A stretch of DNA of 64,000 bases, from assembly GCA_034933525.1 (NCBI GenBank), contig JAYFNI010000002.1:100433-164432 (forward strand), in the 5' to 3' direction. Of the stretch, positions 1 to 64,000 are shown in pieces (within the stretch, counting starts at the first letter, position 1; every line of letters starts with the position of its first letter). A program made the position numbers and the translations under genes. The stretch comes from Candidatus Fimivivens sp. GTDB lineage: Bacteria > Bacillota > Clostridia > Oscillospirales > Ruminococcaceae. The notes beneath the pieces are model-generated. The model was not told the DNA's origin and did no database searches. It saw only the letters and a list, made by a program, of their open reading frames with translations.

Positions 1-360
1 TGATACGATTATCTTCCATGACGCAAAACCTCCTGAAAGTCTTTTATACTTTTAAAATTTACAAAAACTGGCATTAAATCGCTGCGTGCGGCCGCGGCCG
101 TCGGCTGCACAACCCGATCTATTGTTTTTTATGTTAACCCTAAAAAGTATATGCGTCAATATATTTGATAATATTTGTAAATAACACCTATAATAAATTA
201 TTTTATATGTACAACATGATTAATTATTTTGAAGGGTATGATTCATAATGCTTTTTATAGGGATTGCATAATGAAGCGGACAACGCTATAATAGAAAATG
301 ACTTCATGTTTATTGGGCTGATTCGATCAGTGTTTACATCACATTAAAGGAGATTAAAGT

Positions 361-1245
361 TTGATGAGTACCGCCGACAATAATCTCGTCGTGTCGCTCA
401 ATCCGCTTGAGCGCATCAACGCGCAATTGCCCGATTTAAGCAAAACGCACCGCAAGGTTGCAGATTATATGCTTGAAAACTACGATAAAGCTATTTTTCT
501 CAGCTCGTTTAAAGTGGCCCAGAAAAGCGGTGTCAGCGAGTCGAGCGTCATCCGTTTTGCCACAACGCTGGGCTATTCGGGGTATGCGCAATTGCAGCAT
601 GAGCTGCAAGAGATGCTAAAGCAGCAGATATCCCTGACGCAGCGCCTGACCGATATTGTTGATACCGCCGAGAGTGAAAATGACATTCTTGACACCGTTG
701 TGCAGAAAAATATTGAGGGCATTCAAAAGCTCCGCCGCACCATCGACACGTCCGCCTTTCGCGACGCCGCCGAGCTTTTGGCAAAATCTGAGCGGGTTTT
801 TCTTATCGGTTCACGCAGCTCTTACGGCATGATTCATTTTCTGGGGCTGAACCTGGGCTGGATTCGCGACGGCGTCTATATCATCAACGGCGAGAGCCAC
901 GAATTTGACCTGCTCTCTTCGCTGACGCCGCACGACGTTGTACTGGCCATCAGCCTGCCGCATTATCTAAAATCCACCATTCAGGCGTTGCGCTATGCCC
1001 ATAAGCGCAAGGCTTGTACCATTTGCATCACCGACACCGCCACGTCGCCGATTGTGCAGTACGCCACGGTGCCGCTTTTGACCAACACCCAGATTCTCTC
1101 TTATTCCGACAACATTGTGCCGGAGGCTTGTCTGATTACCGCACTGCTCAACGCAGTCGGCTCTATGAACCGCATCGACGCGCAGAAAATTCTTGAAAAC
1201 CGCGAGAACTTCTGGCGGGAATGTGATATTTACGGCGAGTTTTGA
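361..1245 (+). CDS. RpiR/MurR family transcriptional regulator (HTH + SIS)
   Basis: N-terminal HTH (LSKTHRKVADY...SSVIRFATTLGYSGY) followed by SIS domain (VFLIGSRSS; ITDTATSPI). Confidence 0.9.
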   Translation: MMSTADNNLVVSLNPLERINAQLPDLSKTHRKVADYMLENYDKAIFLSSFKVAQKSGVSESSVIRFATTLGYSGYAQLQHELQEMLKQQISLTQRLTDIVDTAESENDILDTVVQKNIEGIQKLRRTIDTSAFRDAAELLAKSERVFLIGSRSSYGMIHFLGLNLGWIRDGVYIINGESHEFDLLSSLTPHDVVLAISLPHYLKSTIQALRYAHKRKACTICITDTATSPIVQYATVPLLTNTQILSYSDNIVPEACLITALLNAVGSMNRIDAQKILENRENFWRECDIYGEF

Positions 1246-1411
1246 TGACTTGACGCCATGCGCACCTGGCTGATTTGCGATATCCCTCAGTTTTAGTCTA
1301 TTACGGGCGGCGGCGCAGCGTGTCGATTTAAAGCTAAGCAGCGAAAATCAGCCATTTATACAAAATTGAGACGCTATGCTTGTTATGCCAATATGGCAGC
1401 AAGATATAATA

Positions 1412-1447
1412 AAAAACGCAGGATGAAATTAATCATCCTGCGTTTTT
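1412..1447. terminator. Bidirectional intrinsic terminator
   Basis: Perfect 14-bp stem aaaaacgcaggatg/catcctgcgttttt between convergent genes. Confidence 0.8.
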
Positions 1448-1496
1448 GATATTCATTATAATTTTCCACACATCCGGTTCAGAGCGCCAGACCGTG

Positions 1497-2039
1497 TTAA
1501 AGTGTCACAATGATGGGCTTGTGTAGAACGGCGGGCAAGAACTTTTCAAGTACATCGCTGGTTTTAAGTTTGATGCTGCTGGTGTTCTGGCAGGGGTGAC
1601 AGCCAATGAATTCGCCGTCGAGCACATCCTTGTCAATCAGAAGCTGCACACGGTTTTGGGTGTCGTTCATAAGCCCCATGACGCTCACGCTGCCGGGTGC
1701 TACGCCGAGGAACTGTTCCATAAAATCCTCATTACCAAAGCTTAAACGTGCCACGCCCAACTGTGCGGAAAGATCTTTGGTCTTAAAAGGCTTGTCTCCA
1801 GACATCAGCAGCAGGTAGAACACCGTCTGCTGGCGGTTGCACAAAAACAGGTTTTTACAGATAAGAACATCGAGTGCGGCATCAATGACGTTGCACACTG
1901 CCATTGTGGTGGCGGGCTCGTGGTCGGTGCGCTGATACATTATGCCAAGCCTGTCCAACAGGTCGTAGGTGTCGAGCTCGCGCTTAAGCCGCCCTTCGCT
2001 ATTTTCTGGGCGACCAGAGTAAATTTGCATGATAATCAT
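1497..2039 (-). CDS. Prolyl-tRNA synthetase-associated editing protein (YbaK/ProX/PrdX family)
   Basis: KNLFL, GSVSVMGL and HP..NT motifs typical of ProX/PrdX deacylases. Confidence 0.85.
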   Translation of the reverse strand: MIIMQIYSGRPENSEGRLKRELDTYDLLDRLGIMYQRTDHEPATTMAVCNVIDAALDVLICKNLFLCNRQQTVFYLLLMSGDKPFKTKDLSAQLGVARLSFGNEDFMEQFLGVAPGSVSVMGLMNDTQNRVQLLIDKDVLDGEFIGCHPCQNTSSIKLKTSDVLEKFLPAVLHKPIIVTL

Positions 2040-2350
2040 TCCTTAGCGTCATGTTGACAGTTATCTTTAATATTGTACCATGTTTTTTGGGGGAGAGCAA
2101 ATGGCCTGTTGTGAGGTGTGTTCCTTGTTACCTTTCGTTTTGACGGGCAGATACTTGCACAATGATTGACGAAAATCGGCAGAAAAAATCCATTGGAGGC
2201 AACCGCGCAGCAATGGCGACATATAAAAATATAATGTAAAATTGTGTTGAAAAAACAATTATTTGCCTTTTAAACCGCAGGCGGGTTTGCTAATATAGAG
2301 TCAGAGGTCGCGGTAAACATCGATTTTATTCGGGGAAAGGGGCGTGCGCG

Positions 2351-4336
2351 GTGAGATTTAGAAAATTTATACTATTCACGTTGCTATGCTGGAGCATACT
2401 GTCCCCAAAAATATTGGCACTCGATACTGTGCTGCGCGTCGCAGTGAACCCCAATTTACCACCGTTTCAGATGCGCCAGAGAGATGGGCAGCTGGTCGGG
2501 CTGCACATTGACCTGATGAAAAGCATTGCCCAGCGCAATAACTATCTGGTGGAATACATCATCTGCGAAACAAATTCGGACTGCGAGCAGGCACTAAAAA
2601 ATGGGGAAGCCGATTTGATTTTAGGCGTGGTTCTGCCAGCTTCTTCAAGACAGGGGGATTCGCTCACGGCTGAAATATCGCGTTCTTCGCTGTGCATGAT
2701 CGCCCCACAATATAAAGCCAAGGGGCTGATGCCGGACAATGCCCTGGATGGCCATCGGGCGGTGTTTGAGAAAGGAACCATCGGATATTCGTTCATGTCA
2801 AGCCTTGGCAACCTTTCTTATCACGTGGTGGCTGACCAGATGCGGGTTTTTGAAGAGCTTTATCTGGGGGAATCTGACGTGGCAGTCGCGGTTAAAAGCA
2901 GCGCGGTATTTTTACTAAACGAAGCTGGAAAATCAGACGACTTTACAATTCTGCGCAACTATATGGTGCCGATTTCCTACACCATAAAGGTGGCACCGGG
3001 CAATAAGCAGCTGCGTGAGGAACTTGATGGCGGCATCGAATATCTTCGGGTGAACGGTGACTATAATCGCCTGTTTGATAAGTGGACCTTTGCGGAAAAG
3101 ACGAAGCCCTCAGCGCTTGATTATCTGCGTCAGTACTGGTATATCACCATTGGGCTGCCGCTTGTTCTGGGCTTTATCGGCTGGAACAATATACAAATGA
3201 ATAAAAAACTCAAATTGCAGGTGGCGGAAAAAACCTCCGAGCTGCAACAGACGAACGCAATGCTTGAACTGCGCCTGTTACAGATACAAAATGATGCCGA
3301 GGTGCAGCGCCGCATCATAGAAACCAGCCCGAACGCCATGCTGATTATCGACCCCGGCGGCATGATATTGATGCTGAATAAAAGCGCCTGCCAAATCATG
3401 GGCGTCACGCAGAACATGGTGGGTGAATCTATCAAAAAAATTGCGTTGTGTGAATTTTTGCTGCGTGAAAAATTTGAGCAAGTGATGAGTGGCGGGGGGT
3501 ACCCGAACGAAGTTAAAAAATATATCGGGAACGGGCACAGCTATCAATTTAGCATTTTCCCGCTTTATGAGCTTAACAGTATCAGCGGGGCGCTGCTCGA
3601 GGTCAGGGACATCACACGGGATATCAATGACGCGCAGCAATTATTAGAGCGTGAAAAAAGCCGCGTACTTAATCAGCTTGTGGCGGGTATTGCGCACGAG
3701 ATTAAGAACCCGTTGACCTCCATCAAAAATTTTGCAGTGCTTTTAAAGCGCAAAAAGGATAACCCCCAGTTCCAAGAGTCTTTTTCCACCATTGTGCCGC
3801 AGGAGGTGGAACGCATTAACCAGCTTGTCGAAAGTCTGATCGACTACGCCAGGCCGCACACAGCACAAAAAAGCGAAGTGCTGCTTGAAGAAATGGTACG
3901 CCCCTGCGTCTTTTTGGTCAAAGGAATGCGCTTTGCATCCTCAGTGGATTTTTGCGTGGAAATTCAGCCGGGACTGACGTTATTGGCTAACCCCAATCAA
4001 CTTAAACAGATCATCTTAAACCTGCTGCTAAACGCGGTGGAATCGCTTGAGCAGAAAAGCAAGCAATGCCCCGAGTTTATATCGAAGCTCAATATTCACG
4101 CGCTGTCAATGGGTGACGGTGCGGTGGTTCTGACGGTGGCGGATAACGGCATGGGTATGCCGCAGGACATTATTGACAAGGCTACCGAGCCATTTTTCAC
4201 AACAAAATCCACCGGAACCGGCATGGGGCTGGCGGTCACCCGCCAGTTCGTTGAAGAAAACAACGGTAAACTGGTTATTGATAGTGTTGAAATGCAGTTT
4301 ACCAGTGTAACAATCTATTTCGGGAGGTCGCTATGA
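2351..4336 (+). CDS. Sensor histidine kinase with extracellular amino-acid-binding (PBPb) domain, PAS, HisKA and HATPase
   Basis: Signal peptide, SBP3-like domain, TM helix, PAS, H-box AHEIKNPL, N-box NLLLNA, G boxes DNGMG and GTGMGL. Confidence 0.92.
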   Translation: MRFRKFILFTLLCWSILSPKILALDTVLRVAVNPNLPPFQMRQRDGQLVGLHIDLMKSIAQRNNYLVEYIICETNSDCEQALKNGEADLILGVVLPASSRQGDSLTAEISRSSLCMIAPQYKAKGLMPDNALDGHRAVFEKGTIGYSFMSSLGNLSYHVVADQMRVFEELYLGESDVAVAVKSSAVFLLNEAGKSDDFTILRNYMVPISYTIKVAPGNKQLREELDGGIEYLRVNGDYNRLFDKWTFAEKTKPSALDYLRQYWYITIGLPLVLGFIGWNNIQMNKKLKLQVAEKTSELQQTNAMLELRLLQIQNDAEVQRRIIETSPNAMLIIDPGGMILMLNKSACQIMGVTQNMVGESIKKIALCEFLLREKFEQVMSGGGYPNEVKKYIGNGHSYQFSIFPLYELNSISGALLEVRDITRDINDAQQLLEREKSRVLNQLVAGIAHEIKNPLTSIKNFAVLLKRKKDNPQFQESFSTIVPQEVERINQLVESLIDYARPHTAQKSEVLLEEMVRPCVFLVKGMRFASSVDFCVEIQPGLTLLANPNQLKQIILNLLLNAVESLEQKSKQCPEFISKLNIHALSMGDGAVVLTVADNGMGMPQDIIDKATEPFFTTKSTGTGMGLAVTRQFVEENNGKLVIDSVEMQFTSVTIYFGRSL

Positions 4337-5691
4337 AGCATCAAATTCTCGTCATAGACGATGAGCCAAACATTTGCCTGACCCTCAAAATGGCGTTGGA
4401 GGACGATTACGAGGTGTTTACCGCAAACACCGCCGAGCAGGGTTTAGAAATCGTGCAGTCAGAGGCCATTGCGCTTTGTCTGCTAGATCTGCGCATTGGC
4501 ACCGCCGACGGAATTGAGGTTTTAAAGCATATTAAAAGTCTCAATTCGCATATTGCCGTTGTCATGATAACGGCTTACGGCAGCATAAAGTCCTCGGTAA
4601 CAGCCATGAAAAGTGGCGCTTACGGCTATCTGACCAAACCGCTCGACCTTGACGAGCTGGGGCTGATCATGAATCAGGCGCTGGAGTTCAAGCAGCTAAA
4701 CGAAAAGGTTGAATATATGAGCGGCGCGCTTGAAACCCGCTTTGGCATGGGCGAAATCATTGGCAAAAGCGAGCCGATGCAAAAGCTCTATAAGCTGATC
4801 GACCGCATCAAGGACATTGATTCCAGCGTGATTATCACCGGCGAGAGCGGCACCGGAAAAGAGCTGGTGGCGCGGGCGCTTCATTTTAGCGGAAACCGTA
4901 AAAATGAACGCTTTGTAGAGGTAAACTGTGCCGCCATCCCCGAGGGGCTTTTGGAGGAGGAATTGTTCGGGCACAAGCGCGGCGCGTTCACCGGCGCAAT
5001 TTCGGACACCAAAGGCAAATTCGAATTTGCCGGAAAGGGAACCGTGTTTTTAGACGAAATTGGCGATATGCCGCTGAGCCTTCAAGCCAAGCTGCTTCGG
5101 GTATTACAGCAAAAAGAGGTTACGCCAATCGGTGAAACCCGCAAGGTTCCAGTCAGGGCGCGGGTCATTGCTGCCACTAACCGCGATATTAAGGCGCTGG
5201 TGGATGAGGGAAAGTTCCGGCAGGATCTTTATTTCCGATTAAACGTCATCGAGCTGCACATTCCGCCGCTGCGCGAGCGCAGGGGGGACATTCTAGATCT
5301 CGCGGCGCATTTTTTGAACAAAAACTGTACCCAGCTTAATAAACCCCCGATGCGCATCGAAAAAGGAGCGCAGCGCAGTCTTATGGAATATACTTACCCC
5401 GGCAACGTTCGGGAACTGGCTAATATGATTGAATATGCCGCCATTTTTGCAAACGGCGGTGAAATAACGGCGGAGGATTTACCTAAAAGAGCTGCTGGCG
5501 AAGCGCAAACCGCAATGCCTGAATTCGAAAGTATGACACTTAAAGAGATTGAACAAAAGGTGATTGCCATACGATTAAAAGCAAACGGCGGCAATATACG
5601 GATAACGGCCGAACAGCTTGGCGTCAGCGATAAGGGTCTGCGCAACAAGCTTGAACAGTCGCATATCAACTATAAGGAGCTTCAATCGTGA
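4333..5691 (+). CDS. Sigma54-dependent response regulator (NtrC/AtoC family)
   Basis: REC domain (IDDE, LLD), Walker A GESGTGKE, GAFTGA loop, C-terminal HTH; ATGA overlap with the kinase. Confidence 0.95.
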   Translation: MKHQILVIDDEPNICLTLKMALEDDYEVFTANTAEQGLEIVQSEAIALCLLDLRIGTADGIEVLKHIKSLNSHIAVVMITAYGSIKSSVTAMKSGAYGYLTKPLDLDELGLIMNQALEFKQLNEKVEYMSGALETRFGMGEIIGKSEPMQKLYKLIDRIKDIDSSVIITGESGTGKELVARALHFSGNRKNERFVEVNCAAIPEGLLEEELFGHKRGAFTGAISDTKGKFEFAGKGTVFLDEIGDMPLSLQAKLLRVLQQKEVTPIGETRKVPVRARVIAATNRDIKALVDEGKFRQDLYFRLNVIELHIPPLRERRGDILDLAAHFLNKNCTQLNKPPMRIEKGAQRSLMEYTYPGNVRELANMIEYAAIFANGGEITAEDLPKRAAGEAQTAMPEFESMTLKEIEQKVIAIRLKANGGNIRITAEQLGVSDKGLRNKLEQSHINYKELQS

Positions 5692-7232
5692 GGCGGTATC
5701 GTGCGCTGTGCTGTCTGCTGGTGATTGCAATTATGCTTGTTACGGGCTGCGGCGGCACAGACGCTGAACAGTTTGACATAACGCTCCCGCAGAAAAGTAC
5801 GGGGCAACCCCGCGACGAGATTGTGATTGCGACCAATCAGGATGTCACCTCCACCGACCCGCAGGCCGCCGACGAAATTGCCGCTGCCCGCGTATTTTAT
5901 CTGATTTATGACCGGCTGTTTAGCATCGACCCTTATACCGGCGAAATTTCGCCCTCGCTGGTTAAGTCTTATCTTCAAACGACCGATACGGTGTGGATTT
6001 TTTCCCTTCGGGACGATGTTTATTTCCACGATGGCAGCCGACTGACAGCGCAGGACGTCAAGTTTAGTCTGGAGCGGGCAAAGCATTCCGAGCGGGTTAA
6101 GGCGCAGCTTTCAACCTTGAAGGAGGTGCAGGCGCTTGACGACTTCACCGTCAAGGTGGTGTTAAATGAGCCTTATCAGCCCTTTTTAGCCAAGCTGTGC
6201 CTGACGGGTTGCAGCATTGTGAGCAAAGCAGCGGTTGAAAAAGACGGTGGGCGGTTCGAACCGATTGGCACAGGACCTTACCGGCTGACCGAATGGCGCG
6301 TCGGCGACCGCATTCTGCTTGAGCGGTTCGAGCACTACTTTGGCGGTACGTCGCCAACCCCGCGGCTGGTTATGCGCGCCATTCCCGACAATCAGGCGCG
6401 GTTGCACGCTCTCGAAACCGGCGAGATACAGGTGGCAGAGTGGCTGGATTCCGCCGACTTTGAAAAGATTATAGAAAACCCTGACCTGAAGCTTTTGCAG
6501 GTGCCGTCGGTGACGGTTGCCCACATTGCCCTTAACGTGACCAAGCCGCCGCTCAACAATGTGCTGGTCAGGCGGGCAATTGCACACGCCATAGACAAAG
6601 AAACGCTGGTCAGAGAGACGTTGCTTGGCAACGGGCGGGCGGCGACCACCGTTTTGGGGCCGGGCATCAGTGGCTACTATGACAAAATGGAAGGATTCCC
6701 CTATGACCCGCAGCAAGCTAAAAAGCTGCTGGCACAGGTCGGTTATCCCAACGGTTTTACGCTTGAACTGCTTACAGTACAGCCCGCGTTTGATTTTTGT
6801 CTGCCGCTGTTACAGCAAAATCTTGCCGATGTCGGCATTACGCTTAAAGTGGTGCCGCTCGATTCCACAACGTTTTTCAAAAAGATTAACGCGGGCGAGC
6901 AAATGGCGCATATCGGCACCTGGAACAACGTGATTCTGGACCCTGACAGAAGTGTGGACCCGTTTTATTCCCCAAACTTTGGCGCAGCCAGCAACCGGAT
7001 GCGCTATAAAAGCGCAAGGGTGGACGCGCTAATTGAACAAGGGCGCAGCGTTGCAGACGCGCAGACCCGCGCGGGAATTTACAGGGAGCTTCAGGAAATT
7101 GTGGTTTCGGACTGCCCGTGGGTGCCGCTTTATAGTACCAACACCACCGTTTGTGTTGCACGTGGTATCAGCGGATTTTCTCCGCACCCCGCCAACCAAC
7201 ACAATTATACAAAGATTCTAATGCGTGATTAA
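5688..7232 (+). CDS. Family 5 (peptide/nickel) solute-binding lipoprotein
   Basis: Lipobox VTGC; VYFHDGSRLTAQDVKFS and GTGPY motifs; GTGA overlap with the regulator stop. Confidence 0.9.
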   Translation: MRRYRALCCLLVIAIMLVTGCGGTDAEQFDITLPQKSTGQPRDEIVIATNQDVTSTDPQAADEIAAARVFYLIYDRLFSIDPYTGEISPSLVKSYLQTTDTVWIFSLRDDVYFHDGSRLTAQDVKFSLERAKHSERVKAQLSTLKEVQALDDFTVKVVLNEPYQPFLAKLCLTGCSIVSKAAVEKDGGRFEPIGTGPYRLTEWRVGDRILLERFEHYFGGTSPTPRLVMRAIPDNQARLHALETGEIQVAEWLDSADFEKIIENPDLKLLQVPSVTVAHIALNVTKPPLNNVLVRRAIAHAIDKETLVRETLLGNGRAATTVLGPGISGYYDKMEGFPYDPQQAKKLLAQVGYPNGFTLELLTVQPAFDFCLPLLQQNLADVGITLKVVPLDSTTFFKKINAGEQMAHIGTWNNVILDPDRSVDPFYSPNFGAASNRMRYKSARVDALIEQGRSVADAQTRAGIYRELQEIVVSDCPWVPLYSTNTTVCVARGISGFSPHPANQHNYTKILMRD

Positions 7233-7268
7233 TTGTAAATATTTCAAAGCGGATTGTAAAAATTACAA
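7233..7268. promoter_or_regulatory. Tandem palindromes, candidate enhancer (UAS) for the NtrC-family activator
   Basis: TTGTAA-ata-TTTCAA (7233-7247) and perfect TTGTAA-aaa-TTACAA (7254-7268), 21 bp apart, ~120-150 bp upstream of a sigma54 promoter. Confidence 0.6.
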
Positions 7269-7302
7269 AATACTGAGGATTTTAATCAAACAGAACCATA
7301 AC

Positions 7303-7350
7303 AAAGCGTACACATCCCACTCAAAAAAGGGGATATACGCTTTGTTTTTT
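7303..7350 (+). terminator. Intrinsic terminator after the kinase-regulator-SBP operon
   Basis: Imperfect stem aaagcgta..atccc/gggat..tacgcttt followed by a T-run. Confidence 0.65.
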
Positions 7351-7383
7351 TGTTTTTAAGATATTATTAAAAACTTTGGAGAA

Positions 7384-7400
7384 TTGGCACGAAAATTGCT
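7384..7400 (+). promoter_or_regulatory. Sigma54 (-24/-12) promoter
   Basis: TTGGCACGAAAATTGCT matches TGGCAC-N5-TTGC, with GG (7386-7) and GC (7398-9) at the GG-N10-GC spacing. Confidence 0.85.
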
Positions 7401-7454
7401 TTTTAGTTTTATATGACCATTGCAAGGTTGTTATAGCAAAAATCTTTAACGGAG

Positions 7455-9050
7455 GTGTCCTCATTGTATGATGTTGTAATCAAAGGCGGCACGGTTGTTG
7501 ACGGAACCCGCACGGCCCCCCATGTCGCAGATGTCTGCATATCGGGCGGCAAAATAGCGGCGGTGTGCGATGTGGCAGATCAGCCCGGCAGGCAGGTTAT
7601 TTCGGCGCAGGGCAAAATTGTTTCGCCCGGCTTTATCGACATTCACAGCCACTCTGACATCTGCCCGCTGCTGCCGGCGCCGTTTAAAGCCCAGAGTAAG
7701 CTCTATCAGGGCGTCACCACCGAAATATGCGGCAACTGTGGTATTTCCATTGTGCCGAATCAGGGGCCGCACCAAAAGGAGAACGGCGCTTATTTTGAGC
7801 ATATTCTTGAGCTTAAGGCCGAGAACTTTCAGCACGATATGGCGTCGGTGACCGACTATGCCAAGCGGGTGCGGCAGCAGGGGTGCGCCACCAATTATGG
7901 CATGCTTGTCGGGCACAGCGCACTGCGCGGATGTGTTATGGGCTTTGATGACCGCGACCCTGCGCCCGATGAAATGGAACAAATGAAAGCGCTGCTCGAT
8001 AGCGAACTAGCGCAGGGGGCTTTCGGCATGTCGCTCGGGCTAATCTATCCGCCCAGTGCATTCTGCAAGACCGAAGAACTCGTGGAGCTGGCCAAGGTGG
8101 TAAAAGCGCACGACGGCATCCTTGCGGTACATATCCGCAACGAGAGTGCAAAAGTGTTTGAAGCAGTAGAAGAAATGCTCAATATTGCGGCACTCTCACG
8201 CGTTCATCTGCATATTTCACATCTTAAGCTGATGGGCAGACCGCAGTGGGGGCGTGCTAAAGAGCTGCTCGAGAAAATTGCGAATGCCAGAGCACAGGGG
8301 ATAGACGTTGATTGCGACCAGTACCCGTATCACGCGTCGAGCACCAGTCTGACGGCAATTGTGCCCAACTGGGCGCACGACGGCGGATTTGAGGCGCTGA
8401 ACAAACGCGTTAAAGAAAAATCGTCGCGGCTTTTAAGCAACATCGCTGAAATGATGGCTTTTCGAGGCGGCCCAGCCTGTGTACTGGTGTCTTACACCAA
8501 TGGTTTTGCGCCGGAGTATGACGGAAAGACTATCGAAGAAATTTCGAAAATGCTGGGCGTGCCGCCCGAGGAAGCGGTGGCGCATGTTCTAGACCGCAGC
8601 AACGGCTCAGCAAAGGCCATCTACTTCTCAATGAACGAGCAGGACGTTTTCACCATCCTAAAGGAAATGGATATCTCTATCGGCAGCGACGGATATGCCT
8701 TTGATTACGCGATGGACGGCAACCCCCACCCGAGAAGCTTTGGAACTTTTCCTCGGTTTTTGCGCCTTAATCGCGAGCAGAAGCTGATGCCGCTTGAAGA
8801 CGCCGTCTATAAAATGACCGGGCTTCCCGCAAAGCAGCTTGGACTCACGGACAGAGGCGTATTAAAGCCCGGTTTTGCGGCTGACATTACGATATTCGAT
8901 GAGAATAAAGTCAAGGACACATCCGACTTCTTACATTCTGTGGTTAAGCCGGAGGGAATTGAACACGTTTTAGTCGCCGGTGTTTTGGCGCTGTTTAATG
9001 GCGAACAAACCGAGGCGATTTCCGGTACGGTACTGCTTAAGGCGAAATAA
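7455..9050 (+). CDS. N-acyl-D-amino-acid deacylase (D-aminoacylase, amidohydrolase superfamily)
   Basis: PGFIDIHSHSD, CGNCG, HIRNE, HPRSFGTFPR motifs; true start likely TTG at 7464 after GGAGG. Confidence 0.88.
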   Translation: MSSLYDVVIKGGTVVDGTRTAPHVADVCISGGKIAAVCDVADQPGRQVISAQGKIVSPGFIDIHSHSDICPLLPAPFKAQSKLYQGVTTEICGNCGISIVPNQGPHQKENGAYFEHILELKAENFQHDMASVTDYAKRVRQQGCATNYGMLVGHSALRGCVMGFDDRDPAPDEMEQMKALLDSELAQGAFGMSLGLIYPPSAFCKTEELVELAKVVKAHDGILAVHIRNESAKVFEAVEEMLNIAALSRVHLHISHLKLMGRPQWGRAKELLEKIANARAQGIDVDCDQYPYHASSTSLTAIVPNWAHDGGFEALNKRVKEKSSRLLSNIAEMMAFRGGPACVLVSYTNGFAPEYDGKTIEEISKMLGVPPEEAVAHVLDRSNGSAKAIYFSMNEQDVFTILKEMDISIGSDGYAFDYAMDGNPHPRSFGTFPRFLRLNREQKLMPLEDAVYKMTGLPAKQLGLTDRGVLKPGFAADITIFDENKVKDTSDFLHSVVKPEGIEHVLVAGVLALFNGEQTEAISGTVLLKAK

Positions 9051-9074
9051 TCTTATTTTAAGGAGGATAACACT

Positions 9075-10403
9075 ATGGGTCCCTATGCTTTTATACCAGA
9101 AGAATCCCTCTGGGCGCTGATTCCGATGGCAGTGTACATCGTGGTTTCGTTTATGCCCAAAAGCAGCGGCCTTACATCGGCGTTTGTTGCCTGCGTGGCA
9201 GGTTTTTTCCTCACCGGTCAGACCCCCACATTATTTGGCAAGCTTGTCACCGAGTCGCTTGGTTCAACGCTCGGGCTTATTGGCCTTATTATCATGATGG
9301 GCGCCGGTTTGGGCTCGCTGATGACCGAAGCCGGCATCAGCCACACCATGGTTTACTGGATCATCCAGAAAATTGGCGTTAAGACTGAAAAACGCGCAAT
9401 CATAACGGTTATTCTGACCACCACGCTCGTTTGTGGACTGCTCGGAACCCTTGCCGGTGGCTGCGCCATCATTGCCCCCATTCTTATTCCTGTCGTTGCG
9501 GCTGCCGGCCTCAAGCCCGCCACCGTTGGCGCGGTATTCCAAAGCTCGGGTGAAACCGGTCTCATCTGGGGGCCGTTTACCGGCCCGACGGTTGCGCTAT
9601 TAGCCATCACCGGCCTTTCTTACGGCAGAATGATGCTGTGGGCCGCGCTGCCTTACGGCCTGATCTGGCTGGTCGTCATCTACTTGGTCGCGCTGAGAAT
9701 TCAAAAAGACCCCAAGTATGACGAGGTGTATCAACTGGAGGAGAATGTGGCGGAGATTGTTGTAACGCCCGAACAGAAGCGCACAACAATTGCGTTTATC
9801 GTCACCTTTGTCGCACTGGTTATCTATAGCATGTTCACGAAACCCGGAACAGCTTATACTGTGTTTGTGGTTATCATCCTGATGCTGGTTATCGGCCTAT
9901 TTTCTAAAAAGGGTCTTAGCGACTGCTTTAAACAGGTATCAAAGGGCATGGGCTCTATGGCTGGCATTTTCCTGTTGTTTATCCTGCTCAATGTCATGCT
10001 GACCTACGTCAACTACGGCGGTGGCTTTGAAGCGCTCGGAAAACTGTTCCTGTCAATGATAGGTGAAGGCAGCCGGTCGCTGGTGGTTATTTTTGGCACG
10101 CTGGTTGGGTCGTTTGGCGTCAATGGTGGCGCGGTGGCGCAGCTTCAGGTGACGCACGACCTGTTTTCGGCCGCGTTGGAATCCACCAAGGTTCCGATGG
10201 AGGTCTGGGCACTGGCGCTTATCTGTGGCTCCCGCGTTACCACCTCTATTTATCCCGGTTCAAACATGCTGGCGCCCATGGGCCTTGCAAGAAGCGAAAG
10301 CTTAAAGGCCATGCTGTTCGGCGGTTGGGCGGTTTCAATGGTCTCAATTGTGTTTATCATTATTTGGGCGCTAATTGGTATGCCAATCTTTTTCCCAGTT
10401 TAG
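9075..10403 (+). CDS. Multi-pass secondary transporter (NhaC/GntP-like, IT superfamily)
   Basis: About 11-12 hydrophobic segments; directly downstream of the deacylase with AGGAGG RBS. Confidence 0.7.
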   Translation: MGPYAFIPEESLWALIPMAVYIVVSFMPKSSGLTSAFVACVAGFFLTGQTPTLFGKLVTESLGSTLGLIGLIIMMGAGLGSLMTEAGISHTMVYWIIQKIGVKTEKRAIITVILTTTLVCGLLGTLAGGCAIIAPILIPVVAAAGLKPATVGAVFQSSGETGLIWGPFTGPTVALLAITGLSYGRMMLWAALPYGLIWLVVIYLVALRIQKDPKYDEVYQLEENVAEIVVTPEQKRTTIAFIVTFVALVIYSMFTKPGTAYTVFVVIILMLVIGLFSKKGLSDCFKQVSKGMGSMAGIFLLFILLNVMLTYVNYGGGFEALGKLFLSMIGEGSRSLVVIFGTLVGSFGVNGGAVAQLQVTHDLFSAALESTKVPMEVWALALICGSRVTTSIYPGSNMLAPMGLARSESLKAMLFGGWAVSMVSIVFIIIWALIGMPIFFPV

Positions 10404-10542
10404 ATATTTTCTCCCCCCTTTATTATTTGAGGGCTGCCGGAAAGCCCGGTAGCCCTCAGCTTGCAAAAGTAGGGGATTAGCTTATTTTTAGGGCATTATT
10501 TCCTCATTTTTACTGGCAAACATTACAGTTTTGGATTAAGTT

Positions 10543-10582
10543 ACACAGCCCTCCGGAAGCTGCTGGAGGGCTGTGTTTTTTT
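10543..10582 (+). terminator. Intrinsic terminator
   Basis: acacagccctccgg/ctggagggctgtgt stem followed by T-run; a related hairpin lies at ~10429-10458. Confidence 0.75.
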
Positions 10583-10767
10583 CATTGACACAGGCCGCTT
10601 ATTGTTTTAAAATTTGTTTAATTTTAAATACAAAAACATCTTGATTTCGTCAATATTTGCGAGTATGATACATAGGCTGTAAAGATTATAGCAAGCACCG
10701 TCAAGGAGGGGATTGAGACCATATTTTGATGGGTGGCTCTAAAAAAAGAAAAGGAACCAACTAACAA

Positions 10768-12003
10768 ATGACTATAAAAGAAACATTAAAACGCATCAAT
10801 CCAAGCGGCTGGATCGCAATATTGACCGTTATCCTGCTGGCTGAACTGGCTATAGCAGGTGCGATATATGTCAACTCAAAGCTTGATAAAATCGGATTTG
10901 ACAAAGGAGATGATTTGCCGGCTGACGCATGGAGCCAAAGCCTGGGCAAACTTGATCACATCAATGTATTACTGCTGGGCACCGACGAGCGCGCGCCGGA
11001 TGGCGGCATCGCGGATTTTGGCTCAGAGATGCAAGAAAATGCCCGTGCCGACGCCTGTATGTTGCTGAGCCTTGATCTCAAGGAACATACGGCACATATC
11101 GTCAGTCTTGAACGCGCCATCGGCGTACCGATAGAGGGCGTAGGGGAAGACTGGCTCACCCATGTCTTTACATACGGCGGGGCTGACGCCATGCTCAAAA
11201 CGGTACGGGAGCAATTTGGTGTAGAGGTTTACCGCTATGTGCGTGTCAATGTCGGCGTGGCAGCCGATTTGATTGACGCCATCGGCGGGGTGGATATCAC
11301 ACTGACTGAGACGGAGGCGGCCGCTTTAAACGGCGAGATTTATACCAACTCGGTAACAAAGCACCGCGTTAAGCCGGGGCTTAACCACCTCGACGGCTTT
11401 GACGCCATTGCATACGCCCGCCAGCGTTTTATCGACAGCGACTTTCACCGGGTGCAGCGCCAGCGCAACGTGCTGCAGGCGGCGATTGACCAGACAAAAA
11501 CGCTAAAGCTCAAGGAGCTTGATCACCTTTTGGATGTGGTGCTGCCGATGGTGCAGACTAACTTCACCAAAAGCGATATCGCTGCGCTGATTCCAAAGGC
11601 ACCGGCTTTCCTGGGCGTGAAGCTTAAGCAGATGACGCTGCCGCTTCAAGGCATGTACGGCAAGAAACTGACCGATGACGGCCGCAGCCTGATGATGCTT
11701 GATCAGGAGGAAACCACCCGCATTCTGGATGAGTTTTTCTTTGGCAGCTTCGACCCTGAAAGCTACGTTGCCTCAGACGAGGTGCAGTCACGGGTGTGGA
11801 AGGCGCAGCAGAAGGCAATGGCCGAATGGAATAGCGCGCATCCCGCGCCGCCCGTTGAGAGCGAACCGCCGGAGCAGGTGGAAAGTAATGACACGGAATC
11901 CGACACACAGCAAACCGATAACCAAGAATATGATAATAACGACGGAGAAGAGGACTCTGATCAACAGGGTATTGTTCTCTGGACGCCGGACGATGACCAA
12001 TAG
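10768..12003 (+). CDS. LCP (LytR-CpsA-Psr) family protein with acidic C-terminal tail
   Basis: N-terminal TM, NVLLLGTD, RADACMLL, AYARQR and DFHRVQRQR motifs. Confidence 0.9.
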   Translation: MTIKETLKRINPSGWIAILTVILLAELAIAGAIYVNSKLDKIGFDKGDDLPADAWSQSLGKLDHINVLLLGTDERAPDGGIADFGSEMQENARADACMLLSLDLKEHTAHIVSLERAIGVPIEGVGEDWLTHVFTYGGADAMLKTVREQFGVEVYRYVRVNVGVAADLIDAIGGVDITLTETEAAALNGEIYTNSVTKHRVKPGLNHLDGFDAIAYARQRFIDSDFHRVQRQRNVLQAAIDQTKTLKLKELDHLLDVVLPMVQTNFTKSDIAALIPKAPAFLGVKLKQMTLPLQGMYGKKLTDDGRSLMMLDQEETTRILDEFFFGSFDPESYVASDEVQSRVWKAQQKAMAEWNSAHPAPPVESEPPEQVESNDTESDTQQTDNQEYDNNDGEEDSDQQGIVLWTPDDDQ

Positions 12004-12045
12004 CTCTGTAAAATAAAAAAGTAAAAATATTTTTAGGAAAGCCGG

Positions 12046-12738
12046 ATGATTTTGAACACCGATTGCTTGTATCGCTTAAGCAAAAAAGATCTTCCTCGCG
12101 CTATCCAGATACTATGCAGATGCTTTGAAAAAGACCCGCTGTACCAAAAGCTGATCCCGCAGGATAAGGTTCGCCTGCAAGCGCTACCCGGCCTGTTTGA
12201 TTGCGATGTACACGAGATGTACGACACCTGCGATGTGTTTTCCGATTCCCCCGAGATGAACGGTCTAATTATTTTAGACGATGAGACAGAGAGCTACAAC
12301 CCCCTGCAATTTTACGCTACTGAAGCGTTTTATGCCCTTAAGAGCGATGTGCGCCTGATCAAGGGTGATTTGAGCCTTGGCACACTGATTAACTTTTTCA
12401 CAGGCCGCAAATACCTCAATTCCGAGTGGCTTGAACGGCTGAACACCAAACGAAGGATACACGTCATCTATCTGGCTGTTGACCCCAAGTGCCAGGGCGC
12501 CGGCATTGCACACCGCCTGCTTAGGCCGGTGCTGGACTACGCCGACCAGAAAGGCCTGTTGGTCACGCTTGAAACGCACAACCCCCAAAATTTGAAGTTC
12601 TATACCGACTGCGGCTTTTCGCTGCATGAAATGATGAGAAGTCACTTTGACCTCGTGCAGTATTGCATGGTGCGCGAGCCAAAGTGTGAAACCGTCCACC
12701 AGTTGGTGCGCCAAATGGCAGTATCGGCGCCAGCCTGA
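12046..12738 (+). CDS. GNAT family N-acetyltransferase
   Basis: LAVDPKCQGAGIA (Q/RxxGxA motif), LET...N..FY...GF. Confidence 0.85.
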   Translation: MILNTDCLYRLSKKDLPRAIQILCRCFEKDPLYQKLIPQDKVRLQALPGLFDCDVHEMYDTCDVFSDSPEMNGLIILDDETESYNPLQFYATEAFYALKSDVRLIKGDLSLGTLINFFTGRKYLNSEWLERLNTKRRIHVIYLAVDPKCQGAGIAHRLLRPVLDYADQKGLLVTLETHNPQNLKFYTDCGFSLHEMMRSHFDLVQYCMVREPKCETVHQLVRQMAVSAPA

Positions 12739-12759
12739 CGGAATCAAGGCTCTAACACA

Positions 12760-12791
12760 AAAGGGAATCGGAGAAATCCGGTTCCCTTTTG
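12760..12791. terminator. Terminator between convergent GNAT and sleC
   Basis: aaagggaa.cgga/tccg.ttcccttt stem. Confidence 0.6.
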
Positions 12792-12838
12792 CGTTGTTAT
12801 CAGGCAAGCGCAGCAAACAGGGCATGCGTGCCCTTGGT

Positions 12839-14092
12839 CTAAAACTGATAGCCCTCAGCCATTTTGTTCACGCTGACATAGACATTAGAAATTTCGTACC
12901 AAGTGGAAAAATCGACCGAGCCGGTGACCGGCAGATGAAATACCTCCTGAAACTGTCTGACCGATTCAGCGGTGTTATTGCCGTAATCGCCGTCCACCCG
13001 AACTTTGGGTATTTTTGGGAAATGGGTGGAGATGCTGTTGAGCTGTTCCTGAATGGTGCGAACGTTCTGACCGGAAGAGCCGACTTGAAGCACAACACCC
13101 GGGAAGGATACCGGAACGCCCTCCACTTTATCGGCTTGGGATAGATAGACGTCGGCCCCGTAGTAGTGGCGTAGAATTGATAAAGCGTCATAGCCCTGTG
13201 TGCCTAGATCCTTAGAGCCCCATTGTTCCAAAACTTTGGGGCACTTAATCCGCGAACCGTCGCAAAACTGGGCGAAAAGCGGCTGGCGAATGCCCGGTTT
13301 TGTTATGTAGGTCGTAAAAATTTCATCAACAATGACCGAGATATTTTCAAAAATATTGCGCCCGTACGTAAACGCCTGATCAAAGGCCGTGGAGTTGGTT
13401 ATGGTGAAATCATAGCCTTTGCCGCGGTACCATTCGGTATAAACACGGTTTAAGACAAACGACAGAATGGCCAGCACGTTGGCGCGTATGGTCTGTTTGG
13501 GCCATGTGGAATAGATCTCGGAGCTTGCGACGTTTTTAATATAATCCTTAAAGGCAATCCAGACGTTTTCTGCTTGTGCAGCGGGCTTGCCCAGATGGAC
13601 GATGACAAATTCCGGCACAACCGGCTCAGGCAGCACGACAAAGCCCTGCTTTTGGGGAAGAGGCTTGACCGCGGCCTCGGGAATTTTGGGCGGAAATACA
13701 CCCCAAAGCGTGTGCTGGGCGATGTTGATAGTGCTGGGTACTGCCTCACTGGTGACGCGGGGTGTTATGGCGACACCCTGAAGAGCGGTAACATCGGGCA
13801 AAATTTGCACACCATTGATGGTGATTCCTTCAAAATCAGGCGCTTCAACCCGTACATCATATTCGGTATAGGGTTTAGGGTTCATCGGTTCCAACGAGTA
13901 ATCCAGTGGCGGGGCAGGCAGCTCTATTTTTGGCACCTGGCCCGAGGAGTTTGTTTTCATTTCTTCAATAACGCGGTTGGTTCCCGGTTCAATAATTCTG
14001 ACAGTGGCGCTGTCCACAGGGAAGTTCGTGGCAATGGTATTGACGTTAACAGCCAGACCGCCCAAGCTGGACGAGGCATTGTTTGGACTCAT
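12839..14092 (-). CDS. sleC: Spore cortex-lytic enzyme SleC-like (SpoIID-like catalytic + PG-binding domain)
   Basis: YIKNVASSEIYSTWP, NRVYTEWYRGKGYDFTIT, C-terminal PG_binding_1 (VDGDYG..T..SVRQFQ..F.LPVTG.VD..TW). Confidence 0.85.
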   Translation of the reverse strand: MSPNNASSSLGGLAVNVNTIATNFPVDSATVRIIEPGTNRVIEEMKTNSSGQVPKIELPAPPLDYSLEPMNPKPYTEYDVRVEAPDFEGITINGVQILPDVTALQGVAITPRVTSEAVPSTINIAQHTLWGVFPPKIPEAAVKPLPQKQGFVVLPEPVVPEFVIVHLGKPAAQAENVWIAFKDYIKNVASSEIYSTWPKQTIRANVLAILSFVLNRVYTEWYRGKGYDFTITNSTAFDQAFTYGRNIFENISVIVDEIFTTYITKPGIRQPLFAQFCDGSRIKCPKVLEQWGSKDLGTQGYDALSILRHYYGADVYLSQADKVEGVPVSFPGVVLQVGSSGQNVRTIQEQLNSISTHFPKIPKVRVDGDYGNNTAESVRQFQEVFHLPVTGSVDFSTWYEISNVYVSVNKMAEGYQF

Positions 14093-14115
14093 ATTTTCTC
14101 CACCTCCATAATATG

Positions 14116-14159
14116 ATTATATGCAGAGATTTTATATTAGAATACCTGCGGCATAAGTT
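14116..14159. promoter_or_regulatory. Possible divergent sporulation-sigma (E/K) -10 elements
   Basis: CATATAAT on the minus strand (14116-14123) before sleC and CATAAGTTA on plus (14151-14159) before csp; -35 elements not confidently identified. Confidence 0.3.
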
Positions 14160-14185
14160 AATAAAGCCGCTTAGGAGGTGGATTT

Positions 14186-15907
14186 TTGGAACGCCGGCTC
14201 ATCCCGTTAGAGCCCAATGTCCGGTTTGCAACCGAACTGTTGTCTGAAGGTAACACGGAGGTTATCATAAAATTCCATGGTGACCTTCAGGAGATTGCAC
14301 GTCAGCTCGACGGCATCTCTGAACAACTCAATGAGAATTATGCAATATTGACCATACCGCTAAATTCATTTTCCAAACTGTTTACCGTGCCGGGGATAGA
14401 GTACTTTGAAATGCCAAAATCGATGGCCTATATGTTGCAGCGAAGCATGGAAAAATCGTGTGTTCCGTCTGTTCATAGAGACAGAAACTTCGGCCTGCGT
14501 GGAAAAGGTGTTTTGGTTGCCATCGTTGATTCGGGCATCGACTATACGCACCCCGATTTTCGCAACGAAGATGGCAGCAGCCGTATCCTATATTTGTGGG
14601 ATCAGTCGCTGGAGGGCACGCCACCGCCCGGTTTTGGTGGGGGACGGCTGTTTACCAAAGAGGAGCTGGATGCTGCGCTGCAAGCCCCCGACCCGTACGC
14701 CGTGGTACCTTCTCGCGACTTAATCGGGCATGGCACGGCCGTTGCCGGTGTGGCTGCCGGAAACGGGCGTTCAAGTAACGGGCAGGAGGTGGGTGTAGCG
14801 CCGGAGTGCGAGCTTATTGTCGTCAAGCTGGAACGGTCGGACGCAATTGGCTTCGCTTTGAGCACCGCAATTATGCGCGGAGTAAAATTTGCGCAGGATG
14901 TTGCGCAGTCACTTGAAAAGCCAATTGCAATCAACATTAGCAACGGCACCAACGACGGCGCGCACGATGGGAATTCTTTGTTCGAACAATACCTCAACTC
15001 GGTTTCAGAGCGCTGGAAAAGTGTCATATGTGTCGCGACCGGAAACGAAGGGTCTTCCGGGCACCATTTCTACGGCGTGGCTGCCGAAAAACGAACCAAT
15101 TATGCCGAGATGGTTGTCGGAGAAAACGTTCGCAGCCTTTACATTACGCTGTGGAAAAATTTTGCAGATACCATTGGATATGAGTTAATTGCACCGTCCG
15201 GGCAAAGCACCGGCAACATCGCCGCCACGCAAAGCGTCACAATCACAGCGCTCGACCGCGTTCAGGTGTCGGTACTCTACGGTCAGCCAAACCACTATTC
15301 AACCAGTCAGGAGGTGTATTTTTCACTCAACGCAATTGGTGAAGCCATTCCTCAGGGTTTGTGGCGTCTGGCCTACACCGGGCAGAGTGTGGTTGATGGT
15401 CGGTTTGACATCTGGCTGCCAATGACTGATGCTGTTACCCGTCAGACCGCTTTCTTAGTGCCGAATATACAAAACACCATCACAATTCCGGCTACGGCTT
15501 ACAAGGTTCTTTCGGTGGGTGCCTATAACTCGTTACTTAACACCAGTGTCGATTTTTCGGGCCGTGGAATGCCTTATGGTCGATACGGTCAAAAGCCCGA
15601 CCTAGTGGCGCCGGGGGTTAATATTTTAACCACCAAGACGGGCGGCGGCTACGACCGGTTCACCGGCACCAGTATTGCAACGCCGTTTGTAACCGGCTCG
15701 GCGGCGCTAATGCTTGAATGGGGTAACGTAAAGGGTAATGATCCATTTTTATATGGGGAGCGTATCAAAGCGTTTTTGTGCCGCAGCGCCGCGAGAAGCT
15801 TTCCGCGCGCCTACCCCAATCCCGAGTGGGGCTATGGTGCGCTTAACCTCTGCGACACAATGGATGAGTTGGTGATTTTTAACCAGAGGGGAGGCGCATT
15901 CCGATAA
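14186..15907 (+). CDS. Csp-type subtilisin-like S8 serine protease
   Basis: Triad motifs IVDSGID, HGTAVAG, GTSIATP; clostridial Csp architecture; adjacent to sleC. Confidence 0.88.
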   Translation: MERRLIPLEPNVRFATELLSEGNTEVIIKFHGDLQEIARQLDGISEQLNENYAILTIPLNSFSKLFTVPGIEYFEMPKSMAYMLQRSMEKSCVPSVHRDRNFGLRGKGVLVAIVDSGIDYTHPDFRNEDGSSRILYLWDQSLEGTPPPGFGGGRLFTKEELDAALQAPDPYAVVPSRDLIGHGTAVAGVAAGNGRSSNGQEVGVAPECELIVVKLERSDAIGFALSTAIMRGVKFAQDVAQSLEKPIAINISNGTNDGAHDGNSLFEQYLNSVSERWKSVICVATGNEGSSGHHFYGVAAEKRTNYAEMVVGENVRSLYITLWKNFADTIGYELIAPSGQSTGNIAATQSVTITALDRVQVSVLYGQPNHYSTSQEVYFSLNAIGEAIPQGLWRLAYTGQSVVDGRFDIWLPMTDAVTRQTAFLVPNIQNTITIPATAYKVLSVGAYNSLLNTSVDFSGRGMPYGRYGQKPDLVAPGVNILTTKTGGGYDRFTGTSIATPFVTGSAALMLEWGNVKGNDPFLYGERIKAFLCRSAARSFPRAYPNPEWGYGALNLCDTMDELVIFNQRGGAFR

Positions 15908-15918
15908 CGAACGAAGAA

Positions 15919-17610
15919 TTGCTCCAGCAGCTGCTGTACGACCCAGAAACCGTAGATTTTGTCTTGCGGAAAAATACTGACATGGAGAAGCGTTTGATGG
16001 ACACCGGGAAGGTGGCCATGGCATATACCCTTGCAGGCAGGTACACTTTTTATTACACAAACCAAAACAATTGGGATGAAGTTACTTCGATTCTGGGCAG
16101 TAATTTTGTTGCCTCAGCCTCGCTGGTGCTGGGTCTATTAGACCGCGCAAGCCTTGAAACCAGCGGGATTCTTCAGGTGCATCGTCAGCCATATCTTGAT
16201 CTGCTTGGGCGTGGCGTTGTTGTTGGCATTATTGACACCGGCATAGACTACACCCTTGATACGTTTCGCTACGAAGATGGCAGCACCAAAATTCATTATA
16301 TCTACGACCAGACCATTCGGGGCAATGCGCCGGAACCTGGCTGGATCGGGTCCGAATTTACCGAGGAGCAGATTAACGAAGCACTCAAATCGCCCAATCC
16401 TCGCGAGATTGTTCCGCATGAAGATTCAGTCGGTCATGGCACTTTTCTGGCTTCAGTCGCCGCAGGGCGGCCGGTTGGCGATTTTATCGGCGCCGCGCCA
16501 GATGCGGGCATTATCGCCGTTAAGCTGCGCAAGGCAAGGCAGCATTATCTTGACCGATATCTCGTGCCAAAAAACCAGGAAAATGCGTTTGAATCCAGCG
16601 CGGTGATGCTGGGTGTTGAGTATATTCTCATGAAATCAAGAGATCTCAACAAACCCGCTGTTATCTGCATCGGTCTGGGCAGCAATTTTGGCAGCCACGA
16701 CGGCTACAGCATTTTTGCGGAATATTTAAGCGGCGTTTCAAATCTTAAAGGCGTATGTCTTTGCGTTGCAGCAGGTAATGAAAGTCAGGCGCGGCACCAT
16801 ACGCAGGGTGTTATCACCGCTAAGGGCGATACCCAGAATATCGACCTAATAGTCGGCGAACCGGGGGCAGACGTTTACATCTCCATCTGGAACAATGCTT
16901 CAGACAGAGTTTCAGTCTCGGTTTCCTCGCCCTCCGGAGAGATGGTTGGGCGCGTTCCTGCCAAGCCGGGCACCATGCGCTACACCAACCTTGTTATGGA
17001 GCCCACAACCATCAACATCAACTACTTTTTCCCCTTGGAGGGTACCGGTGCGCAAATGACAGTCGTGCGGCTCATCAGGGCATCTCCGGGAATATGGACT
17101 ATTACGCTGCACGGGGATATTATTTTAGACGGCACTTTTCACGCCTGGCTGCCAATGACCGGGTTCATTGACCCGGGTGTAGAGTTTTTATCTACGTCGC
17201 CCTATTACACCATCACGGTACCGGGCGTTATGATTGGGTCAATTTGCTGCGGCGCCTATGATGCACAGCAAGAGAGCCTATATTCCAGAACCTCGTGGGG
17301 GCCCACCAGAATTGAGCAGCTGGCACCCGATCTGGTCTCGCCGGGCGTCAATATCGGTGGATTTTATCCAAGTGGTTATGGGCGGATGAGTGGCACCAGC
17401 GCTGCTACCGCTATTTTAGCGGGAGCCTGTGCGTTGATGATGCAATGGGGTGTGGTGCAGGGCAATGACAGAGCGCTCAGCACCTTTCAGATACGCGCTT
17501 ATCTCATCCGGGGCTGTACACGCAGCGAGGGGACGCAGTATCCTAATCCGCAATGGGGCTATGGTGTGCTTGATTTGATGCAAACCTTTCAGCTCATGCG
17601 TGAGCTATGA
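15919..17610 (+). CDS. Second Csp-type S8 serine protease
   Basis: Triad motifs IIDTGID, HGTFLAS, GTSAAT; paralogous to the upstream gene. Confidence 0.88.
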   Translation: MLQQLLYDPETVDFVLRKNTDMEKRLMDTGKVAMAYTLAGRYTFYYTNQNNWDEVTSILGSNFVASASLVLGLLDRASLETSGILQVHRQPYLDLLGRGVVVGIIDTGIDYTLDTFRYEDGSTKIHYIYDQTIRGNAPEPGWIGSEFTEEQINEALKSPNPREIVPHEDSVGHGTFLASVAAGRPVGDFIGAAPDAGIIAVKLRKARQHYLDRYLVPKNQENAFESSAVMLGVEYILMKSRDLNKPAVICIGLGSNFGSHDGYSIFAEYLSGVSNLKGVCLCVAAGNESQARHHTQGVITAKGDTQNIDLIVGEPGADVYISIWNNASDRVSVSVSSPSGEMVGRVPAKPGTMRYTNLVMEPTTININYFFPLEGTGAQMTVVRLIRASPGIWTITLHGDIILDGTFHAWLPMTGFIDPGVEFLSTSPYYTITVPGVMIGSICCGAYDAQQESLYSRTSWGPTRIEQLAPDLVSPGVNIGGFYPSGYGRMSGTSAATAILAGACALMMQWGVVQGNDRALSTFQIRAYLIRGCTRSEGTQYPNPQWGYGVLDLMQTFQLMREL

Positions 17611-17652
17611 GTATTTTTGCGGTACTTAAAAAACTAAAAAAGCATATTGCTA

Positions 17653-17685
17653 AAACACCCCGACCGTCCACAGGTCGGGGTGTTT
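17653..17685. terminator. Intrinsic terminator
   Basis: Perfect 13-bp stem aaacaccccgacc/ggtcggggtgttt. Confidence 0.8.
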
Positions 17686-17924
17686 AGAGACTGTCACAAA
17701 AGTAGATTTTGCTTAGATAAGCATCGGGGGAATAGTGTGAAAGGACGGCGATGAGTCGCAGCGGGCATTCATGCCGCCTGCTGCGATTAGTGAAGCCGTC
17801 GAGCCGGTAACCGGTCTGGCGGTGAGTCCCCCACTTTCGCGTTGAAGCGCACTAAGTGTGCTGGATTGCTCGCCCGCAGGCGACAAAACGAGCCAGATTG
17901 CCCGTTTTAGTTTATAGCAATCCG
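17686..17924. repeat. Highly structured intergenic element (REP/MITE-like or ncRNA)
   Basis: Nested complementary arms 17726-31/17827-32, 17744-49/17795-800, 17756-62/17780-86, plus small hairpins. Confidence 0.4.
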
Positions 17925-18500
17925 TTAGACAAGGCGCAGAACCTGCGCGCCGAGCTTTTGGGTGACTGCCTCATCGTGGCTGACCATCAGCACAATTTTT
18001 TCGGCGGCATAGTGTGCGATTAGCGGAAGCAGACTGTCGCGTGTGGTGTCGTCCAGTCCGGTAAAGGGTTCGTCTAAAAACAGCAGGTCAAATTCGGCTA
18101 ACAGCGCGCGGATAAGCGCTACGCGACGCTGCATCCCGCCGCTTAGATTGCGCACTGGCAGATGCAGGCTGCCGCCAAGACCAGCCTCTATCAGCGCCTG
18201 TTCCATTTCCGCCTTTGTTCGCTGCGGGCAGACAAACCGCAGGTTTGAGACGGCGCTCATGTTTTCGCACAGGCGGTTTTCCTGAAAAAGGACGCTCTTT
18301 TTAGGGGCCACAATATCACAGTACACCCCGCCACCCTCATCGGGGGTTACCAGCCCCATCAGCGTGCGCAGCAGCGTAGTTTTTCCGCAGCCGGAAGGTC
18401 CCAAAATACAAGTGATGCCGACACCAAAGCAGTGGGAAAAGTTATCAAGAACTGTATGTTCACCAAAGCGAACGGTCAGTGAATCGGCGGTGAGCATCAT
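17925..18500 (-). CDS. ABC transporter ATP-binding protein (nitrate/sulfonate type)
   Basis: Walker A GPSGCGKT, signature LSGGM, Walker B LFLDEP; start re-set to ATG at 18500. Confidence 0.9.
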   Translation of the reverse strand: MMLTADSLTVRFGEHTVLDNFSHCFGVGITCILGPSGCGKTTLLRTLMGLVTPDEGGGVYCDIVAPKKSVLFQENRLCENMSAVSNLRFVCPQRTKAEMEQALIEAGLGGSLHLPVRNLSGGMQRRVALIRALLAEFDLLFLDEPFTGLDDTTRDSLLPLIAHYAAEKIVLMVSHDEAVTQKLGAQVLRLV

Positions 18501-18505
18501 GGGCG

Positions 18506-19282
18506 TCACATCCTTTCTACGCGCCGGACGAGTGTATCGAGCACCGACAAAAACACCCAGCCAAACAACATACTCAACAGCACGATGACCACCGTCCACG
18601 CAAACAGGTCGGGGGTATCTAGGTAAATTTTAGCCTGATAAAGCCGCTCGCCAATAGACCCCCTCGGAATGCCGATAACCTCGGCGGCGATGCCGGATTT
18701 CCAGCACAACCCGATTGACACTGCACAGGCCGAGCGCAGGTAGGGCAGCAGCTGTGATAGGTACAGATAGCGCACTCGCCGGGCTGTTGGAACGCCAAAA
18801 ACATCAGCTAATTCCAGCATGGCGGGGTCGGTCGCATACAGCCCCTCGCACAGGTTGACATAGATAATCGGCAGCGCCATCATAAATGAAATAGCAACCG
18901 AGAGGCTGTGCGACGGCACCCAGATGAGCAGCAGGATGATAAATGACGCGACGGGCGAAGCCTTAACCACCGCCATGAGCGGAGAAAGCAACGTGCGCAA
19001 CAGTTCAAACCGCGCTGATACCGCCGCCAGCAGCGCGCCAACGATCAACGCGGCAAAAAAACCGGCGGCGATTCTGATAAACGAGAAAGTGACAGTGCGC
19101 CAAAACGTGGGTTCCAACACTAATACAACCAGACGTTTAACCACCGTGACGGGTGAAGCCAGCAGCAGCGCCTGAGAAAGCGCCATGCTGCCCAACTGCC
19201 ACAACAGCAGCCAAAACAGCACCGCCACTGCTTTTAAAAGTCCTTTTTGAAAAGGACTAGCCGACAAAGTAGAAGTTTTCAT
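18506..19282 (-). CDS. ABC transporter permease (TauC/SsuC-like)
   Basis: Six TM segments, EAA-like loop; start re-set to ATG at 19282. Confidence 0.88.
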   Translation of the reverse strand: MKTSTLSASPFQKGLLKAVAVLFWLLLWQLGSMALSQALLLASPVTVVKRLVVLVLEPTFWRTVTFSFIRIAAGFFAALIVGALLAAVSARFELLRTLLSPLMAVVKASPVASFIILLLIWVPSHSLSVAISFMMALPIIYVNLCEGLYATDPAMLELADVFGVPTARRVRYLYLSQLLPYLRSACAVSIGLCWKSGIAAEVIGIPRGSIGERLYQAKIYLDTPDLFAWTVVIVLLSMLFGWVFLSVLDTLVRRVERM

Positions 19283-20270
19283 CGGGCAGAGCCCCTCCCA
19301 CGGCCTTGGGGTTTTGTTCAAAGAGGATGGCGAGGTAGCCGCTTAAGCGCTCGCGCATTTCCTCCCCCGCAATAAAGGTGATGTTGCACTGGGGAATGGC
19401 CTTTTGCGCAATGGCAGCCGATACAATTTCGTTTTTCGCTACAAGGTCGGACGCAGCCTCAATATTATTGGGGTCGGTGACATAATCGACCGAGGCTTTA
19501 TAGGCGGTGAGAAAATCGGCGACCGCCTGCGGGTTGGCTTTGATAAAATCAGTTCGGGCGACCACAACACCGGTGATCAGCGACGAGGGCTTCTCCTGCG
19601 CGAGCGCCCACTCGCGGTTGAGGTCGATAGCCACACGAATTTCCTTGTTTTTCATTTGAGCCGCAGTGACAAAGGGCTGCGGCAGCATGGCAATCGCGTT
19701 GTCTTTTACATCCAGCACAGCCGCGCACTCAGCGTGTTCAGCTTTATACTCGATGGTGACATCTTTTTCGGGGTCAAGGCCGTTTTGCTCCAGCATAAAA
19801 TTTAGCGCATATTCGGGCGTGGCACCCTTGCCAGCCGACAAAATGGTTTTGCCGCGCAGATCCTCAACGGTGTGAATATCATTGCCGTTTTCGACGATGT
19901 AAAGCACACCGAGCGTATTGATCGCCAGCACTTGCACCTGCCCTTTGGTGTTGTTGTAAAGAACCGAGGCAAGGTTGGCGGGTACGGCGGCAATCTGAAC
20001 GTCGCCCTTCACCAGTTTAGGGGTGATTTCATCCACCGCGCCTGCAATGGTAAAGGCGTAGCGGTTTTGGCTTGCGTCGTCTTCCATCAGCTTGACCAGA
20101 CCCATGGCGGTGGGACCCTTGAGTGCGGCAACCTCAATTGCGTTGGCCGTTTGGGCCTGAGAGGAAGGAACAGGCGCGGACGACGATGCAGCGGATGAGG
20201 AAGAGGCGGGGCTGGCGCAGCCGCAAAATGAGAGGGCTAGCACCAGCGCTAAACTAATCAGTTTTTTCAT
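19257..20270 (-). CDS. ABC transporter substrate-binding lipoprotein (TauA/SsuA-like)
   Basis: Lipobox FCGC, Ser-rich linker, KGPTAMG; start ATG at 20270 after GAAAGGAA. Confidence 0.88.
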   Translation of the reverse strand: MKKLISLALVLALSFCGCASPASSSSAASSSAPVPSSQAQTANAIEVAALKGPTAMGLVKLMEDDASQNRYAFTIAGAVDEITPKLVKGDVQIAAVPANLASVLYNNTKGQVQVLAINTLGVLYIVENGNDIHTVEDLRGKTILSAGKGATPEYALNFMLEQNGLDPEKDVTIEYKAEHAECAAVLDVKDNAIAMLPQPFVTAAQMKNKEIRVAIDLNREWALAQEKPSSLITGVVVARTDFIKANPQAVADFLTAYKASVDYVTDPNNIEAASDLVAKNEIVSAAIAQKAIPQCNITFIAGEEMRERLSGYLAILFEQNPKAVGGALPDENFYFVG

Positions 20271-20356
20271 TATAATGTTTCCTTTCATTAATACGATGGA
20301 TGGTAAACTTACCGCCTAACACGGCTTGTGATTAAAGACCCAAGCAAGGGCGTTGC

Positions 20357-21025
20357 TTATTCTTCAATGTCAGGCTTGATCTGATTGGCAAATGCTTCGC
20401 GGTTCATCAGCGTGATGCTGCCGCGATCAACGCGAATCAATCCGGCGGTTGAGAGCGCAGCTAGTTCTCTAAACAAGGCGGCGCGGCTCATGCCCAAAAG
20501 CTTGGCGAGCTGTTCCTTGGAGCAACCCAGCCGCACGGTGTTTTGCTGGTCGGCGTTGGTCAGCAGGTAATCTGCAAGCTTTGCACGGCCAGAATGCGCC
20601 GTAAGCAGCGCAATGCGCCGAATTAGAAAGCGAATTTTGCCATTTAATAGCGTCATATAGCGTGCGGCCAGCGCGGGGCTGACGCTAAGCATCTGTAAAA
20701 ACGCCTGCTTTGGCACAAAGACGATATCGGTGCGCTCTCGACAGATTAAATGGGTTTCAAGCTCGTTTTGGGTGAATAGATTGCTGATGCCAAATACCTC
20801 TCCTGCGCCGAGGCTTGAGAGGCTGACCTTGCTTTCCCCAGGCGATATGCCGAAAACGCCCACGCGGCCTTTGGCGATGATGCCAAGCACCGGTTCACCG
20901 TCGCGCGTGTCGTCAACGGGATCTCCGCGCTTAAAGCTCTGCACAGTCAGCGCGTCTTCATCAAATTCGCAGTCTGAAAACAGCGGACAGGCGTTGACGG
21001 CTGCCTTAATTTGGGCCTTTGTCAT
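20357..21025 (-). CDS. Crp/Fnr family transcriptional regulator
   Basis: cNMP-binding domain (GEVFG) and C-terminal HTH (LAKLLGMSRAALFRELAAL). Confidence 0.88.
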   Translation of the reverse strand: MTKAQIKAAVNACPLFSDCEFDEDALTVQSFKRGDPVDDTRDGEPVLGIIAKGRVGVFGISPGESKVSLSSLGAGEVFGISNLFTQNELETHLICRERTDIVFVPKQAFLQMLSVSPALAARYMTLLNGKIRFLIRRIALLTAHSGRAKLADYLLTNADQQNTVRLGCSKEQLAKLLGMSRAALFRELAALSTAGLIRVDRGSITLMNREAFANQIKPDIEE

Positions 21026-21151
21026 AATGGTTCCTCCTTGGATTGTGCCTTAAAGCGAATAGCCCACTTTTTAGCGCTACATCGTCAAGCGTGTTGGCAT
21101 ATTAGCCTTGAGCAGCACAATACTATCATATTTTTATGAGATGCGCAACAA

Positions 21152-21175
21152 AAACAGTATCATTTGAGACTGTTT
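21152..21175. promoter_or_regulatory. Near-perfect 24-bp palindrome, candidate operator
   Basis: aaacagtatca-tt-tgagactgttt, one mismatch, upstream of the Crp/Fnr gene. Confidence 0.45.
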
Positions 21176-21344
21176 ATGGCGTAGCTGTTATTAGTATTTA
21201 CAGCGAACGAGAAAAATTTTAAATGTTGCAATATTTTAAAAACAGAGTGATTCTTCCAAAACTGTTTTTCTTCTCCCTCCTGGGATTAAGTTCCCCTAAA
21301 CCAAATGCAAAAGGGTCGAAGCTGTTAGCCCCGACCCAAAGTTC

Positions 21345-22661
21345 TTATAATATATCCCGATATCTTTCAGCGGCGGCAACAAATGATCCCATCGCCCCAA
21401 ACAGCTCCGCACGAATATCGCGCAGGCTTTTTCCGACTAGTGCTTTATCACGCACCACGACTTTTCCCTGAGCCAGCACTGTTTGCACATTGGCGGCATT
21501 CGCCGAATAGACCAGCGCTGAAAACGGGTCAAAAACCGGGAACATATTGACCGACTCGGTTTCAACCAGCACAAGATCCGCCTGCATACCGGGGGCGAGC
21601 TGCCCATATTCCCGCTCGCCGTGCAGCGCCTGTGCGCCCCCAACAGTCGCAAGGTGCACAATCTCCTTGGCAGGGAACAGCCCGCGGTCGTGGTTGGCAG
21701 TCTTGTGGCAGTTGGCGAACAATCGCATCTGGTCAAACATGCTCAGTGTGTTGCCAGAGGATGCGCCATCGGTACCCAGTCCCACTGAAATGCCGCGCCG
21801 AAGCATGCCCTTGATTGGCGCAATTCCCTTTCCAGCTTTGGTGTTGCTGGCGATACAGTGCGCCACCGAAGCGCCGCTGACAGAAATCAAATCAAGATCG
21901 CGGTCATTCGCGTGGATGCTGTGCGCCAGCAAGGTATGCTGATCCAGTGCGCCGATTTCATCCAGAAAGGCGGTTGGAGTAATGCCCCGCTCGGCAAAGT
22001 GTGCCATTTCATAGTCCATCTCAGAGGCGTGCAGCGTGAACAGTGTGTCGTATTCGACGGCGAGCGCGTGCGCCTTTTTCAGCGCCGCTTCGTCACAGGT
22101 TGTTGTGCCGTGTGGCGCGATAATGGGATGAATCCGGCTGCTGCTGCGGTACTTTTCCAGAAAACGCCGCTGATACTCAAAGGCGCCGTAGGGGGCCGCA
22201 CTTACGCAGGTGGGCTGACCGATGACCGTTTCGCCAAGATAGCCGCGGATACCCATTTCTTCGCAGGCACGCGCTACCTCGTCCTCAAAATAGTACATGT
22301 CCAGAAAGGTGGTCGTGCCTGAGAGCAGCATCTCGCAGATGCCATATTTCGCCGCGAGATAGACAAGCTGCGGCGTCATGGCTTCATTTTCGAGCGGGAA
22401 GAGAAAACGCCGCAAGCGGTCGGGGCAGTCATCCCCCAGCGACCGAAACGGAATCATCGAAACATGGCAGTGGGTGTTGACAAAGCCCGGCAGCAGAATG
22501 CCGCCCGCGCCGTCGATATGTTCGGCATAGTCTCCTGCAAAGGTTCCGCTACCCAGCGCCGCAATTTTGTCGCCGTCGGTCAGCAGATACCCATTTTGAT
22601 AAACCGTGTTGTTGTCATCCATCGTCAAGACGGTGACGTTGTCAATTAAAATACGGCTCAT
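21345..22661 (-). CDS. Amidohydrolase (MTA/SAH deaminase-AtzA family)
   Basis: PGFVNTHCH, HASE, LGTDG motifs; start ATG at 22661 after AGAGGA. Confidence 0.88.
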   Translation of the reverse strand: MSRILIDNVTVLTMDDNNTVYQNGYLLTDGDKIAALGSGTFAGDYAEHIDGAGGILLPGFVNTHCHVSMIPFRSLGDDCPDRLRRFLFPLENEAMTPQLVYLAAKYGICEMLLSGTTTFLDMYYFEDEVARACEEMGIRGYLGETVIGQPTCVSAAPYGAFEYQRRFLEKYRSSSRIHPIIAPHGTTTCDEAALKKAHALAVEYDTLFTLHASEMDYEMAHFAERGITPTAFLDEIGALDQHTLLAHSIHANDRDLDLISVSGASVAHCIASNTKAGKGIAPIKGMLRRGISVGLGTDGASSGNTLSMFDQMRLFANCHKTANHDRGLFPAKEIVHLATVGGAQALHGEREYGQLAPGMQADLVLVETESVNMFPVFDPFSALVYSANAANVQTVLAQGKVVVRDKALVGKSLRDIRAELFGAMGSFVAAAERYRDIL

Positions 22662-22674
22662 GGTTTTATTCCTC

Positions 22675-23997
22675 TTAATTTTCGTTTTCGCCAATTAGAT
22701 CGAACACGATGGCACAGAAGATTTTAACACTTTTAGAAAGTACCGCCTCGTCAAAATCGAACTGCACCGTGTGCTGCGGCGAGGGCATAGGGGTCATGGC
22801 GCGCATATAGGTCGCCTGTCCGCCGCGAGATTGCACGCGGTTCATCATGATTGAAATATCCTCGCTGCCCCAGTTTTGCGCGTTCTCGCAACTGCTAACC
22901 TTTAAATCGGGCAGATGATGGCGCACCAGTGCTGCGATGCGTTCAATAAACGCCAGATCACTTTGTTGGCCCTGCGCTTCGCCCATCTTGACCATCTCAC
23001 AGGTGCAGCCCTGCATCATCGCTGCGCCGTTGCAGGCATTCACCGCCATTTCGGCCATGTAGGCGTTGATCTCGGTTGTTTCACCGCGTACCTCAAGCTG
23101 CATGTGGGCGGTGTCGGCGATGACGTTGCGCCCCGTTCCGGCGTGCAGCGTGCCGACATTGACGCGGCTTTGCCCGCCGCTGTGCCGCGGGATGGCCTGA
23201 AGCGCCATGACAGCCGCGGCTGCCGCCACCAGCGCGTTTTTGCCCTGCTCGGGGAAGCCGCCCGCGTGCGACGCCCGCCCTTTAAAGGTTACGTCATATT
23301 TCGTCGTGGCAAGGGAACCGTAAGTACCCGGGGTCACGTCGCCGTCGTCGGGGCCGTTATCCGGCGCAATGTGCGAACCGGCGAAGAAATCGACGTCGTC
23401 AAGAAGGCCGTTTGCCACCATAGCAGCCGCACCGCGCGCGCCCTCCTCGCCCGGCTGGAACAAAAGCTTCACCGTGCCGTGCAGCGTGTCTTTAAGCTGC
23501 ATGAGTACCTCGGCAACGCCAAGCCCGATGGCTGCGTGCCCGTCATGCCCACAGGCGTGCATACTGCCCGCATTTTGGCTGGCGAATCCCTCACGGGTCG
23601 GGCGGTGCGTGTCCTCGGGGCACTCCATCATACCCAGTGCATCAATATCAAAGCGAAGCCCGACCACCGGCCCCGCGCCGCAGCGCAGAATGCCGACCAC
23701 GCCGGTGTAGCCCGCCTTCATGTCATCGGTCAAAAAGGCTGCGGGTGCGCCCTGATCCAGCACCTTTTCGGCGTGTTTGCGCAGCTCGGCATCATCCGGC
23801 AGACCCATTCGCGTGCCCTCTCGGCAGACCTGTTTTCCAGTGAGTACCTCATAACCCAATTCGGTCAGTCGCTGCGCGATGATGGCGCTGGTGCGCATCT
23901 CAAGCCAGCCTGTCTCGGGGTAACGGTGAAAATCTCGCCGGTAGGCGGTCAGTTTATCGTTTAAAGCATCAGCAAGCGTCATAATTTGCTCGTACAT
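22675..23997 (-). CDS. M20D amidohydrolase, AbgA-like
   Basis: RRDFHRYPETG, RFDIDAL, MHACGHDGH, FQPGEEG, GSED motifs. Confidence 0.85.
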   Translation of the reverse strand: MYEQIMTLADALNDKLTAYRRDFHRYPETGWLEMRTSAIIAQRLTELGYEVLTGKQVCREGTRMGLPDDAELRKHAEKVLDQGAPAAFLTDDMKAGYTGVVGILRCGAGPVVGLRFDIDALGMMECPEDTHRPTREGFASQNAGSMHACGHDGHAAIGLGVAEVLMQLKDTLHGTVKLLFQPGEEGARGAAAMVANGLLDDVDFFAGSHIAPDNGPDDGDVTPGTYGSLATTKYDVTFKGRASHAGGFPEQGKNALVAAAAAVMALQAIPRHSGGQSRVNVGTLHAGTGRNVIADTAHMQLEVRGETTEINAYMAEMAVNACNGAAMMQGCTCEMVKMGEAQGQQSDLAFIERIAALVRHHLPDLKVSSCENAQNWGSEDISIMMNRVQSRGGQATYMRAMTPMPSPQHTVQFDFDEAVLSKSVKIFCAIVFDLIGENEN

Positions 23998-24054
23998 AAC
24001 AGCCCTCTTTTTGTCGAAAAAATTTTGAAATGTTCGAAAATATATTATACCATA

Positions 24055-24114
24055 AAAAAGTTCAAAATGCTATCCCCGGAAATGCCCGTGTTTACTGGAT
24101 TCTTTGAACTTTTT
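24055..24114. repeat. 12-bp inverted repeat at the prophage left junction (candidate att region)
   Basis: aaaaagttcaaa (24055-66) / tttgaacttttt (24103-14), 36-nt spacer, between the last host gene and the endolysin. Confidence 0.4.
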
Positions 24115-24171
24115 GACCCGTCGAAAACGGGTTAGAACCCTGTCGTTAGTAACATGATAGTAACACGCTTT

Positions 24172-25677
24172 TTACTTCAAAAGAGCGTTTACCCTTGCTT
24201 GAATCTCGCTGTAATTATACCCTGCGGCGGTCAATTTGTCTTTACGGGTTTGACCGTTTCCCCATTTACCCGCAATCACTTCTTTTGCGATTTCGTCAAT
24301 GGATTTCTGCGGGGTTTTGGGTACTTCCGCAACAGTCCCTTGAATCGTGCAATAGGACGGATTTTCAAGATAAATCCAACCAACACCGCTTTTCAGTCTA
24401 CCCCAACCATTGTTTACTTCAAGGATAGTGAAAACGCCTTTCCCGGTCTGTCCTTTGACCGCGCCGCTCATGGATGGTTCAGCCCGATAATTTAGGTCAG
24501 GAATGATAACCTGAACGGTGAAAGGAACAGACGGGAATTTTGACGCGGGGGTTTGTTCTGCGAATTTGTCAAAGTAAGTTTGCCCGTACCCGGCGCGTTT
24601 AACCTTGACTTCCTCGCCCATGTTGGCGGGACGTTCATATTCGCAAAGCACCACGTCGGACGCTTCACGAACGGACGTTGCGGTTTGCAGGGTCTTCATG
24701 ACGTTCGTGTAACCCTGCAATTCTTTCCAAAGGAAATTCAACTGCATGGACAGGTCACCAATCGACGCACCCGCCGCCTTTGCGAAATCAAGAAGGGCTT
24801 GCTTCCTGCTCCAAAAAGTCCATTGTGCCAAGCCATAACCCGCCGAATCCTTGACAAAATTATTATATGCCCCTTTGTCAACTGCGGCGGTATATTCTGC
24901 GTCATTCATCCCAAGTGATTTTTCATAGGTATTTTGCAGATTGTCCGGGCGTAAACCGCTTTCAGCGTACAAGTTACCCATGACCCCCGCAACAGCGCAA
25001 GCAGAAAGCCCCTTACCCGTCAGGAACGCCCAAATGCGCCCGTCTGCATCATCAGTAGGGGTAACCGTACCCCCGCCATCAGAAACGCCGCCTGACGCGT
25101 TCCCTGCGCCTATCAGCGCGGTTTTTACATCCTGCCTGAATTGATTCATGGTCAATCCAAACTTCGACCAAATATGTTCAACGTCGGCATGATTGGAAGC
25201 AATTCCGCGTTTACACCCTTCCGAATGGCTGATGATAACACCGTCAGCCAACGGGTCAAGTTTGAATTCGCCACAAAGGAACGCGAACAATTCAACCGCC
25301 GTTTTATATGTCCTCATGACAACGGTTTTGGTACTCGCCGGGTTATTGTCCACCCACGACGCGCCGCCTGTGTAGGTGATTGTTGCGGGTTCGCACATTT
25401 CAACGCCGATATGGGTATTGTTGCCGCTTCCATTCGCACCGCTTGCACAATGCCACCCGCGCCAATTCCACGGCAAAGTTTGAAATACATCGCCTGTGTT
25501 CCCGTCAATGAAGCCGTGAACAGCCTTTTCAACGCCTGATTTATTCCAACTGTTTACAAAGACTTCCGCTTTCGGTTGAGAACACCCCACCGAATGAAGC
25601 ATTAAGCCTTTGACGCTGATTTGACGATTTGCTTTGTAGCAATCGTTATTTTTCAGCAAACTTTCAATGATTTTCAT
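24172..25677 (-). CDS. Endolysin: amidase_2 + phage tail lysozyme-like + SH3-like + Cpl-7-type repeat
   Basis: LMLHSVG...HIGVEMCE...SH..H.D amidase; GVMGNLYAESG...YGLAQWT lysozyme; IAKEVIAGKWGNG Cpl-7-like end. Confidence 0.88.
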   Translation of the reverse strand: MKIIESLLKNNDCYKANRQISVKGLMLHSVGCSQPKAEVFVNSWNKSGVEKAVHGFIDGNTGDVFQTLPWNWRGWHCASGANGSGNNTHIGVEMCEPATITYTGGASWVDNNPASTKTVVMRTYKTAVELFAFLCGEFKLDPLADGVIISHSEGCKRGIASNHADVEHIWSKFGLTMNQFRQDVKTALIGAGNASGGVSDGGGTVTPTDDADGRIWAFLTGKGLSACAVAGVMGNLYAESGLRPDNLQNTYEKSLGMNDAEYTAAVDKGAYNNFVKDSAGYGLAQWTFWSRKQALLDFAKAAGASIGDLSMQLNFLWKELQGYTNVMKTLQTATSVREASDVVLCEYERPANMGEEVKVKRAGYGQTYFDKFAEQTPASKFPSVPFTVQVIIPDLNYRAEPSMSGAVKGQTGKGVFTILEVNNGWGRLKSGVGWIYLENPSYCTIQGTVAEVPKTPQKSIDEIAKEVIAGKWGNGQTRKDKLTAAGYNYSEIQARVNALLK

Positions 25678-25680
25678 AGT

Positions 25681-25872
25681 TTATTTACCCCCTGAATTCT
25701 GTTCGTGCTGTGTGCCAAAGTAAAAACCGATAACCATTGTCACGATGGTCATTGCGGTTTCGGCTGAAATGCTTCCCCTGACCGCAAGGTAAACAAAAAC
25801 AAAAGTGACCGCAAAGGTCACTAAAGTTTTCACATTTATCAGATTGGTCAGCTTTTCAATTAACTTGTTCAC
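25681..25872 (-). CDS. Holin
   Basis: 63 aa, two TM segments, ends IGFYFGTQ; immediately upstream of the endolysin. Confidence 0.75.
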   Translation of the reverse strand: MNKLIEKLTNLINVKTLVTFAVTFVFVYLAVRGSISAETAMTIVTMVIGFYFGTQHEQNSGGK

Positions 25873-26180
25873 GGTGTAAGCCCCCTTTCTAATGCTTCCA
25901 ACGCTTCAATTCTCTTGTAAAGCGTTTTAGTGTGCTGTTCTTCAACAATCAGCCTGTCGCGCAAGTCTTGAACATCCCTGTGCATTACGTTCATTTCTGT
26001 TTTGATTTCAGTGATTCCGTCCTTGATGGTTTCCAATTTGACGATTACGGCGGTCATTTGGCTTGCTTCGTCAGCCGTATCCTTTTTGGCGTTGCGCTTC
26101 ATGTTGGAAAGCCCTGAATAGATTCCAAATGCTAACGACACACCCGAAATCAAAAGGGCAATTTCAATCGTCATAGACAT
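25869..26180 (-). CDS. Lysis-module membrane/coiled-coil protein (holin-associated)
   Basis: N-terminal TM plus coiled coil; position in the lysis cassette. Confidence 0.6.
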   Translation of the reverse strand: MSMTIEIALLISGVSLAFGIYSGLSNMKRNAKKDTADEASQMTAVIVKLETIKDGITEIKTEMNVMHRDVQDLRDRLIVEEQHTKTLYKRIEALEALERGLTP

Positions 26181-26198
26181 ATCCCCTTCCTTAAATAG

Positions 26199-26240
26199 AA
26201 ACCCCGCCATAACTCACATAACGTGTTTATGGCGGGGTTT
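26199..26240. terminator. Strong hairpin between tail and lysis modules
   Basis: 14-bp stem aaaccccgccataa/ttatggcggggttt. Confidence 0.65.
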
Positions 26241-26283
26241 TTCTTCGGGGGTATGTCTTTATACCCCCTGATGATTTCAAGTG

Positions 26284-26412
26284 CTATTCTGTTGCTAAAT
26301 CGCCACAATCAAGGTCAATTAAAACTTCTCTTACCTGTTCCTTGATTAAAGCGGGAACATTGCTGAACGTCTTCTTGCCCTTGACAATCAGCGTCGCGTA
26401 AACAATTGCCAT
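26284..26412 (-). CDS. CD1375/XkdX-like small phage protein (42 aa)
   Basis: MAIVYATLIVKGKKTFSNVP...; ATG at 26412 after GGAAAGGA. Confidence 0.65.
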   Translation of the reverse strand: MAIVYATLIVKGKKTFSNVPALIKEQVREVLIDLDCGDLATE

Positions 26413-26462
26413 TTCTTTCACATCCTTTCCAAATAGAATTTTTAGGATTAGATTGAACAACA

Positions 26463-26570
26463 TCAATCATCACCGTCCAACAAAGCCTGAACCGTTGTTT
26501 TCAGGCTTTCAGGCACATCAGAAAGGGTTTTCAAACCTTTTCTGATGAGGTCAGCGTATACTTTCGCCAT
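26463..26570 (-). CDS. Second CD1375/XkdX-like microprotein (35 aa; not in the ORF track)
   Basis: Manual translation MAKVYADLIRKGLKTLSDVPESLKTTVQALLDGDD; RBS aaaggggtg; similar to the neighbouring gene. Confidence 0.65.
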   Translation of the reverse strand: MAKVYADLIRKGLKTLSDVPESLKTTVQALLDGDD

Positions 26571-26585
26571 ATTCGCACCCCTTTC

Positions 26586-26852
26586 TTATATCATCATTTC
26601 ATAGACTTCGACTAACGCAAGCTGTGTGTCGGTCAACTGCTGTTCGACAAGGGCGGTTTTCGCGTCCATCATGCGAATATATTCATCCTTGTCATACTGA
26701 ACCATGTCAAATTCAAACCCGTTGAACTCGCGTTCGCCGTCCGGGTCTGTTTCCACAATGGGCGTAATGTTGGAACAAACCCAAACGCTGAATTCATCAA
26801 TTTTCAGCGGTTCAGGCTTGACCGTGCTTCTCGTTCTGCCGTAATCAATCAT
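26586..26852 (-). CDS. Hypothetical phage protein (XkdW-like position), coupled to RT
   Basis: 88 aa; ATGA overlap with the RT stop. Confidence 0.6.
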   Translation of the reverse strand: MIDYGRTRSTVKPEPLKIDEFSVWVCSNITPIVETDPDGEREFNGFEFDMVQYDKDEYIRMMDAKTALVEQQLTDTQLALVEVYEMMI

Positions 26853-27901
26853 TTTCGTTTCACCCTTTCCTTGTAATATTGGTCTGCCGCGTCTCGAATC
26901 GGCGCAATGTATTTTTCCGAAAGGCGATGACTGTCACAATGACACAACCAACCCTTGTATGAATTGATAGCGCACCATTCGGAAAAAGTCATTTCCTTTC
27001 CCGCTGTCACCTTCTTTCTGATATTCACCATTTTCACTTTGAACTGTTTGCACGTTGATTTTCTCAACAGCGTATAGTTCAGGAACGTTCGATAACCGAC
27101 AAAATCAACGCCCCGAACGTAAGTAGGGAAGACTTGCCAGTTGTCTTTGATGGTCAATTTTAGGTTTACACGGAAATATTCATCAATTTCTTTCCGCAAG
27201 GCGTGAAGTTCAGCTTTGGAACTTGCGAAAATTACAATGTCATCCATGTACCTGAAATAATGCTTTATACGCTTGACTTCTTTAATCCAATGGTCAAAAT
27301 CGGATAAGTAGAAGTTCCCGGCGTACTGTGAAAAATAATTGCCTATGGGAATGCCTTTTTCGCCTTGTGTCGAATCAATAATTTCGTCCAACAGCCAAAG
27401 CAAATTATCATCTTTGAACAACCGTCTAAACTTTCGTTTCAAAACATCATGGTCAATGGACGGATAATACTTCTTTACGTCCAATTTTAGGCAGTATTGA
27501 CAACCCATAACGTCAGTTTGGACGGCGCATTTTAACTTGCGGAATGCCGCATGAATACCCCTTCCGGGAATAGCTGAATAGGTGTCAGCTGTCAGATTTT
27601 TAATTAAGAACGGTTCAATCACCTGTAAAATCGCCCATTGACAAACACGGTCAGGAAAATAGGGCAGTTTGAAAATCTCACGGGTTTTCGTTCCGTCCGT
27701 TTTCATGAAAGTCGTGTATTCCGACGTGTCATAGGTCTTGTTTATCAACATATTTTGAAGCGCGGTCAAATACCGTTCTTCATCGGCGTTCACGGCTTTT
27801 ACTTCTTCATACCAACCTTTTCCCTTTCTTGCGTTCGTGTGTGCCAATTTCAGATTTTCCATGTCATAAATCCGTTCATATAAATGCCCGTATCTAATCA
27901 C
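26849..27901 (-). CDS. DGR reverse transcriptase
   Basis: LKLDVKKYYPSI, GIPIGNYFSQ (DGR-type SQ), YFRYMDD; 350 aa with no maturase or endonuclease domain; adjacent TR. Confidence 0.95.
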   Translation of the reverse strand: MIRYGHLYERIYDMENLKLAHTNARKGKGWYEEVKAVNADEERYLTALQNMLINKTYDTSEYTTFMKTDGTKTREIFKLPYFPDRVCQWAILQVIEPFLIKNLTADTYSAIPGRGIHAAFRKLKCAVQTDVMGCQYCLKLDVKKYYPSIDHDVLKRKFRRLFKDDNLLWLLDEIIDSTQGEKGIPIGNYFSQYAGNFYLSDFDHWIKEVKRIKHYFRYMDDIVIFASSKAELHALRKEIDEYFRVNLKLTIKDNWQVFPTYVRGVDFVGYRTFLNYTLLRKSTCKQFKVKMVNIRKKVTAGKEMTFSEWCAINSYKGWLCHCDSHRLSEKYIAPIRDAADQYYKERVKRK

Positions 27902-28037
27902 GAAAAAACCTTCCTGTGTATGCAGTTTGTGACCGAACTTTCAACCTTTGAAATTAACTTTTCAAAGTCTACCAGTACAGTTTCAAATTCTTATTATGTT
28001 TTGCCATGTGGCAGGGTAAACAACACCGCGATATATT

Positions 28038-28071
28038 GAAACGGGCGGGGTATGATTTTCCCGCCCGTTTC
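28038..28071 (-). other. GC-rich hairpin immediately 3' of TR
   Basis: 12-bp perfect stem gaaacgggcggg/cccgcccgtttc, 10-nt loop. Confidence 0.75.
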
Positions 28072-28074
28072 TTG

Positions 28075-28201
28075 CATTTACTAACCGCCTGCTGATATTC
28101 CGATTACGATTCCCGACCGTATTATTCACATTCCAATAGAACTCACTCGCATTAGAACCATTATTCCAATTCGCACCTAACAGGGTAATTAAGAAACTAC
28201 C
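28075..28201 (-). repeat. DGR template repeat (TR)
   Basis: 127-nt gapless alignment to VR; 36 adenines including 11 AAT triplets; all 25 mismatches at TR adenines. Confidence 0.96.
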
Positions 28202-28290
28202 TTTTTTATAGGCACTTGATGGTTTTTCATGCGCGTGTGAATCGCGAATCAGCAGATGTTTGTTTACCCAAGTTCAAAGTGTTCATTTTT

Positions 28291-30354
28291 TTAAGGAACA
28301 TACACCAACCGCCCGCCGAGATGCCGATAACGATACCCGACCGTATCAGCCACATACCAATAGAACCCACCCGCACGAGAACCATAATACCAACCCGCAC
28401 CCAACAGGGCAAGTAAGAAACCACCCGCGTATTCGTTGTTCTGATAGAAATAATCACCCACGGGAAGATTGCTGTCACCAAGCGTTTCAGACGGGAAGAA
28501 CAGCCAATCAAAGGGTTCATTGTACGCCATCGCGGAAATATAACCGTTCTGCTTTGCAAGCGTGATTCCGGCATTTTTATAAGTTCCGTCTGTCTTGCTT
28601 TCGGCAAAAGCATTGTCCGCGACATATAATTCGTGGACGCTATACGGATAAATGTTCAAGCCGTCAACAAACTTCCAAATGTTACCCCACGGATTTTCTT
28701 CCCCGCGATAGGACACGGAACACTTACCAACTACACCCGGCGCATTTCCCGACGCGTTACCAAGTGAAGACGTGCCGCCTGTGAGAATTGACATATTGGT
28801 TGAACCGTCATCGGTATTATCCACGTTGCCGCGCCCAATCAGATTTTGAACGTTGAAGCCGCCGTATTCCACAATCATTAAAAGTTGTGTAGCGGCTGAA
28901 ATCGCGCCGTATTCCTGTGACCAACTCGCGCCCCGGTTCTCGGCAAGAATGCCGCAATTTCGACGGGTCAAATTCTGTGTTAATCCCGAAATCGGCTTTG
29001 CATTTGCAATAGACGATAATTTATCACCCGTGGAAGCCGTGAAATCTGCAATTTGCGCGTCATTCGTAATATAATCATTCGCGGAAGAATCCCATAAGCA
29101 CCCTTCATACGCGCCAATCAGAACATAATTCTTTTCTACGCCGTTTTTGATGAAGGCGGGATGTACTTTGAACCCTGCTTTCTGCGTCATGGACACATAA
29201 TAACGGGCTTTTCTCATGTGGAAGCCTTTACCGATTGAACCAGTTGTGTTTTTCGTTACGGTTGCAGTTACGCCTGTTGAACCACCGCTGAATATTGCGG
29301 TTGCTTTAGTCCCCGCTTCATTCGCTGTAAACGTCACATTCGCACCCGTGCCGCCTGTTATCCATCCTGCATAAACTGCCGCCCTGATTTTGGTTGCAAC
29401 AGCTTCAACGCTGTCACCCGCCGCAACAGCCACATTAAACGCCGTACCCGCAAGCGTGATAGTCACATTTCCCGCCGATGTTGCCGCGCCCGTCACGCTG
29501 ATTGTGTCAACCTCTTTAATTGCTATTTTTTCAAGTGTAAGGGGAACAACCTTGTAATAAAATTTCGGCTGATAAACCATGACTTGAACAATCGTTCCGA
29601 TTGCGTATGTCGTGCCGTCTTTTATTACCGCCTGTGTCAATTTGCCCGTTTCGGTGTAAGCAGAATCCCCGTACCACGCCACAATAACGCCCGTGTCTGT
29701 GACGTTGCACCGCTTACGACCGCCAAAGCATTCAATCCCGTCGAACATCGCGCCGGGGGTCTTGTTCAAAGCACCCGCAAGCCGCTTGAAGGTTCTATTT
29801 TGGAAATCAGCTTCAAGCCCGTAAATGTTTGCTTCGGTGTACCCGACATAAGATTGAATATCCGAAATTTGAGAATAGATTTCATCTAAGTCACCAACCG
29901 TCGCAACAGCGGCGGGGTCAACTTCCAAAGTTACGCTTGAAGCGTTGCCGACGCTGATGACCAGTTCAAATTTAATACCCGTACTGGTTACGCCGTTGAA
30001 CGCGGGGATATAGTCAGCTTGACCGTTCACGATGGTCACACCATAAAGAATTTCCCCTTCGTCGGGGTCAATCGCATAAACGCCCACGGTTTGGCAGGAA
30101 TAACCCGCCACAAGGGAAGCGTTATTGATTGCCCCTTCAATCTTGATTGCCGTGCCGTTTGTCCGCGTGACTTTACTGACAAGCGTGGTTTGCTTCACGT
30201 TTGCCAAAGCGGTTAAGGCTTCAAGCTGTCCCGCCGTGTAAATCTGTGAAGATGTGTTGATTTTGGTGAATTGGATATTGCCAACCCCCGCCATCATTTT
30301 AGCCATCAACGCTTGACCTTTGCCCGTGATGACTACGTTTTGAAATTGTGCCAT
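28291..30354 (-). CDS. Tail fibre/receptor-binding protein, DGR target (C-type-lectin-like C-terminus)
   Basis: Tail-collar-like N-terminus (VVITGKGQALMAK), RGEENPWGNIWKFVDG and terminal GGRL typical of CLec-fold DGR targets; contains VR. Confidence 0.9.
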   Translation of the reverse strand: MAQFQNVVITGKGQALMAKMMAGVGNIQFTKINTSSQIYTAGQLEALTALANVKQTTLVSKVTRTNGTAIKIEGAINNASLVAGYSCQTVGVYAIDPDEGEILYGVTIVNGQADYIPAFNGVTSTGIKFELVISVGNASSVTLEVDPAAVATVGDLDEIYSQISDIQSYVGYTEANIYGLEADFQNRTFKRLAGALNKTPGAMFDGIECFGGRKRCNVTDTGVIVAWYGDSAYTETGKLTQAVIKDGTTYAIGTIVQVMVYQPKFYYKVVPLTLEKIAIKEVDTISVTGAATSAGNVTITLAGTAFNVAVAAGDSVEAVATKIRAAVYAGWITGGTGANVTFTANEAGTKATAIFSGGSTGVTATVTKNTTGSIGKGFHMRKARYYVSMTQKAGFKVHPAFIKNGVEKNYVLIGAYEGCLWDSSANDYITNDAQIADFTASTGDKLSSIANAKPISGLTQNLTRRNCGILAENRGASWSQEYGAISAATQLLMIVEYGGFNVQNLIGRGNVDNTDDGSTNMSILTGGTSSLGNASGNAPGVVGKCSVSYRGEENPWGNIWKFVDGLNIYPYSVHELYVADNAFAESKTDGTYKNAGITLAKQNGYISAMAYNEPFDWLFFPSETLGDSNLPVGDYFYQNNEYAGGFLLALLGAGWYYGSRAGGFYWYVADTVGYRYRHLGGRLVYVP
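28299..28425 (-). repeat. DGR variable repeat (VR)
   Basis: Encodes GGFLLALLGAGWYYGSRAGGFYWYVADTVGYRYRHLGGRLVY at the target C-terminus. Confidence 0.96.
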
Positions 30355-30370
30355 TGTTTATGTCCCCTTT

Positions 30371-31072
30371 CTAAATTTGGTATTCAGTCACGACAACCGC
30401 CGCGCTTTTATTGGAAGCTGAACCATTTGCGGAAACGACTGTTTCAAAGTCATTCGTAATAAGTTCAACTTTTGTTTGAACAAGCGTTGAACCGTGTACG
30501 GCTATACCGTTCACACCGTATGTGTCAGAAAAATCATTCGTAACCATGTAAATCATCGTCGGAATGATTGCCGAACCAATACGCGCTTGACCGTTTGCAC
30601 GACATTCAAGGGCGTTTGTCGAAATTATAATCAGGTTCGCCGGGATGACTGATTGAATAAGGTATTTCAAATTGTCAACCCCGCCGATTTCCCCGATGTG
30701 GGTTATCAACTCCATTTCATATTCGGTGAAGTTGGTGTTCAGTTCAAAATTATCACCGAACAGATTTGTCAGCATATTTATAAACGCTGTCAATGTGTAC
30801 GGTAATCGCTCATTCAACCGAATCAGGATTTTAGTTTTTCGTGCGTCAAGTGAATCCGTCGCTTTAGGGATAATTCCAAGAATCGTTTCCCACCGCTTCA
30901 CGCCATATTCAGTTGATGTTTCAACGAATTGGTTATTAAGGGCGTTTTGAATTTCATTGAACAAATTAAAAATTTCCGGCTGTTCACCATAGGTCAAGGC
31001 TTTATACTGTTTGACCTCTTTCAAAACCGTGGGAACGTAACCAATCAAAGGGCGGTCTTCGTAATTAGACAT
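30371..31072 (-). CDS. Baseplate protein (YmfQ/XkdU-like)
   Basis: GVKRWETILGI...LDARK motif; position after baseplate J. Confidence 0.75.
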   Translation of the reverse strand: MSNYEDRPLIGYVPTVLKEVKQYKALTYGEQPEIFNLFNEIQNALNNQFVETSTEYGVKRWETILGIIPKATDSLDARKTKILIRLNERLPYTLTAFINMLTNLFGDNFELNTNFTEYEMELITHIGEIGGVDNLKYLIQSVIPANLIIISTNALECRANGQARIGSAIIPTMIYMVTNDFSDTYGVNGIAVHGSTLVQTKVELITNDFETVVSANGSASNKSAAVVVTEYQI

Positions 31073-32165
31073 TGCTCACCGTCCCCCTAACTGGTATAGA
31101 ATTTACGCCAAGTTTTAAGTTTTGGGCTTGACTGTTCAACGTGGTATTTTCTACGTCAAGAATGCCCGTTACTCCTAAAAAACGCGTTTCAATTTGGCTG
31201 ATTCTCACGGTCAACGTTGCGGCGGGGTCATTGCGCCAATCAACAGCGTCCCATTCTTCCGCAAGTTCTGTAAAATAATCGTCAATCGCCTGTTCGACAT
31301 AAGGTTTAACGGCGTTCCAATCCCAACCACTTTCAAAAGTCAAGTGTGTTGCGACATTTACCGTTTCCCCGGTTACTCCCTGAACCGTAACAGTATGACC
31401 AATCGGCGCAACCCCCAACCCCAAGCCTTGATTTTGTATCGGGTCAATGGCTGTTTGTACTGCGTCAATTAGTACGGGGGATGGAACTTGAAATTGGGTA
31501 TTCAAAATGACCAATTTCACCGTGCCGCCGCCATTCCATACGGGATAAACTTTCACGCCACCCACCCCGGCAAGGGCAAGGGTCTTTTCAATGTAATCCT
31601 GAATATTGCCGCCATACGCTTGCATTTGTAAACTGTTATAATAGCGTTGTCGCAAATGTTCCGTTGCTTCTTCGTCTTCACCCGGAATAAGAATATCCGT
31701 CAGAATTGCGGTTGTCAGTCCTTCAACGTAATCGTTGGGAACAAGGTCACCACTTTCAAGATTTCCAACTACCCCCGCCGTTTCACAACGTAATTCAAAA
31801 GCATTGGCTTCAATCTTCGTTATAACCTTGTAATTTAACAGGTTCAACGAAAAAACTGAACCAATTGGAACGTCAATATTGAATTCACCCCGACGAATTG
31901 CAAATGTTGCGGGTTCAACAATGATTCCACGTTCTTTACATCGACGAATGAGAAAATCGCGGGTTTGTGTGTCCGCGAATGATTCATTCAGAACTTCACT
32001 AAGTTCAATATACATCTGTTGCATTTCAAGCGCGGCGGGGGAAAGGGCGGTTCTAATCAACGAACCTTCACGCGTGTCAATGGTTATTCCGCGTTCACGC
32101 GCCCATTCATCAACGCTATCCAACATTCTTTGTAAAATTATTTGACTTGTCTGATTCTCAAACAT
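31065..32165 (-). CDS. xkdT: Baseplate J-like protein
   Basis: DTREGSLI, GEDEE..E.LRQRY, GGNIQDY, APIGHTVTV motifs. Confidence 0.88.
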   Translation of the reverse strand: MFENQTSQIILQRMLDSVDEWARERGITIDTREGSLIRTALSPAALEMQQMYIELSEVLNESFADTQTRDFLIRRCKERGIIVEPATFAIRRGEFNIDVPIGSVFSLNLLNYKVITKIEANAFELRCETAGVVGNLESGDLVPNDYVEGLTTAILTDILIPGEDEEATEHLRQRYYNSLQMQAYGGNIQDYIEKTLALAGVGGVKVYPVWNGGGTVKLVILNTQFQVPSPVLIDAVQTAIDPIQNQGLGLGVAPIGHTVTVQGVTGETVNVATHLTFESGWDWNAVKPYVEQAIDDYFTELAEEWDAVDWRNDPAATLTVRISQIETRFLGVTGILDVENTTLNSQAQNLKLGVNSIPVRGTVSNV

Positions 32166-32566
32166 TAGATATTCACCCCCTTTTGAATTAGTACATCGCC
32201 GTAAATTGTCCGTGCTGTGAAGTTGACTGTCAACTTTCCCTTACCAACTTCAAATTCAAAATTGTCAACGGCTTCAATTCGTGCGTCTTGTAACAACGCT
32301 TCGGAAATACGCCGCTTTACTTCCGGGATAACCCACGAAATTGGCATTCCGAAAAGTTCATCAAATTCAACCCCGTAATTCCATGAAAAAATAACCCATT
32401 GGAAACGTTCAGTTCCAAGGGTTAAGTAAATCGCTTGTTTTATTGCGTCCTGCTCGTCGGTCATCCCTAACACAACGTTATTGTCAATGTCCAGTCTGAA
32501 CGTATAGCTTGAAGGTTCAACAAATTCAATGTCATTGTTCAAAATAGAACTTGTGGACGGTATCAT
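32165..32566 (-). CDS. xkdS: Baseplate wedge protein (XkdS/gp25-like)
   Basis: IKQAIYLTLGTERF, YGVEF, RRISEALLQDARI. Confidence 0.8.
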   Translation of the reverse strand: MIPSTSSILNNDIEFVEPSSYTFRLDIDNNVVLGMTDEQDAIKQAIYLTLGTERFQWVIFSWNYGVEFDELFGMPISWVIPEVKRRISEALLQDARIEAVDNFEFEVGKGKLTVNFTARTIYGDVLIQKGVNI

Positions 32567-32985
32567 TACATCGCCCCCAATCTATCAATCACAATGAACC
32601 TTTGACCACCCTGTTCGCGAATTAGAATAACTTTATCACCAACGACCAACCCATTATGAACGGTGAAGGTCTTTCGCCCTACATACGCGTGTTTGTGCGT
32701 TGTCGGGTCAGAAGAACCGCCGTTTGAATAGGTGTCATGAATGACGTGGGTATGTTCCGTTTCGTCTTCCGTCATATGATTAACGGTCATTTGAATTGTG
32801 TACGTAGTCACGTTTCGCGCCAACACAAGTTGGGCGGCTTCAAGGGTCATTTTCTGTTCAACGTTGATTTTCAGGGGGGACGCGCTGACCACGTTTCCGA
32901 AAAACACATTAACGGGCTTTGACGCTTCGACTGCGCCTAATGCCGCGTTTTTTACTGCTTCAACAATATCAGCCAACAAATTCAC
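32566..32985 (-). CDS. XkdR-like spike protein
   Basis: G.VVSASPLKI...; His-rich HTH/HKH segment; L.VGDKVIL.R.QGGQ.FIVIDR. Confidence 0.7.
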   Translation of the reverse strand: MNLLADIVEAVKNAALGAVEASKPVNVFFGNVVSASPLKINVEQKMTLEAAQLVLARNVTTYTIQMTVNHMTEDETEHTHVIHDTYSNGGSSDPTTHKHAYVGRKTFTVHNGLVVGDKVILIREQGGQRFIVIDRLGAM

Positions 32986-33928
32986 CCCCTCGTAAAGTTA
33001 AATCCATCCAATGTTCATTTTCATTGAATGTATGAACGCATTTTTCAACCAACATGAAGTTTTGAACGTTTACATCACCCAATCCCAACTTCACAACAAT
33101 CATGTTTCCTGCGCGAATACGCGTGTCCCCGAATGCCTTTGTGATTTTCAGCTTGCGGGTTTTGGCATTGTAAAGAGAAAGTAACGCGGCGGCTTTTTGT
33201 TCCCCGTTCTCACCCTCGCTCAACGTGTCAAAATACTGCAATACGCCCCAATTGTTGATGTTGTTACCGTCCTGCATAACGTAAATGTCACGCTTCCCGG
33301 TCTTCTCGTTCTCATAGGACAATTTCACCCGGTTATAGGTTTGGTCATCAATAGACGATGTATAGTCAAAATTTTCGCCTGTTTCTTCGTCAATGAGTAA
33401 ACCAACCTTCATTTGGTCTAATGATTTCAACGTCAGCCGTCCAAAATCATCATACAGAATGAACATTTGCTTTTTGTTTTGAAGTTCCAAGTCAAGCGCG
33501 TTTCCGATAACATCAAATAACATCGTGTTATCTTCCACGCGGGAAGTGATGACAAAGCCCGTTTTTTCAATCTCGCCAAGCTGTAACCCAAAATCGGCGG
33601 CAATCATTTTTATAACGTCGCTTGCCGTTTTTTTCGTGTAAATATAAGTGTCCTTATTCTGCAAATACCGTAATTGGTCATACGCTGTAACTGCAATTTT
33701 TTGTTCCCGGTCACGCTTCTTTGAAAAAATGAACCCGTAGAATATTTTCTTCCCATCGACTGTAAATCGGACGGGGTTTCCTTCCGTGAAATTCATTACG
33801 TTATCCTTCAAAACGGTAAACGTCAGCTTACCGGGAACGCCTTTACGCTCTGTTGTCAGCGTCACCCCATCCAATACCGGGGGCATTTGGACAACCCCGT
33901 TATTTTCAATGAGAAGTTCAAAGTTCAT
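32969..33928 (-). CDS. xkdQ: Baseplate hub protein (XkdQ-like)
   Basis: TAYDQLRYLQNKDT, NWGVLQYF; start re-set to ATG at 33928. Confidence 0.78.
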   Translation of the reverse strand: MNFELLIENNGVVQMPPVLDGVTLTTERKGVPGKLTFTVLKDNVMNFTEGNPVRFTVDGKKIFYGFIFSKKRDREQKIAVTAYDQLRYLQNKDTYIYTKKTASDVIKMIAADFGLQLGEIEKTGFVITSRVEDNTMLFDVIGNALDLELQNKKQMFILYDDFGRLTLKSLDQMKVGLLIDEETGENFDYTSSIDDQTYNRVKLSYENEKTGKRDIYVMQDGNNINNWGVLQYFDTLSEGENGEQKAAALLSLYNAKTRKLKITKAFGDTRIRAGNMIVVKLGLGDVNVQNFMLVEKCVHTFNENEHWMDLTLRGGEFVG

Positions 33929-33944
33929 TGAACGCGCCCCCTTT

Positions 33945-34634
33945 CTATGGAATTTTGAACACTTGTCCCGGATAAATCGTATACTTTGTGTTTCCAGTCC
34001 CCTTATTACGCCCGTCAATTGTGCTTTGATTCAGCGCGTAAATTTCAGGGTATCGGCTACCGTTACCAAGATACTTTTGGGCAATGTTCCATAAACAATC
34101 ACCCTTGACAACGGTATGTGTTTTTTGCGCCGGGGGATTGTCGGCGGGTCTTTTCTGTTCGACCGTTGCCGTAGTTTTCGCGGGTGTCGGCTGTTTTATT
34201 TCAATAACCTTTGTCCCCCAATCCTTGTATTGTTTCAAGGAAACATCAACGGAAATGTCAAAACCGCCTTTTACATCTTCAAGAATTTTGTAATCTTCCA
34301 ACGATACTTTGATGTTGGTATCAAACAACACTTTGCCGCCCGGTGTTAGGCGGGAAACAATGAATTGAAAAGGGGATAGGCTTGTTTTCAGCCGCTCCAA
34401 TTCGTCAATGAAGAACGACGCGTTTTTATATCCGCCGTCGTAACGGGCAAACGGATATTTCACATTTGGCAACAAAGCCGTGAATGAAATATCCGTCAAA
34501 CCCGCCATTTTCAGAACGTTTATTTCCCCCTCGTTTATCAGCGTCATGGTCTGATTATTTCCGTTGATATTCAATGAAAGTTTAGAAGGGGAAACGGGTA
34601 ACCGCGTTTTATTAAGAAAAAAATCGTATGCCAT
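33945..34634 (-). CDS. xkdP: LysM tail-tube initiator (XkdP-like)
   Basis: HTVVKGDCLWNIAQKYLGNGSRYPEIY LysM domain. Confidence 0.82.
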   Translation of the reverse strand: MAYDFFLNKTRLPVSPSKLSLNINGNNQTMTLINEGEINVLKMAGLTDISFTALLPNVKYPFARYDGGYKNASFFIDELERLKTSLSPFQFIVSRLTPGGKVLFDTNIKVSLEDYKILEDVKGGFDISVDVSLKQYKDWGTKVIEIKQPTPAKTTATVEQKRPADNPPAQKTHTVVKGDCLWNIAQKYLGNGSRYPEIYALNQSTIDGRNKGTGNTKYTIYPGQVFKIP

Positions 34635-36808
34635 TACACATGAACCCCCTCTGCAACTTCCAGTAACCTTTCTTCAACCTTCTCACCGATGTAGTCAACA
34701 ATACCGTCCAAGTCCATATTGGACGAAACGTTGTTGTTCATCGTCAACCCACCTAAATCAACATTCGCCGTCGTGAATCTGTTGATGGTGTCGCGTTCGG
34801 CAAGGTCACGCCACAACTTCATATTTTCTTCACTAAAATCGGCGGTCTTTCCTGTGTTCCCTGCAATGTCATTCACGCCGTTTTCAATACCTGAAAGGTC
34901 ATACGCCCCATAGTCACCCGCGTTGGGAATGTTGCTGTCAAACAAGGAAGCGGGGTCAAAGTTGGCGATTGCGCTATCAACGTTTTGTCCTGCTGTATAA
35001 CCTGTGTCCCAAGCGTCCCCATACGCCCAACGCTTCAAGCCTAACCCTTCAACGGATAAGTCAAGACTGTCCATGACCTTTGAATAATTCTCGTTCGGGG
35101 CATATTCAGCAACTGCCGCGTCTGCCATGCTTTTTAACCCGGAACGCCAACCCGCCACCGCGTCAGCCATCGACGAACCAAACACAAAGTCAAGCGCGGA
35201 CGCAATTTTTTGAAGTATTGCAAGTACATTGTCAGCCATACCCTGAAACAAGTAGATAATACTTGAAATCGGGTTTGTGAATACGTTTCCTATGAAGTTC
35301 GCGAATTCAATGAACGGATTGACCAAGTAATTTATCACACCAAGCACCAATTCAAGTAAACCCAAGAACAAGTTCCATAGGAACGCCCCAAGCGTTGTGA
35401 ATGCACCGAAAATAACGCCTGTCGCGCTAATAGATGTACCCGCCGCCTGATTCATAATGCCAATGACAAGGTAAATCGCCCCGATGATTGCGATGATAGC
35501 AATCAGAATCCAAGTCAAAGGACAAGCAAGCAACGCCGCATTCAAGCCATATTGGGCGGCTGTCTGCGCGAACGTCGCACCCGTGGACATAGCCGTTGCC
35601 GCCGCGTGTACTGCTTCCCGCATTGTCGCAACCGCTTTTAAGCCGTTGGAAATTGCCTGTAACGTGTTGTATACGGTCAGGATTGCGACGTATGCCGCCA
35701 TAGCCGCGACCACCGTTCCGATGATAGGGGCAAGCCACGACCAATTGTCATTCGCAAATTGGGCGATTGCTCCGATTGCGTTGAATACTTCTGCCAATAC
35801 TCCCGCCACAACGACCATCGCGGACGTGACGTTACTGACCAACGTTTGAAACGCCGGGGAATTGGCGATTTCGTTTAATCTGTTCAAAACAGGTTGAAAC
35901 GCCATCAACGCTTGATTCTTCATGCTCGTCGCAATCTGACCGAACGTTTTAGGCATTTCTTCAAATTTGGCATTGGTTTCATCAGCCGCCGAAAGCAAAG
36001 CCGACTTCACAACCCCTGCCGTCAACTGTCCGTCCTGCGCCATTTCACGGATTTTTCCAATAGGAACATCAAGGTAATCCGCTATGGTCTGAATGATTGT
36101 CGGGGCTTGCTCGAATACGCTGTTCAGTTCCTCACCCCGCAACACACCCGAACCCATAGCCTGTGTAAGCTGTAACATTGCCGCGTCAATACCTTGTGTT
36201 GAAGTCCCGGCAATGGTAAATTGCTTGTTTAATTGCTCCGTGAACGCTATCAATTCCGCATTACTTGAAAAAGCGTCACGCGCCATAATACCGATTTTAC
36301 CCACCGCGTCAGCCGTTGCCTGATATGAACCCCTTGACCTTTCGGCGGCAAGGAAAATCATGTTTTGCAAGTCTTCCGTGGTCTGTAAACCGTCGTTCAT
36401 CATATTCAAACGGGCGGTTGTCTGCGTCAGTTCGTCGGATATACCCAACACCTTTTTTACGCCTTGAATGGACGCATACGCGGCAACCGCTCCCATTAGT
36501 TTCTTTGTTAATCCATCAGCCGCCCCGTGACCTTCGCGAACGCTGTTGTTGAACCCGTTTTGTCCTTGCTCCATCTGCTGAATCGTATCTTCTACAATAG
36601 AAAATTGCTGATTCAACTGTTCGGCGGCAAAGTTCGCCATATCAACTTGACGTTGCATAGCGTCAAGGGAAGCCGTGTTAATATCGGACGCATTTTCGAC
36701 ACTGTTGAACCCGGTAATCAAGTTGTTTATTGCGTTGTTAATACTCATGATTGGCGCGGTCATTTGGTCAACCAATCTGATTGTCGTTGCTATACCCTGC
36801 ATTTTCAC
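34634..36808 (-). CDS. Tape measure protein
   Basis: Tape-measure core (QLTQAMGSGVLRGEELNSVFEQAP), Ala-rich hydrophobic middle, 724 aa. Confidence 0.9.
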   Translation of the reverse strand: MKMQGIATTIRLVDQMTAPIMSINNAINNLITGFNSVENASDINTASLDAMQRQVDMANFAAEQLNQQFSIVEDTIQQMEQGQNGFNNSVREGHGAADGLTKKLMGAVAAYASIQGVKKVLGISDELTQTTARLNMMNDGLQTTEDLQNMIFLAAERSRGSYQATADAVGKIGIMARDAFSSNAELIAFTEQLNKQFTIAGTSTQGIDAAMLQLTQAMGSGVLRGEELNSVFEQAPTIIQTIADYLDVPIGKIREMAQDGQLTAGVVKSALLSAADETNAKFEEMPKTFGQIATSMKNQALMAFQPVLNRLNEIANSPAFQTLVSNVTSAMVVVAGVLAEVFNAIGAIAQFANDNWSWLAPIIGTVVAAMAAYVAILTVYNTLQAISNGLKAVATMREAVHAAATAMSTGATFAQTAAQYGLNAALLACPLTWILIAIIAIIGAIYLVIGIMNQAAGTSISATGVIFGAFTTLGAFLWNLFLGLLELVLGVINYLVNPFIEFANFIGNVFTNPISSIIYLFQGMADNVLAILQKIASALDFVFGSSMADAVAGWRSGLKSMADAAVAEYAPNENYSKVMDSLDLSVEGLGLKRWAYGDAWDTGYTAGQNVDSAIANFDPASLFDSNIPNAGDYGAYDLSGIENGVNDIAGNTGKTADFSEENMKLWRDLAERDTINRFTTANVDLGGLTMNNNVSSNMDLDGIVDYIGEKVEERLLEVAEGVHV

Positions 36809-36823
36809 GCCCCCTTTTTCATG

Positions 36824-36878
36824 AAAAAACGGAAACAGTAAATTGAAAAGTTAATTTCAAATTACCGTTTCCGTTTTC
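36824..36878. other. Long hairpin overlapping the chaperone-extension stop, upstream of tape measure
   Basis: aaaacggaaac.gtaa.ttgaa / ttcaa.ttac.gtttccgtttt; apex is the TTGAAAAGTTAATTTCAAA motif. Confidence 0.55.
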
Positions 36879-37065
36879 CACTTTTGTTCTGTGACTTAAT
36901 TCTTGCCGCTTCCTCTTTGTCAGCTTGTATCTTAACACTTACAGAAGCATAGTAAAGGGCTTTAACGCTTTGGTCTGCGTCAAGCCATTCGTTAATTTGG
37001 GACGGTGACCAATGAAGTTTTTGAATTGCGAAATGTAGAAAATTAGCTTCGGGGTCACCATCCAC
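36862..37065 (-). CDS. Tail chaperone frameshift extension (gpT-like)
   Basis: Lies in the -1 frame of the upstream chaperone and is open through the slippery site. Confidence 0.7.
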   Translation of the reverse strand: MDGDPEANFLHFAIQKLHWSPSQINEWLDADQSVKALYYASVSVKIQADKEEAARIKSQNKSGKRKR

Positions 37066-37067
37066 TA

Positions 37068-37505
37068 TTAGTTTTTTGCTTCGTCAACCTCGTCTTGAAT
37101 CGGTGTAAAACCGTTGAACTGATTGATGAACTGAATGAAAGCGTTCCATTCGCCGCTATCATCAACCATTTCTTGAACAAGGTCTTCTGGGGTACTCACC
37201 CCGTAGCTGTCTTGAAGTTCTGCGTTGTAAAGGTCAGGGACAACCACGGACGCGGCAACCAACTTTTTCATGTACTTCGTGGGGTCAACCCTCTGCATGA
37301 ATTGATTTGGTTTACCGGGAACAGGGACATTCAGCATACACTTGTTTTGAATATCCTCATTTTCTTTCGTGGTGATAGGCTTGATTTCCCAATCAAGCGG
37401 CTTGCCTTTTTCGTCGCAAAGGCTTTTTGTCGCGGGGAACGTAGTATTCGCCTTGACAGTCTTGTTCTTTTTCAAGAACGCGGACATATTGGTAACATTG
37501 GACAT
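37068..37505 (-). CDS. xkdN: Tail assembly chaperone (XkdN-like)
   Basis: LVAASVVVPDL.NAELQDSYGV..PEDL motif; follows the tube gene. Confidence 0.8.
   Translation of the reverse strand: MSNVTNMSAFLKKNKTVKANTTFPATKSLCDEKGKPLDWEIKPITTKENEDIQNKCMLNVPVPGKPNQFMQRVDPTKYMKKLVAASVVVPDLYNAELQDSYGVSTPEDLVQEMVDDSGEWNAFIQFINQFNGFTPIQDEVDEAKN
37071..37077 (-). other. -1 ribosomal slippery site A AAA AAC
   Basis: GCA AAA AAC TAA; -1 frame reads AAA AAA CTA ATA GTG GAT GGT into the next ORF. Confidence 0.75.
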
Positions 37506-37525
37506 ATCGTTTCACCGTTCCTTTC

Positions 37526-38002
37526 TTACATTCCGACCAGTTCTTTGAACTTTTCAGGCATTTTGAAATCTTCAAATGTGCCGTCAACGTCCTCGTCAAG
37601 ATACTCGCCGTCTGCGTCGAACTTCGCCAAAATACCGCCGTCAAGGTTACAATCAATGAAAATCATCGTTTGCCGACCCGCCGTCGATGTGGGGTCTTCG
37701 TTAGTCACCTGAATTTCAAAGTAGGTGTCTTCGCCCGTGTCCTTAAAATCAACCATCATTTGGCGCATGATGGATTGATTATAGTGCATTGTCGCGCTGA
37801 AAGTTCCTTCCCACCCTGTCGCTTTGTTCGCCTGACCCGTGCGCCCCAAGATAGGAACGACGATTTTGTTCTTGTCGAACTTCGCTTCAAAGTTAATCAT
37901 TTGCATAAAATTGTAGCGTCTGCCTTTGATGGTAATGAAGCATTCGGCAAGTTTTGCGGAAAGCGCGTCCTTGCCTTTCATGATGACATTGTTCAAAGCC
38001 AT
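37526..38002 (-). CDS. xkdM: Tail tube protein
   Basis: VPILGRTG..NKATGWEGTFSATMHY; EDFKMPEKF. Confidence 0.85.
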   Translation of the reverse strand: MALNNVIMKGKDALSAKLAECFITIKGRRYNFMQMINFEAKFDKNKIVVPILGRTGQANKATGWEGTFSATMHYNQSIMRQMMVDFKDTGEDTYFEIQVTNEDPTSTAGRQTMIFIDCNLDGGILAKFDADGEYLDEDVDGTFEDFKMPEKFKELVGM

Positions 38003-38022
38003 TTTGAATTATCCCCCTTTCC

Positions 38023-46539: not shown

Positions 46540-48028
46540 TTGGGTCACCGCCCTTCGTTGGATCATTTCCCGGCTGTGTTCCGGGGAACTGATTAGCGTA
46601 TTCGTCAATCGCGGCTTGTTTCTGTTCCTTAATTCGTTTCAATTCGGCTTGAACATCATCAACCCACGGATGGTTCGCCACAAGTGTTTCATCGGACAGA
46701 ATACCGACTGAACCTTTGATGTTAGTGATAATATCCGATTCAGAAATCAACATATCGCGGTTGAAGATAATTTCAAAAGGGTTACCCTCAAAGTCACCCG
46801 CGCCCGTGTTCGCCAAGTGAAGGTTGATGAAGTATACCAATTCTTCAAAAGACGCTTGATATTCGGTTTCCATTTCGTTAGCGTCAAGGTCAATGTCTGA
46901 ATACATGGACAGAATGTTCAATTGGTTCGCGTTACCGCCTAACCTGTCATCCTTCGCGTCATAACCCATAGCGTTTTCAATGATTGCTTTTTTGAAAATC
47001 TCCAAAATCGCTTTGTAGTTTTCTGCGTTGACCTCAACTTGAAGGGTTCGTAAATCACCCGGCGCACCATCAACCGTTTTCAGCTTCACCGCGCCATAAG
47101 TGGCAAGGTTATTTCGGAATTCGGCTAAATTCTCGCCGTCATAGTTGACCAACACAAGGATTGTATTCCGTGCGTCTTCTTCCATATTATTTTGGAAGTT
47201 AGACAAGATTAAATTAAGTCCGTCCTGCAATGACTTGACATTGCGAATCAGCGGGATTTCTTCGCTATTGTACTTGAACGGAATCAAAGGAATCCGCGAC
47301 CAGTTAAAAGCCTGTTCACCGTTGCCGTCTGTGACCGTGAAATATGGTTCGTGGGGCTTCTCGTCAGGGGTCAGGCGGCTTCCGTCCAAGATAAACCGGG
47401 AAATTCCCGTTTCGTGGTAGACTTCGACCTTCTGAACCGTCTTTTCGGTTCGTCCCTCAAAAGCGATGACCTCATAAATCCGAATAGCATAGTCAAGAAC
47501 CGTGTGTTCCTCGTCCTTCCACCCTGCAATGATTTCATAAGGATGTAACCGCTTGAAAACGAATTCGCCTTGTTCGTTGTAATAACAGAACAGCCAACCA
47601 ATACCACCGTTCAAAGAATCCCGCCCGACGTTCTTCAATAACCGCAAGAACTTTTTGTCAAAGAACAATTTCAGGGTCTTCATGTACCCGTCATTGTCTG
47701 ACTTTACGGAAAGCGGCTGTCCAAGAAGATAATTGGTCTTTTGGTTGACCATTTTCTTATACTGATTATCCACAATGCGGTTGTTCGGTAAGTTCTTCAC
47801 GGTTTCAAGTTCGCCGTTCTTTCCAATCATTGTTCTTTGACGATGAAGAATGTCATGTTGTCCCCGGAAGTAGTTTTCACCGTCAATCATGTCTTTGCGA
47901 CGTTTGGACGCAAGAAAGCGTTGAATTTCCGTGACAATATATTCTTCGTCCGTCAAACGGTTCTTCGCGCCTTGCGCGATGATTTCATTGATTTCGTCGG
48001 TAATGAAGTTAAATCGAAACAAGGTCAA
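46514..48028 (-). CDS. Portal protein, SPP1 gp6-like
   Basis: IPLIPFKYNSEE, MYSDIDLDAN, S.ET....HPWVDD. Confidence 0.9.
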   Translation of the reverse strand: MTLFRFNFITDEINEIIAQGAKNRLTDEEYIVTEIQRFLASKRRKDMIDGENYFRGQHDILHRQRTMIGKNGELETVKNLPNNRIVDNQYKKMVNQKTNYLLGQPLSVKSDNDGYMKTLKLFFDKKFLRLLKNVGRDSLNGGIGWLFCYYNEQGEFVFKRLHPYEIIAGWKDEEHTVLDYAIRIYEVIAFEGRTEKTVQKVEVYHETGISRFILDGSRLTPDEKPHEPYFTVTDGNGEQAFNWSRIPLIPFKYNSEEIPLIRNVKSLQDGLNLILSNFQNNMEEDARNTILVLVNYDGENLAEFRNNLATYGAVKLKTVDGAPGDLRTLQVEVNAENYKAILEIFKKAIIENAMGYDAKDDRLGGNANQLNILSMYSDIDLDANEMETEYQASFEELVYFINLHLANTGAGDFEGNPFEIIFNRDMLISESDIITNIKGSVGILSDETLVANHPWVDDVQAELKRIKEQKQAAIDEYANQFPGTQPGNDPTKGGDPNDQSGGES

Positions 48029-48107
48029 AGCCCCCTTTCATCGCATAATAAAAGCGAACCCCCCCGAAATATAAGGGTTCGCGCTTGTATTTGTTACTAA
48101 CGTGCCA

Positions 48108-49367
48108 CTAATCAAAGCTGAATGACTTGCCCTTGCTGAAATCTTCCATCCCGTAACGCATAGCGTCCATTAGGTGGTTAAAATCATCAATTGGGACGTT
48201 CAGCCGTTTCCCGAACTTATCTTCACCCCAAGTGTAGTTTGAAATTTCCGTCAGGAAGTTTACACATTTCGGATGAACGATAATTTCAAAGTCCTGTATA
48301 TAATCAATGCCGTTGTTCACGCTGTCCTTACCCTTTCGGGCGGCTCGGATATTGGACATTCCCAATTCCCGCAAGCGGTCAATCGACTTTGGTTCAGCGC
48401 AATCGGCGCGGATTCTTTCTTTCCGATAACCCATTTCATCAACGTTGGTGTAAATGGCTTCATTCGACAAACCCTTTTTGTAAAGTTCATCGAATACGAA
48501 AATCTTCTTGCCTTTCAGGTCAACCATACCGCACCAAAGCGCGGACGGGTCATTTGTATAACCAAAGTCAAGCCCGAACCCTGATTGAATGCCGGGTATC
48601 TTCCGAATGTCGGCAATGTCAAACGCTTCTTCGCGCCAATTTTCATAAATAACCCCTTCGACAATACCCCAATCACCTAACCCGGCAACCCGGTAACGAC
48701 GGGAATTGTTTTTCTTCATGTCCTCAAATAGCTTTCTGTCAGCGTCATCAAGCCATTCGTTCATTGTATAATTCGTGGTCATCGCTAAAATATCAGGGTC
48801 AGGCGGCGCGTCAAAAAACCGCTTTTTAATCCAATGGTGTTCATTCCACGGGTTAAAAGTTAAAGTGACCTGTTTGAACAAACCGTCAGGAACTTCACCA
48901 CGAATAGATTCATCCAGAAGATTAAAGTCATCTTCTTTCATAATTTCGTAGGCTTCTTCAATCCACATCCAACACAACGCGCCGACTTCGACGGTGATAG
49001 ATGTGACTTTTAACGGGTCATCCAGTCCCCGGAAGTAAATTTTTTGTCCCGTGGGAATATAGGTCATTTCAAGCGGGGATTCTTTAACTTCCCAATGCGC
49101 TTCAACGCCCAAACGCTTGATAGCCCATTTCAATTCAGTAAAGCAACTATCTTTTAGTGTTCGGAAAACCTTTCGCACGACAAGCAAATTCGCGCCGGGA
49201 AAGTCCATCATGTTCACGATGTACCACAATGCGGCGGTCTTGCTTTTCTTGCTTGCGCGACTTCCTTTGCATACACGATAACGACCACGGAAACGCCAAA
49301 AGCGGGTATAATGCTTTCCAACGGTATGACGTAATGACAGTTCAGCCATTATAAAACCCCCATTCAT
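48108..49367 (-). CDS. terL: Terminase large subunit, PBSX family
   Basis: KGSRASKKS, WIEEA, LTFNPW, FGLDFG, NHLMDAMRY. Confidence 0.92.
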   Translation of the reverse strand: MNGGFIMAELSLRHTVGKHYTRFWRFRGRYRVCKGSRASKKSKTAALWYIVNMMDFPGANLLVVRKVFRTLKDSCFTELKWAIKRLGVEAHWEVKESPLEMTYIPTGQKIYFRGLDDPLKVTSITVEVGALCWMWIEEAYEIMKEDDFNLLDESIRGEVPDGLFKQVTLTFNPWNEHHWIKKRFFDAPPDPDILAMTTNYTMNEWLDDADRKLFEDMKKNNSRRYRVAGLGDWGIVEGVIYENWREEAFDIADIRKIPGIQSGFGLDFGYTNDPSALWCGMVDLKGKKIFVFDELYKKGLSNEAIYTNVDEMGYRKERIRADCAEPKSIDRLRELGMSNIRAARKGKDSVNNGIDYIQDFEIIVHPKCVNFLTEISNYTWGEDKFGKRLNVPIDDFNHLMDAMRYGMEDFSKGKSFSFD

Positions 49368-49402
49368 GCGGGGTTTTCGTCCTGTTTGTTACTAACCCGC
49401 TA

Positions 49403-49849
49403 CTATTCATCATCAGGGGGAAGGTCATCATGAATGACAACAGGAACGCCCCCGGTAACGTTGGTGTCGGTTTTTGTGGTATATCCGTAATTAGACATCC
49501 ACAATCCCGCAAGCTGTGACGGGATGACTTGAAGTTCAAACTTTTTTCGTGCGTCCAGTTCGCATTCTTCCCTCATGCGCGTAACCGTGTCCCTATATCG
49601 TTTATCATCAGCATAGGTTTCATAGAACTTTGACCGGGCAAGCCCGATGAACACACAAAAACCCTCAACCGTATAGGTTACCGAACGTTTCAATTCTTTG
49701 CTGACAAACTCGCTGTTTTTTGCGCTGAAATCATGGGTCAATACAAGCTGATTGTCACAATCATACTTGTAGGCTTCCCATGCTTCTTCAAGCTGTTTGA
49801 CAGATGTGATTTTACGCGGTCTTCCCATGATTTCACCGCCTTTCCGCAT
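49403..49849 (-). CDS. terS: Terminase small subunit
   Basis: MGRPRK start, HTH-like TVEGFCVFIG; directly upstream of terL. Confidence 0.75.
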   Translation of the reverse strand: MRKGGEIMGRPRKITSVKQLEEAWEAYKYDCDNQLVLTHDFSAKNSEFVSKELKRSVTYTVEGFCVFIGLARSKFYETYADDKRYRDTVTRMREECELDARKKFELQVIPSQLAGLWMSNYGYTTKTDTNVTGGVPVVIHDDLPPDDE

Positions 49850-49943
49850 AAAAATAACCCCGGAATGTAATTCCGGGGCGCAATTAGATACTATTATTGT
49901 ACTTCATTTACATGATAATTCAATGGAGTACATTTGATTGTTT

Positions 49944-50399
49944 TCATTTGAAACAATGGTCAGTTGGATTTTTCTTTATCGCTTCATCAAGTGCCGTGTT
50001 ATGTAGCCGGAACAAATAACGCAAGTCTACGACCTCAACAATATCCTGAATCTGCTCCCATTTTTTGAAATTCAAATATCGTTCTTGAAGAATTAACTTC
50101 AATTTCGGTTTGTCAACCGCGTCAATCACACGCCGAATGTCTATCCTTGCCCGAATATAGCGGTCATTCTCGGCTTGAATCTCACGTTCAAGGTCAACAA
50201 TCTTTGTAACGGTGTTCGCTACCTTATCCGACCGTTCGCCCCCTTGCACCCGCTCCGTCGATAAATCAGGGGACGAAATTGATTCAGCGACCGACCGCAA
50301 CCGTTCTAATTCGTCTTTATTTGCCTGAATCAAACGGTCAAGATAGAACGCTTGATTCAGAAATTCTTTTATACTCATAGGCTTCCCCCTCACAAACAA
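49944..50399 (-). CDS. Late transcriptional activator-like (DUF1492/ArpU-type)
   Basis: KEFLNQA..LD..I, L..RYL..KKWEQI, H..AL; position before terS. Confidence 0.7.
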   Translation of the reverse strand: MFVRGKPMSIKEFLNQAFYLDRLIQANKDELERLRSVAESISSPDLSTERVQGGERSDKVANTVTKIVDLEREIQAENDRYIRARIDIRRVIDAVDKPKLKLILQERYLNFKKWEQIQDIVEVVDLRYLFRLHNTALDEAIKKNPTDHCFK

Positions 50400-50666
50400 T
50401 CTTGAACCCGTACATCTTGAACCGGGTTAAACCCGCATAGTATAAGGATTTTTATTATTGAGCGGTTCAAGTTCAAGGTCTTTCCCTTATTCTTATATAT
50501 TTAGCCTTTTTCATTTTCAAAAATGAAAGTATGCTATTCTTGCATAAGAAAGTAAAAACATCTTGACCATCTTGAACTGCACCCCGAAAAATCAGTAATA
50601 GCGCGGGTTTGAAGCGGTTCAAGATTAAAAAATTAACCTTGAACCATCTTGAACCGACCATGAACC
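50399..50666. repeat. Iteron-like ATCTTGAACC array with two ~65-nt inverted arms around an AT-rich core (candidate origin)
   Basis: About 10 copies or variants, in both orientations, between 50399 and 50666. Confidence 0.6.
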
Positions 50667-51562
50667 AAATATTTTTCTGCCATGCTCAACAATCCCCGAA
50701 TATACGGTAACCGCGCAATCTGTTTCAACCATTCACCGGGGATTGCACCTTCACCATACTTCAACCCTGCCAAGCCGCCCGTGATAGCCGCTATCGTGTC
50801 CGTGTCCCCGCCAAGGTTTACCGCTGTCAATACTGCGTCCCGGTAATTGTCCGTCGTGATAAAACACCACAACGCGGCTTCCAAGGTATCAATCACATAG
50901 CCCGTTGATTTGATTTCGTCCCGCGTCAACTCACCAATGCGCAGAATCCGGGCGAATGCTCCCGTAGGGTCACCCCTGAAAGTGATTAAACTGTATGCCG
51001 ATTTCAACCAGTCATCAACGCCACGATTCAAGGTGTCAACCATTTCAACGAAAAATTCACACGCCAACAGGTTCAATTCATGTCCGTGGGTCAGGGCGGC
51101 ATATTCACGGGTAACCTGTAATTTGTCTGTAATATCCAAAGGCAGAAACGCAAGGGGCAACATTCGCATAAGCGCACCGTTCCCATTATCGTATTCACCG
51201 TTCAACCCCCACGGCTTAACGCCATCCACAAAATTTGTAATCGCCCTTTTCGTTGTATTTCCCACATCAAAGACTTTTTCATACGGCGTGAAGTGTCCAC
51301 CAAATAACCAGTCCGAAAAGTTCACCATACATTGATAAGGTTCAGGCTGTTTCCAGTCTGCTAAATTTTCAATCGTCGCAAGGGTCATTGACGTGTCATC
51401 GCTCCACGTTCCGGGCGGCTGATTATGCGTCCCGAACCCGCGCATATCAACAACAGGATTTTCATCAAGTTCAACGCGGGTTTTGAACTCCACGGGAACA
51501 CCCAAAGCGTCACCTACAATGAAGCCAAGCACCGCGTCAGTTAGTTTTGTTTTTCTAGCCAT
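50633..51562 (-). CDS. ADP-ribosylglycohydrolase (DraG/ARH family)
   Basis: GDALG, WSDDTSM, GNGALMR, TH, GYVIDTLEAA, GGDTDT metal-binding motifs. Confidence 0.92.
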   Translation of the reverse strand: MARKTKLTDAVLGFIVGDALGVPVEFKTRVELDENPVVDMRGFGTHNQPPGTWSDDTSMTLATIENLADWKQPEPYQCMVNFSDWLFGGHFTPYEKVFDVGNTTKRAITNFVDGVKPWGLNGEYDNGNGALMRMLPLAFLPLDITDKLQVTREYAALTHGHELNLLACEFFVEMVDTLNRGVDDWLKSAYSLITFRGDPTGAFARILRIGELTRDEIKSTGYVIDTLEAALWCFITTDNYRDAVLTAVNLGGDTDTIAAITGGLAGLKYGEGAIPGEWLKQIARLPYIRGLLSMAEKYLVHGRFKMVQG

Positions 51563-51963
51563 GATTTCATTCTCCTTTCATGTTCTTGCCTGTGTTGCTC
51601 CTGCTGTTCCCGTATACGCTGTTTTTCAGCTTCGGGCAGGGCTTCAAACTCAAAGTCCTTTATTTCCCGCCGATAACGGTTTATCAGGCTTTTTAACTCG
51701 TCCCGTGCGGCTGTCGCATGGGTTACGGTTTCTGTTTCAAGCATTTCAGCAATAGAACGGTATTCATCTTCTGTAATCCACCCTTGCCCGAATGCTTCAT
51801 GTGCGTCTTCTTGTGTAGGGTATAACTCGCGAATTTCAGATTGACGGTCAATCACCGCTTGAATGTCACCGTCTGCCGCTTTGTTCAATTTGGTCAAAAG
51901 CGGTTGAAGTTTCTTTATCAGCAACCGCCGCCATTCAATTTCAAACTGTTCAACGTTGTTCAT
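51541..51963 (-). CDS. Hypothetical protein
   Basis: 140-aa ORF overlapping both neighbours in the operon. Confidence 0.6.
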   Translation of the reverse strand: MNNVEQFEIEWRRLLIKKLQPLLTKLNKAADGDIQAVIDRQSEIRELYPTQEDAHEAFGQGWITEDEYRSIAEMLETETVTHATAARDELKSLINRYRREIKDFEFEALPEAEKQRIREQQEQHRQEHERRMKSWLEKQN

Positions 51964-53867
51964 TTCGTTCCCGTCCTTTCTATAAACACCCGATATTTTT
52001 TCCCCTGAATCTTTTTGTCCCCAATCTCAATGTCAAAGTGCCGCTTTACCTGTCGGCTGAATTCAATGTTGGACAGCGGTTGAAGATTATCCCGAATACA
52101 AAATTCCTGATATCGCTTGTAAACCTCGTTCGTCGGCTGATTCAAGATTTCAGCCACGTCCATTGAATTGAAGAATCCCAAAATCGGATTGTTGGTTTCC
52201 TCGTACTCGTTCAAAGCACCTTGAACCTTTGAACTTTCAGAAAATTTATTGTTATAAAGCACCCGTTTCAACCCCACCAACCCTAACAAAATCAGGTATT
52301 CCATCGCTTCCGGTTTGTGTAGGTCATATTTTATGTACGGTTTGAAATCCGGGGAATTGCGGTCAATCCTCGCGTCGAATGGAATGATGATTAACCGCTT
52401 CGCAATCGCCGCGCTGTCCTTCCCGCGCCCAAGCCGGGGAATGTTGTTCGCGCTGAAAAGTAATTTGGCGTAGGATTGAAAGAAGAAGGGGTCTTGCCCT
52501 TTTCGTTCACCTTTCAACCGTTCACCTGTGACCAACTTCTTGAAAACCCCTGTGTTGGGTATGAATTCATCACCTATATCGTCACCGATGTTGGCAAGTT
52601 TTCCGTGAAGTTCAGCCGTGGAAAACCGTTCATTCACTTCCGCAAGGTCAAGGGCGGTTATGTTTTTATCTCCCAACATGGTTTTAATCATGTCAAGGAA
52701 CGTCGATTTACCGTTATCCTTTTCCCCGGTCAGCACGAACGACTTTCCAAGTTCATTTCGCCGATAGAAACAATACCCGACCACTTCTTCAAGCAAGCCG
52801 CGAATTTGCGGGTCTTTACAACTTACCGTGTCAAGCACATTGTCAACGATTTCGCTTTTGGCTTTCGGGTTATAGTCCCAATCAATGCGGTTCAAGATGA
52901 TATGTTCGGCGGTATGCGGTTTGAATTCATCACGCACAATGTCATAAATACCGTTCCTGAATGCTATTAAATTAGCGTCAGCAACCGCCGCGTTGTCAAC
53001 AATGATTGCGTCCAAATAGTCATATACTTCTTTTCGCTTTGCCCGGTTCAACTGCGGAATCTGCTGTAACATCGCCGCGTCGAACCGCTTTTGACCGCTG
53101 ATATAAACGCCTAACGTGTTATCGTAAAAATGCAACACCCCGTCAACCTTTACAACGTGAATGTTATTTTTCAAGAACATAGCGAACTTGTCAAACAAGA
53201 ACGCTGAACCCTTAAAAAATATGGGCTTTTTGAAAGCGTCATCCCGTAATACCACGTCAAGTTCACTGTCTGAAAGTGGGGAAGTCAGAACGAACCGATT
53301 GATAAGCCTGATACACTCCCGCGCTTCCTCTTTGGTGAAGTCCTCGCTTTGTAGGGTCAGAATATAATTAAATAATGCCTGATTGCGTCCGTCCCCTTGC
53401 TCCATGCCGATGAAGTCAACCGAACCTTTAACGGGAACTAACCACTTCGGCAACAGGTCAGGCGCGTCACCCTGAATGTCGCGCAAGATTTCACGTTCTT
53501 TTCCGTTGAATTTTAGGACGGAATAAGAATTCTTTTTTCCAAGTTTAATATCGGCGTTCAATCCGATTGCCAATGTTGCTTTTGTTCTGTTTGTCGCAAC
53601 CGTCGTATTGTTGAATAAAAAATGTTTGCCCCGCGTCGTTTTATAAACGCGGCAATTCAAGTTTTGTGCTTCCACGATTTTGAACATGACTTCACTTTGT
53701 TCAAAGTCATCAACGTCAATCAAAATCGTGTTTTCATCTAATATCCCGGCAAATTCGGGAAGTGACTGAACTTGTTCGTAGGTTTTGAGATTTTCAACGC
53801 CTTTGAACTTTTCAATACACGTTTTATTTTGCGTTACCACATAACCCCGAAAGAACAAGTCCTGCAC
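51960..53867 (-). CDS. Primase-helicase (P4/D5 family)
   Basis: N-terminal primase-like region, GRNQALF, Walker A GEKDNGKST, NIGDDI. Confidence 0.88.
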   Translation of the reverse strand: MQDLFFRGYVVTQNKTCIEKFKGVENLKTYEQVQSLPEFAGILDENTILIDVDDFEQSEVMFKIVEAQNLNCRVYKTTRGKHFLFNNTTVATNRTKATLAIGLNADIKLGKKNSYSVLKFNGKEREILRDIQGDAPDLLPKWLVPVKGSVDFIGMEQGDGRNQALFNYILTLQSEDFTKEEARECIRLINRFVLTSPLSDSELDVVLRDDAFKKPIFFKGSAFLFDKFAMFLKNNIHVVKVDGVLHFYDNTLGVYISGQKRFDAAMLQQIPQLNRAKRKEVYDYLDAIIVDNAAVADANLIAFRNGIYDIVRDEFKPHTAEHIILNRIDWDYNPKAKSEIVDNVLDTVSCKDPQIRGLLEEVVGYCFYRRNELGKSFVLTGEKDNGKSTFLDMIKTMLGDKNITALDLAEVNERFSTAELHGKLANIGDDIGDEFIPNTGVFKKLVTGERLKGERKGQDPFFFQSYAKLLFSANNIPRLGRGKDSAAIAKRLIIIPFDARIDRNSPDFKPYIKYDLHKPEAMEYLILLGLVGLKRVLYNNKFSESSKVQGALNEYEETNNPILGFFNSMDVAEILNQPTNEVYKRYQEFCIRDNLQPLSNIEFSRQVKRHFDIEIGDKKIQGKKYRVFIERTGTK

Positions 53868-53907
53868 CCCCTTTGTAAATTATCCTGTAACAATTGCCCC
53901 CCCCCCC

Positions 53908-54114
53908 TCACTTGTATTCCTTGCCTGTTTTCTTATCTTTGAGGGCAACCCGATTCAACATTTCAAAACCCGCTTTGTCGATTATATATTTCAGTACGAA
54001 CACCAAGTCATTCACGCGCTTTTGCTGAATAGAATCGTCCTTGATGATAGGTTTTAGGGCTTCATAAGCCGTCGGGTCATGGTAACCTTCTGAATTAAAT
54101 TTTGGATTGCTCAT
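53908..54114 (-). CDS. Conserved small phage protein
   Basis: NSEGYHDPTAYEAL motif, familiar from Firmicute phage replication modules. Confidence 0.6.
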   Translation of the reverse strand: MSNPKFNSEGYHDPTAYEALKPIIKDDSIQQKRVNDLVFVLKYIIDKAGFEMLNRVALKDKKTGKEYK

Positions 54115-54127
54115 ATTTCACACCCCT

Positions 54128-54517
54128 TTACCAAAAATGTTTACAATGGAAGTCGGACGGGTCTTTAATCGAAACACTATTGTCACGCCCGAAATCGTAA
54201 TTAGTCATCGCGGTTGAAACAGAATCGTCAATACTTTCCGTCCAGTTCATGAAAGCGGATTCAAGTTCATCACCGAATAACTTCATGATTTCCGTGACGC
54301 GTTTCTTTGAAAGTTTACTTTCAATTAAAGCGGATTCAAGTTCATCAAATTTGAAATCTTTGAACCCTTCTTTGATTGCTTCTGATAAATTGCCATTTTC
54401 CCAAAAGGGGTAAAGAACGTTGTCTTCCACTTTGTCAAAAGCCTGTTCATTTGTGCAAACGCCTTTTGTGCCGTCAAACCACTTGCACCATCGGCAACAA
54501 TGATAAAGGTCAGTCAT
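54128..54517 (-). CDS. Hypothetical protein (Cys motifs at both ends)
   Basis: CCRWCKWF...C and FHCKHFW; operon packing. Confidence 0.55.
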   Translation of the reverse strand: MTDLYHCCRWCKWFDGTKGVCTNEQAFDKVEDNVLYPFWENGNLSEAIKEGFKDFKFDELESALIESKLSKKRVTEIMKLFGDELESAFMNWTESIDDSVSTAMTNYDFGRDNSVSIKDPSDFHCKHFW

Positions 54518-54749
54518 TACGGTTCACCCCTTTTTTCACAAATTCAGTCTTTTCAACGTAGCCACCACCGAACCGACCGTCAGGAACATCAATTTCCGCA
54601 ATCTCACCAACCCATTGAATGATAGGGCTTGCTTCGCGGCTTGCCAAAACTCGTTTCGCTTCAACCTTCGTCCGGGCGATGACGTGCGCCATCTTCTGAA
54701 CTTTGGTCACGCGGGTCTTGAACTCAATTTCATAACGTTTAACAATCAT
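54510..54749 (-). CDS. Hypothetical protein
   Basis: Overlaps both neighbours. Confidence 0.5.
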   Translation of the reverse strand: MIVKRYEIEFKTRVTKVQKMAHVIARTKVEAKRVLASREASPIIQWVGEIAEIDVPDGRFGGGYVEKTEFVKKGVNRND

Positions 54750-56494
54750 ATTCCAAAATCCCCCAATCTTTTATTTGCAAGTGCGATATACCACGATTTA
54801 TCAAGTTTCGCCGGGACTTTCACCCCGTTCACATCGTCGTTATACATGAAGCAATGAAGCGGGGAATTCGGCATTTTCGCGGGTCTAAGGGTCTTACCAT
54901 GAACCTTCTGAACTCCCGCGTCGCGTGTGTCCGTAGACGCGAACACCCGAATACACTTTTCTTTTAACCTTTTGTCCCCGTGCTGAATATGGGTATACTT
55001 GCCGCTAATTTTAGTGACAAGCTGAAATTCTTTCAGGTCATCACAATCGTTAATTGTCTGTTCAATGGGAATGCCACGAACCATGTAATCAACCAATGCT
55101 TTGTTGATAATCGGAAGGTCATAGTCAAGGGGGGACAGCTTCTTCACATACGCGCCCTTTGATTTCCACCGGGGCTTTCCTTTCTCGTCGAATAATTCAC
55201 CATCGGGAATGATGACGTAATTGTTCACGTCTTTTTGATAAACTTCTTTGAACTCTTGAAATTCAAGGGTAAGGGAAGTTCGTTGTTCCCATTCAAAGGC
55301 TATGTCATCAATCAAGTCGAACCATTCATCGGGGTCATTTCCATCGGGCATTCGCACAAGAACACCGTCCGTGTTTGACTGAATCAACTGACAATGCGGT
55401 TCAAGGCGTTCAATCAGGTCAAGAAGAAGGATTTGCCCGTAAATACAAACCTTGTTCGCTTGCAATGGGTCATACAGGGCGTTGGATTTGTCTTTCATTA
55501 CCCCGTATGTGCTGTTCAACACCAGTTTCAAAGATTCTTGTAACGGGTTCTTTTCCGCTTTCAACTTCAAACGTTGATGATAAATTTCTTCATACTTTGA
55601 AGCGTCGCGAACCGACCGGGACAATAAATTGTATTGAATCATCAAGGACGGATAAAGTGAAGCAACGTCCATGTTCAAGAAGAACCCGCGCCCGTGGTAT
55701 CGTGTTATTGCTCCATGAACGCCGCCATATCCAAATTGATGGGGAACGTCAGCAATATCAATATCAAGCTGATTCTTGCGCCCGTCACGCTGATAACAAC
55801 GATTTTCCGGGTCATTATACCAGTCCAAAACTTCCGTGTATTTGTCAATCCGCATAGTAGAAGGAAAGTCAATGTCAAATTCATCGTTCCATTCCTGCCG
55901 TGTAGCCCCCAAAATCAACGCTGACAACTGCGGGTCTGTCATTGATATAAGTGATAGGTCAAGGGCTTTCGTGCCACTCGCAAGGCGTACAAGTCCCCTG
56001 TGTGCTTCAAATTTGTCCGTCCGCTTTAAGAATACTTCCATCGTCTGTTCTACGTCGTGACGGCAATATTCAACCGTTTCTTCTAATTCGCGCTTCGTCA
56101 ATTCACGGTCAATATCAAAGGGAACGGAACTTTCCTTGATGTTGTTTCCCATAAACCCTTCAAAGGACTTCAAGCCCCGGTCTATGTTCATCATCACGTC
56201 GTAATTGTTCAGGGGAACGCGACGCAATAAACTTGAAAACTTCCATCCCGGTTCACCCTTCGTAATAATGAAATCATTTATCCGCTTTGGATTGAACCCG
56301 CAAAGAATAGCTTTCAAAATGTATTGGTCATAATGGCGGCTATTAAATCCCACCCAAATTTCACGTTTATGTTCCGAATGAAAGCGTTCAAGTTCTTCCG
56401 GGTCATCAATTATTACTGTTTCTTCTCGCTTGTCGGTGTCCATCAGTACAACCAACCAGTTATAAGCGAAAACTTCAAAATCATAAAAAATCAT
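54746..56494 (-). CDS. Phage DNA polymerase, family B-like, with 3'-5' exonuclease
   Basis: ExoI DFE, ExoII FNSRHYD, ExoIII YCRHD; polymerase motifs DVASLYPS, KLVLNSTYG, NTDG. Confidence 0.85.
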   Translation of the reverse strand: MIFYDFEVFAYNWLVVLMDTDKREETVIIDDPEELERFHSEHKREIWVGFNSRHYDQYILKAILCGFNPKRINDFIITKGEPGWKFSSLLRRVPLNNYDVMMNIDRGLKSFEGFMGNNIKESSVPFDIDRELTKRELEETVEYCRHDVEQTMEVFLKRTDKFEAHRGLVRLASGTKALDLSLISMTDPQLSALILGATRQEWNDEFDIDFPSTMRIDKYTEVLDWYNDPENRCYQRDGRKNQLDIDIADVPHQFGYGGVHGAITRYHGRGFFLNMDVASLYPSLMIQYNLLSRSVRDASKYEEIYHQRLKLKAEKNPLQESLKLVLNSTYGVMKDKSNALYDPLQANKVCIYGQILLLDLIERLEPHCQLIQSNTDGVLVRMPDGNDPDEWFDLIDDIAFEWEQRTSLTLEFQEFKEVYQKDVNNYVIIPDGELFDEKGKPRWKSKGAYVKKLSPLDYDLPIINKALVDYMVRGIPIEQTINDCDDLKEFQLVTKISGKYTHIQHGDKRLKEKCIRVFASTDTRDAGVQKVHGKTLRPAKMPNSPLHCFMYNDDVNGVKVPAKLDKSWYIALANKRLGDFGI

Positions 56495-56534
56495 GTATAA
56501 CCACCGCCAATTCTGTTCATAATATTAGTAAGTA

Positions 56535-64000: not shown

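Follow-up and report, generated by a model that had tools for sequence, protein, structure and literature searches.

In the diversity-generating retroelement (DGR) of phage BPP-1, which has the order mtd-avd-TR-brt, the variable repeat (VR) is found at the C-terminus of a C-type-lectin-type domain of the tail fibre, and the template repeat (TR) lies just upstream of the gene for the reverse transcriptase (RT), with the structured spacer RNA RT-10 in between (PMC5737381). In a curated collection, 29% of the DGRs are accessory-less (architecture A, TR-RT), and a mechanism that does not depend on Avd has been put forward for this group (PMC5758913); the set of Wu et al. 2018 includes 75 accessory-less DGRs (PMC5758913). 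In DGRs of Faecalibacterium phages the targets resemble Mtd of BPP-1, and activity was deduced from adenine-specific variation among cognate genomes (PMC11792537). With regard to the spacer RNA, Weinberg et al. 2017 (PMC5737381) tied only RT-10 to a DGR and speculated that other RT motifs might have the same association.

The locus described here is located in a stretch of 64,000 nucleotides (the window) and is, with high confidence, a complete, accessory-less DGR in a PBSX-like prophage with a contractile tail, whose host is a member of the Oscillospiraceae. The analysis shows how the locus is built, that its TR/VR differences are specific to adenines, that the RT bears the DGR signature, that the fibre model matches a DGR fold, that Avd is absent, that the spacer RNA is conserved and covaries, and that VRs turn over naturally among relatives with an identical TR. 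A reading made from the nucleotide sequence without database searches (the sequence-only reading) had proposed a DGR diversifying a prophage tail fibre, which was borne out, as all tested defining DGR features were found and the target follows baseplate genes. The DGR kind represented here is very common, has already been catalogued and lacks the usual helper protein; as a DGR the locus adds little, phage tail-fibre DGRs of gut Clostridia being known.

The locus has in common with BPP-1 a tail-fibre target in which a C-type-lectin-type domain carries the VR at its C-terminal end, the TR just upstream of the RT gene with a structured spacer (RT-17 instead of RT-10; PMC5737381), adenine-only differences, stop-proof codons, a GC-rich IMH opposed to an IMH*, and an RT that is homologous over its full length, with R74, I181, IGxxxSQ and YMDD conserved. 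It differs in that avd is absent, AAT codons are used where BPP-1 uses AAC, no GC-rich inverted repeat was found in the VR-TR spacer after the IMH, the spacer RNA is of another Rfam family, the bacterium harbouring the phage is Gram-positive and anaerobic, and at scaffold positions with G in the VR the TR bears additional adenines. Of the likeness to BPP-1 seen earlier, the adenine-only signature thus stands, whereas the cassette architecture, without an avd gene, does not correspond. It is architecture A1 (Wu et al. 2018, PMC5758913) that is matched in the order target ... TR-RT, the single adjacent target, the phage association, and the lack of avd, HRDC, MSL and CH1 genes. Location beside tail genes in temperate phages of Oscillospiraceae/Ruminococcaceae is shared with the Faecalibacterium phage DGRs (PMC11792537), albeit phage and host are different ones. 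On an F. prausnitzii chromosome (L053), an RT of 58% identity occurs in the same arrangement; the closest RT in deposited phage genomes, that of Psychrobacillus phage Perkons, is 55% identical, and thousands of RTs with approximately 70% identity are present in public metagenomes.

Organization of the Locus

All parts of the DGR are encoded on the minus strand, in the order tail-fibre gene with the VR at its end, 97-nt gap, TR, 173-nt spacer and RT gene. The same succession of VR, a gap of 50-180 nt, TR, a gap of 110-270 nt, and RT is found in 128 of 152 related loci. Upstream of the fibre gene (28291..30354) are a Mu gp48-like gene (30371-31072) and a baseplate J gene (31065-32165), while endolysin and holin-like genes are located downstream of the DGR. 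In this clade TR and RT, with a spacer of about 100-270 nt, constitute an insert totalling about 1.5 kb that separates the fibre gene from the gene after it, and relatives are found both with and without this insert. Promoter-like and terminator-like matches in the DGR region were not above chance.

Template Repeat and Variable Repeat

When the minus strand is read, the TR (28075..28201) and the VR (28299..28425) form a gapless alignment of 127 nt containing 25 mismatches, of which 14 are A>G, 6 A>T and 5 A>C in the direction from TR to VR. All of them fall on the 36 adenines of the TR, which further contains 40 T, 36 G and 15 C, and the non-A positions are identical in 91 of 91 cases; the chance of 25 out of 25 random mismatches falling on the 36 TR adenines is 3.0e-18. 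Since the mismatches are confined to adenines, ordinary duplication cannot be their source. Realignment thereby confirmed the pair as originally described, except that its strand had gone unstated. In a repeat search, it was the longest direct repeat recovered, with homology stopping abruptly at both ends, and a scan of both strands with the TR adenines masked revealed a single VR copy in the window. In a set of 123 TR/VR pairs from related loci, only the TR-A columns vary, and non-A substitutions in the TRs of relatives are mirrored in their own VRs. In relatives, the 5' limit of the TR homology lies about 3-4 nt further inward. The GC content of the TR is 40%, versus 55% in the VR.

The VR takes up the 3'-terminal 42 codons of the fibre gene, except for the final V-P, with the diversified core at about 28320-28422. 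Its first nucleotide also opens a codon, and 5 nt separate its end from the TAA that closes the 687-aa ORF; with the stop codon counted, the ORF extends 8 nt past the VR. The TR adenines are mostly at codon positions 1 and 2. Read in the VR frame, the TR contains 11 AAT codons, and enumeration of all A substitutions verified the earlier statement that a stop codon is unreachable. The spacer between VR and TR (28202..28298, minus strand; 97 nt) holds the fibre stop codon (28291-28293); the equivalent gap in relatives measures 50-180 nt. An inverted-repeat search of 28202-28298 did not detect the GC-rich inverted repeat that follows the VR in some elements and that is present in only 34% of DGRs (PMC5758913).

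At their 3' ends, VR and TR match the published description of IMH and IMH* (PMC5758913). The IMH-like end of the VR (28299..28319, minus strand; TCGGCGGGCGGTTGGTGTATG) has a GC-rich run at its start and is opposed to the IMH*-like end of the TR (28075..28095, minus strand; TCAGCAGGCGGTTAGTAAATG). Five TR/VR differences are located in these last 21 aligned nt and are common to 80-99% of the 123 related pairs; among them are the synonymous pairs TTA/TTG and GTA/GTG as well as a fixed AAT/TAT. The final 21 nt behave as IMH/IMH*, with a putative role in homing. An IMH-like 3' end had been predicted right at the alignment break; such an end is present, but it consists of a block with five clade-fixed differences instead of simply the break, and these five differences cannot be counted as mutagenesis.

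Two Classes of Template Adenines

Comparison with relatives showed that only 25 of the 36 TR adenines are hypervariable. The adenines at TR positions 16, 24, 55 and 59, all of them internal mismatches, correspond to G in almost every relative's VR. The attribution of all 25 mismatches to mutagenesis has, consequently, to be restricted, because these four and the five in the IMH block are clade-wide. As only 25 adenines are hypervariable, the sequence space is approximately 4^25 (1.1e15 DNA variants, or 3e14 peptides), and the theoretical space of 4^36 (about 5e21) given in the sequence-only reading is not upheld.

The behaviour of an adenine follows the nucleotide after it. Adenines before A or T, as in AAT, TAT and ATC codons, are randomised, while those before G, and mostly those before C, are almost always G in the VR and occupy Gly, Ala, Arg, Leu and Val codons of the scaffold. 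Synonymous sites are included: of 56 GCA codons preceding G, all 56 read GCG in the VR, and of 89 TTA codons preceding G, 85 read TTG. Since the pattern holds at synonymous and four-fold-degenerate sites as well as among VRs derived from one identical TR, selection at the protein level is excluded as its cause. As a tentative proposal, for which the odds would be somewhat below even, the template of this Avd-less clade may carry a two-class adenine code, in which adenines are either randomised (before A or T) or written as G. Such a code would have to originate from programmed fidelity of the RT according to position or context, from editing of the template RNA, or from biased repair of the homing intermediate. 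It would not be expected from the published context effects of the BPP-1 RT (bRT), whose misincorporation amounts to about 30% and is mainly A to G. The pattern points to a fidelity rule not yet described, and, with about a third of the TR adenines never diversifying, it bears on estimates of DGR sequence space and on the design of synthetic templates.

Target Tail Fibre

The DGR target is a tail fibre of 687 aa (28291..30354, minus strand), as deduced from the ORF and from Pfam and PHROG matches. Amino acids 6-150 match the tail-collar fibre N-terminal domain PF12571 with 23.0 bits, which is exactly the cutoff, and the N-terminus matches PHROG 7037 ("tail fiber"); amino acids 373-687 match PHROG 5302 ("tail protein") with an E-value of 7e-132. 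More than 6,700 fibre homologues with a conserved C-terminal scaffold were found.

For the VR-carrying C-terminal domain (aa 373-687; 28294..29238, minus strand), the C-type-lectin-like fold of DGR variable proteins is predicted; such proteins display the VR on a C-type-lectin or Ig fold. The AlphaFold2 model of the fibre, calculated as a monomer, has a mean pLDDT of 83.5 and a pTM of 0.71. Its best match in the PDB according to Foldseek is TaqVP of Thermus aquaticus (5vf4; E 1e-9, probability 1.0, target-normalised TM-score 0.47), while Mtd (1yu2) is a weak match. Since Foldseek gives no residue ranges, we infer that the TaqVP match would concern the C-terminal domain. Structure prediction, which had been suggested earlier as a check for the C-type-lectin fold, has thus returned a DGR variable protein of that fold as top match, with a monomer model and aligned residues unlisted. 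In contrast to the fibre described here, TaqVP is not a phage fibre, and at 16-17% identity there is no detectable sequence-level relationship; a sequence-level PDB search with the fibre yielded no match and the Pfam scan of the fibre no CLec match.

Proposed Mechanism and Activity

If the mechanism is homologous to that of BPP-1, the RT would bind an RNA that covers both the TR and the RT-17 spacer, and would reverse-transcribe the TR with fidelity at all positions but the adenines. The resulting cDNA would then replace the VR up to the GC-rich IMH at the VR 3' end, while the divergent IMH* would protect the TR. The outcome would be a conserved C-type-lectin-like scaffold showing about 15 randomised residues, 10 of which would be encoded by AAT codons with 15 possible amino acids each. 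About 3e14 fibre tips would be possible, presumably letting the phage track changes of its receptor; by analogy, tropism switching may also be assumed for the phage studied here.

Among the related loci, there are 11 groups with identical TR; within each, 2-9 different VRs occur, and their differences lie almost exclusively at TR adenines. On this evidence, the clade is active in nature. For the element itself, the complete identity of TR and VR at the 91 non-A positions, set against 6% divergence of the closest relative (L001) elsewhere in the gene, argues for recent copying. A fossil DGR whose parts look intact but which no longer fires, with the VR as a frozen record of past homing, is accordingly regarded as improbable, even though the only other contig with the same fibre protein has an identical VR and decay is seen among relatives, where a TR remnant only is left in L092, the RT is truncated in L138, and TR and RT are wholly absent from L111, L132 and L144. 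With a fossil it would further be difficult to reconcile the intact state of the IMH/IMH* pair, of the RT ORF with its catalytic motifs and of the spacer RNA, and the ongoing VR turnover among relatives with identical TRs. A DGR that may still be active remains the preferred reading.

Absence of Avd and the Downstream ORF

In cassettes of the BPP-1 type (architecture B, avd-TR-RT), avd adjoins the TR and encodes a basic four-helix-bundle protein of about 110-130 aa. Among the 30 ORFs of the window that were scanned, no match to Avd (PF05635) was obtained. The cassette itself leaves no room for it, as neither the 97-nt VR-TR gap nor the 173-nt TR-RT gap contains an ORF suitable for avd, and other accessory genes (HRDC, MSL, CH1) were not recognised at the locus. 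Annotated Avd genes do occur in more distant phage DGRs (ACA1). Because the bRT of BPP-1 needs Avd and none is recognised here, the biochemical mechanism is not simply transferable.

The RT gene is followed by an acidic ORF of 88 aa (26586..26852, minus strand; pI 4.1; PHROG 18126, function unknown), whose start overlaps the RT stop codon by 4 nt (ATGA). Of 86 genome loci, with RT identities down to 50%, 82 have a member of its family directly after the RT, as do 70 of 80 viral loci. These observations would be compatible with a new accessory factor, translationally coupled to the RT and acting in place of Avd, as would the fact that CH1, an accessory of Avd-less DGRs, is likewise small and acidic (PMC5758913). 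That interpretation is, however, judged very unlikely, since in five relatives (L107, L108, L111, L132, L144) the gene is located directly after the fibre gene, at gaps of 3-113 nt, without any TR or RT. Its position is, we presume, that of the small post-fibre gene in PBSX-like tail modules (xkdV-xkdW-xkdX in PBSX); XkdS/XkdT annotations are carried by BalMu-1. Moreover, its pI of 4.1 contrasts with about 9.5 for the nucleic-acid-binding Avd proteins, and its 88 aa with the 160-169 aa of CH1 (PMC5758913). The ORF is a flanking gene of the phage backbone that marks the downstream edge of the TR-RT insert, and not a component of the DGR. With a minimal equipment of TR, spacer and RT and with both insert-bearing and insert-free relatives, the clade is a convenient case for the question, posed since the 2018 survey, of how DGR RTs function without Avd.

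Reverse Transcriptase

In the RTs of DGRs, the motif [I/V/L]GxxxSQ takes the place of QGxxxSP and is accompanied by the catalytic motif YxDD; residues R74 and I181 of bRT promote adenine mutagenesis. The RT of the locus (26849..27901, minus strand) is a protein of 350 aa with a GTG start codon and a ribosome-binding site AGGAAGG at 27909-27915. Its ORF is intact and contains the motifs IGNYFSQ and YMDD, in agreement with the YMDD and SQ noted before, and the equivalents of R74 and I181 are kept. Profile matches were obtained to Pfam RVT_1 (7e-17) and PHROG 1423 (3e-126), and the best PDB match, over the full length, is 8ub7_A (E 8e-30), the numbering of which (I181...Q187 in IGSLTSQ) agrees with that of bRT. 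An RT of another system (group II intron, retron, or DRT/Abi defence RT) next to an unrelated duplication is practically out of the question, because the weak NCBIfam matches and the label "retron-type" given to homologues in some databases are outweighed by scores far under the curated cutoffs (group II intron RT/maturase TIGR04416, 102.6 bits versus 300; Drt3a, 69.7 versus 200; retron St85, 45.8 versus 235; Drt2 likewise being weak), by the DGR enzyme bRT as closest solved relative over the full length with IGxxxSQ, not QGxxxSP, by RT-17 as the only family, with no intron or retron RNA, in the RNA family scan of the window, and by adenine-only mismatches incompatible with ordinary duplication.

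RT-17 Spacer RNA

The spacer between TR and RT contains the structured RNA RT-17 (27916..28018, minus strand), which matches Rfam RF03020 over the full model length with 66.8 bits (gathering score 40.4; E 7e-11) and stops 15 nt upstream of the RT start. On the minus strand, it comprises helix P1 (28002-28013), the long-range helix P2 (27974-27981 pairing with 27932-27939), the variable hairpin P3 (27946-27967) and the conserved UGCAUACA (27917-27924). RNAalifold applied to 75 relatives recovered P1 and P2, with compensatory changes in 8 of 11 pairs, and eight more loci of the clade reach the Rfam gathering score. As in the original description of RF03020, the motif is located directly upstream of an RT gene; whereas its function was left open there, it is found here in the TR-RT spacer of a definite DGR. 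The orphan motif is thereby placed where BPP-1 has its priming spacer (RT-10).

Between the TR and RT-17, a GC-rich hairpin with an 11-bp stem (28039..28070, minus strand) begins 5 nt past the TR. Similar hairpins are seen in roughly half of the relatives.

The TR/VR Pair and the Reverse Transcriptase

The identification of a diversity-generating retroelement (DGR) is correct. The template repeat (TR, 28201 down to 28075) and the variable repeat (VR, 28425 down to 28299) lie where the sequence-only reading had placed them and align without gaps over 127 nt; the minus strand is added here for all parts of the element. Its further counts were reproduced, namely, 25 mismatches, every one of them at a TR adenine (14 A>G, 6 A>T, and 5 A>C), 36 TR adenines, and 11 AAT codons in a TR from which no adenine substitution in frame can reach a stop codon. 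In this frame, the TR begins GGT AGT TTC TTA ATT ACC. The non-A positions are identical throughout (91/91), and the probability that 25 out of 25 random mismatches would fall on the 36 adenines is 3e-18. The pair is the top direct repeat in an independent repeat search of the window, with sharp homology edges on both sides, and no further VR was found when both window strands were scanned with the adenines masked.

The reverse transcriptase (RT; 26849-27901, minus strand, 350 amino acids, GTG start) matches RVT_1 and PHROG 1423. [quoted passage not shown] The RT has IGNYFSQ as its form of the DGR signature [I/V/L]GxxxSQ, together with YMDD, and the residues R74 and I181, which have been shown to promote adenine mutagenesis, are conserved. 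Identities as group II intron, retron, or defence RT were rejected, as the respective model matches are far under the cutoffs.

Gene Order and Absence of an Accessory Gene

All parts from the sheath initiator to the endolysin are on the minus strand. The sheath initiator (32165-32566) is located upstream of baseplate J (31065-32165), a Mu gp48-like gene (30371-31072), and the gene of the 687-amino acid tail fibre (28291-30354), in which the VR makes up the last 42 codons before the final V-P. A gap of 97 nt separates VR and TR; the TR is directly followed by a GC-rich hairpin with an 11-bp stem (28039-28070) and, thereafter, by a structured RNA of the Rfam family RT-17 (27916-28018), a ribosome-binding site, and the GTG start of the RT. 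An 88-amino acid ORF (26586-26852) overlaps the RT stop and is succeeded by a CD1375-like small gene, holin-like genes, and an amidase/lysozyme endolysin (24172-25677). Prophage genes upstream comprise sheath, tube, tape measure, portal, terminase, and replication functions, while host genes start just past the endolysin; the proteins they encode share at least 90% identity with those of Oscillospiraceae isolates and MAGs. The GC-rich hairpin is strong, looks like a terminator on both strands, and has counterparts of unrelated sequence at the same place in about half of the relatives.

An Avd accessory gene as known from BPP-1 is absent. The VR-TR and TR-RT gaps are both too small for a gene of 110-130 amino acids, and none of the 30 window ORFs scanned matches PF05635. 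Of 152 related loci examined, which came from 80 named Bacillota genomes, an equal number of viral contigs, and a few further sources, 128 have the layout VR, gap of 50-180 nt, TR, gap of 110-270 nt, RT. This layout is shared with architecture A1 of Wu et al. (PMC5758913), in whose set accessory-less DGRs account for 29% and for which an Avd-independent mechanism was proposed. The element is an ordinary member of a large and already known accessory-less clade.

The 88-amino acid ORF was considered as an accessory gene because members of its family are found directly behind the RT in 82 of 86 loci. A function as an Avd substitute was rejected in view of its occurrence directly after RT-less fibre genes: in the related loci L111, L132, and L144 the gap between the fibre gene and the 88-amino acid gene is only 3-34 nt (junctions L111:4369-4386, L132:3462-3495, and L144:4684-4686), and in L107 (4888-5000) and L108 it is 113 nt, TR and RT being absent from all five. 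The ORF is therefore a phage gene. A TR fragment alone is left in L092 (3227-3430), while TR, spacer RNA, and the first ~27 RT codons are left in L138 (2784-3288). TR, spacer, and RT together form an insert of 1.5 kb, which a phage can lose. The fibre genes at empty sites of some relatives end in a VR-like C-terminus. Neither a tblastn search of the ORF against phage genomes nor a Pfam search with its family gave a match.

The Spacer RNA

The RT-17 match scores 66.8 bits (Rfam gathering score, 40.4), and the Rfam threshold is also reached by eight further loci of the clade; Perkons, cr55_1, fEV-1, and vir215, which are more remote phage DGRs that likewise lack Avd, stay under it. Across 75 aligned relatives, covariation is seen in a long-range helix and in the P1 hairpin (UGCC/GGCA; variants UACC/GGUA and UGGC/GCCA), and compensatory changes are found in 8 of the 11 predicted pairs. 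The conserved start of RT-17 overlaps a -35/-10-like match (28020-27993) and could also be read as a promoter. The RNA hairpin is the likelier reading, given that its stem covaries and that promoter-like matches are no more frequent in this region than expected by chance. A DGR link has been given by Weinberg et al. for RT-10 only, which is the TR-RT spacer of BPP-1, with the same role being speculated for other RT motifs (PMC5737381). Evidently, RT-17 has an RT-10-type role as the TR-RT spacer of a DGR.

Accessible Diversity and Activity

When 123 distinct TR/VR pairs were mapped onto the window TR, the non-A columns were essentially always identical. Hypervariable columns, in which all four bases are seen, hold 25 of the window adenines, and columns with a nearly invariant VR hold the remaining 11, six of them in the last 21 nt (VR TCGGCGGGCGGTTGGTGTATG, TR TCAGCAGGCGGTTAGTAAATG). 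These last 21 nt are the expected IMH/IMH* pair, the 3'-end elements of VR and TR. An IMH/IMH*-like 3' end had been noted from the sequence; what has to be revised is the view of its differences, which recur clade-wide and include synonymous TTA/TTG and GTA/GTG as well as a fixed AAT/TAT. Accordingly sorted, 16 window mismatches are at hypervariable adenines (6 G, 5 C, and 5 T) and 9 at fixed ones. Instead of the 4^36 variants initially calculated, the actual space is about 4^25 = 1.1e15 DNA sequences or 3e14 peptides. The corrections to the earlier call apply to these two points, the IMH and the sequence space.

The clade is active in nature, since non-A substitutions in the TRs of relatives reappear in their own VRs and since each of 11 groups with identical TR contains 2-9 different VRs, which vary almost exclusively at TR adenines with A or T as the next base. 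For the window copy, one VR sequence is available; its non-A identity with the TR is perfect, while the rest of the gene is 6% diverged from the closest relative, a sequence comparison that suggests recent homing. No GenBank phage matched the cassette when searched at near-identity on the DNA level. An exact search with 39 nt of the TR found one viral contig and the metagenome contig L006, whose length is insufficient to cover the VR, and no species-representative genome. In a gut archaeal virus, Caudoviricetes sp. vir215 (L178, 2892-6026; host Methanomassiliicoccales), an Avd-less cassette with PHROG families 5302 (tail protein) and 1423 (RT) and an adenine-specific TR/VR pair is present. As both families and their arrangement are shared, the cassette type spans bacterial and archaeal viruses.

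Template Adenines Mostly Found as G in the VR

About a third of the TR adenines never diversify, namely those before G and most of those before C: the VR base is G at 97% of 516 TR adenines before G and at 75% of those before C. In the window TR, this class comprises positions 16, 24, 55, 59, and 82 counted from 28201, according to the pattern across the related loci L002-L168. At third codon positions with A and G as synonymous choices, the VR has G 168, A 3, and T 1 times if the next base is G, and A 69, G 35, C 4, and T 1 times if it is T. Four-fold-degenerate sites show the bias too, as do sets of VRs that share one identical TR, and selection at the protein level does not account for it. 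At least 17 alignment columns show the bias, and the same pattern occurs in Perkons, cr55_1, and fEV-1. In the other six phage DGRs retrieved for comparison that have a detected TR/VR pair, including the Avd-containing VP58.5 and ACA1, the TR keeps G at scaffold positions.

A pure rule of the 3'-neighbour is only partly supported. At hypervariable columns, A is retained in 4 of 9 AGT cases, and ACA contexts show nothing unusual, so that the bias tracks the alignment column no less than the context. If a resident G were repaired by a G-T or MutY-type pathway, G should, on reasoning alone, be an absorbing state at hypervariable sites, but it is not. Slippage by "template re-use", as put forward for BPP-1, would produce A to C changes in AC contexts, and these are not seen; the published bRT context effects of BPP-1 fail to predict the bias. 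No description of the pattern was found in the literature; this regularity is a comparative pattern worth follow-up.

The Fibre Target and the Prophage Surroundings

The N-terminus of the fibre matches a tail-collar fibre domain with a score exactly at the Pfam cutoff, and PHROG 5302 "tail protein" is matched by its C-terminal 315 amino acids. The fibre has more than 6,700 homologues, whose C-termini have the common scaffold LGGxWxxxSxxGGFxWxVxxxSSxRxRxxGGRLVYVP, x being hypervariable. A profile search with the fibre family against PDB sequences revealed no relative. The CLec fold for which structure prediction had been proposed is supported by the AlphaFold2 model (pLDDT 83.5), the best match of which is TaqVP, a DGR variable protein of Thermus aquaticus (E 1e-9); the match to Mtd, the target protein of BPP-1, is weak. 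The middle of the fibre (29238-29550, amino acids ~269-373) matches tail-sheath phrog_165, and its model resembles stretches of ~105-120 residues in sheath/baseplate-complex chains of the Agrobacterium phages Milano and 7-7-1 at 25-30% identity. It appears to be a decorative domain common to sheath and fibre proteins.

Elsewhere in the prophage, also on the minus strand, a Mu F-like head morphogenesis protein of 816 amino acids (43727-46177) has an ADP-ribosyltransferase exoenzyme domain (PF03496, 8e-21) at its C-terminus, and a separate gene (50633-51562) encodes an ADP-ribosylglycohydrolase (PF03747, 5e-67); the two may represent a phage-delivered toxin domain with its reversing enzyme. PF18909 (8e-26; N-terminal domain of dATP/dGTP diphosphohydrolases) is matched by a small ORF (46210-46608, minus strand); the family is associated with phage nucleotide-pool manipulation; no PurZ-like gene was found among the window ORFs scanned. 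Finally, a NUMOD4/HNH_3 homing-endonuclease-like ORF (59616-59954, minus strand) is located amid the prophage replication genes.
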